Of a stretch of DNA of 64,000 bases, positions 1 through 64,000 are shown one piece after another. The notes under the pieces are model-generated. The model saw only the letters and a program-made list of their open reading frames with translations, had not been told where the DNA came from and searched no databases. Origin of the DNA: an uncultured Alloprevotella sp. GTDB taxonomy: Bacteria > Bacteroidota > Bacteroidia > Bacteroidales > Bacteroidaceae. Position numbers and translations under genes: made by a program. Positions within the stretch are counted from its first letter, which is position 1. Every line of letters begins with the position of its first letter. Where the stretch lies: positions 466 to 64,465 of the forward strand of contig CALUNU010000013.1 in NCBI GenBank assembly GCA_944322095.1, given 5' to 3'.

Positions 1-140
1 TGAGAACTGCCCTTGGTTTTCTGAAAATTCCCCATGGATTTCTGAAAACTGCCCATGGATTTCTGAAAACTGCCCATGGATTTCTGAAAACTGCCCATGG
101 ATTTCTGAAAACTGCCCATGGATTTCTGAAAACTGCCCAT
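1..140. repeat. 21-bp tandem repeat (GGATTTCTGAAAACTGCCCAT), 5 perfect copies plus degenerate copies running off the window edge
   Basis: Identical units at 36-56, 57-77, 78-98, 99-119 and 120-140. Degenerate unit ggttttctgaaaattccccat at 15-35 and a partial unit at 1-14. No spacers. Confidence 0.95.
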
Positions 141-348
141 GTTTTGCTCTAAAAGTCCCTCTGCGTGGCTGTTTGCGCGCGGACAACGTTTGGCCGAACG
201 CGTCCGCCTTAACGTTTTGGCGGATGGTGCGCATGGCTGTTCCCTGCTTTGTCGTGCCGTCCCCCGGGCTTTCCGGGGGTGGCGGCGCGGTGCGCACGAG
301 CGGACTTCGGGCCCGGACGGGCTTGTGCGGCCTGACGGCCGGCCCGGG

Positions 349-1619
<1,271 letters not shown>

Positions 1620-1627
<8 letters not shown>

Positions 1628-4600
1628 GGCTTTGCTCGTTGGATGTTTCTTCTTGGGCGTTGTCTTCTTTCTTAAAGCCGAGGATGTTTCCTATGCGGTC
1701 TACACGCAGGGGTATGCAAGATTCCTGTATCATTTCGCCTGTTAGAGCTCTTCCAATTTTATTTAGGGATTCAAATTCTATCTTGTTTACAATTGGAAAG
1801 CTTACATAATATGGAAGATAAAGGCTTACTCGCCCGGTGCTCGACACCATCTTATATATGCGTCTCTTATCCAGCGGTTGTCTGATGGCCCCACATTCCC
1901 GTTCCTCTGCCGTGGGCAGGTATACCAAGTCGCCCGGTGAGAGCACGTAGGTGGGGCGTTCGCCTTTATCGTTTGGCGCGACGGGTGGGAGGCCTTGCAT
2001 CAGACGGCCAACGGCGTCGCGAAGCGATATGGTTTCGTATGAGCGTTTGCTGATGGTGCGTCCGCTTTCGGGGTCGGTTGTGCGCGTTTCGTAGATGGCG
2101 TAGTAGAGGTTGGTGCCCTTGTCGGCTTCGACGAACTTTTCGGCTTTGTTGCCCCGTGTGCCGACAGCAAACTTTTCGGCCTTTTCATACATACGTACCT
2201 TGCGGATGGGCTGATGCCGCCTTCCACCTGTGTAAAGAGTGATGTCGCGGTTCATGCGTTCGATACCCTCTGGGCTGAAAGCCACGGTGGGGTCGCCGCC
2301 CATGGCGTCCAAATAGCGGAGCAGGATTTGCTGTATGCCTGTGTCGGTGATTTCGTTTTTGATTTTTTTCCTGTCGAAACTTGTGTCGAGGGGTTTTCGC
2401 GAAGCGAAGTAGCGATCTTTGGTGTCGCGGGTGAAGTAGTAAACGGGGATGTGCTTCAAGTCGACTTCCTGCCAGGCCTCATGGTTGGCGGCGAAGTATT
2501 GCTCAATGGCCTTGCGGCCGAAGCCGCGATTTATAAACTCTTGCAACTTGTGCTTCAAGTCCTTGTCGACAATGGCTGCCGGGTTTTCCATGGCCACCCG
2601 CAGGGGCACGGTTTTCGTCCGTCGCAGGTTGACTTCGCCGTAGACGGTGTCTTTGTGCAACGATTTGCGCACGACGTGCTGGCTGCCTTTCGTCTGTGCC
2701 ACGCGCACCTTTCGCCCCTCGTCGTTGTAGTGTTCGTAGTAGTTGGTGCTCTTGGTCTGTACACGGCGGTTCTGCTTGAAGCTGACGACGATGCCGGCGA
2801 GCGTGTCGTAGACGTCCTGGGTGAACGTTTCCCACGGCTTCCTGACGCGCCAGCTGTATCGCCCTGTGGTGGCGTCCCATTCCTTTTCGCACAAGAGACG
2901 TTGCAGGTCTTTTCTCGCCACCTCCGCATGGGTGCTGGCCGACTCGTTGTTCAGGTAGTTCACCATGCTGCGTGTGGCACAGGCCGTAACGATGGCGTCC
3001 ATGGCGTGATGGCGGTGGTCGATGCGTTTAAAGCTGAAGCTCCGCTGCTGTTCGAGCGGCATGTGGGGGATGAGGTGCCCGCCGGCGGTGCGTGTGGTGT
3101 AGAGCTCCGAATGTGTCATTTCGTTCATCCTGACAAAGCGGGGCAGGATGAGGCGGTTCCAGGCGTCGTGTATGCCCCAGTCTTTTTTCAGGCGGTCGGT
3201 TACGCCGCCGGTGGTGCTCACGACGCGGCGCGAGGTGGCTTCGCTTTCACCCTCGGCGCGTACGATGCGCGAAAGGAGCGACAGAATGGTGCGCGTGATG
3301 TAGCGCGTGTCGTTGAGCTGACGCTGGATGAAGCCGTCGGGGATGTCGTCCATGAGGAGCTTCCGCTGCTTGCCTTTGAGGGCGGCATAATGCTCTTTGA
3401 CGAAGGCTTCGTAGGCTGTCGTCGTGGAAATGGTCACGACGCCTCCGCCCGAGAGTGTCACTTTCTGCCCTGCGCACTCTCGGATGAATTCGTAAGCCAG
3501 CCTTGCCCCTTTCAGTTGGTTCACTTCGGCTTCGCAGATCACCTTGTTGCTCAGCGAGTCGTCGAAGTAGCGCGCCTGCGGGATGATGTGTTCTATCTGA
3601 TAGGCCGGGGTGAAGAGTTTGCCCAGCGGGATGACGGCTCCCGTGTAGGGCGAGCAGTAGCGCTGTTCGAGCCAGAGGCGGTAGCGCATGATTTCGGCCT
3701 TCGAGGGGCGTTTGGCGGCGTCGCTCTCGTTGAACTTTCGCAGCGTTTCCGCGATGTCGGCAGGCAGCTCTTTTTCGCCGGCCAGCGCGGCCTCTTCGAA
3801 GATGCGCAGCAGCGTCTGCTGGTTGGGCGAGAAGGGGCGCACGTTCTCCACCTCAAACTCGGGGTTCATAAACGCCGTGAGCAGGGCCTTGATGCGCAGG
3901 TTGGTGCGTTCGTTTTCGAGGATAGCCGTGGTGCGGTCTTTCCGTTCCTTGGCGGTGAGCTTCATCTCGCGGGCGGTCTCCACGTGTATTTCGTCGATGT
4001 GGCCCTCCTGCCGCCACACGTCGCGCACAACGCGCAGCGTTTCGAGCAGCGTGGTTTCAACGGTGGGGTTGCGCAGGGCGTGCTGTCGCCAGCCGGCCAG
4101 AAAGCGGTCGATGTCGTCGGGCGAGGTCCACCGCTCCGAGTCGCCAGCCTCGCTATGGCGGCCGTAAACGGCGTAGCAGGCCAGCCATGTGGGCAGACCC
4201 TGAAAGTCGTCCGCGGTTTTCAGCATGCCAAGGGCTTCCGCGGCTTTCTCGGGCAGGGGGGAGCCGTCGGCAGCTGCCGGGGCTTCAATGCGGCAGCGTG
4301 TGGCGCTGTCGATGGCGTCGGTCTGCCAGTGGTGTCCGCGGCGCATGAGGGGCAGGAGCTTCCCGATGGCTTTGGCCGAAAGGCTGCCGTAGTCGCGGGC
4401 AAAGGGCGGCGTGCGGCGGAAGGCTTCGGCCGTGGCCTCGACGTCGAGTCCGTGTTTTGCGGCAAAGGTGCGCAGGCCTTTTTCGAGCTCGGCGGGGTCG
4501 GACACGGAGTAGAGCAGGTGCCACAGGGCCAGCTCCCTTTCCTCTGTGAGCCAGCCGGCGGGGGCGCCCGCCTGTTTCAGGCGGGCGCGCAGCAGGTGGC

Positions 4601-6194
4601 GCGTTTCGCCGCCGGGGTAGCTTTTTTCTTCGGGATAGTTCCAGCGATATTCCTTTTCCGAAAGTTTCAGCAGTTTTAAAACGTCTTTCTGCTTGACTTC
4701 TTTTCTTTCTATCAGTGCGTCGTAGAGGCGGGCATAGGCTTCGTGGTGGGGCAGGGCTTCGGCCGTGGCGTCCACGTCGGTTTTGCTCACGCCACCATCC
4801 GTCTGCCGGCGCCGGTAAATGCGCAGGTTGGCCAGAAACTGCCACAGGCGGAACTCCTGGAACAGCGGGTGCGAGCGGGCGATGCACTTGATGCCTACGT
4901 GTTTTATTTCGCCCGTTTCGTGGTCGGCATATTCGTAGCGTTCGTACGGGCAGTCGGCTATGAGTGACTTTTTGCTGCGCAGCGGGCGCTGGTAGAAGAG
5001 CACGTCGTCGACGATGAGGCGCACAAAGCCTCCGCCCCTCACCTGTGCGCGGTGAGCGGGGTTGTGGGTGTAGAGTTCGTCGAGGCAGGCTTCGAGCAGC
5101 GCGGCGTCGTGCAGCTCGGGGTGGAAGCGTTGCTGCGAGCGGACGATGGCCAGTGCCTCGTCGCGGTAGTAGCGGCGGTCGATGGTGCGCACCAGGCGGC
5201 CGCGCACCTTGCGTCGGGGCTCTTCGCGCAGCTTTTCGTAGATGTAGCTGCCCACGGTGGTGCCGGCAGCGTCGATGTCGTGCTGGGCTTTGGCTTTGAC
5301 GAGGGCCCATTCGGTGTCCCATTCCTCCTCGGTGGGCACTTTGAAGCGCCGAGCGGGGCCGTCGAGCTGTGCGTCGTGGCGGGGCTGCCCGTCGCGGTCG
5401 AGCTCGGTGCTCACGATGAGGCTCAGCCGCTGCCCCGTCCACTCGGGCACGTCGCGGCGGAATACTTTTCCGCGCGTTCCGTCGGCGAGCGTGACGATGA
5501 TGACCTTTGAGCCTTTGAACGTCTCGCCCGTGTCCTGCACGTCGGTCACCACCTGTTCGTCGAAGCGCTCTTCGGTCTTTTTCTTCCGGCTTTCTTCTTC
5601 CTCCTCGCCGCGCAGCTGGTGGTAGCCGCGTTTTTGGTTGAAGCTCAGGAGTACCCATGCCAGTTCTTCCCGCGATATTTTCTGTGTCAGGGCTTTTCGG
5701 CGCAGGTAGTAGAGCGTCCAGTCGTGCGGCAGCTTTAAGGAGGCGTCCGTCGCGGGGGCGGCATGGGCACGGAAGTCGGCCACCATTTCTTCAAAGGCTG
5801 TTTCAAAGAGGAAGCGCCGCCCGCCGTCGGCCGCGGGAGCCCAAGCCAGGGGGCAGCCCCGCGCGTCGGTAAATTTTCCGTAGCGGTCGAGCGCGGCCTC
5901 GAAGTGGGGCGGCAGGAAACCCAGCGTGCGCAGCACGCGGCAGAGGCGTTCGCGGCGCAATCGGGCGCGTTCGAGCAGGCGTCGCACGCTTCTGAAGCCG
6001 GTGCGCTCGGCCGTTTGCGACTGCTTGCCGCCTAAGTTGAATTTACCGAGTTCGGCTGCGTCCATGGGGAGTACGCGCACGCCGGCTGCCTTGATGGCCC
6101 GCGGCGTCTCGGGGGCTTCGCTGCTTTGACTGTATTCCACGACGGCCCAGCCGATGCTGCCGGGGCCCAGGTCGAGACCTAATTTATTTTTCAT
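1620..6194 (-). CDS. cas9: Type II-C CRISPR effector Cas9 (about 1524 aa)
   Basis: RuvC-I GLDLGPGSIGWAV, Arg-rich bridge helix (RSVRRLLERARLRRERL), RuvC-II IHVETARE, HNH IEHIIPQ...DDSLSNKVIC..VNQLK, RuvC-III HRHHAMDAIV. Followed by cas1-cas2 with no csn2 or cas4. Start placed at MKNKLGLD (6194). Confidence 0.97.
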
Positions 6195-6218
6195 GGTACG
6201 GAATTTTAAAATTTTGCT

Positions 6219-6226
6219 CAAATCTA
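6219..6226 (-). promoter_or_regulatory. Candidate -7 promoter box for cas9
   Basis: Minus strand TAGATTTG matches the Bacteroidota TAnnTTTG consensus, about 25 nt upstream of the cas9 ATG. No clear -33 TTTG. Confidence 0.5.
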
Positions 6227-6282
6227 AGCATTTCTTTTGACACGGGCGCGCTGCTCGCTGCATTTTAACCCGGTTGAGGGGT

Positions 6283-6378
6283 AAAAACAAAAATGGCCCG
6301 CCGATATAGGACGACGGGCCGGAACCTGATAGTTTTCACAACGGAATAATCCTTATTGTGATTTGCTTCAAATTAGCT
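6283..6378 (-). ncRNA. tracrRNA: tracrRNA of the type II-C system
   Basis: Minus strand reads CTAATTTGAAGCAAATCACAAT (anti-repeat, complementary to the GTTGTGATTTGCTTTCAAATTAG 5' end recalled for Bacteroides II-C repeats), then AAGGATTATTCCGTTGTGAAAAC. It ends in a 9-bp hairpin GGCCCGTCG/CGGCGGGCC and ATTTTTGTTTTT. Located just upstream of cas9. Confidence 0.88.
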
Positions 6379-6383
6379 GTGGG

Positions 6384-6415
6384 CAAAGCTACGCATTTTT
6401 TCGCGCGGCTGCAAA
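6384..6415 (-). promoter_or_regulatory. tracrRNA promoter (-33/-7)
   Basis: Minus strand TTTG (6415-6412), 20-nt spacer, TAGCTTTG (6391-6384). Matches the consensus and lies directly 5' of the anti-repeat. Confidence 0.75.
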
Positions 6416-6473
6416 TGTTTTCGCACGTTTTTTTCGCGTGGCTTCTGGCCGTGGCTGTGCGGGGCGGGGCTGC

Positions 6474-9074
6474 TCACCGTGCCGGCACGGCCACTTTCTG
6501 CGTGTGCATGCCGTCCTCGCCGGTCAGGCTCACCACGTAGGTGCCGGCGGGCAGGGCGGTGGCGAGCGTGGTGCGCCCCGGCCCGAGCGTGGTGCGGGCC
6601 ACGGTGCGTCCGTCGGCTGCCGTGACGGTGCAGAGGGTGGGGGCCGACGTGGTTGCCGCAGCCGCTACGGTGAGGCTGCCGCCTGCCACGTCTATCTGCC
6701 AGCTGCGGCCTGACGTGGCGGCGCTGATGCCGCTGGGAGCGGCGGGCATGTCGACGCTCGTCACGACGGTGTCGACGTTGGCGGCTATCTCGTCGTTCTG
6801 GGCCCGGATGAGGCTGCGCTCGTCGCTCACGCGCAGGTCGTTGCCCATGTCGAAATACATCGTGCCGCGCAGGTCGTGCTCGATGACGAACTGCTGTTTG
6901 CGGCGCACGAGGTCGGTGCCGTTGAACTTCTTGACCGAGCCGTTGCAGTTCCACTCGTTCAGGTCGGAGCGGTAGCTTGGGCCGTCGAAGCCGTACTTCT
7001 CGAAGAGGTCTTTGTAGCCCTCGACGGCGGTCTTGCCGTCGGTGATGAGGTTGCCGTAGGAGAGCAGGAGCTTGTCGGCGGGATAGCCGTAGGAGGTGAA
7101 GTTGTTGTAGGCTTGCTCGTAGTAGTCCCACGTGTAGGTGTTGGGCTGCGGGCCGTAGATCTGCATCGTAAAATAGTCGACGTCTGCCAGGAGCGACTTG
7201 TCGAACCCGTTATAGGACACGTTGTGGAGCGAGCAGGAGAAAATCTTGTCGGGGTGGTGGTCCATCACTTCGCGCGCGAGGCGGCGCACGATGTTGTTGT
7301 AGATGTTCCATTGGTTTTGGTTGTACATCCATTCGAAATCGACGTCCAGCCCGTCACACTCGTTTACGAGGCGCTTGCAGTCGGCTATGAAGCGGTCGGC
7401 GTTGGCTTTGCTGCCCAGCACGTTGAGCCATCCCTCGCTTGACCCGTTGATCAGGCCGAAGCGTATGCGGGCGCCGGTGTGGCCGGCATAGTAGGAGCGC
7501 ATGATTTCCACCATGTGGGTATAGCTTTGGAAGTCTTTGCCGGGGTTGTCGGGGTCGTCGCCCGTCCAGTAGGAGTTCAGGAAGTCGTTGTCCCAGTTGC
7601 CAACGTTCCAGCGGAAGGGCTCGGTGGCGTCTGTGGCTATGTGGGCCGAGCGGTCGGAGCCCCACACCATGACGTTGTCCATCTTGCCGTCGAAGCCGGC
7701 GCCGAGCGTGAGGCGGCTGTCTTCGAGAGCTGGAAATTTTGTGATGGTCATGGCGCGTCCGCTCATCTCGATGCCGTCGTCGGCGGTGTAAAGCTGCGAG
7801 GCGAAGCTTCCCCCTTCGTCATTGCCTATGGCGATGCGCACGGGCGACCATCCGGCCTGTCCGGGGCTGCCGGCTGCCGGTTTCAGATATACGGCCACAT
7901 ACTGCCAGCGGCCCGTTTCGAGACGGCCCGCGAGCGTGGCTTGGGTGCCGCACACGTCGACGGTGAGGGCGTGGTCGGCTTCGCTGCCCAGACGCAGGAC
8001 GAGGCAGTTGGCGGCATCCTTGTATTGCGAGAAGAGCTCGGCCCCTTCTATCCATCGGTCGATGTACACCCATCCTTCGACGGTGACGTCGGCCGAGGCT
8101 TGATAGGCCGTGTTGCCGCGCGGGTCGTTTACGCAGTGGGCGTCGGCTGCCGTCATGACGGCGCCTTCGCCGCCGAAGTCGATGAGGCCCGTGCGCCCCT
8201 CGTGTGCGGCCAGATACGTGGCGTTCGTGCCCGTCATGGAGTTGTCGGGAAACTGCATGAAAACGGAGCCGTCGGCGTGTACCTTTCCCGAAAGGACGAC
8301 GACGTCGTTGGTCATGAGATACATGTCACGGTCGATGACCGCGCGGTCCTGGAAGCGCATCAGGTCGGTGTAGCCCGTCACGACGCGGTAGCGGAACTGG
8401 GCGTTGTCCGTTACGGGCACGCGCTGCATGCCCTTGTCGAAGTCGCCGTGATGGCGGCCCGTCTGGTCATACAGGTTGGCGCATTGCGCCTGGTCGCATT
8501 TCCAGTAGGCAGCCAGCGCGTCGATGTTGGGGTTAAACTTGTTCAGCGTGTTCCGCCAGTAGAAGTGGTCTTCGTCGAGCGCGCGCGTCCATACGCGTAT
8601 CTCGTCTATCTGGCCTTTGAGGCCGCGCCCGATGACAACGCTGCGGGCTTCGGCAGCGCAGGCCGTGGCGGCGAATGTCTCGGGGAGCGTACCGGTCACA
8701 AGAAGCTGGCGGCGGCCGGACATGTAGGCTGTGACGCGGCCGTGATCCACTACGACGGTCAGTTGCGTCCAGCCGTTCTTCAATGTCGCGGCCGGCATGG
8801 TGGCACGGCTTTCACCGGCGCGTATCACGATTTGTTCCTTGTCGTCGATTTCGATTGCAAAGTTGTCCTGCGCCAGGAGGGTGCAGGGCGAAAGTTCGTT
8901 CGCCTTCACCCACATTTGGAAAGTGGCTTCCGGGCTTCCGTCCAGCTCGGTCAGCGTCAGGGCTCTTACGGCGCCCGTTCCGTCACGGTTTTCGAGTGCG
9001 TAGTTGACGCTTTGGGCGCCTGCCGTACCCAGCGACAGGGCCAGCGCCAACGACAGTGTACCAATTCTTTTCAT
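6474..9074 (-). CDS. Secreted GH18 glycoside hydrolase (chitinase or endo-beta-N-acetylglucosaminidase-like) with two LamG-like domains and a T9SS-type C-terminal domain (866 aa)
   Basis: Signal peptide MKRIGTLSLALALSLGTAGAQ, LamG-like segments (WTQLTVV...GQIDEIRVW; WQYVAV...GKMDNVMVW), intact DxxDxDxE motif DGLDVDFE, C-terminal GTYVVSL...TQKVAV. Confidence 0.8.
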   Translation of the reverse strand: MKRIGTLSLALALSLGTAGAQSVNYALENRDGTGAVRALTLTELDGSPEATFQMWVKANELSPCTLLAQDNFAIEIDDKEQIVIRAGESRATMPAATLKNGWTQLTVVVDHGRVTAYMSGRRQLLVTGTLPETFAATACAAEARSVVIGRGLKGQIDEIRVWTRALDEDHFYWRNTLNKFNPNIDALAAYWKCDQAQCANLYDQTGRHHGDFDKGMQRVPVTDNAQFRYRVVTGYTDLMRFQDRAVIDRDMYLMTNDVVVLSGKVHADGSVFMQFPDNSMTGTNATYLAAHEGRTGLIDFGGEGAVMTAADAHCVNDPRGNTAYQASADVTVEGWVYIDRWIEGAELFSQYKDAANCLVLRLGSEADHALTVDVCGTQATLAGRLETGRWQYVAVYLKPAAGSPGQAGWSPVRIAIGNDEGGSFASQLYTADDGIEMSGRAMTITKFPALEDSRLTLGAGFDGKMDNVMVWGSDRSAHIATDATEPFRWNVGNWDNDFLNSYWTGDDPDNPGKDFQSYTHMVEIMRSYYAGHTGARIRFGLINGSSEGWLNVLGSKANADRFIADCKRLVNECDGLDVDFEWMYNQNQWNIYNNIVRRLAREVMDHHPDKIFSCSLHNVSYNGFDKSLLADVDYFTMQIYGPQPNTYTWDYYEQAYNNFTSYGYPADKLLLSYGNLITDGKTAVEGYKDLFEKYGFDGPSYRSDLNEWNCNGSVKKFNGTDLVRRKQQFVIEHDLRGTMYFDMGNDLRVSDERSLIRAQNDEIAANVDTVVTSVDMPAAPSGISAATSGRSWQIDVAGGSLTVAAAATTSAPTLCTVTAADGRTVARTTLGPGRTTLATALPAGTYVVSLTGEDGMHTQKVAVPAR

Positions 9075-9107
9075 AGGTTTTTGTGTTTTTTTGAAGTGTG
9101 TTGGCCG

Positions 9108-9608
9108 CAAAGATAGTGCAAGGCGAGTGGAATGCAAAGGAAAAACGCAGTTTTTACTTTCATTCCCGAGCCGCCGCCTATCTTGGGCGGAGCCAAAGTG
9201 TGCAAGGCGAGTGGAATGCAAAGGAAAAACGCAGTTTTTACTTTCATTCCCGAGCCGCCGCCTATCTTGGGCGGAGCCAAAGTGTGCAAGACGTGTGAAA
9301 GGACGAGAAAAACTCCGTTTTTATTTTCTTTTCTCTCGCCTTGCGCTACCTTTGACTTCGTCTTACGTAGGCTGCGGCTCGGCAGAGGAAAGAAAACGCC
9401 TGGTTTCCTTTCCCCTTCTCTCGCCTTGCGCTACCTTTAACTTCGTTTTACGTAGGCTGCGGCTCGGCAGAGGAAAGAAAACGCCTGGTTTCCTTTCCTC
9501 TTCTCTCGCCTTGCGCTACCTTTAAATAAGGTAAGCTGCATTCGGGAAAGCCTGCCCGAAAATCCTTCGGCTTTTCGCCATGCTTTCCGCTCATTTGCGC
9601 TACCTTTG
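9108..9608. repeat. Cluster of ~84-85-bp palindromic intergenic repeat units in both orientations
   Basis: 84-bp tandem period at 9117/9201/9285 and 85-bp period at 9331/9416/9501. Termini 9108-9127 and 9335-9354 are 18/20 inverted repeats. Units contain internal hairpins. Confidence 0.9.
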
Positions 9609-9635
9609 TACCCTAACTTAACGAACTGGAAGCGT

Positions 9636-10244
9636 ATGATAGTCAAGACTGCCGATTTCGTGGTGAGCAACAGCCGCGTGGAGGCCTGCCCGCACGACGG
9701 GCGGCCCGAATATGCCTTTATCGGGCGGAGCAACGTGGGCAAGAGCAGCCTGGTAAACATGCTGACGGGGCGCCGCGCGCTGGCCATGACGTCGGCCACG
9801 CCGGGCAAGACGCTCCTGGTGAACCATTTCCTCATCAACGGCGAATGGTATCTGGTGGATTTGCCGGGATATGGTTACGCACGCCGCGGCAAGCGCGAGC
9901 AGGAACGCCTGCGCCGCCTCATATCGGCCTATGTGCTGGGGCGGGCCGAACTGACGTGCCTTTTTGTGCTCATCGACAGCCGTCTCGAGCCGCAGCGCAT
10001 CGACATGGAGTTCATCACGTGGCTGGGCGAGAACGGCGTGCCCTTTGCCATCGTGTTTACCAAGGCCGACAAGCCCCGCCCCGGGCAGCTCAAAGGCGGC
10101 GTGGAGCGCTTCATGGCCGAGCTCTCCAAGACGTGGGAGACGTTGCCGCCCCATTTCGTCACGAGCAGCGCCACCGGTCGCGGCCGCGAGGAGCTGCTGG
10201 CGTACATCGAGGAAGTGAATACTCAATTGACAATTGATAATTGA
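9636..10244 (+). CDS. engB: Ribosome biogenesis GTP-binding protein YihA/YsxC (202 aa)
   Basis: G1 GRSNVGKS, G3 DLPGYG, G4 TKAD. Start moved to the ATG at 9636. The C-terminal QLTIDN is encoded by the heptamer repeat. Confidence 0.95.
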
Positions 10245-10410
10245 CAATTGACAATTGGCAATTGGCAATGAACAATGAGCGATGGACATTAGAGAATGGT
10301 TTATTCCCGGTAGAGACTGCTCCGGGCCCGGATGGCAATTGTCAATTATCCATTGTCAATTGTCAATTCTCAAAGCCCAATTATAAATTATAAATTGTCA
10401 ATTATAAATT
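10224..10410. repeat. Inverted heptamer-array element: (ACAATTG)n, short core, (CAATTGT)n
   Basis: caattga caattga taattga caattga caattgg caattgg on the left, and caattgt caattat ccattgt caattgt caattct on the right. About 60-bp core containing a CCCGG/CCGGG stem. Confidence 0.85.
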
Positions 10411-10418
10411 AAAACAGG

Positions 10419-11615
10419 GTGCAGTGGACTGATCGCATGAAGCAGGTGAAGGTGGCGCTCGTGGTGGCGGCCGTGGTCATAGCGGCGGCGTCGCTCGTTG
10501 TGTCGCACGCCCTGACGCGCGACCTCTCGCGCCAGGAGCAGCAGAACATGAAGGTGTGGGCCGAGGCCATGCGCTCGCTGCGGGCTGCCGACGAAACGAC
10601 CGACCTCAACCTCGTGCTGGCCGTGCTGGGCGGCAACAGCTCCATCCCCGTTGTCGTGCTCGACGGCGAAGGCGGCGTCACCACCTTCCGCAACATCGAC
10701 ATAGACGCCCGCACGGCGGCCGACAGCACGGCCTTTCTCCTGCGCCGTGCGCGGGCCATGCAGGCTGCCGGGCGCGTCGTGACGCTCTCGCTGGCGCCGC
10801 CCGAGGTGGAGCGCCCCGCCCGCGAGGACGTCATCTACGTGTGCTACGACGAGTCGCTCATGCTGCGCCGCCTGGCGTCCTATCCCTACGTACAGCTGGG
10901 AGTGGTCGGCCTGTTTATAGCGCTGGCCATCTTTGCCCTGCTCTCCTCGAAGCGGGCCGAGCAGAACAAGGTGTGGGTGGGCCTGTCGAAGGAAACGGCC
11001 CACCAGCTGGGCACGCCCATCTCCTCGCTCATGGCCTGGCAGGAGGTGCTTGCCGAGACCTATCCCGACGACCCCTTGCTGCCCGAGATGCGCAAGGACG
11101 TGCGCCGCTTGGAGCTCATTGCCGAGCGCTTTTCGAAGATAGGCTCGCGCCCCGAGCTCCGGGAGGAAAACCTGCCCGACGTGATAGGCCGCGTGGTGGA
11201 GTATATAGGCCGCCGCACGAGCGACCGCGTGACGCTCAGCGTGAGCTATCCCGGCGACGTGGTGCACGTGTGGATGAACGCTCCCTTGTTCGAATGGGTG
11301 GTCGAGAACCTCTGCAAAAACGCCATCGACGCCATGCACGGCGAGGGCAGCATCTCCATCTACGTGAGCCGCCGCGGCGGCCGGGTGGTCATCGACGTCA
11401 AGGATACGGGCTGCGGCATCCGCGCGCGCCACTTCCGCAGCGTTTTCAAGCCCGGCTTCACCACGAAAAAGCGCGGCTGGGGCTTGGGCCTCTCGCTGGC
11501 CAAGCGCATCGTCGAGGAGTATCACCGCGGCCGCATCTACGTCAAGCAGAGCGAGCCGGGCCGCGGCACCACCTTCTGCATCGAGTTGCCGGCCGGTGCG
11601 CCCGGCGAGGCCTGA
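10419..11615 (+). CDS. Membrane sensor histidine kinase (orphan)
   Basis: Two TM segments, H-box ETAHQLGTP, N-box ENLCKNAIDA, DVKDTGCGI and GWGLGLSL G-boxes. GTG start. Confidence 0.9.
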   Translation: MQWTDRMKQVKVALVVAAVVIAAASLVVSHALTRDLSRQEQQNMKVWAEAMRSLRAADETTDLNLVLAVLGGNSSIPVVVLDGEGGVTTFRNIDIDARTAADSTAFLLRRARAMQAAGRVVTLSLAPPEVERPAREDVIYVCYDESLMLRRLASYPYVQLGVVGLFIALAIFALLSSKRAEQNKVWVGLSKETAHQLGTPISSLMAWQEVLAETYPDDPLLPEMRKDVRRLELIAERFSKIGSRPELREENLPDVIGRVVEYIGRRTSDRVTLSVSYPGDVVHVWMNAPLFEWVVENLCKNAIDAMHGEGSISIYVSRRGGRVVIDVKDTGCGIRARHFRSVFKPGFTTKKRGWGLGLSLAKRIVEEYHRGRIYVKQSEPGRGTTFCIELPAGAPGEA

Positions 11616-11631
11616 CGCCGGCCCCAAAAGC

Positions 11632-11673
11632 AAATCAGCGGGCTGCATACGTGCGTATGCAGCCCGCTGATTT
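11632..11673. terminator. Perfect 20-bp hairpin between convergent genes, likely a bidirectional terminator
   Basis: AAATCAGCGGGCTGCATACG-TG-CGTATGCAGCCCGCTGATTT with A- and T-rich flanks. Confidence 0.75.
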
Positions 11674-11699
11674 TGTTTGCCTGCCAGCAACCGGGGGCG

Positions 11700-14561
11700 T
11701 CATCCCTGCTTCTTGCCGATGGTGAACTTGTAGATGACGTGCAGCACGACGAAGCGCTCGAAGCTGTTCATCCGTGTGGTATAGTTGGCGTAGGCCGAAG
11801 TGCTGTGGACGTCGCTCGTCTGCCCGGCCAGGATGTCGGTGGCTTCGAGCTTGAGGGTGAGGTTTTTGTCTTTCAGGAAGTCCTGCGCGATGTGGGCGTT
11901 CCAGATGAGCTGGTCGGTGTTATAGTTGTCGATGAGGTAACGGCGCCGGCTGTACACCATGAAATCGGTGCCGAGCGACATGCCCCACGGCGTGGTGTAC
12001 GACAGATCGACGTCGTAGTCGAAGGTAATGCCGCGCTCGTTGCTTTCGGGTTGCAGGCTGCTGAGCGACTGCTCGGGCATGACATGGGCCGAGACGCTGG
12101 CAAAGAATTTGTCGCGCCGGTAGCTCAGGCCCAGGATGGCGTTCTGCGAATGGTAGCGCACGGTGTTGAGCTGCGCGGGGCCGCTGCCCAGCGTCAGGTA
12201 GCCGTGGCTCGTGTTGTGGGTGCCGCCGAAGCTGGCGTTCATGTTCCAGCGCTTCTCACGGTCGAGCGTGAGGGTGATGCCGGTGCCGCCGTAGATGTTC
12301 CAGTTGCCGTCGACGTTGACGGTGCGCGTGTGGTAGTAGCCCGTCGCTTTGTTGTATTCCATCACCTTCGTCGTGGCGCGCCGCGTGTTGCCGGCCCCGG
12401 CGTAGGCGTAGAGGCTGAGCTGCTGCGGTTCGAAGAAGGTGTTGAAGTTGAGCCCGTAGCTGTTTGTCCACGAGTCTTTCAGGTCGGGGTTGCCTTCGGA
12501 GGAGCTTTGCGGGTTGTTGTCGTCCGTCACGGGCAGCAGCGAGAGGAGCGAGGGGGCGCTGTTGGAGCCCGAATAGCTGCCTTGGAGCGAGGTGCGGTCG
12601 TTGAACTTGTATTTCAGCCGGGCCTGCGGGTACATTTGGAGCCGGCCCCGGCTGCGCCGTGTGGTGAGCACGTCCGGGCGGTCGTACCAGAGGGTCTGGT
12701 CTTGCCAGATAAAGGGCAGCATGGCGCTGACCTCGAACTGTCCGGGCGAGCCCGAGAGCGACGTGTTGAAGTAGTGGTTGCGCTCCATCTCGGTGACGTA
12801 GCGCGTGTTGTCGTTGAGCAGGTGGCCCAGCTCGGCAAGGCGCTCGGGCCGCTGGCTCACGGGGTGGAGCTTCAGGTCGGTCCAGCCCGGCAGGCTTTCG
12901 AGCCGGTAGTATTCCTGGCCGCCCGTTACCTTGTTGAAACTGAAATTGTACGTGGTGGTCCACCACAGCTGGTGGCCCAGGCTGTGGCGGTAGCTGACGT
13001 AGCTCTCGGTCTTGCTGCGGCTGATCCGCGAGGGGTTAAACTGCCGGTTGGGCTCGTGGCGCAGGCCACCCTCGTAGTAGCGCCCGTCGTAGAAGATGCC
13101 TTCGTCCCCGGTGCCGCGGGTGTAGTAGCCGTAGGTCGAAATGCTCAGCATGTGCTGCGTGCCGCGGAACTTGTGGGAGTATTCCGCCTTGGCCGAGACG
13201 TAATGGCTGCTCGTGCGTGTGTGGCTGCGCTCGTCCATGGTGTTGACGAGCAGGGCCTGGGTCTCGGGCGGCAGGTCGTCGCCCATGACGTAGTCGAGCG
13301 GGTTGCCGTCGAAGTGGTCGGCCGGGTCGGCGTTCATCGTGGCCGACGCGGCGTGGTAGTCGGTGCGGCGACGGGTCTTGTTGACGTAGGCCTGCACGTT
13401 GAGGAAGTTGAGCGTGTCGATGTTGAGGGTGTAATAGATGTCGCCGCTGAGCCTCTCGTTCATGCTTGCGGAGCGGCTGCGCGAGTTCCACCACACGGCG
13501 TCCTGGCCGGGCAGGAAGTTTTCCTGCCACTGGTCGCGACGCAGGTCGGTGTTGTCGTGGTCGAAGTTGACCGAGGCGTTGAGCTCCTGGTAGCCGGGGG
13601 CGTCTTTCTTGTCCTTGCTGTTCCAGCCCACAGAGAGGGCCGCGCCCCGCAGGGTGCTCCATCCCGCGCGCCAGCCGCTGTTGTACCAGTTGCCGTTCCG
13701 ATCCACGCGGGCGTCGCCGTTAAGGTTGTTGGCCAGACCCGAGAGCCCCACTTGCAGCCTGTCCGAGAAACGGGAGATGAAGGCCCGTCCCGTCCATTTC
13801 TCCTTGTGTCCGCCGCCGGCGTCGAGGTTGCCCAGCCACGTTCCCCGGTATTCTTTTTTGATGCCCACGTCGATGACGGTGGTGCGCTCGCCGTCGTCGA
13901 TGCCCGTGCGCTCGGTCATGTCGCTTTTCTTGTCGTAAAGCTTGAGGTTCTCCACCATTTCGGCCGGCAGGTTCCTGAGGGCGGTGGCTATGTCGCCGCC
14001 AAAGAAGCGCCGGCCGTTCACAAGGAGGCTTTCCACCTTTTTGCCCTGCCATACGAGGTTGCCTTCTTCGTCCATCGTGACGCCCGGCATCTGCGAAATC
14101 ATGGCCGAGAGCGTGGAGCCGGCGTCGAGCAGCATCGTCTTGGCGCTGTAAACAAACGTGTCCTTGCGTATGGTGAGGTTGGTGGCCTTGCCCGTTGCGG
14201 TGGCCTCGCCCAGACGGATGGCGTTGGGCTTTAGGCGCACGGTGCCCACGTCGGCCACGGGCTTGCCGGCCGTCAGGCTGACGCGGCGCGTGTAGGTGTC
14301 GAAGCCCACGCCCGAGAGGCGCAGGCGGTAAGTGGCGGCCGAGTCGGTTTCGACGTTGAAGCGCCCCTTGTCGTCGGTGAGGGCCACGGCATAGAGCGTC
14401 GAGTCGGCCGTGAGGAGCTGGGCCGAAATGAAGGGCAGGGCCTCGCCCGTTTTGTCGTCGAGGGCGGTGCCGCGCACGGAGAGGGTCTGGGCCGCGGCGG
14501 GCAGCAGCGTTGCGCCGAGGGCGGCCGGGAGGAGCAGAAGGAGCCGTAAGAGCTGTTTCAT
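11700..14561 (-). CDS. Outer-membrane beta-barrel protein with N-terminal carboxypeptidase-regulatory-like domain (TonB-receptor-like, 953 aa)
   Basis: Signal peptide, then VRGTALDDKTGEALPF, DTFVY, and LLVNGRRFFGGD..ALRNLPAEMVENLKLYDKKSD plug-like segment. Alternating aromatic beta strands to the C-terminus. Confidence 0.8.
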   Translation of the reverse strand: MKQLLRLLLLLPAALGATLLPAAAQTLSVRGTALDDKTGEALPFISAQLLTADSTLYAVALTDDKGRFNVETDSAATYRLRLSGVGFDTYTRRVSLTAGKPVADVGTVRLKPNAIRLGEATATGKATNLTIRKDTFVYSAKTMLLDAGSTLSAMISQMPGVTMDEEGNLVWQGKKVESLLVNGRRFFGGDIATALRNLPAEMVENLKLYDKKSDMTERTGIDDGERTTVIDVGIKKEYRGTWLGNLDAGGGHKEKWTGRAFISRFSDRLQVGLSGLANNLNGDARVDRNGNWYNSGWRAGWSTLRGAALSVGWNSKDKKDAPGYQELNASVNFDHDNTDLRRDQWQENFLPGQDAVWWNSRSRSASMNERLSGDIYYTLNIDTLNFLNVQAYVNKTRRRTDYHAASATMNADPADHFDGNPLDYVMGDDLPPETQALLVNTMDERSHTRTSSHYVSAKAEYSHKFRGTQHMLSISTYGYYTRGTGDEGIFYDGRYYEGGLRHEPNRQFNPSRISRSKTESYVSYRHSLGHQLWWTTTYNFSFNKVTGGQEYYRLESLPGWTDLKLHPVSQRPERLAELGHLLNDNTRYVTEMERNHYFNTSLSGSPGQFEVSAMLPFIWQDQTLWYDRPDVLTTRRSRGRLQMYPQARLKYKFNDRTSLQGSYSGSNSAPSLLSLLPVTDDNNPQSSSEGNPDLKDSWTNSYGLNFNTFFEPQQLSLYAYAGAGNTRRATTKVMEYNKATGYYHTRTVNVDGNWNIYGGTGITLTLDREKRWNMNASFGGTHNTSHGYLTLGSGPAQLNTVRYHSQNAILGLSYRRDKFFASVSAHVMPEQSLSSLQPESNERGITFDYDVDLSYTTPWGMSLGTDFMVYSRRRYLIDNYNTDQLIWNAHIAQDFLKDKNLTLKLEATDILAGQTSDVHSTSAYANYTTRMNSFERFVVLHVIYKFTIGKKQG

Positions 14562-14635
14562 AGTAGGATGGTTTTATGGTCTGCCCAGCCGCGCATTCCG
14601 GGGCGGCCGGGATGTGTTTTTTCTCTTTTGACGGA

Positions 14636-14664
14636 CAAAGGTAAAAAGTTTTTACCCCCCCAAA
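14636..14664 (-). promoter_or_regulatory. Promoter of the beta-barrel gene overlapped by a 17-bp palindrome
   Basis: Minus strand TTTG (14664-14661), 17 nt, TACCTTTG (14643-14636). Palindrome GGTAAAAA-G-TTTTTACC at 14640-14656 and a C7A8 tract at 14655-14669. Confidence 0.55.
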
Positions 14665-14842
14665 AAAAAGAAAAGAAATTCTTATGCGCCCGCCATTATT
14701 TTTACAGGACGGGCGGACGTCCGCCCCATCGCCGGCGGCGGAGAAAAGCAAGCCGGCAGCCACGGTTTCCGTCGGACGCGGGCCGTGGCGTTTCTCCATT
14801 ATATATAGAAGGTTGGCGGTGAGCCAAGAGCAGCCTTCATGA

Positions 14843-14976
14843 AAAACCTTCGGCTTTTCGCCACCCTTTCCGCTCATTTGCACTATCTTTGGCTTCGTCC
14901 AAGATAGGCTGCGGTTCGGAAAAGGAAAGAAAAACGTTGTTTTCCTTTCCTTTTCTCTCACCTTGCACTATCTTTG
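14843..14976 (+). repeat. Second locus of the ~85-bp palindromic repeat family
   Basis: ccttcggcttttcgcca..ctttccgctcatttgc.cta.ctttg matches ~9563-9608. aggctgcgg.tcgg..aggaaagaaaa...tttcctttcc..ttctctc.ccttgc.cta.cttt matches the 9369-9438 unit. Confidence 0.85.
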
Positions 14977-15026
14977 TCCCGCGGGCTTGCTCGTGCTGCC
15001 CGGAAAACGATAAAGAGCATTTTGAT

Positions 15027-15782
15027 ATGAAATTGATATCCTGGAACGTCAACGGCCTGCGGGCTTGTGTGGAGAAAGGCTTCCGCGAGGCTTTTGCAGC
15101 GCTGGATGCCGACGTGGTGTGCTTGCAGGAAACGAAGTTGCAGGCGGGACAACTCGACCTGGCCTTCGAGGGCTACGAGGCTTTTTGGAACTATGCCGAG
15201 AAAAAAGGCTATTCGGGCACGGCCGTCTTTACGCGGCGGCGGCCCGTGGCCGTCAGCTACGGGCTGGGGCTGCCCGACCACGACCGCGAGGGACGCGTCG
15301 TTACGCTCGACTTCGATACGTTCCGTCTCGTGACGGTTTATACGCCCAATTCGCAGGACGGGCTGCGGCGTCTCGACTACCGCATGGCGTGGGACGACGC
15401 TTTCAGAGCCTACGTGCAGCGTTTGGACGAGGAGAAACCTGTCGTCGTGTGCGGAGATTTGAACGTGGCACACCAGGAAATAGACCTGAAAAACCCGAAG
15501 ACCAACCGTCGCAACGCAGGGTTTACCGACGAAGAGCGGGCAAAGTTCGGCGAGCTGCTCCAAGCGGGCTTCGTCGATACGTTCCGCCATTTTTATCCCA
15601 CGCTCGAAGGAGCTTACTCGTGGTGGTCGTACCGCTTCCGCGCCCGCGAAAAGAACGCGGGCTGGCGCATCGACTATTTTCTGGCCTCGCAGCGCCTCGT
15701 GCCCCGCATGACGGGGGCCTCGATCCACTCGGAAATCTTCGGGTCGGACCATTGCCCCGTCGAAGTCGACCTCGACCTTTGA
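15027..15782 (+). CDS. xth: Exodeoxyribonuclease III / AP endonuclease (251 aa)
   Basis: MKLISWNVNGLRA, LQETK, GDLNVAH, GWRIDYF, GSDHCP motifs. Confidence 0.96.
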   Translation: MKLISWNVNGLRACVEKGFREAFAALDADVVCLQETKLQAGQLDLAFEGYEAFWNYAEKKGYSGTAVFTRRRPVAVSYGLGLPDHDREGRVVTLDFDTFRLVTVYTPNSQDGLRRLDYRMAWDDAFRAYVQRLDEEKPVVVCGDLNVAHQEIDLKNPKTNRRNAGFTDEERAKFGELLQAGFVDTFRHFYPTLEGAYSWWSYRFRAREKNAGWRIDYFLASQRLVPRMTGASIHSEIFGSDHCPVEVDLDL

Positions 15783-15835
15783 GCCGCGGCGGGTACGGCT
15801 CTCTCACCGCCTGAACAATCAAAACAGATATAACG

Positions 15836-17596
15836 ATGAAAGACTTTTTCAAGTATCTCCTTGCCACGATATTGGGTATCGTGTGCGTAGGCGTGTTTAC
15901 GGGCATCATCAGCTTTGTGATGCTCATGGCCGTTGTCGTGGCCGGCAACGCCAAGCCCGAGGTGGCCGACGGCAGCGTGCTGCGGCTGCGCCTCACGGGT
16001 ACGCTCTCCGAGCGGGCCACGGACGATCCGATGGCTCTCTTCACGGGTAATACCGTCATGACCGAGCAGGGGCTCGACGACATGCTGGCTGCCATCCGCG
16101 TGGCCAAGGCAAACCCGAACATCGCCGGCATATATATCGAGGGCGGCGTGCTGGGCGCCGATTTTGCCTCGCTCGAAGAGCTGCGCCGGGCTGTGGTCGA
16201 CTTTAAGAAGTCGGGCAAGTTTGTCCTTGCCTACGGCGACAACTATACGCAAGGCGCCTACTATGTGGCATCGGCCGCCGACAAGGTGCTGCTCAACCCC
16301 AGCGGCATGCTCGACTGGCACGGCATCTCCTCGCAACCCGTCTTCTACAAAGAGCTGCTCGACAAAATTGGCGTGCGCATGCAGGTGTTCCGCGTGGGGA
16401 CGTTCAAAAGCGCCGTCGAACCCTACACGCTGACGGAGATGAGCCCCGCCAACCGGGCACAAGTGCAGTCGTTCATCGACGACATCTGGGGAAACATCTG
16501 TAAAGACGTGGCCGCGTCGCGACGTCTCAAAGCCGACTCGCTCGATGCCTTGGCCGACCGTTATGTGACCTTCTCCGACGCACAAAGCTACGTGAAAATG
16601 GGCCTCATCGACGGCCTTACCTACATAGACGGCGTGCGGACGCAGCTGCGCGCCCTGACCGGCACGGACGACCTGCACATGGTCGAGGCCCACGAGCTGG
16701 CTACGCTCGACGAACCGGCAGGACACGACGACAAGGTGGCCGTCTATTATGCTTACGGCAGCATCGTGGACCAGAGCACGGCCAGCCCCTTCGGCGGATC
16801 GGCCGAGATCGTGGGCGCGAAAGTGGTGGACGACCTCGACCGCCTGATGAACGACGACGATGTTAAGGCCGTCGTGCTGCGCATCAACTCGGGAGGCGGC
16901 TCAGCCTACGCCTCGGAACAAATGTGGCACGCCGTACAGCTTCTGCGCCAGAAGAAACCTGTCGTTGTTTCGATGGGAGGCATGGCTGCTTCGGGCGGAT
17001 ATTATATGGCCTGCGGGGCCGACTGCATTTATGCCGAGCACACCACGCTGACGGGCAGCATCGGCATCTTCGGCATGGTGCCCGACGCCTCGGGCCTGCT
17101 CACGGAGAAATTGGGCCTCCACTTCGACGTGGTAAAGACGAACGAAGCTGCCGATTTCGGCGCGCTGGGCCGCCCCTTCAACGAGCGGGAGAGCGCATCA
17201 ATGCAGCAATACGTCAACAACGGCTACCGGCTCTTCCTCAACCGCGTGGCCGCGGGACGCAAGATGCGCGTGGCCGATGTCGACAGCATAGCTCAGGGCC
17301 GCGTGTGGACGGGAGCACAGGCTGTGAAGATAAAGCTCGTGGATAAGCTGGGTACGCTGGACGAGGCCGTGGCCGAAGCTGCCCGCCGCGCCGGCGTGAA
17401 GCGTTACGACGTGACGTATGCGCCCGCTGCCCTGTCGTGGGTCGACCAGTTGATGGAGACAGCCACGTCCGATTACATGGAAAACCGCGTGCGCTCGGCC
17501 CTCGGAGCCTATTACGAGCCGCTGATGTTTATTGAAAGTCTCGAAGGGAGCAACGCCCTGCAAGCGCGCATTCCGTTCGAACCCAATCTCCATTAA
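15836..17596 (+). CDS. sppA: Signal peptide peptidase SppA, 67K type
   Basis: N-terminal TM, two S49 domains, FKSAVEPY, RINSGGGSA, VSMGGMAASGGY, QGRVWTG. Confidence 0.93.
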   Translation: MKDFFKYLLATILGIVCVGVFTGIISFVMLMAVVVAGNAKPEVADGSVLRLRLTGTLSERATDDPMALFTGNTVMTEQGLDDMLAAIRVAKANPNIAGIYIEGGVLGADFASLEELRRAVVDFKKSGKFVLAYGDNYTQGAYYVASAADKVLLNPSGMLDWHGISSQPVFYKELLDKIGVRMQVFRVGTFKSAVEPYTLTEMSPANRAQVQSFIDDIWGNICKDVAASRRLKADSLDALADRYVTFSDAQSYVKMGLIDGLTYIDGVRTQLRALTGTDDLHMVEAHELATLDEPAGHDDKVAVYYAYGSIVDQSTASPFGGSAEIVGAKVVDDLDRLMNDDDVKAVVLRINSGGGSAYASEQMWHAVQLLRQKKPVVVSMGGMAASGGYYMACGADCIYAEHTTLTGSIGIFGMVPDASGLLTEKLGLHFDVVKTNEAADFGALGRPFNERESASMQQYVNNGYRLFLNRVAAGRKMRVADVDSIAQGRVWTGAQAVKIKLVDKLGTLDEAVAEAARRAGVKRYDVTYAPAALSWVDQLMETATSDYMENRVRSALGAYYEPLMFIESLEGSNALQARIPFEPNLH

Positions 17597-17607
17597 CCAC
17601 AGCCAGC

Positions 17608-18699
17608 ATGGCGCGGCCGTTTAAGACCTATCCGCTGTTGCTCCCCTTCGCCTGCCTTTACGGGCTCGGCGTAAGGGTGCGCACGGCCTTGTTCGACAGC
17701 GGTAGGTGGCCGGAGCGGCGTTTTTCCCTTCCTCTCATCGGCGTGGGCAATCTGGCCGTCGGCGGTACCGGCAAGACGCCCCACACCGAATACCTTGTGC
17801 GGTTGCTCTCGCCGCGGTGGCGCACGGCTGTGCTGAGTCGTGGCTACGGCCGGCGCACGCGGGGCTTCCGCTTGGTGGCGACCGACGACGCTGCGGCCGA
17901 CGTGGGCGACGAGCCGTTGCAGATGAAGCGCCATTTCCCGGCTGTCACGGTGGCTGTCGACGCCGACCGGTGTGAGGGAATAGACAACCTGTTGGATCGT
18001 GGTGCCGAAGCGCCGCAGGTGATTGTGCTCGACGACGTTTATCAGCACCGCCACGTGCGCCCGGGGCTCAACATATTGCTCACAGATTACAGCCGCCTTT
18101 ACGTTGACGACTGCCTGCTGCCCGCGGGACGCTTGCGCGAGCCTGCCGCTGCGAGCCACAGAGCCGATGTGGTCATCGTAACCAAATGTCCGCCCGGTCT
18201 GACAGCGGAAAGCCGGGCCGACGTGGAGCGCCGCCTGGGTTTGGCGTCTAAACAACGCTTGTTTTTTTCTACATTGGGCTATATGCCGCCGTCGCCTTTG
18301 GATGAAGGTTCGAGGCCCTCCGGCTCCATATCTCTGGACGGCCGCCACGTTTTGCTGGTGGCAGGCATCGCGCGTCCGCAGCCGCTCATCGACGAATTGC
18401 AACGCCGCGGCGCCGCCGTGACGCCCCTGCTTTTTGCCGACCACCACGCCTTTACGCCCCGCGACGTGCGGCGCATTGCAGCGGCTTACGACCGTCTGCC
18501 GCGCGAGAGCCGCCTCATCGTCACGACCGAAAAGGATGCAGCCCGCCTCTCGCCCCGCGTAATGCCCGACGCCCACCTGCGGGCCGCCACGTGGGTGCAA
18601 CCCGTCGGCATCCGCTTTGTCGACGGAAAGGAAAGACAGTTTAATCAACTCATCATAGACTATGTTAGCAGAAATTCAGCAAACAGCCCAATGGATTAA
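17608..18699 (+). CDS. lpxK: Tetraacyldisaccharide 4'-kinase
   Basis: GVGNLAVGGTGKTP, VLSRGYGR, GDEPLQM, LDDVYQH, LLPAGRLREP. Confidence 0.95.
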   Translation: MARPFKTYPLLLPFACLYGLGVRVRTALFDSGRWPERRFSLPLIGVGNLAVGGTGKTPHTEYLVRLLSPRWRTAVLSRGYGRRTRGFRLVATDDAAADVGDEPLQMKRHFPAVTVAVDADRCEGIDNLLDRGAEAPQVIVLDDVYQHRHVRPGLNILLTDYSRLYVDDCLLPAGRLREPAAASHRADVVIVTKCPPGLTAESRADVERRLGLASKQRLFFSTLGYMPPSPLDEGSRPSGSISLDGRHVLLVAGIARPQPLIDELQRRGAAVTPLLFADHHAFTPRDVRRIAAAYDRLPRESRLIVTTEKDAARLSPRVMPDAHLRAATWVQPVGIRFVDGKERQFNQLIIDYVSRNSANSPMD

Positions 18700-19474
18700 G
18701 GAGCGCGTGGCCGTTCTGCCCCGCACAGCCATCGTCCTTGGGACGGGCCTGGGCCGCCTTGCCGCCGAAATAGAGGTAGAGCAGGAGTTCCCTTACGCCG
18801 ACATTCCCCATTTTCCCGTTTCCACCGTCGAGGGCCACAGCGGCCGCCTGCTTTTCGGTCGTCTCGGGGGAAAGGAAATCATGGCCCTCGAAGGGCGCTT
18901 CCATTACTACGAAGGATACGACATGAAGCAGGTGACGTTTCCCGTCCGCGTCATGTATGAGCTCGGCATACGCACGCTCTTTGTGAGCAACGCCGCAGGT
19001 GGCGTCAATCCCGACTTTGAAATTGGCGATCTGATGCTTATCCGCGACCACATCAACTTCTTGCCCGAGCATCCGCTGCGGGGAAAAAACTTTCCCACCG
19101 GTCCCCGCTTCCCCGACATGCACGAGGCGTACGACCATGCCCTGCTCGAAATGGCGCGCACCATCGCGCGGGAGAAGGGCATCCGCGTGGTAGAGGGCGT
19201 ATATCTCGCCACGCAAGGCCCTACCTACGAGACGCCGGCCGAATATAAGATGTACCGCACGTTTGGTGCCGACGCAGTGGGCATGAGCACCGTGCCCGAG
19301 GTCATTGTGGCCCACCACTGCGGCATACGTGTCTTTGGCGTGAGCGTTATTACCGACCTGGGCGTCGAAGGCCGCATCGTCGAGGTGAGCCACGAGGAGG
19401 TGCAGCGCGCAGCCAACGAGGTGCAGCCCCTCATGGCCGACATATTCCGCGAAATGATACGCCGCATCGACTGA
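18662..19474 (+). CDS. punA: Purine-nucleoside phosphorylase
   Basis: IVLGTGLG, STVEGHSG, GRFHYYEG, GPTYETPAE, GADAVGMSTVPE. Overlaps the lpxK 3' end. Confidence 0.94.
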   Translation: MLAEIQQTAQWIKERVAVLPRTAIVLGTGLGRLAAEIEVEQEFPYADIPHFPVSTVEGHSGRLLFGRLGGKEIMALEGRFHYYEGYDMKQVTFPVRVMYELGIRTLFVSNAAGGVNPDFEIGDLMLIRDHINFLPEHPLRGKNFPTGPRFPDMHEAYDHALLEMARTIAREKGIRVVEGVYLATQGPTYETPAEYKMYRTFGADAVGMSTVPEVIVAHHCGIRVFGVSVITDLGVEGRIVEVSHEEVQRAANEVQPLMADIFREMIRRID

Positions 19475-19509
19475 CGCCGCCGTTGCGTCGCAGCTGAGGA
19501 GCAAACGAA

Positions 19510-19554
19510 AACGCCGCCTGCCGTACTTCCATCGGGAAGAGGGCAGGCGGCGTT
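19510..19554. terminator. Bidirectional terminator-like hairpin between punA and argF'
   Basis: AACGCCGCCTGCC ... GGCAGGCGGCGTT, a 13-bp perfect stem. Confidence 0.7.
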
Positions 19555-19598
19555 GTTGTATGCCGCGCTGCGGTGAGCTGGTCTGCCGCGGGCGTGCG

Positions 19599-20561
19599 TC
19601 AGAGGCTTTCGAGCATCCGTTTCAGCACAACGGTGGCCGATATTTCGCGGTTGGCCGCTTCGGGGATGACGAGCGAGCGCGGGCTCTCGATGACATCGTC
19701 CGTTACAATCATGCCGCGGCGCACGGGCAAGCAGTGCATGAAGGCGGCGTCGTTCGTCACGGCCATGTGGGCGGCGTCTATGGTCCAGCTGCGGTCGGTC
19801 GAAAGGATTTTTCCGTAGTCGTCGGGGCAGGTGACGCCCGGGCAGCTCCAATTCTTGGCATATACGAAGTCGGCCCCTTCGAGCGCCTTCATCTGGTCGT
19901 ATTCCACGCGGGCGTCGCCCACGAAGAGCGGGTCGAGCTCGTAGCCGTGCGGGTGGGTCACAACGAGCTCCACGTCGGCTGCGCGCATCCATTCGGCGAA
20001 GCTGTCGGGCACGGCCTGCGGCAGGGCGCGCGGGTGGGGCGCCCACGTGAGCACCACCTTGGGACGGGCCGTGCGCTTGTGCTCTTCGATGGTGATGAGG
20101 TCGGCAAAGGCCTGCAACGGATGGGCCGTTGCGCTCTCCATGGAAAAGACCGGGCGGCCGCTGTGCTCTATGAACTGCCGCAGGATGCGCTCCTCATAGT
20201 CGGCGCGGCGGTCGCTGAGGCCGGCAAACGTGCGCACGCCGATGAGGTCGCAGTAGGCCCCCATCACGGGCACGGCTTCCAGCAGGTGCTCGCTCTTGTC
20301 GCCGTCCATGATGACGCCGCGCTCCGTTTCCAGCTTCCAGGCGCCTTGGTTCACGTCGAGCACGACGACGTCGAGCCCCAGGTTGCGGGCCGCCTTTTGC
20401 GTGCTCAGGCGCGTGCGCAGGCTGTTGTTGAAGAAAATGAGCAACACCGTGCGGTGGCGCCCCAGATGCTCGTACTTATAGCGCTCACGTTTGATTTCGG
20501 CAGCTTCGGCCAGCGCCCGGTTCAGGTCGCCCAAGTCGTTGGCATAGAGAAAAGTCTTCAT
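19599..20561 (-). CDS. argF': N-succinyl/N-acetylornithine carbamoyltransferase (ArgF')
   Basis: SLRT carbamoyl-phosphate motif, AWKLETERGVIMDGDK, HPLQ, WAPHPRALPQAV, HCLPVRR. Closely resembles the B. fragilis enzyme as recalled. Confidence 0.9.
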   Translation of the reverse strand: MKTFLYANDLGDLNRALAEAAEIKRERYKYEHLGRHRTVLLIFFNNSLRTRLSTQKAARNLGLDVVVLDVNQGAWKLETERGVIMDGDKSEHLLEAVPVMGAYCDLIGVRTFAGLSDRRADYEERILRQFIEHSGRPVFSMESATAHPLQAFADLITIEEHKRTARPKVVLTWAPHPRALPQAVPDSFAEWMRAADVELVVTHPHGYELDPLFVGDARVEYDQMKALEGADFVYAKNWSCPGVTCPDDYGKILSTDRSWTIDAAHMAVTNDAAFMHCLPVRRGMIVTDDVIESPRSLVIPEAANREISATVVLKRMLESL

Positions 20562-20730
20562 CGTTGTCGTTGTTGGTTAGCGCCTCAAAAGTACCCATTA
20601 TTTCCGTAAGCTTTTGCCGTATATACCAAAATAATGTGGCTTTTGGTGAAAATAAACTGCCATCTTTGGCCTCTCCCTTGGAAAACCGTATATTTGCCTC
20701 GGGAATATAAACAGATTAACATACGAGAAG

Positions 20731-21303
20731 ATGAAGAAAACTTGCTTACTCTTTGCCTCGGCTCTCCTCTTCGTGAGCGCCGGTTGCGCCAAACAATCGC
20801 CCGCTGCGGCAGCCGATGCGCCCGTGGCCCCTCAAAGTGAAGTGGCGGCCCCCGCACCGACCGATGGCCCCTCGCGCGTGAAAACCATTGCCGCCTCGGT
20901 GGCCGGAGCCGACATTCTGCCCGCCATCACCTCCGACTATAAGGGAAAGGTGGTGCTCATCGATTTCTGGGCCACGTGGTGCGGCCCCTGTCGCCAGGCC
21001 ATGAAGACCATCGACGTCATTAAGCCCGAGTTGGAGAAGGCCGGCTGCGCGTTTGTGTACGTCACGGGCGAAACGTCGCCCGAGGCCACGTGGAAGCAGA
21101 TGATACCCGGCATCGCCGGCGACCATTACCGCCTCACGAAGCAGCAGTGGAACGACCTGTGCACGCAGCTCGGCATCCCCGGCATCCCTTGCTATCTCCT
21201 TTTGAACAAGGACGGAAGCGTGGCATACAGCAACCTGACGCAGGGAGGCTATCCCGGCAACGACGTCATCAAGAGCGAGGTAGAAGCCGCTCTGGCGAAA
21301 TAA
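20731..21303 (+). CDS. TlpA/ResA-like thioredoxin lipoprotein
   Basis: Lipobox-like VSAGC, DFWATWCGPC active site, GIPCYLL cis-Pro segment. Confidence 0.88.
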   Translation: MKKTCLLFASALLFVSAGCAKQSPAAAADAPVAPQSEVAAPAPTDGPSRVKTIAASVAGADILPAITSDYKGKVVLIDFWATWCGPCRQAMKTIDVIKPELEKAGCAFVYVTGETSPEATWKQMIPGIAGDHYRLTKQQWNDLCTQLGIPGIPCYLLLNKDGSVAYSNLTQGGYPGNDVIKSEVEAALAK

Positions 21304-21315
21304 CACTTTTACGGG

Positions 21316-21352
21316 GGCAGCCCTCTTCCTGCGGGGAGGGGGCTGCCTTTTT
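21316..21352 (+). terminator. Intrinsic terminator after the thioredoxin gene
   Basis: GGCAGCCCTCTTCC-TGCG-GGGAGGGGGCTGCC-TTTTT. Confidence 0.8.
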
Positions 21353-21388
21353 CATACCCCCACACGAACGATAAACAACGACAACGAT

Positions 21389-22495
21389 ATGAAGATAGGA
21401 GATAAAGTGCGTTTCCTCAACGAGGTGGGCGGCGGCGTGGTCAGCGGTTTCCAGGACAAGGACACCGTGCTCGTGCGCGATGAGGACGGCTTCGACGTGC
21501 CCGTTCTGGCCCGCGAGTGTGTGGTCGTCGAGACCGACAACTACAACCTGGCGCACCCCTCGGCGGCCGGCAGCCGGCAGGCCGACAACCGTTTCCGCAC
21601 GCAGCAGCCCGACACGTACGTCCGCTCGTTCGACGACGACGAGGACCGCAAGCCCGTCACCTTCAAGCCCAAGCCCTTGGAGCGCCGCGGGGCCGATGTG
21701 CTCAACCTCTTCCTGGCCTTCGTGCCCGTCGACGCACGCGAGCTCACCAACACGGCCTTCGAGGCTTACCTTGTCAACGACAGCAACTATTTCGTCCGTT
21801 TCGCCCTCACGACGCAGACGGGCGCCGCCGTGCAGCTGCGCCACGAGGGGCTCGTCGAGCCCAACACGAAGCTCTTTCTCGAAGAGTTCCGCCGCGACGT
21901 CCTGCCCGAGTTGGAGCGCGTCGTGGTGCAGGCCTTTGCCTACAAGGAGGAACGCTCCTTCCGCCTGAAAAAGCCCGTCGACGTGGCCCTGCGCATTGAC
22001 GGGACGAAGTTCTACAAGCTCCACACCTTTGCCCCCACCGATTTCTTCGAAGAGCCCGCCCTGCTCGTCGACGTCGTGCGCGACGACCGCGCCGTGCCGA
22101 GCGTTTTCGTCGATGCTGCCGAGCTGCGCAAGGCCCTTGCGCCCGCTGCTAAGCCCGAGCGCCCGCTGCGCACCCCGGCCCGCACCGAAAAGAAAGGTAA
22201 GACCGGCAAGGACGCCCCGCTCGAAGTGGACCTGCACGCCTCGTCGCTGCTCGAAACGACGGCCGGCATGGAGGCCAAGGACATCCTCGACTATCAGCTG
22301 ACGACCTTTCGCAAAATCATGGCTTCTCACGCGCGTGAGCTGGGAAGAAAAATCGTTTTCATCCATGGAAAAGGCGACGGCGTGCTGCGTGCCGCCATCA
22401 TCAAGGAGCTGCGTGCGCGCTACAAGGGATGCTACTATCAGGATGCCTCTTTCCGCGAGTATGGCTTCGGCGCCACGATGGTCACCATCGGCTGA
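21389..22495 (+). CDS. DUF2027-type protein with C-terminal Smr domain
   Basis: MKIGDKVRFLNEVGGG N-terminus. Smr motifs EVDLHA and IVFIHGKGDGVLR...YGFGATMV. Confidence 0.85.
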   Translation: MKIGDKVRFLNEVGGGVVSGFQDKDTVLVRDEDGFDVPVLARECVVVETDNYNLAHPSAAGSRQADNRFRTQQPDTYVRSFDDDEDRKPVTFKPKPLERRGADVLNLFLAFVPVDARELTNTAFEAYLVNDSNYFVRFALTTQTGAAVQLRHEGLVEPNTKLFLEEFRRDVLPELERVVVQAFAYKEERSFRLKKPVDVALRIDGTKFYKLHTFAPTDFFEEPALLVDVVRDDRAVPSVFVDAAELRKALAPAAKPERPLRTPARTEKKGKTGKDAPLEVDLHASSLLETTAGMEAKDILDYQLTTFRKIMASHARELGRKIVFIHGKGDGVLRAAIIKELRARYKGCYYQDASFREYGFGATMVTIG

Positions 22496-22568
22496 GGCCT
22501 GACGCCCGTGGCAGCCGAAAAGCCGTCGCGGCCTTGGCCCTTTCGGTTTAATGGCGTACTTTTGCGGC

Positions 22569-23171
22569 ATGATGGAGGATAGACGCCCGCGCATGGCGGT
22601 CCTCACGCCCGACACGCTGGCGGGCCTGGGGCTGGCCGGCATCATCGAACGGATGGTGCCGGGGGTGGACGTCAGCCTCTTTGCTCACGTTGCCGACCTG
22701 CGTGCTGCGGAAACCGACGGCTTTGTTCATTTTTTTGTGGCGGCGCCGGTGCTCATGGAGGACGCGGCTTTCTTCCTTTCGCGGCGCACGCACACCATCG
22801 TGCTCGTCCATGGCGGCGAGGCAGCCTGCCTTCCGGCCGATTTCCATACGCTCGACGTGTGCCAGAGCGAGGAAGCGCTTGTGCGCTCCGTCCTGCGGCT
22901 GGCCGAGAGCGCTCACAGCCGCCACCCGCAGGCCCCCGGCCACGTTTGTGCCGACCGTGCGCGCACGCCGCTCACGCCGCGCGAAACCGAGGTGCTGAGG
23001 CTCGTGGCCGCGGGCCGGACGAACAAGGAGATTGCCGCCTGCCTGGGCGTGGGGCTCACCACCGTCATTTCGCATCGCAAGAACCTGACGGAAAAGCTGG
23101 CCATCAAGAGCGTTTCGGGCCTGACGATATACGCCGTGATGCACGGCATCATAAAAGCGGAAGAAATCTGA
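22569..23171 (+). CDS. LuxR-family HTH transcriptional regulator
   Basis: LTPRETEVLRLVAAGRTNKEIA...TVISHRKNLTEKL. Start uncertain (22569, 22572 or 22593); TACTTTTG box at 22557-22564. Confidence 0.85.
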   Translation: MMEDRRPRMAVLTPDTLAGLGLAGIIERMVPGVDVSLFAHVADLRAAETDGFVHFFVAAPVLMEDAAFFLSRRTHTIVLVHGGEAACLPADFHTLDVCQSEEALVRSVLRLAESAHSRHPQAPGHVCADRARTPLTPRETEVLRLVAAGRTNKEIAACLGVGLTTVISHRKNLTEKLAIKSVSGLTIYAVMHGIIKAEEI

Positions 23172-23214
23172 ACAGGTTTCTTCCGCTTCTTTTTTTAGGA
23201 GCCCGGCCGGAGCT

Positions 23215-24294
23215 TTACAGCTCGTCGGGCAGAATGAGCACTTTCACGTAGTCTTTCAGATGAAACACGCCGCGTCCGTATCCGCTCTGCGAGTCGGCTA
23301 TGAGCAGCAGCGTCTGCCGCCCGTCGGCCAGCTGCCGGCCCAGGCATATCCCCTCGTAATTGGCAAAGCTGCGGTTGAAAGGCGTAAATTTGGTGGCGAA
23401 AACGGCGATGAGCTGCTTCACTAAGAACTTGTTGCCGTCGAGGCCGGCCAGGTGGGTGCCGCTGTCGATTTGCCAGCCCTCGGCCGGGTTCACCAGAAAG
23501 AGCTTGACGGTGGCTGTGGAGCTGAGGTAGCCGTTGGAAACGTCGGCTTCGCGCTCCATGACGACGAGACGCCCGTCGGGCAGGGCCGTCATGCCCGACA
23601 CGCCGAGGGTGTAGACCAGGCCGAAGTCGTCTCGCTTGCCGCGGTCCATGCGGTAGGCATACTGGGCCACGGGCTGCAGTTTTTCGTCGAAGGCTTGCAG
23701 GCGCAGCAGGTTCTGTGCGCCGGGCTGACCGGAACCTGCGGCAGGGCCGTCGGCCGGCAGGGTGCTTTCGGTCGTGGTCCAGAAGCGGCGGGTGGCGGGG
23801 CAGTAGGTCAGGGCCTCAAATCCGTAGTTGGGCACGATGTTTGGCAGGGCGAAGATGGCCGGTACGGCCATGCCGCGCCCCGTTGGGCGTCCGTCGGCCG
23901 CATATTCGAGGATCTGCTGGTCGCCTTCGCCGCTGATAAAGACGGTGCCCGACGACGGCACGTAGGCCACGCCCTCGCAGTCGCGCACGCTCTGCCCCTG
24001 TTCGTTGCGGCGGGGCGAGGGGTTGCCGTGGAAGCCTTCGAGACGGACGTCGCACACCTCGCCCGTGAGCGAGTCCTGCTCTATGCGCATCACGAAAAAG
24101 CCGTCGGTGGGCCCCTTGTCGCTCACGACGGCATAGCGCGAGCCGCCCATGGGGGCTATGCCGCTGTAATCGGCCGTGCCGATGTTCCAGCGGCTCAGGT
24201 CCTGCTGTTTCAGTTCGACGGCCTGCTGGGCCGCCGCGGGCATGCTTGCTGCCGAAAGCAGGGCAGCAAGCGCAAAGGAGCATGTTTTTTTCAT
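23215..24294 (-). CDS. Secreted esterase-like-activity-of-phytase family beta-propeller protein
   Basis: Signal peptide, DYSGI, VVSDKG, DCEGVA, NYGFEALT, NYEGICLG repeats. Confidence 0.75.
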   Translation of the reverse strand: MKKTCSFALAALLSAASMPAAAQQAVELKQQDLSRWNIGTADYSGIAPMGGSRYAVVSDKGPTDGFFVMRIEQDSLTGEVCDVRLEGFHGNPSPRRNEQGQSVRDCEGVAYVPSSGTVFISGEGDQQILEYAADGRPTGRGMAVPAIFALPNIVPNYGFEALTYCPATRRFWTTTESTLPADGPAAGSGQPGAQNLLRLQAFDEKLQPVAQYAYRMDRGKRDDFGLVYTLGVSGMTALPDGRLVVMEREADVSNGYLSSTATVKLFLVNPAEGWQIDSGTHLAGLDGNKFLVKQLIAVFATKFTPFNRSFANYEGICLGRQLADGRQTLLLIADSQSGYGRGVFHLKDYVKVLILPDEL

Positions 24295-24310
24295 TTCGGT
24301 CGGTTTAAGT

Positions 24311-25354
24311 TCATTCGTCGAGCATCATGCGCACCATGACGGGGTAGGCGCCGAGCAGCATGGCCGCCAGCCCGCCGGGGGTGACGATGTTGTCGGGGCG
24401 CTCGTCGGTGAGCGCTATGCGGCCGTCGGCCACGCGGTAATAGCCGTTGTTTTCGGGGATGTCGAAGTCGTGGTCCACGCCGATGTGGAGCTGAAAACCG
24501 GGATAGGCCCGCACGACGCATTCGAGAAAGCGCATCACGTTCGTCACGCGCGCCATGGCATAGGGCTTGGCTCCCTTTGTGCTGCCGGGACACCACAGTT
24601 GCCCCGTGAGACGGGCCGAGAGGCTGCCCCCTTGTGCGGCCCGCAGCAGGGCGTTGCGCGCAGCGTCACCATCGGCCAGCATGTCGCGCACGATGAGCCG
24701 GCCGTTGCTTTCGGCTGCCACAAGGGCTATGCCACACACGTGGCCGCCGCGGCGGGCCACTAGCACGCGGCCGCCCGTGGCGTCGCACAGGCGAAGTGCG
24801 GCAAAGAAGTCGCCCTCGGCGGGGTGGAGCATAAAGGGAATGTCGCGCGTGTTCTTTTGGAAAAACACGAAGAGTTCGCGGCCCCACTCGTCGGGTTCGG
24901 TCACGCGGATGCCGTCGTCGCTTTCCTCGCCGGCGTCAAGCTCCACTTCGTGGCGGAACGTGGCGATCCAGTAGGCGCCGTGGCGCTCTTCTTCGAAAAA
25001 ATGGCGCTGTTCCTCGTCGGCAGGCAGGAGAAAGCTGACGGCTCCGCCCTGCTTGTAGAGGCGGCGGTGGGCTTCGCGCAGCAGGCGGGCTGCCAGGCCC
25101 TGGCGGCGGTGGGACGGAGCGGTGCAAAGCCCCGTGACGAAGCCGGCGTGGAGCACGGAGCCGAAGAACGTAAAGCGGTAGGGGAGCAACTGGCAGGCCG
25201 CCGTGAGCCGGGCGTTGAAGCGCTGCGTCAGGTTGCAGGCGGGCGTGTACTTCTCCTCAAAAAATATGTCGAGGAAATCGTCGGTTTCCCCGAGGCAGAC
25301 TTTCCGCAGCTGGCGTGTCTGCTGTTTTATTTCTTCGTCGTTCAGTATAGACAT
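24311..25354 (-). CDS. GNAT (Eis-like) acetyltransferase (347 aa)
   Basis: Acetyl-CoA motif LCTAPSHRRQGLAARLL and an Eis-like C-terminal region. Start placed at MSILNDEE. Confidence 0.8.
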   Translation of the reverse strand: MSILNDEEIKQQTRQLRKVCLGETDDFLDIFFEEKYTPACNLTQRFNARLTAACQLLPYRFTFFGSVLHAGFVTGLCTAPSHRRQGLAARLLREAHRRLYKQGGAVSFLLPADEEQRHFFEEERHGAYWIATFRHEVELDAGEESDDGIRVTEPDEWGRELFVFFQKNTRDIPFMLHPAEGDFFAALRLCDATGGRVLVARRGGHVCGIALVAAESNGRLIVRDMLADGDAARNALLRAAQGGSLSARLTGQLWCPGSTKGAKPYAMARVTNVMRFLECVVRAYPGFQLHIGVDHDFDIPENNGYYRVADGRIALTDERPDNIVTPGGLAAMLLGAYPVMVRMMLDE

Positions 25355-25410
25355 GGTTCTGATGCGATTTTCAGGCCGTCTCCTCTCTGCCGGTGGGGCT
25401 GCGGCGGAGC

Positions 25411-26070
25411 TCAGCTGCCGCTGCCGGGACGGTGGGTGACGGGGAAGGCAAATTTCCACGCACGTTCTCCGTCGTCGGTGGGCACCGTCAGCGTTATGCT
25501 GTCGCGCCCGGCAGTGAGGTCGGCGGCATAGGGGTATAGGGGGCAGGCCACGTAGGTTGTGCGCGTGTAATAAAGCGGGTCGATGCCTTGATCGTGCAGG
25601 AGCGTTAGGTGCAGCATGCGGCTCTCGCCGGCACCGGTGGTGATGCCGCGGTCGTCGAAGCCGAAGGTGTGTGGCAGTCCGCCTGTTTTCAGGGCAAGGC
25701 GCAGGTTGATGTAGCCTCCGCCGCTCCATACGGCTTCCACGTCGACGGGGTCGGCCATCGACGCGCCGTGCAGGTAGGCAGCCGGCAGTGGGGCGAGCAC
25801 CTGCGCCAGCGAGGTGAGGTGGGCGTTGCCGCCTTCCTCGGTGTAGAGCGCCATGACGCGGTAGGACGTATCGGCCGGGAGGCCTCCCACGCGGTTGGCC
25901 ACGGTCAGGCGGGTTCCGTCGTCGCGCAGGAGCTGCGAGGCGAAGCCGTCGGCGTCGGTGTACACGTCTAAGATGTCCTCGCGGTAGGGTGCCAGCGGTG
26001 TCTCCTCGTCGCCGCACGACGGCAGGAGCGTCAGGGCCGACAGCATGAGGGCAAGAGCGGCGCGCTTCAT
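25411..26070 (-). CDS. NigD-like lipoprotein
   Basis: Lipobox LPSC, DPVDVEAVWSGGGYINL, LHLTLLHDQ. Confidence 0.65.
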   Translation of the reverse strand: MKRAALALMLSALTLLPSCGDEETPLAPYREDILDVYTDADGFASQLLRDDGTRLTVANRVGGLPADTSYRVMALYTEEGGNAHLTSLAQVLAPLPAAYLHGASMADPVDVEAVWSGGGYINLRLALKTGGLPHTFGFDDRGITTGAGESRMLHLTLLHDQGIDPLYYTRTTYVACPLYPYAADLTAGRDSITLTVPTDDGERAWKFAFPVTHRPGSGS

Positions 26071-27218
26071 TGGCGGGCAGCCTGCTGGTTCAGCAAAGGG
26101 TTGGCATACATCGTCAGAATGCGCTCGCGCAGGAAGGCGTCGTCACGCTCGGGCAGGTCCACCAGCGCCACACGCGAGGCAACGTATTCCTCAAACGCTT
26201 GCCGCTCGGCGTCGGTGTAGTGGTCGGCAAAGCGCCGCCCGCCGTTGAGCAGGTCGGCCGCCACGTAGTTGCCGGCGTAGAGGCGGTAGCCGCGGTGTAT
26301 CTCCTTGTCCATGCGAGCCGCCGTTTCGCGGAAGAGTTCGGCCTTGGGCAGTTCCGCCAGTTCGGGCAGCCAGGTGTTGATGGGCTGCGCCATTTCGTAA
26401 TGAACGTGCCCCTTCTTGCCAAATATCCCCACACGCATGTTTTCCAAGTCGTCGGCGCGCGATTTGACGTAGCCGGGGTTGTCGCGTTTCAGCTGAAATT
26501 CCTTTGCTTTCAGATAATCGCACGGGTCATACTCGTACGAGATGCTCAGCGGGACAATGTTCAGCTGCATCAGCCGTTCAACGGGCGTTCCGGCCCCTCC
26601 CATGGCCATCATTTTGAGCACGCTCTCCTGCGTCCGGTCGTCAGAATCCTTGGCCCGCCCCTCGCGTTGCGCAATCCAGATGTTCTCGTGCTTTTCGGCG
26701 ATGGCAAAGTGCATATACTGGCTCATGAGGCGCGAACTCTCCAATTTCTCGCGCATGGAAACGGAGCGGCGCACGATAAACGACTTGTTGACGCGCACGA
26801 GCTTCTCAATCCAGGGATATATCAAGAGATTATCGCCGATGGCAATCTCAACTGTGTTGCCGAAGCCGTTTTTTAAGAGCAGTATGGAGAGGAGAGCCGA
26901 GTCGAGCACGATGTCCCGGTGGTTTGAGACGTAGGTATGACGGGCTTTCTTGTCGGTCTTTTCGGGGTAGCCCAGCGTCAGCGATGCGGCACACGTATTC
27001 ATGAGCTGCATCACGAGGGGATAGAACAGTTTCTCCTGCACTTCCAGATTGTTCTTGCAGGCTTTTGCCTGTTGGCGGAGCGATTCGGTCGGGACGTCCT
27101 TGTACCAGAGGTGTACAACGTCGAGAAACTGAGGGTCGTCGAAAAGTTCGTCAATTACGCCGGGCAGCTCTTCGGGCGTATAGGGGCGTATGCCGTCGAA
27201 CATTGCGGGAATGTTCAT
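26067..27218 (-). CDS. Glycerolipid acyltransferase (PlsC superfamily)
   Basis: SNHRDIVLD (HX4D), FIVRR, IWIAQREGRAKD. Confidence 0.85.
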   Translation of the reverse strand: MNIPAMFDGIRPYTPEELPGVIDELFDDPQFLDVVHLWYKDVPTESLRQQAKACKNNLEVQEKLFYPLVMQLMNTCAASLTLGYPEKTDKKARHTYVSNHRDIVLDSALLSILLLKNGFGNTVEIAIGDNLLIYPWIEKLVRVNKSFIVRRSVSMREKLESSRLMSQYMHFAIAEKHENIWIAQREGRAKDSDDRTQESVLKMMAMGGAGTPVERLMQLNIVPLSISYEYDPCDYLKAKEFQLKRDNPGYVKSRADDLENMRVGIFGKKGHVHYEMAQPINTWLPELAELPKAELFRETAARMDKEIHRGYRLYAGNYVAADLLNGGRRFADHYTDAERQAFEEYVASRVALVDLPERDDAFLRERILTMYANPLLNQQAARQ

Positions 27219-27230
27219 TTTCCTTTTCTT

Positions 27231-28217
27231 TTAAAATTTACCTTCGATGATGTCCGTCAGCACGTCGGCCATGTTGAGGCCGGCCGCCCGCACCTGCTGC
27301 GGGATAAAGCTCGTGGCCGTCATGCCGGGCGTCGTGTTAATTTCCAGCAGATTGATCTGCTCGTCGCCGGCCGTCCCGCTGAGGATGTAGTCTACGCGGA
27401 TAATGCCGTAGCATCCCAGGATGCGGTAGATGTCGCGCGTCATGTCGCTCACGCGGGCCGCCGTGGCGGGCGCTATGCGCGCGGGAGTGATTTCGCTGAC
27501 CTTTCCGTTGTATTTTGCGTCGTAGTCGAAAAATTCTTCCGTCGTCACCACTTCGGTGATGGGCAGCACCACAATTTCGTCTCCCCGCTTGAAGCAGCCG
27601 CATGTGATCTCCGTGCCCTGCATCATCTTCTCAATCATCACCTCCGGGCTCTCGGCCATGGCTTTTCCGATGGCAGGGCGCAGATCGGCTTGGGTTTTCA
27701 CTTTTGTCACGCCGAAACTGCTGCCTCCGGCGTTGGGCTTCACGAAGCACGGCAGCCCGAGGCGCTCCACGACGGCCTTATCGTCGGGCAGCGGCTCGCC
27801 CTTGCGCACGAGCAGCGAGTCCGACAGGTGTAGCTGCGGATAAGCGCGCAGGAAGTTGTTGAGCGCGAATTTATTGAACGTTAAGGCCTCGACGAGCACG
27901 TCGCTTGTGGAGTAGGGCAGGCCGATGAGGTCGAAATAGCCTTGCAGGATGCCGTTTTCACCGGGCGTCCCGTGTATGGTGATGTAGGCAAAATCGAACG
28001 TCTGCCGGCCGGCAGACGTTTCAAAAGAAAAATCGCTTTTATCCACGGCACATTTTTCCGTACCATAGAAGACGGTCCATTCCTTGCCGCGTATTTCGAC
28101 GACATAGGGCGTATATCTCTCCGTGTCGAGGAAAGTCAGAATGTTTTCCGCGCTGTGCATGGATACGTCATGCTCGGAGGAGTCGCCTCCCGCCACGATG
28201 GCAATCGTTCTTTTCAT
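27231..28217 (-). CDS. ddl: D-alanine--D-alanine ligase
   Basis: GGDSSEHDVS, IHGTPGENG, FVKPNAGGSSFG, YDAKY, LEINTTPGMT. Confidence 0.96.
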   Translation of the reverse strand: MKRTIAIVAGGDSSEHDVSMHSAENILTFLDTERYTPYVVEIRGKEWTVFYGTEKCAVDKSDFSFETSAGRQTFDFAYITIHGTPGENGILQGYFDLIGLPYSTSDVLVEALTFNKFALNNFLRAYPQLHLSDSLLVRKGEPLPDDKAVVERLGLPCFVKPNAGGSSFGVTKVKTQADLRPAIGKAMAESPEVMIEKMMQGTEITCGCFKRGDEIVVLPITEVVTTEEFFDYDAKYNGKVSEITPARIAPATAARVSDMTRDIYRILGCYGIIRVDYILSGTAGDEQINLLEINTTPGMTATSFIPQQVRAAGLNMADVLTDIIEGKF

Positions 28218-28251
28218 TTCTGTTTCTATTTTTAATAGGTCGGATGTATGT

Positions 28252-29367
28252 TCATTGGTTTTTGAGTCCGCCGACGTAGGCTCTCCATTTTTCGAGCAGC
28301 GCTTCCATGTCGGTGGGCAGGGGGCTGGTAAAGTCCATCTCGCGTCCTGTCACGGGATGCTTGAAGCCGAGCGTACGGGCATGCAGAGCCTGGCGCGGGC
28401 AGAGGGAAAAACAATTGCGTATGAAGCTGTTGTACGTCCCCGACTGCGTACCGCGCAGCACCTGGTCGCCGCCATAGCGAGCGTCGTTGAAGAGCGGGTG
28501 GCCTATGTGGCGCATGTGTACGCGTATCTGGTGGGTGCGGCCTGTTTCGAGGACGCATTCCACGAGCGTGACGTAGCCGAAACGTTCCAAGACGCGGTAG
28601 TGCGTCACGGCAGGCTTGCCCGTATCGGAGCCGGGCGCGAACACGGCCATCTGCAACCGGTCGTGCGGGTTGCGGCCTATGTTGCCCTCGATGCGGCCTT
28701 CGTCGTCGGCCACGTTTCCCCACACCAGCGCCTGGTACCGTCGCCGTGTCGTTTTGTTGAAAAACTGTATGCCCAGTTTTGTTTTGGCCTCAGGCGTTTT
28801 TGCTATGACCAGCAGGCCCGATGTGTCCTTGTCGATGCGGTGAACCAGCCCAACGGCTGGGTCGTTCGGGTCGTAGGCCGGGTTTTCCCGCAGGTGCCAC
28901 GCCACAGCGTTCACCAGCGTGCCCGTATAATTGCCGCAACCCGGGTGTACCACGAGGCCGGCCGGTTTATTCACGACCATCAGCGCCTCATCCTCGTAGG
29001 TAATGTCGAGGGGGATGTCTTCCGGCTCTATGGTGCTCTCGTAGCGTGGCCGGTCCAGGAGGAGCGTCACGACGTCGGAGGGTTTTACGCGGTAGTTGCT
29101 CTTTACGGGGCGGTCGTTCACGTGGATAAATCCCGCCCGTGCGGCTTGCTGTATGCGGTTGCGCGACGTGTCGCGCAGGTGGTCCAGCAGAAATTTGTCT
29201 ATTCTGAGCAGCTGTTGCCCCTTGTCGGCCACGACGCGGTAGTGCTCGTAGAGCGATGCGCCCTCTTCTTCGTCTGCGTCTTCGCTATCCACGGTTGGCA
29301 GGGGCTCTCCGCTGCTGGCCTGTTTTTCCTCGTCGGTGAAAATATACTCGTTGCTGCCGGTTGTCAT
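28252..29367 (-). CDS. rluD: RluA/RluD-family 23S rRNA pseudouridine synthase
   Basis: S4 domain (RIDKFL..SRNRIQ), VNKPAGLVVHP, VHRIDKDTSG, TGRTHQIRVH. Confidence 0.93.
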   Translation of the reverse strand: MTTGSNEYIFTDEEKQASSGEPLPTVDSEDADEEEGASLYEHYRVVADKGQQLLRIDKFLLDHLRDTSRNRIQQAARAGFIHVNDRPVKSNYRVKPSDVVTLLLDRPRYESTIEPEDIPLDITYEDEALMVVNKPAGLVVHPGCGNYTGTLVNAVAWHLRENPAYDPNDPAVGLVHRIDKDTSGLLVIAKTPEAKTKLGIQFFNKTTRRRYQALVWGNVADDEGRIEGNIGRNPHDRLQMAVFAPGSDTGKPAVTHYRVLERFGYVTLVECVLETGRTHQIRVHMRHIGHPLFNDARYGGDQVLRGTQSGTYNSFIRNCFSLCPRQALHARTLGFKHPVTGREMDFTSPLPTDMEALLEKWRAYVGGLKNQ

Positions 29368-30077
29368 GGATTTTCGGGGTAATAATCGGTTCCAGCCTCT
29401 TCTGCGGGCGGGTAGGCGTGTTCTTCCTCAAAGCCGACTTCTTCGGTAGCCGTGCTGTCGTGTAAGTCGTCCGTTCCGAAGAATAGATAGTCCAGGCTGT
29501 CGTTGCCGTTAAATTCCTCTTCGGTAAGGCCGTTGCCGATGACGAGCGTAACGAGCTGGTCCACCGATACGCGGGCGCCGGCGCTCATGGTGCGGCCGCC
29601 CACCTTGACGGCATACACCCAGTCGGGCTCGCCTTCGATATATTCCGGGGCGCCCAGCTTGAAGCCCAGCGTCTTGAGCCGCGTTTCAGCCTCGCGGCGC
29701 GAACTGTTGTCGGCCACGTCGGGCAGTGTCACCATGGGAGAGCCCGACGAATTGATGGTAAGCGAGATAAGCCGCCCGGGCTTTATCTTTTCGCCCGCGG
29801 CAATCGATTGTTCCAGCACGATGTTTCCCGGCTGCGAGCGCACATATCCCGTATCGGCCACCTCGCCCCGCAGTCCCAGCGCTTCCAGCTTGCGTACGGC
29901 CAGTTCGGCGTCTTTTCCCCGCAGGTCGGGCATGGTGATGGCTTCGCCGTGGTGCGTATAATAATGCAGGAAAACAAGCGCTCCCACTACAAGGAGCACA
30001 GCGGCTGCCATCATCCCGAGACAGTTCCCCCAAAGGCGGCCACTGAATATCTTCTTGAAAAATTCAGAAAGCGTCAT
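29364..30077 (-). CDS. PASTA-domain membrane protein
   Basis: N-terminal TM, MPDLRGK and LPDVADN PASTA repeats. Conserved position before rluD-ddl. Confidence 0.85.
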   Translation of the reverse strand: MTLSEFFKKIFSGRLWGNCLGMMAAAVLLVVGALVFLHYYTHHGEAITMPDLRGKDAELAVRKLEALGLRGEVADTGYVRSQPGNIVLEQSIAAGEKIKPGRLISLTINSSGSPMVTLPDVADNSSRREAETRLKTLGFKLGAPEYIEGEPDWVYAVKVGGRTMSAGARVSVDQLVTLVIGNGLTEEEFNGNDSLDYLFFGTDDLHDSTATEEVGFEEEHAYPPAEEAGTDYYPENP

Positions 30078-30224
30078 ACCGTATGGTTGCAGGCCGCAGG
30101 CGTTTGCCCCCGGCCGAAAATGTTAACATGCGGCAAAGGTAAGATAAAAAAACGAGAGAAGTAAGGCTCGCTTGAAAAAAGCCTACTTCTCCCGTCATAT
30201 CGTCTCCGAACCTCAGAGGGGCGT

Positions 30225-30383
30225 TTACTTCTTGCCGTGGATTTCGTCGGATACCGTCAGTTTCTTGCGGCCTTTTGCCCGGCGGGCGGCCAGCACGCGG
30301 CGACCGTCGGCGGTCTGCATGCGTTTGCGGAAACCATGCTTGTTGTTTCTCTTTCTGTTGTGAGGCTGGAATGTTCTTTTCAT
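30225..30383 (-). CDS. rpmH: 50S ribosomal protein L34 (52 aa)
   Basis: [22 protein letters not shown]...[16 protein letters not shown]. Confidence 0.97.
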
Positions 30384-30515
30384 TGTTGCTATGCTGTTTT
30401 GTTTTGTTGTTATCGCACTTTGGGCTGCAAAAATAGCAAGTTTTTTCGAATTCCCCAAGCTGTTGCCGCGATTTCAGCGTTTTTCGCCCGTTAATCGCGT
30501 CGGTAGCAGGCTTGT

Positions 30516-31613
30516 TTATGCGTTTTCGGCAAAGAGCTTCGACTGCTCCTCAATGAGTGCCACGTCTTCAAAGTAGTTGATGCGCATGGCCCGGCGCACG
30601 TCGTCCATCGTGCGGGCAGCCACGGCGCGTGCCTCCTCGCATCCTTTGCGCAGCATGTCGTAAACGGCGGGGATGTCTTTTGAAAATTCGCGCCGCCGCT
30701 CGCGTATCGGTCCGAGCTCTTCTTGCAGGATGGCGTTGAGGAATTTCTTCACCTTCATGTCGCCCAGTCCGCCGCGGGTGTAGTGCGCTTTCAGTTCGTC
30801 GAGGCCCGCATACTCCGGCCAGTAACGTTCAAAATGTTCGGGACGGCTGAATGCGTCGAGATATGTAAAGACCGTATTGCCTTCCAGGTGGCCGGGATCG
30901 CTCACGTGTACGTGCGTCGGGTCGGTATACATGCTCATAATCTTCTTTTTCACCTCGTCGGCCGTGTCGGCCAGGTAGATGCAGTTGCCCAGCGACTTGC
31001 TCATCTTTGCCTTCCCGTCAGTTCCGGGCAGGCGCAGGCAGGCGGCGTTGGAGGGCAGCAGTATCTCGGGTTCTGTCAGGGTTTCTCCGTAGATGTAGTT
31101 GAAGCGCCGCACAATTTCGGTGGCTTGTTCGAGCATCGGCTTCTGGTCCTCGCCCACGGGGACGGTCGTGGCGCGGAAGGCTGTGATGTCGGCAGCCTGG
31201 CTGATGGGGTAGGTAAAGAAGCCCACCGGGATGCTCGTTTCGAAGCCACGCATCTGAATTTCGGTTTTCACCGTCGGGTTGCGTTGCAGGCGCGACACGG
31301 TGACGAGGTCCATGAAGTAAAACGAGAGTTCGCAGAGCTCGGGGATTTGCGACTGGATGAAAAGCGTCACTTTCGACGGGTCGAGGCCACATGCCAGGTA
31401 GTCGAGCGCCACTTCTATGACGTTGTTGCGCACTTTTTCGGGGTTGTCCATGTTGTCCGTCAGCGCCTGAGCGTCGGCTATGAAGACAAACATCTTATCG
31501 TAGTTGCCGTCGTTCTGAATGGCCACGCGGTTGCGCAGCGACCCCACGTAATGGCCGATATGCAGGCGTCCGGTGGGGCGGTCGCCCGTGAGAATGACTT
31601 TTTGCTTTGTCAT
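30516..31613 (-). CDS. trpS: Tryptophan--tRNA ligase
   Basis: [25 protein letters not shown]. Confidence 0.97.
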
Positions 31614-31751
31614 GCGAATGGTTCTTTTGGTTTTTTACGTGCCGCAGTGCCCATGGCGGGGCTTTGGCTCCGCAAAGTTAAGCAGAAAGCGGCTCATCTG
31701 CAAATTTTCCTATTCCATAAACCCCGCTCTGCCGCCGGGCGGGGGCGGTTG

Positions 31752-33101
31752 TCAGAGGCGTTTGCTCTTCCACCGGCCGCTGCGGAAGTAGAGCCAGGCG
31801 AGCAGCAGCATGATGCCCCCGTAGACGTGCTCGCTGAACCAGCCTATCGCCACGTCGGCGCGGGCCACAACCACGACGCCTATTATATATAAGGTGTAGA
31901 TGGCGAGCGCCGTCATTTCTATGGCAAAGGCCGTGCGGGCGTTGCCCGTGCCCGAGATGGACTGAAAGAAGATATGCGCGGGAACGCTCAGCACGTATGA
32001 GCTCAGCAGGACGTAGAGCGAGGCGCGTCCCGCATCGACCAGCACGTCCTCGTCGGTAAAGATGTGGAGCACGGCATCGGGCAGCAGGGCCACCACAGCC
32101 ACAAAAACGGCCATGAGCATGAAGGCCAGCCGCACGATTTTCGTCACCAGCGGCGGTATGGCCTCCGTCTCGCGCTGTCCCATCAGGTTGCTCACGAGCG
32201 TGCTCGCCGTCGAGGCCAGGGCCGAAATGGTCATAAAGCCAAAGGCCGACACGTTGCGTATGATGTTGGTCACGGCCAGCTGTCTTTCGCCCAGGTGTTC
32301 CACGGCCAGGAAAAACAGAAACCACGTCGACAGCGACACGAAGTTCTGAATCATGGTCCACACCGAGAGGCTCAGGATGCGTTTCAGCACGGAAAAGCGG
32401 AAGCGGGGCAGACGGTCGAGGCCGTACTTGCGATAGTCTATGTGGTAGCGCGTGTATAAAATGAAAAACACCATCGACACGCCCTCGGCCATGGCCGAGC
32501 CCATGGCGGCTCCCGCGATGCCGAAGGCAGGCAGCCCGAAGTTGCCGAAAATCAAGGCGTAGTTGAACACGACGTTTGAGAGCACCATCACCACAGAGTT
32601 GAGCGTAAGCGTCTTTGTTTGCGTCGTGCCCACGTAGAACGCCCTGAACATCAGGGCTGCAAAGGAGAAAAAGAAGCCATATATCCGCCACTGCAAATAT
32701 TCCCAGGTGGCATCGAGCACATGCTGCGACGAAACCATGCGTTCCAGTAGCACGGGAGCCAGCGTATGCGTGAGCAGGAAAACGACGACGGCCAGCAGGA
32801 GCAGAAAGGTCAGGCTATGGTAGAAGATGCTGCCGATGCGCAGGTATTGCCCCTCGCCGTTGCGGCGCCCCATGAGAATTTGGGCACCGATGCTGAACCC
32901 CATTCCAATCATGAAGACGGTGATATAGAAGATGCCTCCCAGCGCCGAGGCGCCCAGCGCCACCTCGCTCACGCGACCCAGGAAGATCGTGTCGGTCATG
33001 CCGATGAGCTGCTCCATCAGCAGGCTCACGAGGATGGGGAAAGCTATCTTGCCGATTTGGCGGTAGGTGTATGTCTTGGTTGTGCGGAGGGCAGTTTCCA
33101 T
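31752..33101 (-). CDS. MATE-family efflux transporter
   Basis: About 12 TM helices, DTIFLGRV, LIFGNFGLPAFGIAGAA. Confidence 0.92.
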   Translation of the reverse strand: METALRTTKTYTYRQIGKIAFPILVSLLMEQLIGMTDTIFLGRVSEVALGASALGGIFYITVFMIGMGFSIGAQILMGRRNGEGQYLRIGSIFYHSLTFLLLLAVVVFLLTHTLAPVLLERMVSSQHVLDATWEYLQWRIYGFFFSFAALMFRAFYVGTTQTKTLTLNSVVMVLSNVVFNYALIFGNFGLPAFGIAGAAMGSAMAEGVSMVFFILYTRYHIDYRKYGLDRLPRFRFSVLKRILSLSVWTMIQNFVSLSTWFLFFLAVEHLGERQLAVTNIIRNVSAFGFMTISALASTASTLVSNLMGQRETEAIPPLVTKIVRLAFMLMAVFVAVVALLPDAVLHIFTDEDVLVDAGRASLYVLLSSYVLSVPAHIFFQSISGTGNARTAFAIEMTALAIYTLYIIGVVVVARADVAIGWFSEHVYGGIMLLLAWLYFRSGRWKSKRL

Positions 33102-33406
33102 GCTGTCGCGTTTTAAGGTGAGGGGCCGGCCGCCGCCGGGACTTCCGGGGCGAAACGGCGTGCAAAGGTACTAATTTTGTCATGCTTCGGCAAGCTTTGT
33201 CCACCGCCTTTGCCGCCGCCTGAGGGCGTGCAAAACGGCCGCTGCCTTCAGCCGGCTAGCCAAGGCCGGGAGCAGGCGTGCGGCCGCGCCGGGCAGGCAG
33301 GAAACCGCCATCGTCGGCCGGCAGGAGCGAGGGGTGCCGCGGCGGCTTTGCAATTTTTCAGAAAGAAGCTCTCCGGCCGCCGTGAAAAAACCGTATCTTT
33401 GCAAGC

Positions 33407-33679
33407 ATGACCGACGAAATACGCGACTTTGTCGACGCGCTCGAACGCTACGTGCTCGACGCCCTGCGCCAGTCGGGTCAGCCGGCCGACTACAACGTCG
33501 AGGCCCTCTGCGTGGTCGACGCGCGCAACCACCTGTTTCGCCCGGCCGGCAAGCGGCCCACCGACGAAGCCACCGACGTCTATGCCCTGCGCGACCTGTG
33601 CCACGTCGACGAGGACACGCTCGACGTCGTGCCCGACCGCGCCCGTCTGGCCGCCGTGGCCCGCAACTACTTTTTCTGA
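33407..33679 (+). CDS. Small acidic hypothetical protein (90 aa)
   Basis: Host-like codon usage, TATCTTTG box at 33394-33401, directly upstream of aroB. Confidence 0.6.
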   Translation: MTDEIRDFVDALERYVLDALRQSGQPADYNVEALCVVDARNHLFRPAGKRPTDEATDVYALRDLCHVDEDTLDVVPDRARLAAVARNYFF

Positions 33680-33697
33680 CCCTCTTTCAGCCGGCTT

Positions 33698-34753
33698 ATG
33701 AACCCCGAAATCATTCTTTCAGAAAACATCTGTGCCGAGACCGACCGCGTGGTCGCAGCCATCGGCCCCGACCGCGTCTACGTGCTCACCGACGAAACGA
33801 CCGGCCGCCTCTGCCGCCCCCTGCTCGCCGCAGCGTCGTCGCTCGCCGGCGCCACGTGGCTCTCCATCGCCCCGGGCGACGAGCACAAGACGCTCGCCTC
33901 GCTGGCCGACGTATGGCGTGCCCTTTCCGCGGGCGGGGCGTCGCGCCGCTCGCTGCTCGTCTGCCTGGGCGGCGGCATGGTGACCGACCTGGGCGGGTTT
34001 GCCGCCGCCACGTTCAAGCGCGGCATAGCCTGCGTGAACATACCCACCACGCTGCTGGCCATGGTCGACGCTGCCGTGGGCGGGAAAACGGGCATCAACC
34101 TCGACGGCCTGAAAAACGAGGTGGGCGCTTTCAGCAGCCCGCGCGCCGTCGTCATCGACACGGAGTTTCTGCGCACGCTCGACGACCGCAACCTGCGTTC
34201 GGGCTATGCCGAGATGCTCAAGCACGGGCTCATCAGCAGCCGCGAAATGCTGGTGTCGCTCCTGCGGTTCGACATTGCAGCCCCCGACTATGCCCGCTTG
34301 CAGGCCATGGTGGCTGAGAGCATTGCCGTCAAGGAGGACGTCGTGTGCCGCGACCCCCACGAGCACGGCCTGCGCAAGGCGCTCAACCTGGGCCACACGG
34401 CGGGCCATGCCTTTGAGAGCCTGGCGCTCGCGCGGCAGCAGCCCGTGCTGCACGGCTATGCCGTGGCGTGGGGCCTGGTGTGCGAGCTCTACCTGAGCCA
34501 CCTGAAAGCGGGCTTCCCGCTCGACGAGCTGCGCCGCACGGTGGGCTACATCGCCGCCCGCTACGGCCGCTTTGCCTTTGGTTGCGACGACTACGACGAC
34601 CTGCTCTCCCTCATGCGCCACGACAAGAAAAACGTGGGCGGCGTCATCAACTTCACCCTCCTGGAACAGCCGGGGCAGGTGCGGCTCGACTGCACCGCCA
34701 CGCGCGAGGAAATATGCGAAAGCTTCGACTTTTTCCGCGAGAGCCTCGGGTAG
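33698..34753 (+). CDS. aroB: 3-dehydroquinate synthase
   Basis: LGGGMVTDLGGF, PTTLLAMVDAAVGGKTG, GYAEMLKH, LNLGHTAGHA. Confidence 0.96.
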   Translation: MNPEIILSENICAETDRVVAAIGPDRVYVLTDETTGRLCRPLLAAASSLAGATWLSIAPGDEHKTLASLADVWRALSAGGASRRSLLVCLGGGMVTDLGGFAAATFKRGIACVNIPTTLLAMVDAAVGGKTGINLDGLKNEVGAFSSPRAVVIDTEFLRTLDDRNLRSGYAEMLKHGLISSREMLVSLLRFDIAAPDYARLQAMVAESIAVKEDVVCRDPHEHGLRKALNLGHTAGHAFESLALARQQPVLHGYAVAWGLVCELYLSHLKAGFPLDELRRTVGYIAARYGRFAFGCDDYDDLLSLMRHDKKNVGGVINFTLLEQPGQVRLDCTATREEICESFDFFRESLG

Positions 34754-34795
34754 CGCCTCGGCGGCAGGCTTCGCAACCGAAATACCTATTGAAGC

Positions 34796-35992
34796 ATGGA
34801 ACGTAAAACACTGATGAACGAAACCATCGCCACGCTCGAACGCGCGCTGTCGCTCCTTGTGGTGTTTCTCCTGCTGGCGGCCACGGTGGTGCCCCTGGGG
34901 CGCCTGTTCGGCCACCCGTTCGGCCCCGCCGCTGCCGACGAGGCTGCCGCCGCCCGTCCCGACACGGCTGCGCTGGCCGCGCTGGGGCTTGCCGATGCCC
35001 GCCTGACGCAGGTGGGCACCGACCTGTGGGCCGTTGCCTCGGCCACGGGCAACGACGCGGGCATGCTGGCGGGCAGCCGCAGCCGGGCAGCCGACGTGAC
35101 GGGCTTTGCAGGCCCCACGCCCGTCTACGTATATATAAATAAGGAGGGGCGCGTGGCCGGTGTGGCGGCCGGGCCCCATGCCGAGACGCCCGCCGTGTTT
35201 CGCCACGTCGAGGACGAAGGCTTCCTGCGCAGCTGGAACGGCCTGACGCCCGCCGAGGCGCAGGCGCGGCAGGTGGACGCCGTGAGCGGAGCCACCTATA
35301 CGAGCCGGGCGCTGGCCCGCAACGTCGGGGCAGCCTTGGAGGCCTATGCCGCCGCCCCCGCCACGACGCCCGCTCCCGACGGGGAGGCCGACGCCTTCTC
35401 GCAGATGGCGCCGCTCGTGGTTGTGATGCTGGGCGTGGGGGCCGCGCTGCTTGCCCGACGCAGCCGTACGCTGCGGCTGGTCGTGCTGGTGCTCAACGTC
35501 GGGGTGACGGGATTTTGGTGTGGCGAGTACCTCTCCGTGTCGCTGCTCCGCAGCTGGCTGGCCGAGGGGGCCGACCTGGCGCGCCATCTGCCCGCCATCG
35601 TCATGCTGGCCGTCTCGCTGCTGCTGGCGTTTCTGAAAAAGCCCAACCACTATTGCACGTGGATATGCCCCCTTGGCAGCTTGCAGGAGCTGGCCTACCG
35701 TCTGCCCGGCCCCAAGCTGCGTTTGCCGCAGCGCGCTTTCCACGTGATGGAGCGCATCCGTCTCGGAGTGCTCGTCCTGTTGCTGCTGGCGCTATGGATG
35801 GGCGTGGGCGCCGAGGTGCTCAGCTACGAGCCCTTCGCGGCGTTCAGTCCTGCGGCGGCACCATGGCCGGTGCTCGTGCTGGCCGGGGCGTTCGTCGTGC
35901 TGGGCGTGTTTGTGCCCCGCCCGTGGTGCAAGGCGCTCTGCCCGCTGGGCGAGCTCTTCCGCCTGAGCTGCGACGCTTCGCGCAAGAGCTGA
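34796..35992 (+). CDS. Membrane protein with FMN-binding domain and 4Fe-4S-binding (NosR/NapH-like) domain
   Basis: Flavinylation-type motif DAVSGATYTS, several TMs, YCTWICPLG and WCKALCPLG motifs. Confidence 0.8.
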   Translation: MERKTLMNETIATLERALSLLVVFLLLAATVVPLGRLFGHPFGPAAADEAAAARPDTAALAALGLADARLTQVGTDLWAVASATGNDAGMLAGSRSRAADVTGFAGPTPVYVYINKEGRVAGVAAGPHAETPAVFRHVEDEGFLRSWNGLTPAEAQARQVDAVSGATYTSRALARNVGAALEAYAAAPATTPAPDGEADAFSQMAPLVVVMLGVGAALLARRSRTLRLVVLVLNVGVTGFWCGEYLSVSLLRSWLAEGADLARHLPAIVMLAVSLLLAFLKKPNHYCTWICPLGSLQELAYRLPGPKLRLPQRAFHVMERIRLGVLVLLLLALWMGVGAEVLSYEPFAAFSPAAAPWPVLVLAGAFVVLGVFVPRPWCKALCPLGELFRLSCDASRKS

Positions 35993-36035
35993 GCGCAGCT
36001 TTGTTTTTACGCTGAATTTTACCCGTTTTCAAGCC

Positions 36036-36662
36036 ATGAACAGATATAAAATAGTCAGTCTCGTCCTTGCCGTAGCCCTGCTGGCTGCGCTGGCAAGGCT
36101 CGTCGTCGGTTTTGAGCAGACAGCTCCCGCTGCCGGCGGCAACGCTGTTTACGAAAACATCCTGGCACGCAAGAGCGTGCGCAGCTATACCGACCGCCCC
36201 GTGGGACGTCCGCAGCTCGACACGCTGCTGCACGCCGCCATGGCCGCACCGTCGGGCCGCGACATGCGCCCGTGGAAATTTGTGGTGGTCGACCGCCGCG
36301 ACGTGCTCGACACGCTGCACGCCCACCTGCCCAAAGCCGCCATGCTGGCCGAGGCGCAGGCCGCCATCGTCGTGTGTGGCGATCTCACCGTCAAAGACGA
36401 GCAGGGGCAGCCGAGCCGTAACTGGCCGCTCGATTGTTCTGCCGCCACGCAGAACCTGCTGCTGGCCGCCGAGTCGATGGGCCTGGGCGCCGTATGGACG
36501 GGCGTATGGCCCTACGACGACCGCATAGCCGCCGTGCGGGCCGCCTTGCAGCTGCCCGACAGCATCGTGCCGCTGAACGTCGTGCCCATAGGCTACCCGA
36601 AAGGCGACACCCGCCCGAAAGAAAAGTACAACCCGCACAACATACACTACAACCGCTGGTGA
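36036..36662 (+). CDS. Nitroreductase-family protein with N-terminal signal or anchor
   Basis: ILARKSVRSY, AMAAPSG...PWKFVVV, QNLLLAAESMGLGAVW. Confidence 0.9.
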   Translation: MNRYKIVSLVLAVALLAALARLVVGFEQTAPAAGGNAVYENILARKSVRSYTDRPVGRPQLDTLLHAAMAAPSGRDMRPWKFVVVDRRDVLDTLHAHLPKAAMLAEAQAAIVVCGDLTVKDEQGQPSRNWPLDCSAATQNLLLAAESMGLGAVWTGVWPYDDRIAAVRAALQLPDSIVPLNVVPIGYPKGDTRPKEKYNPHNIHYNRW

Positions 36663-36665
36663 GCC

Positions 36666-39293
36666 ATGACGAAACGCATTTTGCTCCTCAGCCTGCTGAC
36701 GCTCCTGCCCTTCGGCCTGAAAGCCGCGGGCGGGAGCGATGCTGAAGCGCTGTTCCGGCGCTTCCGCGAAGCCGCCCGCTTCGACTTCAACTACCCGCGC
36801 GAGCGCGTTTACCTGCATCTCGACAACAATGCCTACGTGGAGGGCGAGACCATCTGGTTCAAGGCCTACGTCATGCGGGCGTCGAGCCTGGCGGCCTCGG
36901 CGCTGAGCCGCGTGCTCTACGTCGAGCTGCTCAACGCCGACGGCGAACTGATGGAACGCAAGCTGCTGCGCGTGGAAAACGGGCAGGCTGCGGGCGAGCT
37001 GTCGCTGCAGCTGCCTGTGCGTTCGGGCTATTACGAGGTGCGCGCCTATACGCGCGAAATGCTCAACTGGGGGCCGGCCGTTTGCTTCTCGCGCGTGGTG
37101 CCCGTGTTCCGGCGCGCGGCCGACGGCGGCCCGGCCTCGCCGCTCACCATCGACCGCCCGATGGCCGAAAGCGACCTGGCGCCGTCGCACGCACGGCCAT
37201 ACAGCTTTCCGAAGGCCGGCGGCGCGAATATGGCCTTCTTTCCCGAAGGGGGCAACCGCGTAGAGGGGCTCGCGCAGCGCATTGCCTTCAAGCTGACCGA
37301 CGACCGCGGCTATGCCCTGGCCGACTCGTGCGAGCTCTTTGCCGACGACGGCACGCGGCTGGGCGCCTTCCGGCCGCAGCACGAGGGCATGGGCGTTTTC
37401 ACGGCGCCGGCCGCCATGGGGCGGGGCAGCGTCGTGGTGCACCACGGTGGAGAAACGATACGTTTCGACCTGCCGGCCGCCGCGCCCTCGGGCTACGTGA
37501 TGACCGTCGGGGCCGGGGGCGAAGGATGCAGCGTGGTGGTGGAGCGAAGCGCCGGCGAAGCGCCCCGTTTGCTGGGCCTGCTCGTGGCATGCCGCGACCA
37601 GGTGTGCCATTTCGACACGCTCACCGTGACCGACGGCGCCGTGGAGCTGCTCATCCCCGGCGAGGCGCTGCGCACGGGCGTGAACCGCATCGAACTGTTC
37701 GACGCCGACGGGCGCAGCCTGTGCAGCCGCCTGCTTTTCAAGCGGGGCAGCGAACGCACCCTGCGGCTCGACGTGCGCCAGAACGAGGAACGCTATGCAG
37801 CCTTTGCCCCCGTGGCGCTCGAAATGTATCTGAGCGACGCCGAAGGCCGGCCCGCACAGGGCACCTTCTCGCTCGCCGTGCGCGATGCCGCGAGCGAACT
37901 GGTGGCCTCGCCCGAGGCCTCGCTCGACGCCGAACTGCTGCTGGCGTCGGAGGTGAAGGGCTACGTGGCCCGGCCCGAATATTATTTCGAAGCCGACGAC
38001 GCTGCCCACAACCGGGCGCTCGACCTGCTGCTGATGGTGCAGGGCTGGACGGCCAACGACTTTGAGACGCTTTGCGGCGCCCGGCCCATGCGCATTGGCC
38101 AGCCCATCGAGGAGAAGCTCACGCTGGACGGCCGCATCCTGCACGACAACGACAAGCAGAAGCCGCGGCCCGGTGCCGAGGTGGGCCTCTTCATGTACAC
38201 CCGGGCCGGAGCCGCCATGCGCTCGCGGGCCGTGACCGACAGCGTGGGAGGCTTTACCTTTGTGTCGGAGGAGGACTACACCGGCCGCTGGATTGGCCAG
38301 TTTTCTATCACGGAAGAGGGCAAGAACAAGTGGAGCCGCGTGGCCCTGAACCGATGGTTCGACCCCGCGCCGCGGCCTTTCAGCTTTCGCGAGCTCGAAC
38401 TGACGCCGCCCGACACCGTGCGCCGCAGCCGCCCCGTACCACGCGAGGATCTGTTTGCCTGGACCGACACGCTGCCCACCTATCAGCGCATCGACTTGGG
38501 AACGGCCGAGGTGACCACCCGAAACCGCTACCGCGGGCTGACGGGCAACCGCTATTCGTACCAAGGGGGCGAAAAGGCCGGGGCCGCACGCGCGCGCATC
38601 TTCTACAACGTGGAGCGCGACCTGGAACGCCGCAAGGACGAGGGGCGGGGAGTGCCTTATATCTGGGACTTTCTGAAGGAGAAGAACGAGGATATCTATT
38701 ATGAGTATGCCACCGACACGACCGACCCCTACGTAAAAGGCTTTTTCGAAGCCATCGGCGACGTGGGGCAGGCCCCGGGCGACGTCATCCTGCCCTACTA
38801 CAAGGGCCGCCCGGCCGTGGTGTTTCTCGACAACGACCTGCTCTTGCAGCGCAAGAAGATGGACAACGGCCTGATGCTGGCCGACGAAATAAAGTCGGCC
38901 GTGGTCATTGAGAACCAGGACGACTGGGAAAACTTCCTGCCGTCGAAGAGCTTCACCTTTGCAGGCGGCAACATCGGCAACTACCGGCCGGCGGCCATCT
39001 TCCTTTATTCGAACCCCGACTTCGCCCTGATGCGCACCAAGAAGGGGGTGGAGAAACGCATCATCTACGGCTTTTCCATCCCGAAGCGCTTCTACTCGCC
39101 CAACTACCGGGGCATCGACCTGCCCTCGGCCGACGACGTGCGCCGCACGCTCTACTGGAACCCCTCGGTGACGGCCGACGAGGCAGGCAAGGCCACAGCC
39201 GTCTTTTTCAACAGCAGCCACGACGGCGCGCGGCTGCGCATTTCGGTGCGCGGTGTGACGACGGAGGGGCGTTTCGTCGGCTTCGATCGCTGA
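36666..39293 (+). CDS. Large secreted protein with MG2-like N-terminal domain (875 aa)
   Basis: Signal peptide, ERVYLHLDNNAYVEGETIWFKAYV, LDLLLMVQGW, C-terminal FYSPNY..DVRRTLYWNP, typical of a Bacteroidota family of unknown function. Confidence 0.65.
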   Translation: MTKRILLLSLLTLLPFGLKAAGGSDAEALFRRFREAARFDFNYPRERVYLHLDNNAYVEGETIWFKAYVMRASSLAASALSRVLYVELLNADGELMERKLLRVENGQAAGELSLQLPVRSGYYEVRAYTREMLNWGPAVCFSRVVPVFRRAADGGPASPLTIDRPMAESDLAPSHARPYSFPKAGGANMAFFPEGGNRVEGLAQRIAFKLTDDRGYALADSCELFADDGTRLGAFRPQHEGMGVFTAPAAMGRGSVVVHHGGETIRFDLPAAAPSGYVMTVGAGGEGCSVVVERSAGEAPRLLGLLVACRDQVCHFDTLTVTDGAVELLIPGEALRTGVNRIELFDADGRSLCSRLLFKRGSERTLRLDVRQNEERYAAFAPVALEMYLSDAEGRPAQGTFSLAVRDAASELVASPEASLDAELLLASEVKGYVARPEYYFEADDAAHNRALDLLLMVQGWTANDFETLCGARPMRIGQPIEEKLTLDGRILHDNDKQKPRPGAEVGLFMYTRAGAAMRSRAVTDSVGGFTFVSEEDYTGRWIGQFSITEEGKNKWSRVALNRWFDPAPRPFSFRELELTPPDTVRRSRPVPREDLFAWTDTLPTYQRIDLGTAEVTTRNRYRGLTGNRYSYQGGEKAGAARARIFYNVERDLERRKDEGRGVPYIWDFLKEKNEDIYYEYATDTTDPYVKGFFEAIGDVGQAPGDVILPYYKGRPAVVFLDNDLLLQRKKMDNGLMLADEIKSAVVIENQDDWENFLPSKSFTFAGGNIGNYRPAAIFLYSNPDFALMRTKKGVEKRIIYGFSIPKRFYSPNYRGIDLPSADDVRRTLYWNPSVTADEAGKATAVFFNSSHDGARLRISVRGVTTEGRFVGFDR

Positions 39294-39327
39294 TTTGTCG
39301 ATATAACAGAAAAAAAGCGGATGAAAA

Positions 39328-39359
39328 TTTGGCAGTAAGGCCGGAAAGCTCTACATTTG
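39328..39359 (+). promoter_or_regulatory. Promoter of the phe/tyr operon
   Basis: TTTG (39328-39331), 20-nt spacer, TACATTTG (39352-39359). Confidence 0.75.
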
Positions 39360-39386
39360 CCACGAACAAACAAGAAAACAGCGACC

Positions 39387-39473
39387 ATGACAATGTCTGC
39401 TTCCTACTTTTTCGGTTTTTATTTTTACTTTGCCGGGCAAGCGAAGCGGGACGTTGCGTGCGTTAGGAAATAA
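39387..39473 (+). CDS. pheL: Phe/Tyr-rich attenuator leader peptide MTMSASYFFGFYFYFAGQAKRDVACVRK (28 aa)
   Basis: Five Phe and three Tyr codons in a 9-codon stretch (39405-39431), located between the promoter and a terminator upstream of pheA. Confidence 0.85.
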   Translation: MTMSASYFFGFYFYFAGQAKRDVACVRK

Positions 39474-39489
39474 AAATAAGAACCAATCG

Positions 39490-39527
39490 CGAAAATCCCG
39501 CTCCCACCCGGAAGCGGGATTTTTCGT
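39490..39527 (+). terminator. Attenuator terminator hairpin
   Basis: CGAAAATCCCGCT-CCCACCCGGA-AGCGGGATTTTTCG followed by T-rich sequence. The 5' arm can alternatively pair with GAAGCGGGA at 39443-39451. Confidence 0.85.
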
Positions 39528-39543
39528 TCAAACCAAGCAACAG

Positions 39544-40374
39544 ATGAAGACAATAGCGATACAAGGCGTTGAGGGCTCGTTTCACGACATGGCCGCCCAC
39601 CGATATTTCCCGGGCGAAGAAATCAAGCTGGTGTGCTGCAACACGTTCGAAGACGTGTTTGGCAGCATGGAGCACGACCGCGAAATGCTCGGCATGGTGG
39701 CCATCGAAAACACGATAGCCGGCAGCCTGCTCCACAACTACGAGCTGCTGCGCGCCAGCGGGAAGGTCATTGTGGGCGAATACAAGCTGCACATCGAGCA
39801 CAGCCTGCTCTGCCTGCCCGACGACAACTGGGACACGATTGCCGAGGTCCACTCGCACCCGGTGGCCCTGGCCCAGTGCCGGCAGTTCCTGCAAGCTCAC
39901 CCGGCAATGCGTGCCGTCGTGGCCGACGACACGGCCGGCGCCGCCGAAGCCATAGCCCGCGACCGTATGCGCGGGCATGCCGCCATCTGCTCGGCAGATG
40001 CCGCGCCGCTCTACGGCATGAAGGTGCTCCAACAGGCCATCGAGGACAACAAGCACAACTATACGCGCTTTCTGCTGGTGAGCGACCCGCTCTTTGCCAA
40101 CGATTTGCGCACGCCCGACCGCACGGACAAGAGTTCGATTGTCTTTACCTTGCCGCATGAAGAGGGCAGCCTCTCGCAGGTGCTCTCCATCTTTACCTTC
40201 TACAAAATCAACCTGACGAAAATACAGTCGTTGCCCATCGTTGGCCGCGAGTGGGAATATCTGTTCTACATCGACGTGACGTACAGCGACTATCTGCGCT
40301 TCCGGCAGAGCATCGAAGCCGTGCGCCCCCTGACGAAACAACTGAAAATACTCGGAGAATATGCAGCTTGTTGA
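39544..40374 (+). CDS. pheA: Prephenate dehydratase with ACT domain (276 aa)
   Basis: MKTIAIQGVEGSFH, AIENTIAGS, SHPVALAQC, NYTRF, NLTKIQSLP. Confidence 0.95.
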   Translation: MKTIAIQGVEGSFHDMAAHRYFPGEEIKLVCCNTFEDVFGSMEHDREMLGMVAIENTIAGSLLHNYELLRASGKVIVGEYKLHIEHSLLCLPDDNWDTIAEVHSHPVALAQCRQFLQAHPAMRAVVADDTAGAAEAIARDRMRGHAAICSADAAPLYGMKVLQQAIEDNKHNYTRFLLVSDPLFANDLRTPDRTDKSSIVFTLPHEEGSLSQVLSIFTFYKINLTKIQSLPIVGREWEYLFYIDVTYSDYLRFRQSIEAVRPLTKQLKILGEYAAC

Positions 40375-41566
40375 GAAAAAAACATGCGCCATTCGCCCCG
40401 CCGACCGCCTGGCGACCGTGAGCGAATATTATTTCAGCCGAAAAGGCAAGGAAATAGCCCGTCTGAACGCCGCCGGGCAGGACATCATCAGCCTGGCCAT
40501 AGGGAGCCCCGACATGCCACCCTCGCCCGAGACGGTCGAAACCCTCTGCCGCGAGGCACGCCGCGACGATGCCCACGGCTATCAGCCGACGGCGGGCACG
40601 CCCGAGCTGCGCCGCGCCATGAGCGGCTTCTACAAGCGTTGGTATGGGGTGGAGCTCGACCCCGCCAGCGAGATACAGCCGCTCATCGGCTCGAAGGAGG
40701 GCATCCTGCACGTCACGCTGGCTTTTGTGAACCCCGGTGAGCGCGTTCTGGTGCCCAATCCCGGCTACCCCACCTACACATCGCTGAGTCGCCTGCTGGG
40801 CTGCGAGGTCGTCTATTACGACTTGCGCCCCGAGCTGGGCTGGCAGCCCGACTTTGACCAGCTGGAAAACATGGATCTTACGGGCGTGCGCCTTTTGTGG
40901 AGCAACTACCCGCACATGCCCACCGGGGCCCCCGCACGCATGGAGACCTACGAGCGCCTGGTCGGCTTTGCCCGCCGCCACGGCATCGTCGTCGTCAACG
41001 ACAATCCGTACAGCTTCATCCTCAACCGCGAGCGCAGGAGCCTGCTCCAAGTGGACGGTGCCAAGGAATGCTGCATCGAGTTCAACTCGATGAGCAAGAG
41101 CCACAACATGCCGGGCTGGCGCGTGGGCATGCTGGCCTCGAACGCCGAGTTTGTCAGCTGGGTGCTCAAGGTGAAGAGCAACATCGACTCGGGCACGTTC
41201 CGCCCGCTCCAACTGGCCGCCGCCCGTGCCTACGAAAACAGCGAGGCCTGGCACATCGAAGCCAACGTCAACGTATATGCCCGCCGGCGCCATCTGGCCG
41301 GCGCCATCATGGACGCCCTGGGCTGCACCTGCGACCCCGCCCAGGTGGGCATGTTCCTGTGGGGCCGCATCCCCGATGCATATGCCGACGCCGAGGAGCT
41401 CACCGAGCGCGTGCTCCGCGAGAGCCGCGTGTTCATTACGCCGGGCTTCATCTTCGGCTCGAACGGCAGGCGCTATGTGCGCATTTCCCTCTGTGCAAAA
41501 GAAGAAAGAATGGCCGAAGCCCTCGGCCGCATCCGCGATACGTTCAACACATTATCCACCCGTTAA
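40361..41566 (+). CDS. PLP-dependent class I/II aminotransferase
   Basis: IGSPD, GSKEG, PNPGYP, NYPHMPTG, DNPY, SMSKSHNMPGWRVG. Confidence 0.9.
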   Translation: MQLVEKKTCAIRPADRLATVSEYYFSRKGKEIARLNAAGQDIISLAIGSPDMPPSPETVETLCREARRDDAHGYQPTAGTPELRRAMSGFYKRWYGVELDPASEIQPLIGSKEGILHVTLAFVNPGERVLVPNPGYPTYTSLSRLLGCEVVYYDLRPELGWQPDFDQLENMDLTGVRLLWSNYPHMPTGAPARMETYERLVGFARRHGIVVVNDNPYSFILNRERRSLLQVDGAKECCIEFNSMSKSHNMPGWRVGMLASNAEFVSWVLKVKSNIDSGTFRPLQLAAARAYENSEAWHIEANVNVYARRRHLAGAIMDALGCTCDPAQVGMFLWGRIPDAYADAEELTERVLRESRVFITPGFIFGSNGRRYVRISLCAKEERMAEALGRIRDTFNTLSTR

Positions 41567-41578
41567 AACATCTTGACC

Positions 41579-42649
41579 ATGGAACTCCATCTTGAACCCT
41601 TGCGTCTCCCGGGCATCGACCCGAAGCGCCCCGTTGTCGTCGCCGGCCCCTGCTCGGCCGAGACCGAAGAACAGGTGATGACCACCGCCACGCAGCTCTG
41701 CAAGAAGGGCATCAAAATATTCCGCGCGGGCATTTGGAAACCCCGCACCAAGCCCGGCGGCTTCGAGGGCGTGGGCACGGTGGGCCTGCCGTGGATGCAG
41801 CGCGTGCAGCAGGAGCTGGGCATGCTCGTGGCCACTGAGGTGGCTACGCCGCGCCACGTCGAGGCTGCCCTCGAAGCAGGCATCGACCTGCTCTGGGTGG
41901 GCGCACGCACGGTGGCCAACCCGTTTGCCATGCAGGAACTGGCCGACTCGCTGCGCGGCGCCGACGTGCCCGTGCTGGTGAAAAACCCCGTCAACCCCGA
42001 CCTTGAGCTCTGGATTGGTGGCCTGGAACGCATCAACGGGGCGGGCATCACGCGCCTGGGCGTCATCCACCGCGGCTTTTCGTCCTACGACAAGAAGCTC
42101 TACCGCAACCTGCCCATGTGGCACATCCCCATTGAGCTCCACCGCCGCATCCCGGCGCTGCCCATCTTCGGCGACCCGAGCCACATCGGCGGCAAGCGCG
42201 AGCTCATAGCCCCGCTCTGCCAGCAGGCCATGGACCTGGGCTTCGACGGCCTCGTGGTGGAAAGCCACTGCTGCCCCGACGAGGCGTGGAGCGACGCCGC
42301 CCAGCAGGTGACGCCCGACGTGCTCGACTTCATCCTCGACAAGCTCGTCATCCGCGAGGCGACGCAGAGCACCGAAAGCCTGGAAACCCTGCGCAGGCAG
42401 ATTGATGAATGCGACAACTCCATCCTCGAACTGCTGGCGCGTCGCATGAGAGTAAGCCGCGAAATCGGCTTGTACAAGCGCGAACACAACATGACCGTCG
42501 TGCAGGCCAGCCGCTACTCGGAGATACTCGAAAAGCGCGGCGCGCAGGGCGTGCTCTGCGGCATGAGCGCCGAGTTTATGAAAGCTGTCTTCGAGGCCAT
42601 CCACGAAGAAAGCGTGCGCCAGCAGATAGAAATCATGAACAAGGAATAA
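41579..42649 (+). CDS. Bifunctional DAHP synthase / chorismate mutase
   Basis: AGPCSAE, RAGIWKPRT, VGARTVANPF, IHRG, DPSHIGG, DGLVVESH, then a CM domain (LRRQIDECDNSILELLARRM). Confidence 0.93.
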   Translation: MELHLEPLRLPGIDPKRPVVVAGPCSAETEEQVMTTATQLCKKGIKIFRAGIWKPRTKPGGFEGVGTVGLPWMQRVQQELGMLVATEVATPRHVEAALEAGIDLLWVGARTVANPFAMQELADSLRGADVPVLVKNPVNPDLELWIGGLERINGAGITRLGVIHRGFSSYDKKLYRNLPMWHIPIELHRRIPALPIFGDPSHIGGKRELIAPLCQQAMDLGFDGLVVESHCCPDEAWSDAAQQVTPDVLDFILDKLVIREATQSTESLETLRRQIDECDNSILELLARRMRVSREIGLYKREHNMTVVQASRYSEILEKRGAQGVLCGMSAEFMKAVFEAIHEESVRQQIEIMNKE

Positions 42650-42662
42650 ACAGACAGGAAAG

Positions 42663-43436
42663 ATGCGTATCCTCATATTGGGAGCAGGCAAGATGGGCTC
42701 GTTCTTCGTCGACCTGCTCAGCTTCGACCACGAGACGGCTGTCTACGACGTCGACCCGCGCCGCCTGCGCTTCATGTACAACACGCAGCGCTTCACGCAA
42801 GCCGAGGAAATCGAGGCCTTCCGCCCCGAACTGGTGATTAACGCCGTGACGCTCGAACGCACGCTCGACGTGTTTCGCAGCGTCGTCCCCTTGCTGCCGC
42901 CCGACTGCATCATCAGCGACATCGCCTCGGTGAAAACGGGCCTGAAAGACTATTACGACACGTGCGGCCGCCGCTACGTGTCGACCCACCCCATGTTCGG
43001 CCCCACCTTTGCCAACCTCGGGGCGCTCAGTTCCGAAAACGCCATCGTCATCTCCGAGGGCGACTATATGGGGCGCATCTTTTTCAAGGATCTCTACGCG
43101 CGCCTCGGTCTTCACGTGTGCGAATACACGTTCGACGAGCACGATGAAACCGTGGCCTATTCGCTGAGTATCCCCTTCGTCTCCACATTCGTCTTTGCCG
43201 CCGTCATGAAGCACCAGGACGCGCCGGGCACCACCTTTAAGCGCCATCTGCAAATAGCCAAAGGCGTGCTGGGCGAGGACGACTGCCTGCTGCGCGAAAT
43301 TCTGTTCAACCCGCGCACGGGCGGCCAGGTGTCGAAAATTCGCGACGAGCTGACCGCCCTGCTCGACATCATAGACCGCCGCGACGCAGGGGCCCTCGAC
43401 GCCTACTTGCAGCGTATCCGCGGCAATATAAGGTGA
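42663..43436 (+). CDS. tyrA: Prephenate dehydrogenase
   Basis: ILILGAGKMG Rossmann fold, DIASVK, HPMFGP, EHDETVAY. Confidence 0.93.
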   Translation: MRILILGAGKMGSFFVDLLSFDHETAVYDVDPRRLRFMYNTQRFTQAEEIEAFRPELVINAVTLERTLDVFRSVVPLLPPDCIISDIASVKTGLKDYYDTCGRRYVSTHPMFGPTFANLGALSSENAIVISEGDYMGRIFFKDLYARLGLHVCEYTFDEHDETVAYSLSIPFVSTFVFAAVMKHQDAPGTTFKRHLQIAKGVLGEDDCLLREILFNPRTGGQVSKIRDELTALLDIIDRRDAGALDAYLQRIRGNIR

Positions 43437-43442
43437 CAGTGG

Positions 43443-43587
43443 AGAATTGACAATTGACAATTGAGAATTGACAATTGACAATGTGCAATGGAGGGTTGAC
43501 AGAGGACAATTGAGAGCAAGTGCTTTTCAATTGTCCTCTGTCCATTCCTAATTGTCAATTGTCCATTGTCCATTGTCAATTGAATTC
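43443..43587. repeat. Second inverted heptamer-array element with long central hairpin
   Basis: gaattga caattga caattga gaattga caattga on the left and taattgt caattgt ccattgt ccattgt caattga on the right. Perfect 16-bp inverted repeat at 43498-43513 / 43527-43542. Confidence 0.88.
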
Positions 43588-43784
43588 CTTATTGCACACT
43601 TCCGTAAAAGTCGTGCAATAGCAAGCGGGGCTTACATTTGAGCCCTCCGGCGGCGAAAAACTTCTAAAAAAGCGCCATCGCTTGTCCGCCTTTGGCGGAT
43701 TGTATGAAATAAATCCTTAACTTTGTGGGCGTTTGGGCCGGATAGGCCCGAGGAAACGACAAAACTTTACCACACATATTGGAT

Positions 43785-45554
43785 ATGAAAAGAAAGATAC
43801 AGTTCAGCCTCGTCTATCGCGACATGTTCCAGTCGGCTGGCAAGTTCCAGCCGCGCAAGGACCAGTTGGAGCGCATAGCCCCCGTCATCATCAAGATGGG
43901 TTGCTTCGCCCGCGTCGAGACCAACGGCGGAGCCTTTGAGCAAGTGAACCTCCTTTATGGCGAGAACCCCAACCAGGCTGTCCGCGCCTTTACGAAGCCC
44001 TTCAACGAAGCCGGCATCAAGACGCACATGCTCGACCGCGGCCTGAATGCCCTGCGCATGTTCCCCTGCCCGGCCGATCTTCGCCGCCTGCAATACAAGG
44101 TGAAGCACGCTCAGGGCGTCGACATCCCCCGCATTTTTTGCGGCTTGAACGACGTGCGCAACATTATCCCCTCCATTCATTATGCGCTCGAAGCCGGTAT
44201 GACGCCTCAGGCCACGCTCTGCATCACCAATTCGCCCATTCACACGGCTGAATATTACAGCGCCATCGCCGACCAGCTCATCGAGGCCGGCGCCCCCGAA
44301 ATCTGCTTGAAAGACATGGCCGGCATCGGCCAGCCCGCCCTCTTGGGCAAGCTCTGCGGCATGATTAAGACGAAGCACCCCGAGGTCGTAGTGCAATACC
44401 ACGGCCACAACGGCCCCGGCCTCGTCATGGCCAGCATCCTCGAAGTGTGCAAGAACGGCTGCGACATCGTCGACGTCGCCATGGAGCCCCTTTCCTGGGG
44501 TAAGGGCCACGCCGACGTGCTCTCCGTCCAGTCGATGCTGAAACACTACGGCTTCGACGTGCCCGAAGTCAACATGGAGGCTTACATGGAGGCCCGCGCC
44601 CTCACGCAGGAATTCATGGACGACTTCCTGGGCTACTTCATGGACCCCAACAACAAGCTTATGAGCTCGCTCCTCCTCGGCTGCGGTCTGCCCGGCGGCA
44701 TGATGGGCTCCATGATGGCCGACCTCAAAGGCGTTATGAACGCCATCAACATGAACCTTGCCAAGAAGGGCGAAAAGGAACTCTCCGAGGACGAGCTCCT
44801 GGTGCGCCTCTTCGACGAAGTGGCCTACGTATGGCCGCGCGTGGGCTATCCTCCCCTCGTGACGCCGTTCAGCCAGTATGTGAAGAACATTGCCCTGATG
44901 AACCTCCTCATGCAGTCGCAGGACAAACCGCGCTTCTCCATGATGGACGACAACATGTGGGGCATGATTCTCGGCAAGAGCGGAAAACTGCCCGGAGAGG
45001 TGGCGCCCGAAATCGTTGCGTTGGCCAAGGAAAAGGGCTACGAGTTCTCCACCACCGACCCGCAGGAAAACTATCCCGACGACCTCGACCGCTTCCGCAA
45101 GGAGATGGCCGAGAACGGCTGGGACGAAGGCCCCGACCAGGAGGAGCTTTACGAGTTTGCCATGCACGAAAAGCAGTATCGCGACTACAAGAGCGGCGTA
45201 GCCAAGAAACGTTTCCTGGCCGACCTGCAAGCCGCCAAGGACAAGCAATCGGCCGGCCACATGAGCCTCGAAGAAGCTACGGCCTTCAAGCACGCCAAGG
45301 CCGATGCCGTTGTGGCTCCCGAGAGCGGCATCGTGCTGTGGGAAATCGGCGGCGACGGCGAATGCGTCAAAGCCATTGAGCCCTACATCGGCAAGACCTA
45401 TGCCGAGGGCGAGCGCTTCTGTTACATCGAGAACACGCACGGACAAATCATCGAAATCCCCGCAGCGCTGGGCGGCAAGCTCGTTGAGGTGGCAGCCAAG
45501 CAGGGCGGCCACGTGAGCAAGGGCGACGCCCTGGCCTACATCGAGCGCGCATAA
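43785..45554 (+). CDS. Oxaloacetate decarboxylase alpha / pyruvate carboxylase B-like carboxyltransferase with degenerate biotinyl-like domain
   Basis: RDMFQS, GGAFEQ, CLKDMAG, YHGHN, GYPPLVTPFSQYV. C-terminal barrel-sandwich pattern (PAALGGKLVEV...VSKGDAL). Confidence 0.82.
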   Translation: MKRKIQFSLVYRDMFQSAGKFQPRKDQLERIAPVIIKMGCFARVETNGGAFEQVNLLYGENPNQAVRAFTKPFNEAGIKTHMLDRGLNALRMFPCPADLRRLQYKVKHAQGVDIPRIFCGLNDVRNIIPSIHYALEAGMTPQATLCITNSPIHTAEYYSAIADQLIEAGAPEICLKDMAGIGQPALLGKLCGMIKTKHPEVVVQYHGHNGPGLVMASILEVCKNGCDIVDVAMEPLSWGKGHADVLSVQSMLKHYGFDVPEVNMEAYMEARALTQEFMDDFLGYFMDPNNKLMSSLLLGCGLPGGMMGSMMADLKGVMNAINMNLAKKGEKELSEDELLVRLFDEVAYVWPRVGYPPLVTPFSQYVKNIALMNLLMQSQDKPRFSMMDDNMWGMILGKSGKLPGEVAPEIVALAKEKGYEFSTTDPQENYPDDLDRFRKEMAENGWDEGPDQEELYEFAMHEKQYRDYKSGVAKKRFLADLQAAKDKQSAGHMSLEEATAFKHAKADAVVAPESGIVLWEIGGDGECVKAIEPYIGKTYAEGERFCYIENTHGQIIEIPAALGGKLVEVAAKQGGHVSKGDALAYIERA

Positions 45555-45897
45555 CGCCCCCTCCGTCCTGCCACCGGCCGGACGAAAGGCATCTTTTTCA
45601 TACAACGCGGTCCCGCACGCCACCCTCTCCCCTGAGGAAGCGTGCGGGGCCGTGGCTATGTAAGCAGTGAGTGTGCGCGACGCGGCCGTTGCCCGCCGGG
45701 GCTCCCGAGCAGCAAGGCGTAAACAGTTTTTAACGCCGTGGCAGCCTTCTTTTTCCACGCCTGCAAGGGGCTGGCAACTGATGAATTTTCCTATTCGCCT
45801 GATACATAGCGAATAGCATCTTTTGCTGCTTGCAGAAGGCCCCGCAACAGGCCCATTTCAGCCCATTTTTGCACAAAATGCAGGCCTTGCTTGGCCA

Positions 45898-45956
45898 ACA
45901 ACAGGCCTTGGATTTCAAAATCCATCCCATGGATTCAGAAATCCAAGGCCTGTTGT
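45898..45956. repeat. 19-bp perfect inverted repeat enclosing degenerate 21-bp units
   Basis: ACAACAGGCCTTGGATTTC (45898-45916) / GAAATCCAAGGCCTGTTGT (45938-45956), with an inner AATCCAT/ATGGATT stem. Confidence 0.8.
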
Positions 45957-46293
45957 CGCGAACCCGACGCCATTTTAAGGCGAAACGCCCCTCCCCGAAA
46001 GCTGAAACGCGTGCCCCGCCCTGTCATTATTTTTTGGAAAAACAGCGTTTTGCCAAATAGCGCACAGAAGAAGGCCGGCAGCAGGAGCTCCGTAGCATTG
46101 TGTGGCTCTATCTTCGCGTCTTTCTGAGAGTTGGCGGCGGCGCTATTTTCGAAAATAAAGCCAGTCAGCCCCTTTGAGCGGCCACATATTTCTTATATTT
46201 GCACGCAGAGCCAGCCGGGCGGGTGCCCGAAAGCAGGGGGGCGGAAGCTATCCCCCGCATGCGGCGGCCGTCATTCATAACAAGGAGGCAAAG

Positions 46294-47199
46294 ATGTACA
46301 GCAACAACATTTTAGAGACCGTCGGGCAGACGCCGATGGTGCGCATCGCGAAACTCTCGCCCAATCCCCGCGTTTCGATATTTGCCAAGCTGGAAGGGTT
46401 CAACCCGACGGGCAGCATCAAAGACCGCATCGCTCTGAAAATGGTGGAAGAGGCCGAGCGGAGCGGCAGGCTCCGCCCGGGCATGACCATCATTGAGCCC
46501 ACGTCGGGCAACACGGGCATTGCCTTGGCCGCCATCGGCGCCGTCAGGGGCTATCGCGTGGAGATTGTGATGAGCCGCGCCGTATCGGTGGAGCGCAGGC
46601 AGATGATACGCGCCTATGGTGCCACCGTGCGCCTCACACCTGCCGACGAGGGCACGGATGGGGCCATCCGTCTGGCGCGCCGCCTGGTGGGCGAGCACCC
46701 CGACCGCTATTTCATGCCCGACCAGTTCTCGAACGCGTGCAACTATCTGGCCCATTACGAAAGTACCGCGCTGGAAATATGGCAGCAGATGGAGGGGCAG
46801 ATCGATTATCTGGTGTGTGCGCTCGGCACGTCGGGCACGCTCATGGGCCTTTCGCGCTTCTTGAAGATGATGAACCCCGACATTCGCTGCGTGTGCGCTC
46901 ACCCCGTGCGGGGCCACTACATTCAGGGATTGAAAAACATGGAGGAGGCCATTGTGCCGGCCATCTACGACGAGTCGCTCATCGACGTGCAGGAGATGAT
47001 AGGGAGCGAGGAGGCCATAGACACGGCCCGCCGCATCATTGCCTGCGAGGGCATTTTTGCAGGCATGAGCAGCGGCGCGGCCATGCTCGCCGCCATGCGC
47101 ACGGCCGAAAGGATAGACGGCGGCCGCATCGTTGTTGTTTTCCCCGACCGGGCCGAAAAATATCTGAGCACCCGTATGTTCGAGGGCTTGGACGGCTGA
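46294..47199 (+). CDS. cysM: Cysteine synthase (CysK/CysM family, 301 aa)
   Basis: EGFNPTGSIKDR (PLP lysine), EPTSGNTG, QFSN, GTSGT, GMSSGA. AAGGAGG precedes the ATG at 46294. Confidence 0.9.
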   Translation: MYSNNILETVGQTPMVRIAKLSPNPRVSIFAKLEGFNPTGSIKDRIALKMVEEAERSGRLRPGMTIIEPTSGNTGIALAAIGAVRGYRVEIVMSRAVSVERRQMIRAYGATVRLTPADEGTDGAIRLARRLVGEHPDRYFMPDQFSNACNYLAHYESTALEIWQQMEGQIDYLVCALGTSGTLMGLSRFLKMMNPDIRCVCAHPVRGHYIQGLKNMEEAIVPAIYDESLIDVQEMIGSEEAIDTARRIIACEGIFAGMSSGAAMLAAMRTAERIDGGRIVVVFPDRAEKYLSTRMFEGLDG

Positions 47200-47317
47200 C
47201 TGCGCAGGCGGTGGCTGCGAAAATCAGTATTATGGTGAGGCTTTTCCGTAAAAGTGGTAAGCTGGAAAAGACAGGGGCGGGGTAACTTTGCAACCAATCC
47301 ATCAAAAGAAAAGATTT

Positions 47318-48814
47318 ATGCTACGTAAAATAAGACGTGTGCTTGCCGTCGTGTTTTTCGCAGCCGTTACGCTGCTCTTTCTCGATTTTACGGGGACGCT
47401 CCACGCCTGGTTGGGCTGGACGGCCCGGGTGCAGTTTCTGCCGGCGCTGCTGGCGCTCAACGTGGGCGTCGTGGCGCTGCTCGTGGTGCTCACGCTCGTG
47501 CTGGGTCGGGTCTACTGTTCTGTTATCTGTCCGCTGGGCGTGATGCAGGACGTCTTTGCCTGGGCGGGGCGGAAGCGAAAGAAGAACCGCTACACCCATT
47601 CGCCCGCCCTGACGTGGCTCAGGTGGAGCGTGCTGGCGGTCTTTGTGCTGGCGCTGGTGGCCGGCATCGGGCCGCTGGTGGCGCTGCTGGCGCCATACAG
47701 TTCGTACGGGCGGATGGCGAGCCATCTGTTTGCCCCCATATACGCCTGGGGCAACAATCTGCTGGCCTATGTGGCCGAGCGGGTCGACAGCTATGCTTTC
47801 TACGAAACGGAGGTGTGGATAAAGGGGCTGCCCACATTTATCATCGCCCTGCTTTCCTTTATTATAATAGGTGTGCTGGCGTGGCGCGGCGGGCGCACTT
47901 ATTGCAACACCATCTGTCCCGTGGGGACGGTGCTGGGTTTCCTGGCGCGCTATTCGTGGCTGAAGCCGGTGATCGACGCCGACCGTTGCGTGAACTGCAA
48001 GCTGTGTGAGCGCAACTGCAAGGCCTCTTGCATCGACATTGCCCACCACCAGATCGATTACAGCCGTTGCGTGGCGTGCATGGACTGCATCGCAACGTGC
48101 CACAAGGGAGCCATCAGCTATAAGCACCCCGCGAAGAGGGCTGCCGCCGTGCCCGATGAGGCCGCTGCCGCCGACGGACCGTCCGACGGAGGCCGCCGCA
48201 CCTTTCTGACGGCTACGGCCATGGCAGCCACGGCGGCCGCTCTGAAAGCGCAGGGGAAAAAGGTGGACGGCGGTCTGGCCGTCATCGAGGACAAGCAGGT
48301 GCCCCATCGCGCCGTGCCGCTTGTGCCGGCGGGAGCATGGAGCGCCCAGCATTTTGCCCAGCATTGCACCGCCTGCCAGCTCTGCGTGTCGGTGTGTCCG
48401 AACGGGGTGCTGCGGCCGTCCACCGACCTGGGGCGACTGATGCAGCCCGAGATGAGCTATGAGCGGGGCTACTGCCGGCCGGAGTGTACGAAGTGTGGCG
48501 AGGTGTGCCCGGCGGGGGCAATACGCCCGGTCACGGTGGCCGAGAAATCGTCGATACAGACGGGCCACGCCGTGTGGATCAGGCAGAACTGCGTGCCGCT
48601 GACCGACGGCGTGGCGTGTGGCAACTGCGCCCGCCATTGCCCCACGGGAGCCATCCAGATGGTGCCCTCGGTCGAGGCCGATCCCGCTTCGCCCAAGATA
48701 CCGGTGGTCAACGAGGAGCGCTGCATCGGTTGCGGAGCTTGCGAGAACCTTTGCCCGGCGCGGCCGTTCAGTGCGATTTACGTGGAAGGGCACGAGGTAC
48801 ACAGGGAAATATAA
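47318..48814 (+). CDS. Membrane polyferredoxin (NapH/YccM-like 4Fe-4S protein)
   Basis: TM helices, YCSVICP and YCNTICP, multiple CxxCxxCxxxC motifs. TAACTTTG box at 47283-47290. Confidence 0.88.
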   Translation: MLRKIRRVLAVVFFAAVTLLFLDFTGTLHAWLGWTARVQFLPALLALNVGVVALLVVLTLVLGRVYCSVICPLGVMQDVFAWAGRKRKKNRYTHSPALTWLRWSVLAVFVLALVAGIGPLVALLAPYSSYGRMASHLFAPIYAWGNNLLAYVAERVDSYAFYETEVWIKGLPTFIIALLSFIIIGVLAWRGGRTYCNTICPVGTVLGFLARYSWLKPVIDADRCVNCKLCERNCKASCIDIAHHQIDYSRCVACMDCIATCHKGAISYKHPAKRAAAVPDEAAAADGPSDGGRRTFLTATAMAATAAALKAQGKKVDGGLAVIEDKQVPHRAVPLVPAGAWSAQHFAQHCTACQLCVSVCPNGVLRPSTDLGRLMQPEMSYERGYCRPECTKCGEVCPAGAIRPVTVAEKSSIQTGHAVWIRQNCVPLTDGVACGNCARHCPTGAIQMVPSVEADPASPKIPVVNEERCIGCGACENLCPARPFSAIYVEGHEVHREI

Positions 48815-48832
48815 CGAAAAAACGCGACGTTT

Positions 48833-50218
48833 ATGGATAAAAAGAAAGCGATGAACCGCCGCGACTTCTTCAAGGTGGCGGGAGCGGCCGGCCTGGCAGC
48901 CACAGCGCTGGCAGGGTGCCGCGGGGGCAAGGAAACGCCCCCTGAGGAGCCCGCCATGGGCGAGATGACGCGCCGCACGAACCCCTCGACCGGCGACAAG
49001 GTGTCGCTGCTCGGTTTCGGGATGATGCGCCTGCCCTCGGTGGGCGGACGCTCGGCCCGCGAGGGGAACGAGGACATTGACCAGGAGATGGTGAACCGCA
49101 TGGTCGACTACGCCATTGCCCACGGCGTCAACTATTTCGACACGTCGCCCGCCTATTGCCGGGGGCTGTCGGAGAAGGCCACGGGCATTGCCCTGGCGCG
49201 CCATCCGCGCAACAGCTATTTCGTTGCCACCAAGCTCTCGAACTTTGCCCCCGAAACGTGGCCGCGCGAGGCTTCTATCGCGATGTACCGCAACTCGCTG
49301 AAAGACTTGCAGACCGACCATATCGACTATTACCTGTTGCACGGCATCGGTATGGGCGGCGGCATGGAAGAATACGAGAAACGCTACATCGACAACGGTG
49401 TGCTCAGTTTTCTTTTGGACGAACGCAAGGCCGGGCGCATCCGCAACCTTGGCTTTTCCTACCATGGCGACGTGGCCGTCTTCGACCGCCTGCTGGCCGA
49501 GCACGACAAGTATCATTGGGACTTCGTGCAGATTCAGCTCAACTACCTCGACTGGAAATATGCCAAGGAAATCAATCCCAACAACACCAATGCGGAATAC
49601 CTCTACAACGAACTGGCGAAACGCCACATCCCGGCCGTCATCATGGAGCCCCTTTTGGGCGGGCGCCTCTCGAACGTGCCCGACGGCATCGTGGCCATGC
49701 TCAAGCAGCGCGAGCCCGAGCGGAGCGTGGCGTCGTGGGCTTTTCGTTTTGCGGGGAGTTTTCCCGGCGTGCTCACCGTGCTGAGCGGCATGACGCGCAT
49801 GGAGCATTTGCAGGACAACCTGCGCACGTACAGTCCGCTCCGGCCGTTGAGCGACGAGGAGTTCGCCTTTTTGCAGCGTGCGGCCGACCGCATGATGCAG
49901 TTCGACACCATCCCCTGCAACGACTGCAAATACTGCATGCCTTGCCCTTATGGCATCGATATTCCCGCCATTCTGCTCCATTACAACAAATGCCTGAACG
50001 AGGGCAACGTGCCCGAGAGCGCGCAGGAGCCCGGCTATCGTCGCGCCCGCCGCGCCTGGCTCGTGGGCTACGACCGCAACGTGCCCAAGCTGCGCCAGGC
50101 CAGCCACTGCATCGGGTGTGGCCAGTGTAGCCCCCATTGCCCGCAGCGCATCGACATACCCGCCGAGCTGCACCGCATAGACGCCTACGTCGAGCGGCTG
50201 AAGCAAAACAAATTGTAG
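48833..50218 (+). CDS. Aldo/keto reductase with C-terminal 4Fe-4S dicluster domain
   Basis: LGFGMMRLP, NYFDTSPAY, DYYLLH, GFSYHG, IMEPLLGG, CNDCKYCMPCP and CIGCGQC..HCPQ. N-terminal RRDFFK...LAGC. Confidence 0.9.
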   Translation: MDKKKAMNRRDFFKVAGAAGLAATALAGCRGGKETPPEEPAMGEMTRRTNPSTGDKVSLLGFGMMRLPSVGGRSAREGNEDIDQEMVNRMVDYAIAHGVNYFDTSPAYCRGLSEKATGIALARHPRNSYFVATKLSNFAPETWPREASIAMYRNSLKDLQTDHIDYYLLHGIGMGGGMEEYEKRYIDNGVLSFLLDERKAGRIRNLGFSYHGDVAVFDRLLAEHDKYHWDFVQIQLNYLDWKYAKEINPNNTNAEYLYNELAKRHIPAVIMEPLLGGRLSNVPDGIVAMLKQREPERSVASWAFRFAGSFPGVLTVLSGMTRMEHLQDNLRTYSPLRPLSDEEFAFLQRAADRMMQFDTIPCNDCKYCMPCPYGIDIPAILLHYNKCLNEGNVPESAQEPGYRRARRAWLVGYDRNVPKLRQASHCIGCGQCSPHCPQRIDIPAELHRIDAYVERLKQNKL

Positions 50219-50227
50219 GCCCACACG

Positions 50228-50287
50228 CCAACGAAACAGCCACGGCATAACGGGAAGTTGCCCGTCGTGCCGTGGCTGTTTCGTTGG
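50228..50287. terminator. Long hairpin between convergent genes
   Basis: CCAACGAAACAGCCACGGCA (50228-50247) / TGCCGTGGCTGTTTCGTTGG (50268-50287), a perfect 20-bp stem. Confidence 0.75.
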
Positions 50288-50302
50288 TAGCGTGGGAAGT
50301 TC

Positions 50303-50521
50303 TTATTTGATTTCTTCGAAGTCGATATAGGTGCCTTCGTCCTTCCCGATTTTCTTTTTCCGCCGGCGGTCGGTGCGCCGCGGCTCGTGCGTGGTGCTTC
50401 CCTCATCGCGCGGGCCGGGACGGCGCGGGCTGCGTATGGCACGCCAGGTGCCTCCGACGGCGGCCATGAAGAACGCAAAAAGGATGAAGACGAGGGCAAA
50501 AAGACAACCGAGGGCTTTCAT
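50303..50521 (-). CDS. Small membrane protein, DUF4834-like (72 aa)
   Basis: N-terminal TM and C-terminal EGTYIDFEEIK signature. Confidence 0.65.
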   Translation of the reverse strand: MKALGCLFALVFILFAFFMAAVGGTWRAIRSPRRPGPRDEGSTTHEPRRTDRRRKKKIGKDEGTYIDFEEIK

Positions 50522-50592
50522 TTTCTTGTTTTGTTTTTAGATGATGCTTCTTGACCGGTAACGGTACAAAAAGCGTGCCATGCCGGCGTGGC

Positions 50593-51297
50593 TCAGTGCT
50601 TGCGGGCGTTGGCTGCCAGCGACAGGAGCACGTAGAGCACGACGACGAACGGCAGGCCGCGCCACCCGAAGGCGCCGACGAGGAAGCCGGCCAGAAAGAT
50701 GAAAACGTAGCGCAGGCGGTTGTCGCGCCAGCCGAAGTGTTTGAACTTTAAGGCGAACATGGGGATCTCGCTCACGAGTAGCCAGCACGACAGGACGATG
50801 CCGGCCAGGACGAGCCAGCCGCCGCAGGCGATGTGGGCGATGTCGTCGTGCAGACCGAGGGCGAGCGAGGCCCAGAAGAGGGCGTTGGCCGGCGTGGGCA
50901 GGCCGATGAAGCCCATGGTCTGGCGTTCGTCGAGGTTAAACTTGGCCAGGCGCAACGCCGAGAAAGCTGCTATCAGGAAGCCTGCCCATGGCATGTAGGC
51001 TGCCATGGCGGGGGGCAGGCCGGGAAAGGTGGCTTCGCCGAGGAGGCTGGCCACGACGGCGGCCGGCGCAAAGCCGAAGGTGATGTCGTCGGCCAGCGAG
51101 TCGAGCTCGCGGCCGAAGGGGCCGGCCACGCCCAGCAGGCGGGCGGCAAAGCCGTCGAAAAAGTCGAACACGGCGCCGCCGACGATGAACGCCAGCGCCA
51201 GGGGATAGTTGCCATGCAACGCAAAAACAGCTGCAACGCATCCGCAGAGGAGGTTGCAGCTGGTGATGATTTGTGGAAATTGTTTTTTCAAGCTCAT
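50593..51297 (-). CDS. pssA: CDP-diacylglycerol--serine O-phosphatidyltransferase (234 aa)
   Basis: [11 protein letters not shown]...[24 protein letters not shown]. Coupled to psd. Confidence 0.93.
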
Positions 51298-51986
51298 GCC
51301 TGTGGATTTAGACGTGCCACGATGGTCTGGTTGCCCACGGCTTTCTGGCCCACGCGCACGAGGGGCGTGCTGCCCAGCGGCAGAAACACGTCGACCCGCG
51401 AGCCAAACTTGATGAAGCCGAGGTGCTCGTCGATGTAGCATTCGTCGTCGGGGCGGGCATAGGTCACTATGCGCCGGGCCACGGCGCCTGCAATCTGGCG
51501 GACAAGGATTTCCTGCCCGGCGGGCGTTTCTATGACGATGGTGGAGCGTTCGTTTTCGGAGCTGGCCTTGGGCAGCCATGCTTTGTGGAAGTTGCCGCTG
51601 TGGTGCTCCACCAGCTTGACGTGTCCGTCCACGGGAAACCAGTTGGCGTGGACGTTCGTGAGCGACATGAAGATGGAAATCATCAGGCGCCGGTCGTGGA
51701 AATATTCGTTCTCGTCCACTTCCTCGACCACCACCACCTTGCCGTCGGCCGCGGCGAGCACGACGTTTTCCGTCTGGCCGTTGAACAGACGGATGGGGCA
51801 GCGGAAAAAGTTGACAATGATGGCGTAGAAGACGGCGCTGGCCAGCAGCAGCGTGTAGAAGACGGCGGGCCAGCGCTCCCCGGCGACATAATAGACGACG
51901 GCATTGGCTGCCAGCAGGAAGACGAGCACGATGAGCAGCGTATCTGTGCCTTCGCGGTGCAGGCGTATCTTTTTCAGTCGTTTCAT
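51294..51986 (-). CDS. psd: Phosphatidylserine decarboxylase proenzyme
   Basis: [34 protein letters not shown] cleavage motif. Confidence 0.94.
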
Positions 51987-52107
51987 TCTTACGTTCCCGG
52001 CCTGGGGCCGATTGCAGTTTTTGTTCTAATCCGGGTGGTGCTTTGCCCTGCAAAGATAAATGTTTTTGCTTAAACGGGCAAATCTGCCCGCTGAAAGGGC
52101 GCGCGGG

Positions 52108-52872
52108 CTACTCCCAGGCTTCCGTCAGGCTGCGTTCGAGCTCTTCGGGCGAGAGGCGCAGGTGAAACTGCCCGTCGCGGGCAATGGAGATGCCGCCCGT
52201 TTCTTCCGATACGATGATGGCGAGGCAGTCGGTCTTTTGCGAGATGCCCAACGCGGCGCGGTGGCGCAGGCCGAGGGCCTTGGGTATGTCGGCGTCGTGC
52301 GAGACGGGCAGGATGCAGCCGGCGGCTTTGATGTGTTTGTGGCTGATTACCATTGCGCCGTCGTGGAGAGGGCTGTTCTTGAAGAAGATGTTCTCGATGA
52401 GTCTCTGGTTGATGTCGGCGTTGATGATGTCGCCCGAGTGGATGATTTCGCTCAGCCCGACGTTTCTCTCGATAACGATGAGCGCGCCCACCTTTTGCTT
52501 GCTCATGCTCATGCAGGCCATGACGATGGGCATGATGTCTTCGCGGCGGGCGGTCTCGCGCTTTTTCCCCGTGACCAGGCGCAGGATGAGGTTGGTGCTG
52601 CGGCGCGAGCCGATGGTCGAGAAGAAGTGGCGTATTTCCTCCTGAAAAAGAATGATGAGGGCCAGGGCGCCCATGTTGACCAGTTTGTCGAGAATGCTGC
52701 CCATCAGGCGCATTTCGAAAACTTGCGATACGAGAATCCACACGAGCACAAAGACGAGGATGCCCGAGAAGATGTTGGCCGAGCTCGACTCTTTCATCAG
52801 GCGGTAGATGTAGTAGAGCAGCAGGGCGACGAGGACGATGTCGATGACGTCTTTTATTCCGAGGGAGATCAT
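52108..52872 (-). CDS. cdaA: Diadenylate cyclase CdaA (254 aa)
   Basis: Three N-terminal TMs, FQEEIR, PLHDGA and GLRHRAALG motifs. Confidence 0.92.
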   Translation of the reverse strand: MISLGIKDVIDIVLVALLLYYIYRLMKESSSANIFSGILVFVLVWILVSQVFEMRLMGSILDKLVNMGALALIILFQEEIRHFFSTIGSRRSTNLILRLVTGKKRETARREDIMPIVMACMSMSKQKVGALIVIERNVGLSEIIHSGDIINADINQRLIENIFFKNSPLHDGAMVISHKHIKAAGCILPVSHDADIPKALGLRHRAALGISQKTDCLAIIVSEETGGISIARDGQFHLRLSPEELERSLTEAWE

Positions 52873-53732
52873 GTGCCGGGGGTTGGATGGTCGGTGCAGG
52901 CGTCCCGCAGGGCGCCGACGAGACGCACGGCCTCGACGGCGGCCCGCACGTCGTGGACGCGCAGGATATGGGCCCCCTGCATGAGGGCCGCGGTGTTCAG
53001 TATGGTTGTGCCGTTCAGGGCCGTGGCGGGCGTGGCGTCCAGCGTTTGCCACGCCATGCGCTTGCGCGAGAGGCCCACGAGCAGGGGCAGGCCGAGCAGG
53101 CTGAGGTCGCTCAGGTGGGCCAGCAGGACAAAGTTGTCGGCCGTGCTCTTGCCGAAGCCGAAGCCCGGGTCGACAATGATGTCGTGCACGCCGAGCTCGT
53201 GCAGCCGGCGCACGCGGCCCGAGAGCCACGTGCACACGCTCTCCATCACGGGCGCCCGGCCCACGGCGTCGGCCCCGCCGCCCATGTGCATCAGCACGTA
53301 GGGCACGCCAAGGGCTGCCACCGTGGGCAGCATGGCGGCGTCGAGCGCGCCGCCCGAGATGTCGTTGACGATGTGGACGCCATACTCTTCGACGCACATG
53401 CGGGCCACGTCGGCGCGGTACGTGTCGACAGATACGACGGCGTTGCCCGCCTCGCTCATCACGACGGGGAGCACCTTTCGCAGCCGGTCGGCCTCTTCTG
53501 CGGCGTCGACAGGGGTGGCTCCCGGCCGCGTCGAGCAGGCTCCGACGTCGATCATCGTGCCTCCTTCGGCCAGAATTTGCCGCACGCGGGCTGCCACGGC
53601 GCTTTCGTCGGTCGTGCGCGACGGGGCATAGAACGAGTCGGGCGTGGCGTTGACGATGCCCATCACCTGCGGCCCGTCCATCTCGAACAGACGGCCGCCC
53701 ACGTTCAGGCTGTATGGTGTGTAGGGCTGCAT
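52869..53732 (-). CDS. folP: Dihydropteroate synthase
   Basis: VMGIVNATPDSF, IDVGACSTRPG, SVDTY, VNDISG, DPGFGFGK, GLSRK, RVHDV. Start uncertain (53732 or 53759). Confidence 0.94.
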   Translation of the reverse strand: MQPYTPYSLNVGGRLFEMDGPQVMGIVNATPDSFYAPSRTTDESAVAARVRQILAEGGTMIDVGACSTRPGATPVDAAEEADRLRKVLPVVMSEAGNAVVSVDTYRADVARMCVEEYGVHIVNDISGGALDAAMLPTVAALGVPYVLMHMGGGADAVGRAPVMESVCTWLSGRVRRLHELGVHDIIVDPGFGFGKSTADNFVLLAHLSDLSLLGLPLLVGLSRKRMAWQTLDATPATALNGTTILNTAALMQGAHILRVHDVRAAVEAVRLVGALRDACTDHPTPGT

Positions 53733-54064
53733 CGGGCAGCCGCACGGGGGTACATTCATATATATAATAATGGTATGCCTCGCAAAATTAGCGAGAAACC
53801 GCGGAATAGACGAATAAATGCCTGCGAAACCGGCCGTAACGCCCTGCGAAGGTCGCAGCGGGCCGATGCAGAGGGGCGCAGAGGGGGCTGCCCCCGGTGC
53901 GTGGCGGCCCTGGCTGCGTGCCGGGGGGCTTTTGTGCCTGCCGCAGGGCAATTAAACCGCCTGCGCGGCGGACGGGTACGCGTTTTTCGGCTAACTTTGC
54001 ACCCCGCAGGCGGGCATGGGCCGGGGCCTTCGCGCCGCCTGCGGCGATTAACTTTTGGAATGCA

Positions 54065-55369
54065 ATGGATATCAAGGATCTTTATGAGCTCTTCCTCCGC
54101 CATCCCGAGGTGACGACCGATACGCGCCACTGCCCGGCGGACTCCCTGTTCTTTGCCCTCAGGGGCGCTACGTTCGACGGCAACGCCTTTGCGGCCGCGG
54201 CGCTCGAAGCGGGCTGTGCCTATGCCGTCGTGGACGATCCGTCCGTGCCCGTCGGAGGCGACGGCCGCTATATCCTCGTCGACGACGTGCTCGCCACGCT
54301 GCAACGTCTGGCCACCGAGCACCGCCGGCGCCTGGGCACGCGCATCGTGCAGATAACGGGTACGAACGGGAAAACCACGACCAAGGAGCTGACGGCTGCC
54401 GTGCTGCGCGGGCGCTATAACGTGCTGGCCACCGAGGGCAACTTCAACAACCACATAGGCGTGCCCAAGACGCTGCTGCGCCTGCGCCCGGAGCACGAGC
54501 TGGCCGTCGTCGAGACGGGGGCCAACCATCCCGGCGAGATTGCCCGGCTGAGCGGCATCGTCGAGCCCGACTGCGGGCTCATCACCAACGTGGGCCGGGC
54601 CCATTTGGAGGGCTTCGGCTCGTTCGACGGCGTTGTGCACACCAAGGGCGAGCTCTACGACTGGCTGCGCCGCAGCCCCGAGGGCTTTATCTTCCTGCAC
54701 AAGGGCGACACCGTGCTCGAAGGCATCGCCGGCAGTTTGCCCCGCTTCACTTACGGCGAGCCCGGGCTGGGGTGCGACGTCGAGGGCGAGGTGACGGCGT
54801 GCGCGCCCTTCCTGCGGCTGCGCTGGCGGCCGGCCGGCGGGACGTGGCACGAGGTGCAGACGCATCTCATCGGGGCGTACAACCTGTGGAACGTGCTGGC
54901 AGCCGTGGCCGTGGGCATGCGCTTTGGCGTGGAGCCCGCACGCATCACGTCGGCCCTCGAAAGCTACGTGCCGAGCAACAGCCGTTCGGAGCTGAGGCAG
55001 ACGGACCGCAACACGCTCATCGTCGACGCCTACAATGCCAACCCGACGAGCATGAAGGCCGCGCTCGACAACTTCGCGCTCATCCCCCATCCGCACAAGA
55101 TGGTCATTCTCGGCGACATGCGCGAGCTGGGCGAGGCATCGGCCGAGGAGCATCGCCGCGTGGCTGCCCGGGCCGGCGCGTTGGGCTGCGAGGCCGTGTG
55201 GCTCGTGGGCCCCGAGTTTGCGTCCTGCGAACTGCCGTGCAGCCGCCATTTTGCCAGCGTCGACGAGGTGAAGGCCGCCATCGCCGGCGGGGAGCGCCCC
55301 GAGGGACGGCTCATCCTGATTAAAGGGAGCAACGGAACGCACCTGTTTGAGCTCCCCGATTTGTTATAA
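54065..55369 (+). CDS. murF: UDP-N-acetylmuramoyl-tripeptide--D-Ala-D-Ala ligase (434 aa)
   Basis: TDTR, ITGTNGKTTTKE, GNFNNHIGVP, DAYNANPTSM, ILGDMRELG, IKGS. Confidence 0.95.
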   Translation: MDIKDLYELFLRHPEVTTDTRHCPADSLFFALRGATFDGNAFAAAALEAGCAYAVVDDPSVPVGGDGRYILVDDVLATLQRLATEHRRRLGTRIVQITGTNGKTTTKELTAAVLRGRYNVLATEGNFNNHIGVPKTLLRLRPEHELAVVETGANHPGEIARLSGIVEPDCGLITNVGRAHLEGFGSFDGVVHTKGELYDWLRRSPEGFIFLHKGDTVLEGIAGSLPRFTYGEPGLGCDVEGEVTACAPFLRLRWRPAGGTWHEVQTHLIGAYNLWNVLAAVAVGMRFGVEPARITSALESYVPSNSRSELRQTDRNTLIVDAYNANPTSMKAALDNFALIPHPHKMVILGDMRELGEASAEEHRRVAARAGALGCEAVWLVGPEFASCELPCSRHFASVDEVKAAIAGGERPEGRLILIKGSNGTHLFELPDLL

Positions 55370-55431
55370 ACAACGCTCGGCCGCCGGCCGCGGGGCACCC
55401 CGAAACACCCCCGACGGACGGCGCTGCGCCG

Positions 55432-55475
55432 CAACGGGGCCGGGACGGCACGCATGCCGCGTCCCGGCCCCGTTG
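55432..55475. other. GC-rich 16-bp perfect hairpin downstream of murF
   Basis: CAACGGGGCCGGGACG / CGTCCCGGCCCCGTTG. Confidence 0.6.
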
Positions 55476-55684
55476 TGTCTGCATGTGTCGCCGTCTGTTT
55501 TGCCGCCGCGTCAAGCGCGGTTGCTCCCGGGCTATTTGCGCCGGCCGCCTTGAAAATCAGCCGGACAGGCAGCACGTCGGCCCCGGCCTGTGCCCGTTGT
55601 ATAATTTTGGGGCGAAAGGGTTAAAATTAAGTTGCGGGTGGCATTTTCTGTCAAGCGCGCTTTACATTCGTCCGGCAAAATTTG

Positions 55685-55908
55685 TAACTTTGCGGGCCTA
55701 AGACGGACGACGTGGATGAGAAGCCATTTCGCTTGCCCCACATCGGTGGAGCACTTTCGCAGCTCAGATACGCAGGCGGGCACGAGGTTCGTTTGCGCCT
55801 TTTTTGTGTGCGGAGGGGTGGGGCAGAGGCCCCTTGCGGCGCGGCGTCCGTGGTGTTTACAACGCATCAACAAACAACAAACAAGTATATTAACAACACA
55901 TTAGAGCT
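55685..55908 (+). promoter_or_regulatory. nuo promoter and long structured 5' leader containing a terminator-like hairpin
   Basis: TAACTTTG at 55685-55692, about 215-nt leader, AGGCG..ACGA-GGT-TCGT..CGCCT-TTTTT at 55774-55805. Confidence 0.55.
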
Positions 55909-56259
55909 ATGAACTTTACCTTATTAGTGACAACACTGCTTACAGGTATTGCTTTCGTGGGTATAGTGGTGATATTGGCGAAGCTGATTTCGCCACGCTC
56001 CTACAACAAGCAAAAGGAAGAGGCTTATGAATGTGGTATCCCGACGCGCGGCCGCTCATGGATGCAGTTTCGCGTGGGCTACTATCTCTTTGCCATCTTG
56101 TTCCTGATGTTCGACGTCGAGACGATGTTCCTCTTTCCGTGGGCCGTCGTGATGCGTTCGCTGGGCCCGGCCGGCCTTTGGAGCGTGCTCTTCTTCCTGT
56201 TCATCTTAGTTCTGGGCCTGGCCTATGCCTGGAGGAAAGGAGCGTTGAAATGGCAGTGA
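55909..56259 (+). CDS. nuoA: NADH-quinone oxidoreductase subunit A
   Basis: YECG, YYLFAILFLMFDVE, three TMs. Confidence 0.95.
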   Translation: MNFTLLVTTLLTGIAFVGIVVILAKLISPRSYNKQKEEAYECGIPTRGRSWMQFRVGYYLFAILFLMFDVETMFLFPWAVVMRSLGPAGLWSVLFFLFILVLGLAYAWRKGALKWQ

Positions 56260-56891
56260 TGAAGAAACCAAACATCAAGTCGATCCCTTACGAAGAGTTT
56301 AAGGACAACGAAACCTTCGAAAAGCTCGTGGCCGAGCTCAACGCTGGCGGCGCCAACGTCGTCGTGCGCAAGCTGGACGATCTGATCGACTGGGGACGCA
56401 GCAATTCGCTCTGGCCGCTGACGTTTGCCACGAGCTGCTGCGGCATCGAGTTTATGGCCGTCTGCGCCGCGCGTTACGACATCGCCCGTTTTGGCTTCGA
56501 GGTGACGCGCAACAGTCCGCGTCAGGCCGACGTCATCCTGGTGAGCGGAACGATAACGACGAAGATGGCGCCCGTGTTGAAGCGCCTCTACGACCAGATG
56601 GCCGACCCGAAGTATGTGGTGGCCATCGGCGGCTGCTCCATCAGCGGCGGACCGTTCACGAAGTCGTACCACGTGGTGCGCGGCGTCGACACCGTCATCC
56701 CCGTCGACGTCTACGTGCCCGGCTGTCCGCCCCGCCCCGAGTCGTTCCTCTACGGAATGATGCAGCTTCAGCGTAAGGTGAAGGTGGAAAACTTCTTCGG
56801 CACCGTCAACCGCAAGGAAAAGGACCCCTTCGCCAAGGAGGCTGTCCGCGAAAAGGAAAAAGAAATTTTTAGCGAGGAGGAACAGGCATGA
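56250..56891 (+). CDS. nuoB: NADH-quinone oxidoreductase subunit B
   Basis: TFATSCCGIEFM, SPRQAD, GGCSISGG, VPGCPPRPE. Start at the ATG at 56250. Confidence 0.95.
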   Translation: MAVMKKPNIKSIPYEEFKDNETFEKLVAELNAGGANVVVRKLDDLIDWGRSNSLWPLTFATSCCGIEFMAVCAARYDIARFGFEVTRNSPRQADVILVSGTITTKMAPVLKRLYDQMADPKYVVAIGGCSISGGPFTKSYHVVRGVDTVIPVDVYVPGCPPRPESFLYGMMQLQRKVKVENFFGTVNRKEKDPFAKEAVREKEKEIFSEEEQA

Positions 56892-58456
56892 ATCTTGACA
56901 TAAGAACCGTTGCACCCGAGAACCTGCGCGAGGAAATGCTCCGCCTGCGCCGTGAGCAGAAGATGAACTTCCTGGAAACGCTCACCGGCATGGACTGGGG
57001 CGAGGAGGGCGGCCTCGGCGTTGTCTATACGTTGGAGTCGACCGAAACGGGTGAGCGCGCGGCGCTGAAAACAGCTACGACCGACCGCGAGAACCCGATG
57101 CTCCCGAGCGTGAGCGACATTTGGAAAATAGCAAACATCTACGAACGCGAGGTCTACGACTTCTACGGCATCAAGTTTACGGGCCACCCCGACATGCGCC
57201 GCATCTTCCTGCGCGAGGACTGGGTGGGCTATCCCTTCCGCAAGGACGATGAGCCCGAGAAGGAAAACCCGCTGCGCATGACCAACGAGCCGCTGGCCGA
57301 CGTGACGGAGAGCTACGTGCTCAACCCCGACGGCACCGTCGTGAAGGAAACGCACCCCATCTTCGAAGAGGGCGAATACGTCGTCAACATCGGCCCGCAG
57401 CACCCCTCGACCCACGGCGTGCTCCACTTCCGCGTGAGCCTCGACGGCGAGGTGATACGGAAAATCGACCCCGTGCTGGGATATATCCACCGCGGCGTCG
57501 AGAAGCTCAACGAAAGCCTCACCTATCCGCAGACGCTGGCCCTGACCGACCGCCTCGACTATCTGGGCGCCATGCAGAACCGCCACGCCCTCTGCCTGTG
57601 CATTGAGCAGGCCATGGGCATCGAGGTGAGCGACCGCGTCAAGGTGATACGCACCATCATGGACGAGTTGCAGCGTATCGATTCGCACATCCTTTTCTTC
57701 TCCTGCCTCTGTCAGGACCTGGGGGCCACGACAGCCTTCCTCTACGGTTTCCGCGACCGCGAGAAGATACTCGACATTTTCGAGGAAACCTGCGGCGGCC
57801 GCCTCATCCTCAACTACAACACGATTGGCGGCGTCATGGCCGACCTGCATCCCAATTTTGTAAAGCGTGTCAAGGAGTTTATCCCCTATATGCGCAAGAA
57901 TTTGCAGGAATATTTCGACATTTTCATCAACAACGTCATTGCCCGCAACCGTATGGACGGCGTCGGCATACTTTCGCTCGACGACGTCATCTCGTTTGGC
58001 TGTACGGGCGGTACGGGACGTGCCTCCGGCTGGCATAACGATGTGCGCAAGCGCATGCCTTATGCTGCTTACGACCGGGTAGAGTTCAATGAAATCACCC
58101 GTAAGGAGGGCGACAGCTTCGCACGTCTCATGATACGTATGGATGAAATCAAGGAGAGTCTCAACATCATCGAACAGCTCATCGACAACATCCCCGATGG
58201 CCCGTTCCAAGAGAAGACGAAACCCATCATCAAAGTGCCCGAAGGCACGTACTATACGGCCGTCGAGGGCAGCCGTGGCGAGTTTGGCGTTTTCCTGGAA
58301 AGCCATGGCGACAAGACGCCCTACCGTCTCCACTACCGCGCCACGGGCCTGCCGCTGGTGGCCGTTATGGATACGGCATGCCGCGGCAACCTGATAGCCG
58401 ACCTGATTACCATCGGTGGAACCGTCGACTACGTAGTGCCCGACATTGACAGATAA
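56888..58456 (+). CDS. nuoCD: NADH-quinone oxidoreductase fused subunit C/D
   Basis: EREVYDFYGI, GYPFRKD, NIGPQHPSTHG, GYIHRGVEK, DYVVPDIDR. No NiFe CxxC pairs. Confidence 0.94.
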   Translation: MNLDIRTVAPENLREEMLRLRREQKMNFLETLTGMDWGEEGGLGVVYTLESTETGERAALKTATTDRENPMLPSVSDIWKIANIYEREVYDFYGIKFTGHPDMRRIFLREDWVGYPFRKDDEPEKENPLRMTNEPLADVTESYVLNPDGTVVKETHPIFEEGEYVVNIGPQHPSTHGVLHFRVSLDGEVIRKIDPVLGYIHRGVEKLNESLTYPQTLALTDRLDYLGAMQNRHALCLCIEQAMGIEVSDRVKVIRTIMDELQRIDSHILFFSCLCQDLGATTAFLYGFRDREKILDIFEETCGGRLILNYNTIGGVMADLHPNFVKRVKEFIPYMRKNLQEYFDIFINNVIARNRMDGVGILSLDDVISFGCTGGTGRASGWHNDVRKRMPYAAYDRVEFNEITRKEGDSFARLMIRMDEIKESLNIIEQLIDNIPDGPFQEKTKPIIKVPEGTYYTAVEGSRGEFGVFLESHGDKTPYRLHYRATGLPLVAVMDTACRGNLIADLITIGGTVDYVVPDIDR

Positions 58457-58535
58457 ACCATCCTGCCGGGACACGGCCGTGCGGCAGAGAGCCGCCGGCC
58501 GACGGCCCGGTGCGAACTTATCATAAACAGAAGTT

Positions 58536-59618
58536 ATGTTATTCGATTTTAATGTAATATCCCAATGGTTACACGGGGCGCTCACGTCGGTCATGCCCGA
58601 GTGGGCGGCAATACTCACCGAGAGTATTCTGGTGGCGCTGGCAATCATCACGCTCTATGCCGTGTTCGCGATTATCCTCATTTACATGGAGCGCAAGATT
58701 TGCGCTTTCTTCCAGTGTCGTCTGGGCCCGATGCGCGTGGGCAAATGGGGACTTTTGCAGCTCTTTGCCGACGTGTTCAAGATGCTGACAAAGGAAATCA
58801 TCAGCATGCGCCAGTCCGACCGCTTCCTTCACAACCTGGCTCCGTTCCTCGTCGTGATAGCTTCGATGCTGACGTTTGCCTGTCTGCCTTGGAACAAGGG
58901 GGCGCACATCCTTGACTTCAACGTCGGTGTGTTCTTCATGCTGGCAGCCTCGTCCATCGGCGTGGTGGGCATCCTGTTGGCCGGTTGGAGCAGCAACAAC
59001 AAGTATTCGCTCATCGGTGCCATGCGTAGCGGTGCGCAAATCATCAGTTATGAGCTCTCTATCGGCCTGACCATGCTGACGATGATGGCGCTGACCGGCA
59101 CGTTGCAGATTTCGGAAATCGTCGAGCAGCAATATGCTGAGGGCTGGAACATCGTGCGCGGACACGTGCCCGCCGTCATCGCCTTCCTTATCTATCTGAT
59201 AGCAGGCAACGCCGAGTGTAACCGCGGCCCGTTCGACCTGCCCGAGAGCGAAAGCGAGCTCACGGCTGGTTATCATACGGAATACTCGGGTATGCACTTC
59301 GGCTTCTACTACCTTTCCGAGTATCTGAACCTGTTCATCACGGCGGGTATCGCCACGACCATCTTCCTCGGAGGCTGGGCGCCGCTGCATATCATCGGTC
59401 TGGACGGGTTCAACGGTGTTATGGACTATATCCCCGGCATCGTCTGGTTTGTAGGCAAGACGCTCTTTGTTGTCTTTCTGCTCATGTGGATCCGCTGGAC
59501 GTTCCCCCGCCTGCGTATCGACCAGATCTTGGCTCTCGAATGGAAATACCTCGTGCCCATCAGCTTGGTCAACCTGGTTGTTATGGCCATCGTGGCAGCT
59601 TATGGATTTCATTTCTAA
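58536..59618 (+). CDS. nuoH: NADH-quinone oxidoreductase subunit H
   Basis: ERK...[40 protein letters not shown]. Confidence 0.95.
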
Positions 59619-59639
59619 CGGAGTAAAACTACATTGATT

Positions 59640-60110
59640 ATGAAAGAAGATAAAACATATCTTGCAGGGTTGTTCGGGGGCATCAAAACGCTGTGCGTCG
59701 GCCTGAAGACGACGATGCGCGAGCTCTTTACGCCCAAAATGACCGAGCAGTATCCCGAGAACCGCAAGGAGCTGAAAATGTTCGACCGTTTCCGCGGTTC
59801 GCTCACGATGCCCCACAACGAGAACAACGAGCACAAGTGCGTGGGGTGCGGTCTGTGCCAGATGGCATGCCCGAACGGCACCATTACGGTGAAGAGCGAA
59901 TTTTACGAGACGGAAGATGGCAAGAAGAAAAAGCGTCTTGTCAGCTACGAGTACAATCTTGGCTCCTGCATGTTCTGCCAGTTGTGTGTGAGGGCCTGCC
60001 CGCACGGCGCCATCACGTTCGACCAGAGTTTTGAGAATGCCGTGTTCGACCGTTCGAAGCTTGTCAGGAAGCTGAACCACGAAGGCAGCAAATTAATGGA
60101 AACGAAATAA
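59640..60110 (+). CDS. nuoI: NADH-quinone oxidoreductase subunit I
   Basis: TEQYPE, CVGCGLCQMACP, CMFCQLCVRACP. Confidence 0.93.
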   Translation: MKEDKTYLAGLFGGIKTLCVGLKTTMRELFTPKMTEQYPENRKELKMFDRFRGSLTMPHNENNEHKCVGCGLCQMACPNGTITVKSEFYETEDGKKKKRLVSYEYNLGSCMFCQLCVRACPHGAITFDQSFENAVFDRSKLVRKLNHEGSKLMETK

Positions 60111-60119
60111 TCAGACATT

Positions 60120-60632
60120 ATGAATTCGCATAATATTATGTTCATCGTGCTGGCAGTCTTCATCGCTCTGTCCTCGTTTATGACGGTGCTGACAAAGAGC
60201 ATCATCCGGGCTGCCACGTACCTGCTCTTTGTGCTGCTGGGTACGGCCGGTCTGTATTTCCTTATGGGCTATACATTCCTGGGTTCCGTCCAGGTGATGG
60301 TGTATGCGGGAGGCATTGTCGTGCTGTACGTGTTCTCCATACTCCTCACCAGCGGCGCCAAAGATGTTGTGAACAACCGTACAAAGAAAAAGGTATTCTT
60401 CGCGGCGTTGCTTTCGCTCGTGGGCTTTGCCACGGTGCTCGTCGTATTGCTCAAGCACGGCTTCAAGGCCGCTGTCCTTTCGGCTCCCGAGGAGGGAGGC
60501 ATCACCATCGACAGCGTGGGTCGCTTCATGCTCTCGTCCGGCCAGAACGGCTACCTCCTGCCTTTCGAGGCCGTGAGCGTCCTGCTGCTGGCGTGCATCG
60601 TCGCAGGCTTGCTGATTGCCCGTAAACGCTAA
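60120..60632 (+). CDS. nuoJ: NADH-quinone oxidoreductase subunit J
   Basis: QVMVYAGGIVVL, YLLPFEAVSVLLL. Confidence 0.92.
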   Translation: MNSHNIMFIVLAVFIALSSFMTVLTKSIIRAATYLLFVLLGTAGLYFLMGYTFLGSVQVMVYAGGIVVLYVFSILLTSGAKDVVNNRTKKKVFFAALLSLVGFATVLVVLLKHGFKAAVLSAPEEGGITIDSVGRFMLSSGQNGYLLPFEAVSVLLLACIVAGLLIARKR

Positions 60633-60647
60633 AAATGGAATAAGACT

Positions 60648-60956
60648 ATGATACATTTGGAATATATTCTCATCATTTCGGCCATTATGATGTTCGCAGG
60701 CGTCTACGGCTTCCTGACGCGCAAGAGCACCCTGGCCATACTGCTCTCCATCGAGCTGATGCTTAATTCCACGGACATCAATTTCGCGGCATTCAACCGA
60801 ATGCTTTACCCCGACGGACACGAGGGCTATTTCTTTGCCCTGTTCTCCATCGCCATCTCGGCGGCCGAGAGCGCCATCGCCATTGCCATCATGATCAACA
60901 TCTACCGAATGCTGAAAGACATATCGGTGGGCAAGCTCGAAAAGATGAAATGGTGA
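60648..60956 (+). CDS. nuoK: NADH-quinone oxidoreductase subunit K
   Basis: SIELMLN, AISAAESAIAIA. Confidence 0.94.
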   Translation: MIHLEYILIISAIMMFAGVYGFLTRKSTLAILLSIELMLNSTDINFAAFNRMLYPDGHEGYFFALFSIAISAAESAIAIAIMINIYRMLKDISVGKLEKMKW

Positions 60957-61004
60957 ACTGCGGGATAACAAAGCAATTTTCAAACCGTAAGCAACACAAT
61001 TGAT

Positions 61005-62915
61005 ATGGAATACACAATATTAATACTTCTGCTCCCGTTTCTCTCGTTCCTGCTTCTGGGAATTGCGGGAAAATGGTTCAGCCACAGGGCGGCAGGCTTG
61101 ATTGGCACGTGCTGTCTGGCCGTTGTGACGATACTGTCGTACATGACTGCCTACGACTTCTTTACCATGCCCCGCACGGCCGAAGGTGTCATCGAGGCCA
61201 TGCCGCCGGTGGTCAACTTCACGTGGCTGCCTTTCTTTGCCGAGGGGCTGAAATTTGAGATGGGCATCCTGCTCGACCCCATTTCGGTCATGATGCTGAT
61301 CGTCATCTCCACGGTTTCTTTCATGGTACACATCTATTCGTTCGGCTATATGCACGGGGAGCGCGGCTTCCAGCGCTATTATGCCTTCCTGAGCCTTTTC
61401 ACCATGTCGATGCTCGGACTGGTGGTAGCCACGAACATTTTCCAGATGTACCTGTTCTGGGAGCTCGTGGGCGTTTCGTCCTATTTGCTCATCGGCTTCT
61501 ACTACACGTCGCCCGCGGCCATCGCGGCATCCAAGAAGGCCTTCATCGTGACGCGCTTTGCCGACATGTTTTTCCTCATTGGCATTCTCATCTACGGCTA
61601 CTACTGCGGAACGTTCAGCTTCGACTTCGCCGGCGAGGCCCGTGGCTTTGCTGCCGGTGGCTTCATGCTCCCCACGGCGCTGCTGTTGATGTTTATCGGT
61701 GGTGCTGGTAAGAGTGCCATGTTCCCGTTGCACATCTGGCTGCCCGACGCCATGGAGGGCCCGACGCCCGTCAGCGCCCTCATCCACGCCGCCACGATGG
61801 TGGTGGCCGGCGTGTTCCAGATTGCACGCCTCTTCCCCTTGTGGATACAGTATGCTCCCGACACGTTGCACATCGTGGCCTGGGTGGGCGCCTTCACTGC
61901 GTTCTATGCAGCGTCGGTGGCCTGCGTGCAGAGCGACATCAAGCGCGTGCTGGCCTTCTCCACCATTTCGCAGATTGCCTTCATGATGGTGGCGCTCGGC
62001 GTTTGTACGGAGATTACCACCGGCCATGAGCATCCCGGCAGCCTGGGCTACATGGCTTCGATGTTCCATCTGTTTACGCACGCCATGTTCAAGGCTCTTC
62101 TCTTCCTTGGCGCCGGGTGTATCATCCATGCCGTTCACAGCAACGAGATGAGCGCCATGGGCGGCCTGCGCAAGTATATGCCCATCACGCACATTACGTT
62201 CCTCATCGCCTGCCTGGCCATCTCGGGCATACCTCCCTTCTCGGGCTTCTTCTCGAAGGACGAAATTCTGACGGCCTGCTTTGCATACAGCCCCGCCATG
62301 GGCTGGATCATGACGGCCATCGCAGGCATGACGGCCTTCTACATGTTCCGTCTGTATTACGGCATATTCTGGGGCACGGAGAACAAGCAGCTCCACGCCG
62401 AGCACACGCCGCACGAGGCTCCGCTCACGATGACTGTCCCCCTGATGGTGCTGGCCCTGATAACCATCTTCTGCGGATGGGCCCTCAACTTCGGCAGCTA
62501 CGTGAGCGCCGACGGACGCGACTATCAGATCCACCTCGACTGGTCGGTGGCCGGCACGAGCATCGTCGTGGCCATCGTGGCCATCGCCCTCGCCACCTTC
62601 ATTTATGCCCGCGACAAGCAGCCCGTGGCCGACAAGCTGGCTTCGCAGTTCAGCAGCTTGCACAAATGGGCCTACCACCGCTTCTATATGGACGAGGTTT
62701 ATCAGTTCATTACGCACCGCATCATCTTTGCCCACATATCGAAGCCCATCGCCTGGTTCGACCGTCACGTGGTGGACGGCTTCTTCAACTTCCTGGCATG
62801 GGGCACGAACGCCCTCGGCTTCGAAATCCGCGGCTTGCAGAGCGGAAGCGTGCAGAAGTACGCCTTCGTCTTCCTGCTGGGTGCTCTTCTCCTGTTGTTT
62901 ATCATGATAATTTAA
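61005..62915 (+). CDS. nuoL: NADH-quinone oxidoreductase subunit L
   Basis: FLFWELVG-like, GKSAMFPLHIWLPDAMEGPTPVSALIHAATMV, HAMFKALLFL. Confidence 0.95.
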   Translation: MEYTILILLLPFLSFLLLGIAGKWFSHRAAGLIGTCCLAVVTILSYMTAYDFFTMPRTAEGVIEAMPPVVNFTWLPFFAEGLKFEMGILLDPISVMMLIVISTVSFMVHIYSFGYMHGERGFQRYYAFLSLFTMSMLGLVVATNIFQMYLFWELVGVSSYLLIGFYYTSPAAIAASKKAFIVTRFADMFFLIGILIYGYYCGTFSFDFAGEARGFAAGGFMLPTALLLMFIGGAGKSAMFPLHIWLPDAMEGPTPVSALIHAATMVVAGVFQIARLFPLWIQYAPDTLHIVAWVGAFTAFYAASVACVQSDIKRVLAFSTISQIAFMMVALGVCTEITTGHEHPGSLGYMASMFHLFTHAMFKALLFLGAGCIIHAVHSNEMSAMGGLRKYMPITHITFLIACLAISGIPPFSGFFSKDEILTACFAYSPAMGWIMTAIAGMTAFYMFRLYYGIFWGTENKQLHAEHTPHEAPLTMTVPLMVLALITIFCGWALNFGSYVSADGRDYQIHLDWSVAGTSIVVAIVAIALATFIYARDKQPVADKLASQFSSLHKWAYHRFYMDEVYQFITHRIIFAHISKPIAWFDRHVVDGFFNFLAWGTNALGFEIRGLQSGSVQKYAFVFLLGALLLLFIMII

Positions 62916-62928
62916 GCCATTTGACGAT

Positions 62929-64000
62929 ATGAATTTTCTATCATTATTCGTTCTGATACCCCTTCTCATGCTGCTCGGGCTTTGGTTGGCCCGGGGGCTG
63001 AAGGGTGTGCGCACCGTCATGGTGATTGGCAGCTCGGCCCTGCTCCTGCTGGCAGCCTGGCTCACCGTCACCTTCCTGTCCGACCGTGCGGCCGGGCTCG
63101 ACGCCGAGATGCTCTATACGGCTTCGTTCACCTGGTTCGAGCCGCTCCATATCAAGTACTCCGTAGGTGTCGACGGCATCTCGGTGGCCATGTTGCTGCT
63201 GTCGTCCATCATCGTTTTCACGGGAACGTTTGCTTCCTGGCAGCTCAAGCCGCTCACCAAGGAATACTTCCTCTGGTTCACGCTTCTGAGCCTCGGTGTG
63301 TTTGGCTTCTTCATTTCGGTCGACATGTTCATGATGTTCATGTTCTACGAGATCGCCCTCATCCCCATGTACCTCCTCATCGGCGTGTGGGGCAGCGGCA
63401 AGAAGGAATATGCCGCCATGAAGCTCACGCTCATGCTCATGGGCGGCTCCGCCTTCCTGATGTGTGGCATTTTCGGCATCTTCTACGGTGCCGGCGGCCA
63501 GACGATGAACGTCGTCGACATTGCCAACCACACGGGCGGCGCTCACCCCATCGACTTTGCGCAGCAGTGCATCTGGTTCCCCCTGACGTTTATCGGCTTC
63601 GGCGTGCTGGGCGCCCTTTTCCCCTTCCACACATGGAGCCCCGACGGTCACGCCTCGGCCCCCACGGCCGTGTCGATGCTTCACGCCGGTGTGCTCATGA
63701 AGCTCGGCGGCTACGGCTGTTTCCGCATCGCCATGTATCTCATGCCCGAGGCCACGAATGAGCTGGGCTGGATCTTCCTCATCCTCACGGGCATTTCCGT
63801 GGTCTACGGAGCCTTCTCCGCTTGCGTGCAGACCGACCTGAAATACATCAACGCCTATTCGTCCGTATCCCACTGCGGCCTGGTGCTCTTTGCCATCCTC
63901 ATGGTCAACCAGACGGCGGCTACGGGTGCCGTGCTTCAGATGTTGAGCCACGGACTGATGACGGCCCTCTTCTTTGCCCTCATCGGTATGATTTACGGCC
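62929..64000 (+). CDS. nuoM: NADH-quinone oxidoreductase subunit M (runs off the window end)
   Basis: MNFLSLFVLIPLLM, GVDGIS, FYEIALIPMY, PFHTWSPDGHASAPT, LMKLGGYG. Not in the ORF track because the stop is outside the window. Confidence 0.92.
   Translation, partial: MNFLSLFVLIPLLMLLGLWLARGLKGVRTVMVIGSSALLLLAAWLTVTFLSDRAAGLDAEMLYTASFTWFEPLHIKYSVGVDGISVAMLLLSSIIVFTGTFASWQLKPLTKEYFLWFTLLSLGVFGFFISVDMFMMFMFYEIALIPMYLLIGVWGSGKKEYAAMKLTLMLMGGSAFLMCGIFGIFYGAGGQTMNVVDIANHTGGAHPIDFAQQCIWFPLTFIGFGVLGALFPFHTWSPDGHASAPTAVSMLHAGVLMKLGGYGCFRIAMYLMPEATNELGWIFLILTGISVVYGAFSACVQTDLKYINAYSSVSHCGLVLFAILMVNQTAATGAVLQMLSHGLMTALFFALIGMIYG

What the first reader, a model, noticed from the sequence alone, without database searches (positions are those of the whole stretch)
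39328..39543. Complete Phe/Tyr ribosome-mediated attenuator controlling pheA-aminotransferase-DAHP synthase/chorismate mutase-tyrA
All parts are visible. There is a consensus promoter, then a 28-codon leader with Y-F-F-G-F-Y-F-Y-F, and an intrinsic terminator at 39490-39527. An antiterminator strand GAAGCGGGA (39443-39451) duplicates the terminator's 3' arm and lies just downstream of the control codons. A ribosome stalled on Phe or Tyr codons would leave 39443-39451 free to sequester TCCCGCT (39496-39502), while one reaching the stop at 39471 would cover it. The mixed Phe and Tyr codons match the two branches encoded by the operon. The mechanism is classic in Proteobacteria; I know of little experimental evidence for it in Bacteroidota, and the leader is missed by the ORF track.
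Basis: partly seen in the sequence, partly recalled or inferred. Interest (0 to 1): 0.7.

Follow-up and report, generated by a model that had tools for sequence, protein, structure and literature searches.

The report
Phe/Tyr leader-peptide attenuator before pheA
A short upstream reading frame packed with phenylalanine and tyrosine codons, followed by a terminator and a competing RNA pairing, very probably switches this gut Bacteroidales bacterium's Phe/Tyr biosynthesis operon on when those amino acids run short; it is conserved in relatives but is an ordinary mechanism already predicted in this phylum.

Summary
There is a Bacteroidetes-type promoter (TTTG 39328-31, TAcaTTTG 39352-59). A 28-codon leader ORF (39387-39473) carries Y-F-F-G-F-Y-F-Y-F. 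A box, GAAGCGGGA (39443-51), repeats the terminator's 3' arm. An intrinsic terminator (39490-39527) lies 19 nt before pheA.

The downstream genes are prephenate dehydratase, an aminotransferase, DAHP synthase/chorismate mutase and prephenate dehydrogenase.

In 78 of 80 orthologous Prevotellaceae/Bacteroidaceae loci the same architecture precedes pheA. The F/Y reading frame is kept in 79/79 leaders despite indels. The box is conserved in every frame, translated or not. Terminator, antiterminator and a hairpin joining the last Tyr-Phe codons to the box all show covariation.

A covariance model built without the window hits it at 95.8 bits (E 1e-16), once in 64 kb.

No experiment was available, and the RNA contigs were uninformative.

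Novelty is modest. Rfam has no family for it. However, Guérin et al. 2021 described the same FY-rich pheA leader, with terminator/antiterminator hairpins, in Flavobacterium psychrophilum, and a Trp leader (Bacteroid-trp) is already curated for the phylum.

Verdict: a new member of a known kind; interest about 0.3.

The parts
39328..39331 (+). -33 element TTTG of a Bacteroidetes-type promoter
   Evidence: Read directly from the sequence. It lies 20 nt before the -7 element. It is also part of the weak sigma-70-like hit TTGGCA-17-TACATT. Function is inferred; no TSS data.
39352..39359 (+). -7 element TAcaTTTG (consensus TAnnTTTG)
   Evidence: In 71 of 79 related leaders a TAnnTTTG lies 21-45 nt (median 28) before the leader ATG. 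The TSS is inferred to be near 39365.
39387..39473 (+). Leader ORF, 28 codons plus TAA: MTMSASYFFGFYFYFAGQAKRDVACVRK. A second in-frame ATG is at 39393.
   Evidence: An F/Y-rich leader ORF is present in 78/80 orthologous loci. An ATG-started open frame in the F/Y frame is found in 79/79, against 4/79 and 1/79 in the other two frames.
39405..39431 (+). Control codons Y-F-F-G-F-Y-F-Y-F (5 Phe, 3 Tyr)
   Evidence: Across 79 leaders the median is 5 Phe and 5 Tyr per leader, with only 4 Trp in total. The final TAC TTT is invariant.
39428..39433 (+). Region 1, the 5' strand of the anti-antiterminator. CUUUGC (end of the last Tyr codon, the last Phe codon and 2 nt more) pairs with GCGAAG at 39441-39446.
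   Evidence: RNAalifold hairpin at columns 59-63 with 78-82, with AU 34, GU 20 and GC 16 at the closing pair. Clade-specific versions are 6-14 bp long. In the window's own MFE fold a longer pairing, 39383-39405 with 39443-39466, also sequesters the box.
39441..39451 (+). Region 2, the antiterminator box GCGAAGCGGGA (core AGCGGGA). It copies the terminator's 3' arm.
   Evidence: Identical to 39511-39519 over 9 nt. Complementary to the terminator's 5' arm in all 79 leaders, mean duplex -18.9 kcal/mol. Covariation is shown. It is conserved in all three reading frames and whether or not it is translated.
39490..39502 (+). Region 3, the terminator's 5' arm CGAAAAUCCCGCU (core TCCCGCT at 39496-39502). 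It is the shared partner of the box and of region 4.
39513..39527 (+). Region 4, the terminator's 3' arm AGCGGGAUUUUUCG, with the T run at 39520-39524
   Evidence: The hairpin is -22.3 kcal/mol. The terminator helix is 91% paired across 79 sequences, with 59 double-change cells against 21 in shuffles.
39544..40374 (+). pheA, prephenate dehydratase (276 aa), the first structural gene
   Evidence: PF00800 E 1e-54; NF008865 E 1e-62.
40361..41566 (+). Class I/II aminotransferase (401 aa). It overlaps pheA by 14 nt.
   Evidence: PF00155 E 9e-58. The best NCBIfam hits are aminotransferase subfamilies, all below their cut-offs.
41573..42649 (+). Bifunctional DAHP synthase / chorismate mutase. The ORF as listed starts at a TTG; the true start was not determined.
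   Evidence: PF00793 plus PF01817.
42663..43436 (+). Prephenate dehydrogenase (tyrA-like, 257 aa), the last gene of the operon
   Evidence: PF02153 E 1e-9; NF006409 E 8e-16, below its cut-off.

Best explanation
This is a ribosome-mediated (leader-peptide) transcription attenuator. It sets read-through into pheA-aminotransferase-DAHP synthase/chorismate mutase-tyrA according to how well tRNA-Phe and tRNA-Tyr are charged.

Transcription starts about 20 nt before the leader ATG, from a TTTG/TAnnTTTG promoter. The leader RNA can fold in two mutually exclusive ways:
- the box GCGAAGCGGGA (region 2) pairs with the terminator's 5' arm (region 3), which is the antiterminator; or
- region 3 pairs with region 4 to form the terminator.

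Three states follow.
1. Without a ribosome, the box is held by region 1, which is the last Tyr-Phe codons (in this window also the start of the ORF). The terminator then forms.
2. With ample Phe and Tyr, the ribosome runs through the control codons and over the box to the stop codon. That keeps the box away from region 3 while region 4 is being made, so transcription ends at the T run 39520-39524.
3. When Phe-tRNA or Tyr-tRNA is scarce, the ribosome stalls on 39405-39431 and melts region 1 but leaves the box free. The box captures region 3 as it emerges, the terminator cannot form, and the operon is transcribed.

Shown here: every sequence element, its conservation, reading-frame preservation, and covariation of all three helices. 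Inferred: the TSS, translation of the leader, stalling, and the kinetic order of folding.
For: Anatomy of the window.

Operon content.

Conservation:
- 78/80 orthologous loci have an F/Y-rich leader ORF.
- 79/79 leaders have a terminator hairpin, mean -18.6 kcal/mol, 5-50 nt before pheA.

Antiterminator:
- A box complementary to the terminator's 5' arm is present in all, mean -18.9 kcal/mol, z -3.9.
- 84.7% of cells are paired against at most 47.6% when the partner is slid. There are 32 double-change cells against 14.9 +/- 2.7 in shuffles, 0/500 reaching the observed value. One example is AU 57 / GC 14 at a single pair.

Terminator: 91% paired; 59 double-change cells against 21 in shuffles.

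Region 1:2 hairpin, with covariation.

Cognate against non-cognate duplexes: -17.9 vs -13.9 kcal/mol for 1:2, and -18.7 vs -17.0 for 2:3 (p about 1e-10 to 1e-12).

The box is constrained as RNA, not as peptide. It occurs in frames 2, 0 and 1, and in 16 loci it lies at or after the stop codon.

The ORF is constrained as a reading frame. The F/Y frame is open in 79/79 leaders across N-terminal lengths of 11-18 codons.

Family membership: model R1, built without the window, hits 39405-39529 at 95.8 bits. It hits 83/84 loci once each, always before pheA.

Published analogue: a pheA leader with conditional read-through in Flavobacterium psychrophilum (PMC9723704). It shows the same box/terminator logic when refolded here.
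Against: - There is no experimental evidence for this organism or for any Bacteroidales relative. Metatranscriptome contigs cover both the leader and pheA, but they give no usable ends or depth ratios.
- In the window itself the antiterminator is weaker than in relatives. It has 7 contiguous pairs plus an A.C mismatch. The duplex is -13 to -16 kcal/mol, z only -1.1 against shuffles, and no better than non-cognate pairings. The mismatch is conserved in the window's own lineage.
- The terminator is thermodynamically stronger than the antiterminator (-22.3 vs about -17.6 kcal/mol). The switch therefore has to be kinetic, which is assumed and not shown.
- The position of the stop codon relative to the box ranges from -9 to +37 nt. 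How a terminating ribosome blocks the antiterminator therefore cannot be the same in every member.
- Bacteroidota lack Shine-Dalgarno-led initiation. Tight transcription-translation coupling has not been demonstrated for them, to my knowledge.
Confidence: 0.85

Rival explanations
1. The RNA switch is real but is driven by something other than a translating ribosome. A protein, an uncharged tRNA or a metabolite would bind the box or the U-rich run, and the F/Y reading frame would be a by-product of the U-rich sequence needed for pairing.
For: The final TTTTACTTTTACTTT is conserved at the nucleotide level and pairs with the box. Some of its conservation is therefore RNA-driven. No direct evidence of translation was obtained.
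Against: - An ATG-started open frame in the F/Y frame exists in 79/79 leaders, although indels give seven different N-terminal lengths. The other frames are open in only 4/79 and 1/79.
- F/Y codons further upstream, outside the hairpin, are also enriched.
- There is no T-box or riboswitch hit, even at E up to 10.
- The amino acids encoded match the operon's products.
Confidence: 0.06
2. Control is post-initiation but not by intrinsic termination. Leader translation would modulate Rho-dependent termination or mRNA stability, or the hairpin would mainly affect pheA translation, since it ends only 19 nt before the pheA ATG.
For: The hairpin lies 5-50 nt from the pheA start in relatives. One relative, L036, lacks a clear T run. 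A published analysis ranks Bacteroidota as intermediate in its Rho dependency scores, below Actinobacteria, Proteobacteria and Spirochaetota and above Firmicutes (PMC13613805).
Against: In 78 of 79 leaders the GC-rich stem is followed directly by a T run, the signature of an intrinsic terminator. Bacteroidota 3' stem-loops are reported to deviate little from typical intrinsic terminators (PMC13613805). The pheA start codon itself is not inside the stem.
Confidence: 0.05
3. The hairpin is simply a constitutive terminator or insulator for the upstream gene (36666-39293), and the F/Y ORF encodes a small hydrophobic peptide with a function of its own.
For: No separate terminator is visible between the upstream gene's stop (39293) and the promoter. 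One RNA contig from the upstream gene runs to 39361.
Against: - The element always sits directly before pheA, although the upstream neighbours differ.
- The C-terminal half of the peptide is not conserved as protein. The frame varies, and in 16 loci the stop comes at or before the box.
- The box-terminator complementarity and its covariation would have no purpose under this reading.
Confidence: 0.02

Closest known systems
Flavobacterium psychrophilum pheA-aspC3 leader-peptide attenuation element (Guérin et al. 2021, ISME Commun, PMC9723704, Table S7 and SI Appendix D9)
   Same: - Same phylum and the same operon head (pheA followed by an aminotransferase).
- A 27-codon leader with a mixed F/Y run (..FYSNNSFYFYW..).
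- A purine-rich GGGA box about 8 nt after the run, complementary to the terminator's 5' arm (-14.7 kcal/mol when refolded).
- A terminator AATCCCG...CGGGATTTTTTT with the same core as here.
- The authors drew terminator/antiterminator hairpins and reported read-through under specific conditions, with highest operon expression in minimal nutrient media.
   Different: - Different class (Flavobacteriia against Bacteroidia).
- Its box is AGGAAGGGAUUG rather than GAAGCGGGA.
- Its run ends in Trp.
- Sequence similarity outside the cores is low.
- That element has transcriptome support; the one here has none.
Escherichia coli pheA leader pheL / Rfam Phe_leader RF01859
   Same: It works the same way: a short ORF with a run of control codons, 1:2, 2:3 and 3:4 alternative pairings with the control codons inside region 1, and an intrinsic terminator before pheA. 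It is the best Rfam hit to the window.
   Different: - The hit scores only 27.3 bits against a gathering score of 55, so by Rfam's criterion this is not a member.
- pheL carries Phe codons only and controls pheA alone, whereas here Phe and Tyr codons alternate and the operon also holds tyrA and DAHP synthase/chorismate mutase. The description of pheL is from my own knowledge of the E. coli system.
- The promoter type differs, and there is no Shine-Dalgarno sequence.
Bacteroid-trp motif, Rfam RF01692 (Weinberg et al. 2010, PMC2864571)
   Same: A curated cis-regulatory motif from Bacteroidetes for an aromatic amino-acid operon. That it acts as a Trp leader-peptide attenuator is from my own memory. 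The Flavobacterium study lists a WWW leader before trpE.
   Different: It has different control codons and a different operon. The window gives no hit to it at E up to 10.

Membership tests
Ribosome-mediated (leader-peptide) transcription attenuators | A short ORF in the 5' leader with clustered codons for the pathway's end product(s) | tested here: met
   A 28-codon ORF with 8 F/Y in 9 consecutive codons. The operon encodes Phe and Tyr branch enzymes. The feature is conserved in 78/80 loci.
Ribosome-mediated (leader-peptide) transcription attenuators | An intrinsic terminator between the leader ORF and the first structural gene | tested here: met
   Stem 39490-39502 with 39513-39526 plus a T run, -22.3 kcal/mol. 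Present in 79/79 relatives. Covariation.
Ribosome-mediated (leader-peptide) transcription attenuators | An antiterminator pairing that excludes the terminator by using its 5' arm | tested here: met
   Box 39441-39451 with 39496-39505. 84.7% paired across 79 sequences, with compensatory changes. It is weaker in the window itself (7 bp plus an A.C mismatch).
Ribosome-mediated (leader-peptide) transcription attenuators | An anti-antiterminator (1:2) pairing whose 5' strand lies in or next to the control codons, so that a stalled ribosome releases region 2 | tested here: met
   The last Tyr-Phe codons pair with the 5' half of the box. The box is paired to an upstream partner in 72/79 MFE folds. 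Cognate pairings are stronger than non-cognate ones.
Ribosome-mediated (leader-peptide) transcription attenuators | The leader ORF is under selection as a reading frame | tested here: met
   The F/Y frame is open from an ATG in 79/79 leaders across seven N-terminal lengths, against 4/79 and 1/79 for the other frames.
Ribosome-mediated (leader-peptide) transcription attenuators | The leader is translated, and read-through rises when the cognate aminoacyl-tRNA is limiting | not testable with these tools
   Only assembled RNA contigs were available, and they give no ends or conditions. No experiment on Bacteroidales was found in the papers searched.
Rfam Phe_leader RF01859 | A score at or above the family's gathering threshold (55 bits) | tested here: not met
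   27.3 bits, E 0.045. No Rfam family reaches its threshold in 10 related loci.
Rfam Bacteroid-trp RF01692, and T-box leaders | Any match to the covariance model | tested here: not met
   Neither appears among the matches at E up to 10 in 38800-40000.
   Window 39405-39529: 95.8 bits, E 1.2e-16, model positions 1-130 of 130, the only real hit in 64 kb. 83/84 loci have one hit each, all before pheA.

The most novel reading that the evidence does not exclude
The element belongs to a phylum-wide RNA family that is not yet curated. It runs from Flavobacteriia to Bacteroidia and is absent from Rfam 15. A single leader reads two aminoacyl-tRNA pools at once (Phe and Tyr, about five codons each, and almost never Trp) to control a combined pheA-tyrA-DAHP synthase operon. 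Its strict conservation would also be indirect evidence that Bacteroidota, which lack Shine-Dalgarno-led initiation, couple the first ribosome to RNA polymerase tightly enough for attenuation to work.
Probability: 0.6. Interest if true: 0.45.

Novelty: new member of a known kind. Interest (0 to 1): 0.3.

Why it matters
- **Annotation.** It fills a gap. Gene callers and Rfam leave the 250-nt region before pheA empty in Prevotellaceae and Bacteroidaceae, which include abundant gut genera. The element explains how these bacteria could tune aromatic amino-acid synthesis without a known repressor.
- **A variant of the textbook case.** Mixed Phe/Tyr control of an operon holding both branches plus the common first step differs from the Phe-only E. 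coli leader.
- **Practical use.** It could serve as a native sensor of Phe/Tyr charging in Bacteroides or Prevotella engineering.
- **A test case.** It is well defined enough to ask whether transcription and translation are coupled in this phylum.
- **Limits.** It does not change the understanding of attenuation itself.

Tried and rejected
- **Rfam.** Only sub-threshold hits to Phe_leader, Thr_leader and Trp_leader, driven largely by the terminator. Nothing reached a gathering score in 10 related loci.
- **RNA evidence for the window.** Metatranscriptome runs that hold the window are kept only as assembled contigs. The pieces cover 39320-39422, 39407-39583 and 39386-40054, so the leader and pheA occur on common RNA-derived contigs. 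Depths are contig means and DNA carry-over cannot be excluded.
- **RNA evidence for a relative.** The same approach on Phocaeicola plebeius (L049) gave a unitig break inside the leader, depth 198 against 34. The break is not at the terminator, and the contig extends upstream of the promoter. I judged both sets inconclusive.
- **Literature.** Nine full-text searches found no mutational or reporter test of a leader-peptide attenuator in Bacteroidales. The B. thetaiotaomicron transcriptome paper only notes sORFs 'reminiscent of leader peptides', and its held supplements contain no FY-rich peptide. Vitreschak et al. 2004 is not held.
- **An alternative region 1:2.** The Rfam alignment suggested that the U-rich codon run pairs with the A-rich spacer 39470-39484, 14 bp in the window. 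It does not touch the terminator, and the spacer is not conserved in sequence or length, so I did not adopt it.
- **Other attenuators in the window.** A scan for short ORFs with amino-acid runs followed by a terminator found only this one.
- **Source organism.** Only chicken-gut and other faecal metagenome records carry the gene. The best species representative in GTDB has 75% PheA identity.
Full report
**1. What is in the sequence**

The intergenic region 39294-39543 lies between an 875-aa gene with a faint MG2-domain hit (36666-39293) and a prephenate dehydratase gene (39544-40374). Reading it directly gives the following.

- TTTG at 39328-39331 and TAcaTTTG at 39352-39359, 20 nt apart. This is the Bacteroides -33/-7 promoter pattern. 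The sigma-70 scan reports the same site weakly, as TTGGCA-17-TACATT.
- An A-rich stretch without a Shine-Dalgarno sequence.
- ATG at 39387, with a second in-frame ATG at 39393, opening a 28-codon ORF: MTMSASYFFGFYFYFAGQAKRDVACVRK, stop TAA at 39471-39473.
- The run Y-F-F-G-F-Y-F-Y-F at 39405-39431.
- GAAGCGGGA at 39443-39451.
- A hairpin, CGAAAAUCCCGCU (39490-39502) with AGCGGGAUUUUUCG (39513-39526). Its 3' arm contains the T run 39520-39524. The pheA ATG follows 19 nt later.

**2. The genes controlled**

Pfam and NCBIfam identify four genes:

| Coordinates | Product |
|---|---|
| 39544-40374 | prephenate dehydratase |
| 40361-41566 | class I/II aminotransferase, overlapping pheA by 14 nt |
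| 41573-42649 | DAHP synthase fused to chorismate mutase |
| 42663-43436 | prephenate dehydrogenase |

The operon therefore holds the common first step of the pathway, the branch point, both the Phe and the Tyr branch, and the shared transaminase.

**3. Folding of the window's leader**

- The 171-nt leader folds to -52 kcal/mol, z = -3.7 against dinucleotide shuffles. It forms two hairpins: 39383-39405 paired with 39443-39466, and the terminator.
- The terminator alone is -22.3 kcal/mol.
- If the RNA is cut before region 4 and the control-codon region is removed, as behind a stalled ribosome, the box pairs with 39496-39505 and the fold is -17.6 kcal/mol.
- The three alternative states of a classical attenuator are thus available. 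The antiterminator is less stable than the terminator, so it would have to win kinetically.

**4. Relatives**

The window's PheA has metagenomic relatives at 99, 92, 80 and 76% identity, followed by thousands at about 70-75%. A scan of one genome per GTDB species returned 80 loci from Prevotellaceae and Bacteroidaceae with 65-75% identity. Genera include Prevotella, Segatella, Alloprevotella, Prevotellamassilia, Paraprevotella, Phocaeicola and Bacteroides.

In 78 of the 80 loci a short ORF with 6-10 F/Y residues in ten lies roughly 145-260 nt before pheA. Examples:

- MKALYNTYFFFFYYFYFSNKVKREFVCVR (Phocaeicola)
- M..SFYYFYFYFASNCEAGSCV (Prevotella/Segatella)
- MLTNAFYFYGFYFYFAGQAERDVACQHQ (Prevotellamassilia), the type closest to the window

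The 79 leaders analysed below are these 78 plus the window. Every one has a GC-rich hairpin, mean -18.6 kcal/mol. In 78 it is followed by a T run, 5-50 nt before pheA.

The window's own lineage, at 92% and 80% PheA identity, keeps the leader almost unchanged.

**5. Evidence that the ORF is read as a frame**

- An ATG-started open frame in the F/Y frame exists in 79/79 leaders. The distance from the ATG to the last Phe codon takes seven values, 11-18 codons.
- The other two frames are open in only 4 and 1 of 79.
- Phe (424) and Tyr (352) dominate the composition, with a median of five each per leader. Trp occurs 4 times in all.

**6. Evidence that the box is an RNA element**

- The core GCGG(G) lies a median of 14 nt after the last Phe codon.
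- It is conserved whichever frame it falls in: frame 2 in 48 loci, frame 0 in 24 and frame 1 in 7.
- In 16 loci the leader stops before or inside it. The conserved 'KRD/KRE' and 'CEAG' peptide endings are therefore the same nucleotides read in different frames.

**7. The three helices, tested across relatives**

*Antiterminator (box with the terminator's 5' arm).*
- A duplex is found in every leader, mean -18.9 kcal/mol, z -3.9 against shuffled boxes.
- On a MAFFT alignment (A2), 84.7% of cells are paired, against at most 47.6% when the partner is slid by 1-3 columns.
- There are 32 double-change cells against 14.9 +/- 2.7 in column shuffles, with 0 of 500 shuffles reaching the observed value.
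- One pair reads AU in 57 sequences and GC in 14. Another reads GC in 54 and AU in 5.
- Single cases are telling: AGCAGGGCG pairs with CGCCCTGCT in L014, and TGTGAAGCGG with CCGCTTCACA in L066, L076 and L080.

*Terminator.* 91.0% of cells are paired, against at most 57.7% when slid. There are 59 double-change cells against 21.2 +/- 4.1.

*Anti-antiterminator.*
- RNAalifold on all 79 leaders finds CUUU(R), which is the last Tyr-Phe codons plus one base, paired with (Y)GAAG of the box. The closing pair is AU 34, GU 20, GC 16.
- Clade-wise alignments extend this hairpin to 6-14 bp. It covers most of the box in Prevotella, with AU 11 / GC 5 at one pair.
- In 72 of 79 MFE folds the box core pairs with an upstream partner. 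That partner lies a median of 19 nt before the end of the F/Y run.

*Cognate against non-cognate.* Cognate partners bind better than partners taken from other loci, both for 1:2 (-17.9 vs -13.9 kcal/mol) and for 2:3 (-18.7 vs -17.0).

The column shuffles ignore phylogeny, so these numbers are not probabilities. The slid-partner control and the individual compensatory cases point the same way.

**8. Family membership**

A covariance model built from 39 relatives, with the window left out, matches the window at 39405-39529. The score is 95.8 bits, E 1.2e-16, over the full model length. The only other matches in the 64 kb window are the reverse strand of the same palindromic terminator and a 15-bit chance match.

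The model finds exactly one hit in 83 of 84 loci, always directly before pheA. These include loci that were not used to build it.

**9. Mechanism**

The best explanation is the classical one.
- No ribosome: region 1 holds the box, and the terminator forms.
- Fast translation: the ribosome passes over the box and the terminator forms.
- Stalling on the Phe or Tyr codons: region 1 is occupied and the box is free. It captures the terminator's 5' arm as that arm emerges, and RNA polymerase reads through.

With the stop codon 39471 in the A site, a ribosome protects about 39454-39485. It therefore stands between the box and region 3 rather than on the box. It would still keep the two apart, but by a different geometry.

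Across relatives the stop lies anywhere from 9 nt before to 37 nt after the start of the box core. This part of the model cannot be uniform across the family. I regard it as inferred.

The window's antiterminator is also among the weakest in the family. It has 7 contiguous pairs and an A.C mismatch that is mirrored in its own terminator and conserved in its lineage.

**10. What is known already**

- Rfam 15 has no family for the element. The best hit is the proteobacterial Phe_leader at 27.3 bits against a threshold of 55. Ten related loci give nothing at gathering scores.
- The kind is not new to the phylum. Weinberg et al. 2010 listed the Bacteroid-trp motif (RF01692) and cite Vitreschak et al. 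2004. As I recall, that paper predicted attenuators in Bacteroidetes/Chlorobi. It is not held, so I could not check.
- Ryan et al. 2020 noted sORFs 'reminiscent of leader peptides' in long B. thetaiotaomicron 5' UTRs.
- Guérin et al. 2021 is the most relevant paper. [quoted passage not shown] The authors mapped the TSS, drew terminator/antiterminator hairpins, saw read-through under specific conditions, and found no Rfam hit.
- I refolded their sequence. It has the same plan: a GGGA-containing box 8 nt after the run, complementary to the 5' arm of an AATCCCG...CGGGATTTTTTT terminator (-14.7 kcal/mol), with the control codons pairing to the box.
- I found no mutational or reporter test in any Bacteroidota.

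**11. RNA data**

The window's sequence occurs in chicken-gut and other faecal metagenomes and in some metatranscriptomes. Those runs are available only as assembled contigs. They show RNA-derived contigs spanning the leader, the terminator and pheA (39407-39583; 39386-40054). They give no transcript ends and no reliable depth ratios. A second attempt on Phocaeicola plebeius was equally uninformative.

**12. Verdict**

It is a new, Bacteroidales-wide member of a known kind. Its distinguishing trait is mixed Phe/Tyr control of an operon that carries both branches.

Interest is modest at about 0.3. It is useful for annotation and for curating an Rfam family, and it offers a clean system for testing attenuation and transcription-translation coupling in Bacteroidota. 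It would not surprise a specialist.

Noticed in passing
window 43434-43582 and 10227-10408: Directly after the tyrA stop codon there is an array of the heptamer TGACAAT (7 copies, 43434-43483), faced by the inverted array AATTGTC (43527-43582). Together they fold into one long hairpin of -74.3 kcal/mol, z -9.1. A second element of the same kind lies at 10227-10408. Matches to TTGACAATTGACAAT with up to 2 mismatches number 25, against 0.06 expected, and all fall in these two places. It could be a REP- or MITE-like repeat or an operon-end terminator.
   Followed up: partly
L060 (uncultured Bacteroidales RUG14251) and L070 (RUG14814), upstream of pheA: These are the two exceptions among the 80 orthologous loci. 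L060 has no leader and no model hit; pheA there follows another gene closely. L070 has a degenerate leader, MAFMYTFTLATSKSEAVCVKK.., with few F/Y codons, yet it still matches the RNA model at 57.7 bits. It may be a decaying or re-tuned attenuator.
   Followed up: partly
window 39443-39451, 39496-39505 and 39510-39519; L083, L084 and L085: In the window's lineage the same A.C mismatch occurs in both the antiterminator and the terminator. The box CGAAGCGGGA and the 3' arm GGAAGCGGGA are 9/10 identical. The mismatch is conserved down to 80% PheA identity. Most other clades have a compensated pair at that position: AU in 57 sequences and GC in 14.
   Followed up: partly
whole window; leader 39360-39530: The window is 61% G+C, which is high for gut Bacteroidales, while the leader region is 46%. 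The organism is known only from chicken-gut and other faecal metagenomes.
   Followed up: no
window 36666-39293 (+): The upstream neighbour is an 875-aa protein with no NCBIfam hit and only a faint MG2 (alpha-2-macroglobulin-type) domain match. It is syntenic with the pheA leader in the window's close relatives (L083-L085) but not in more distant ones. No terminator is visible between its stop codon and the leader promoter.
   Followed up: no
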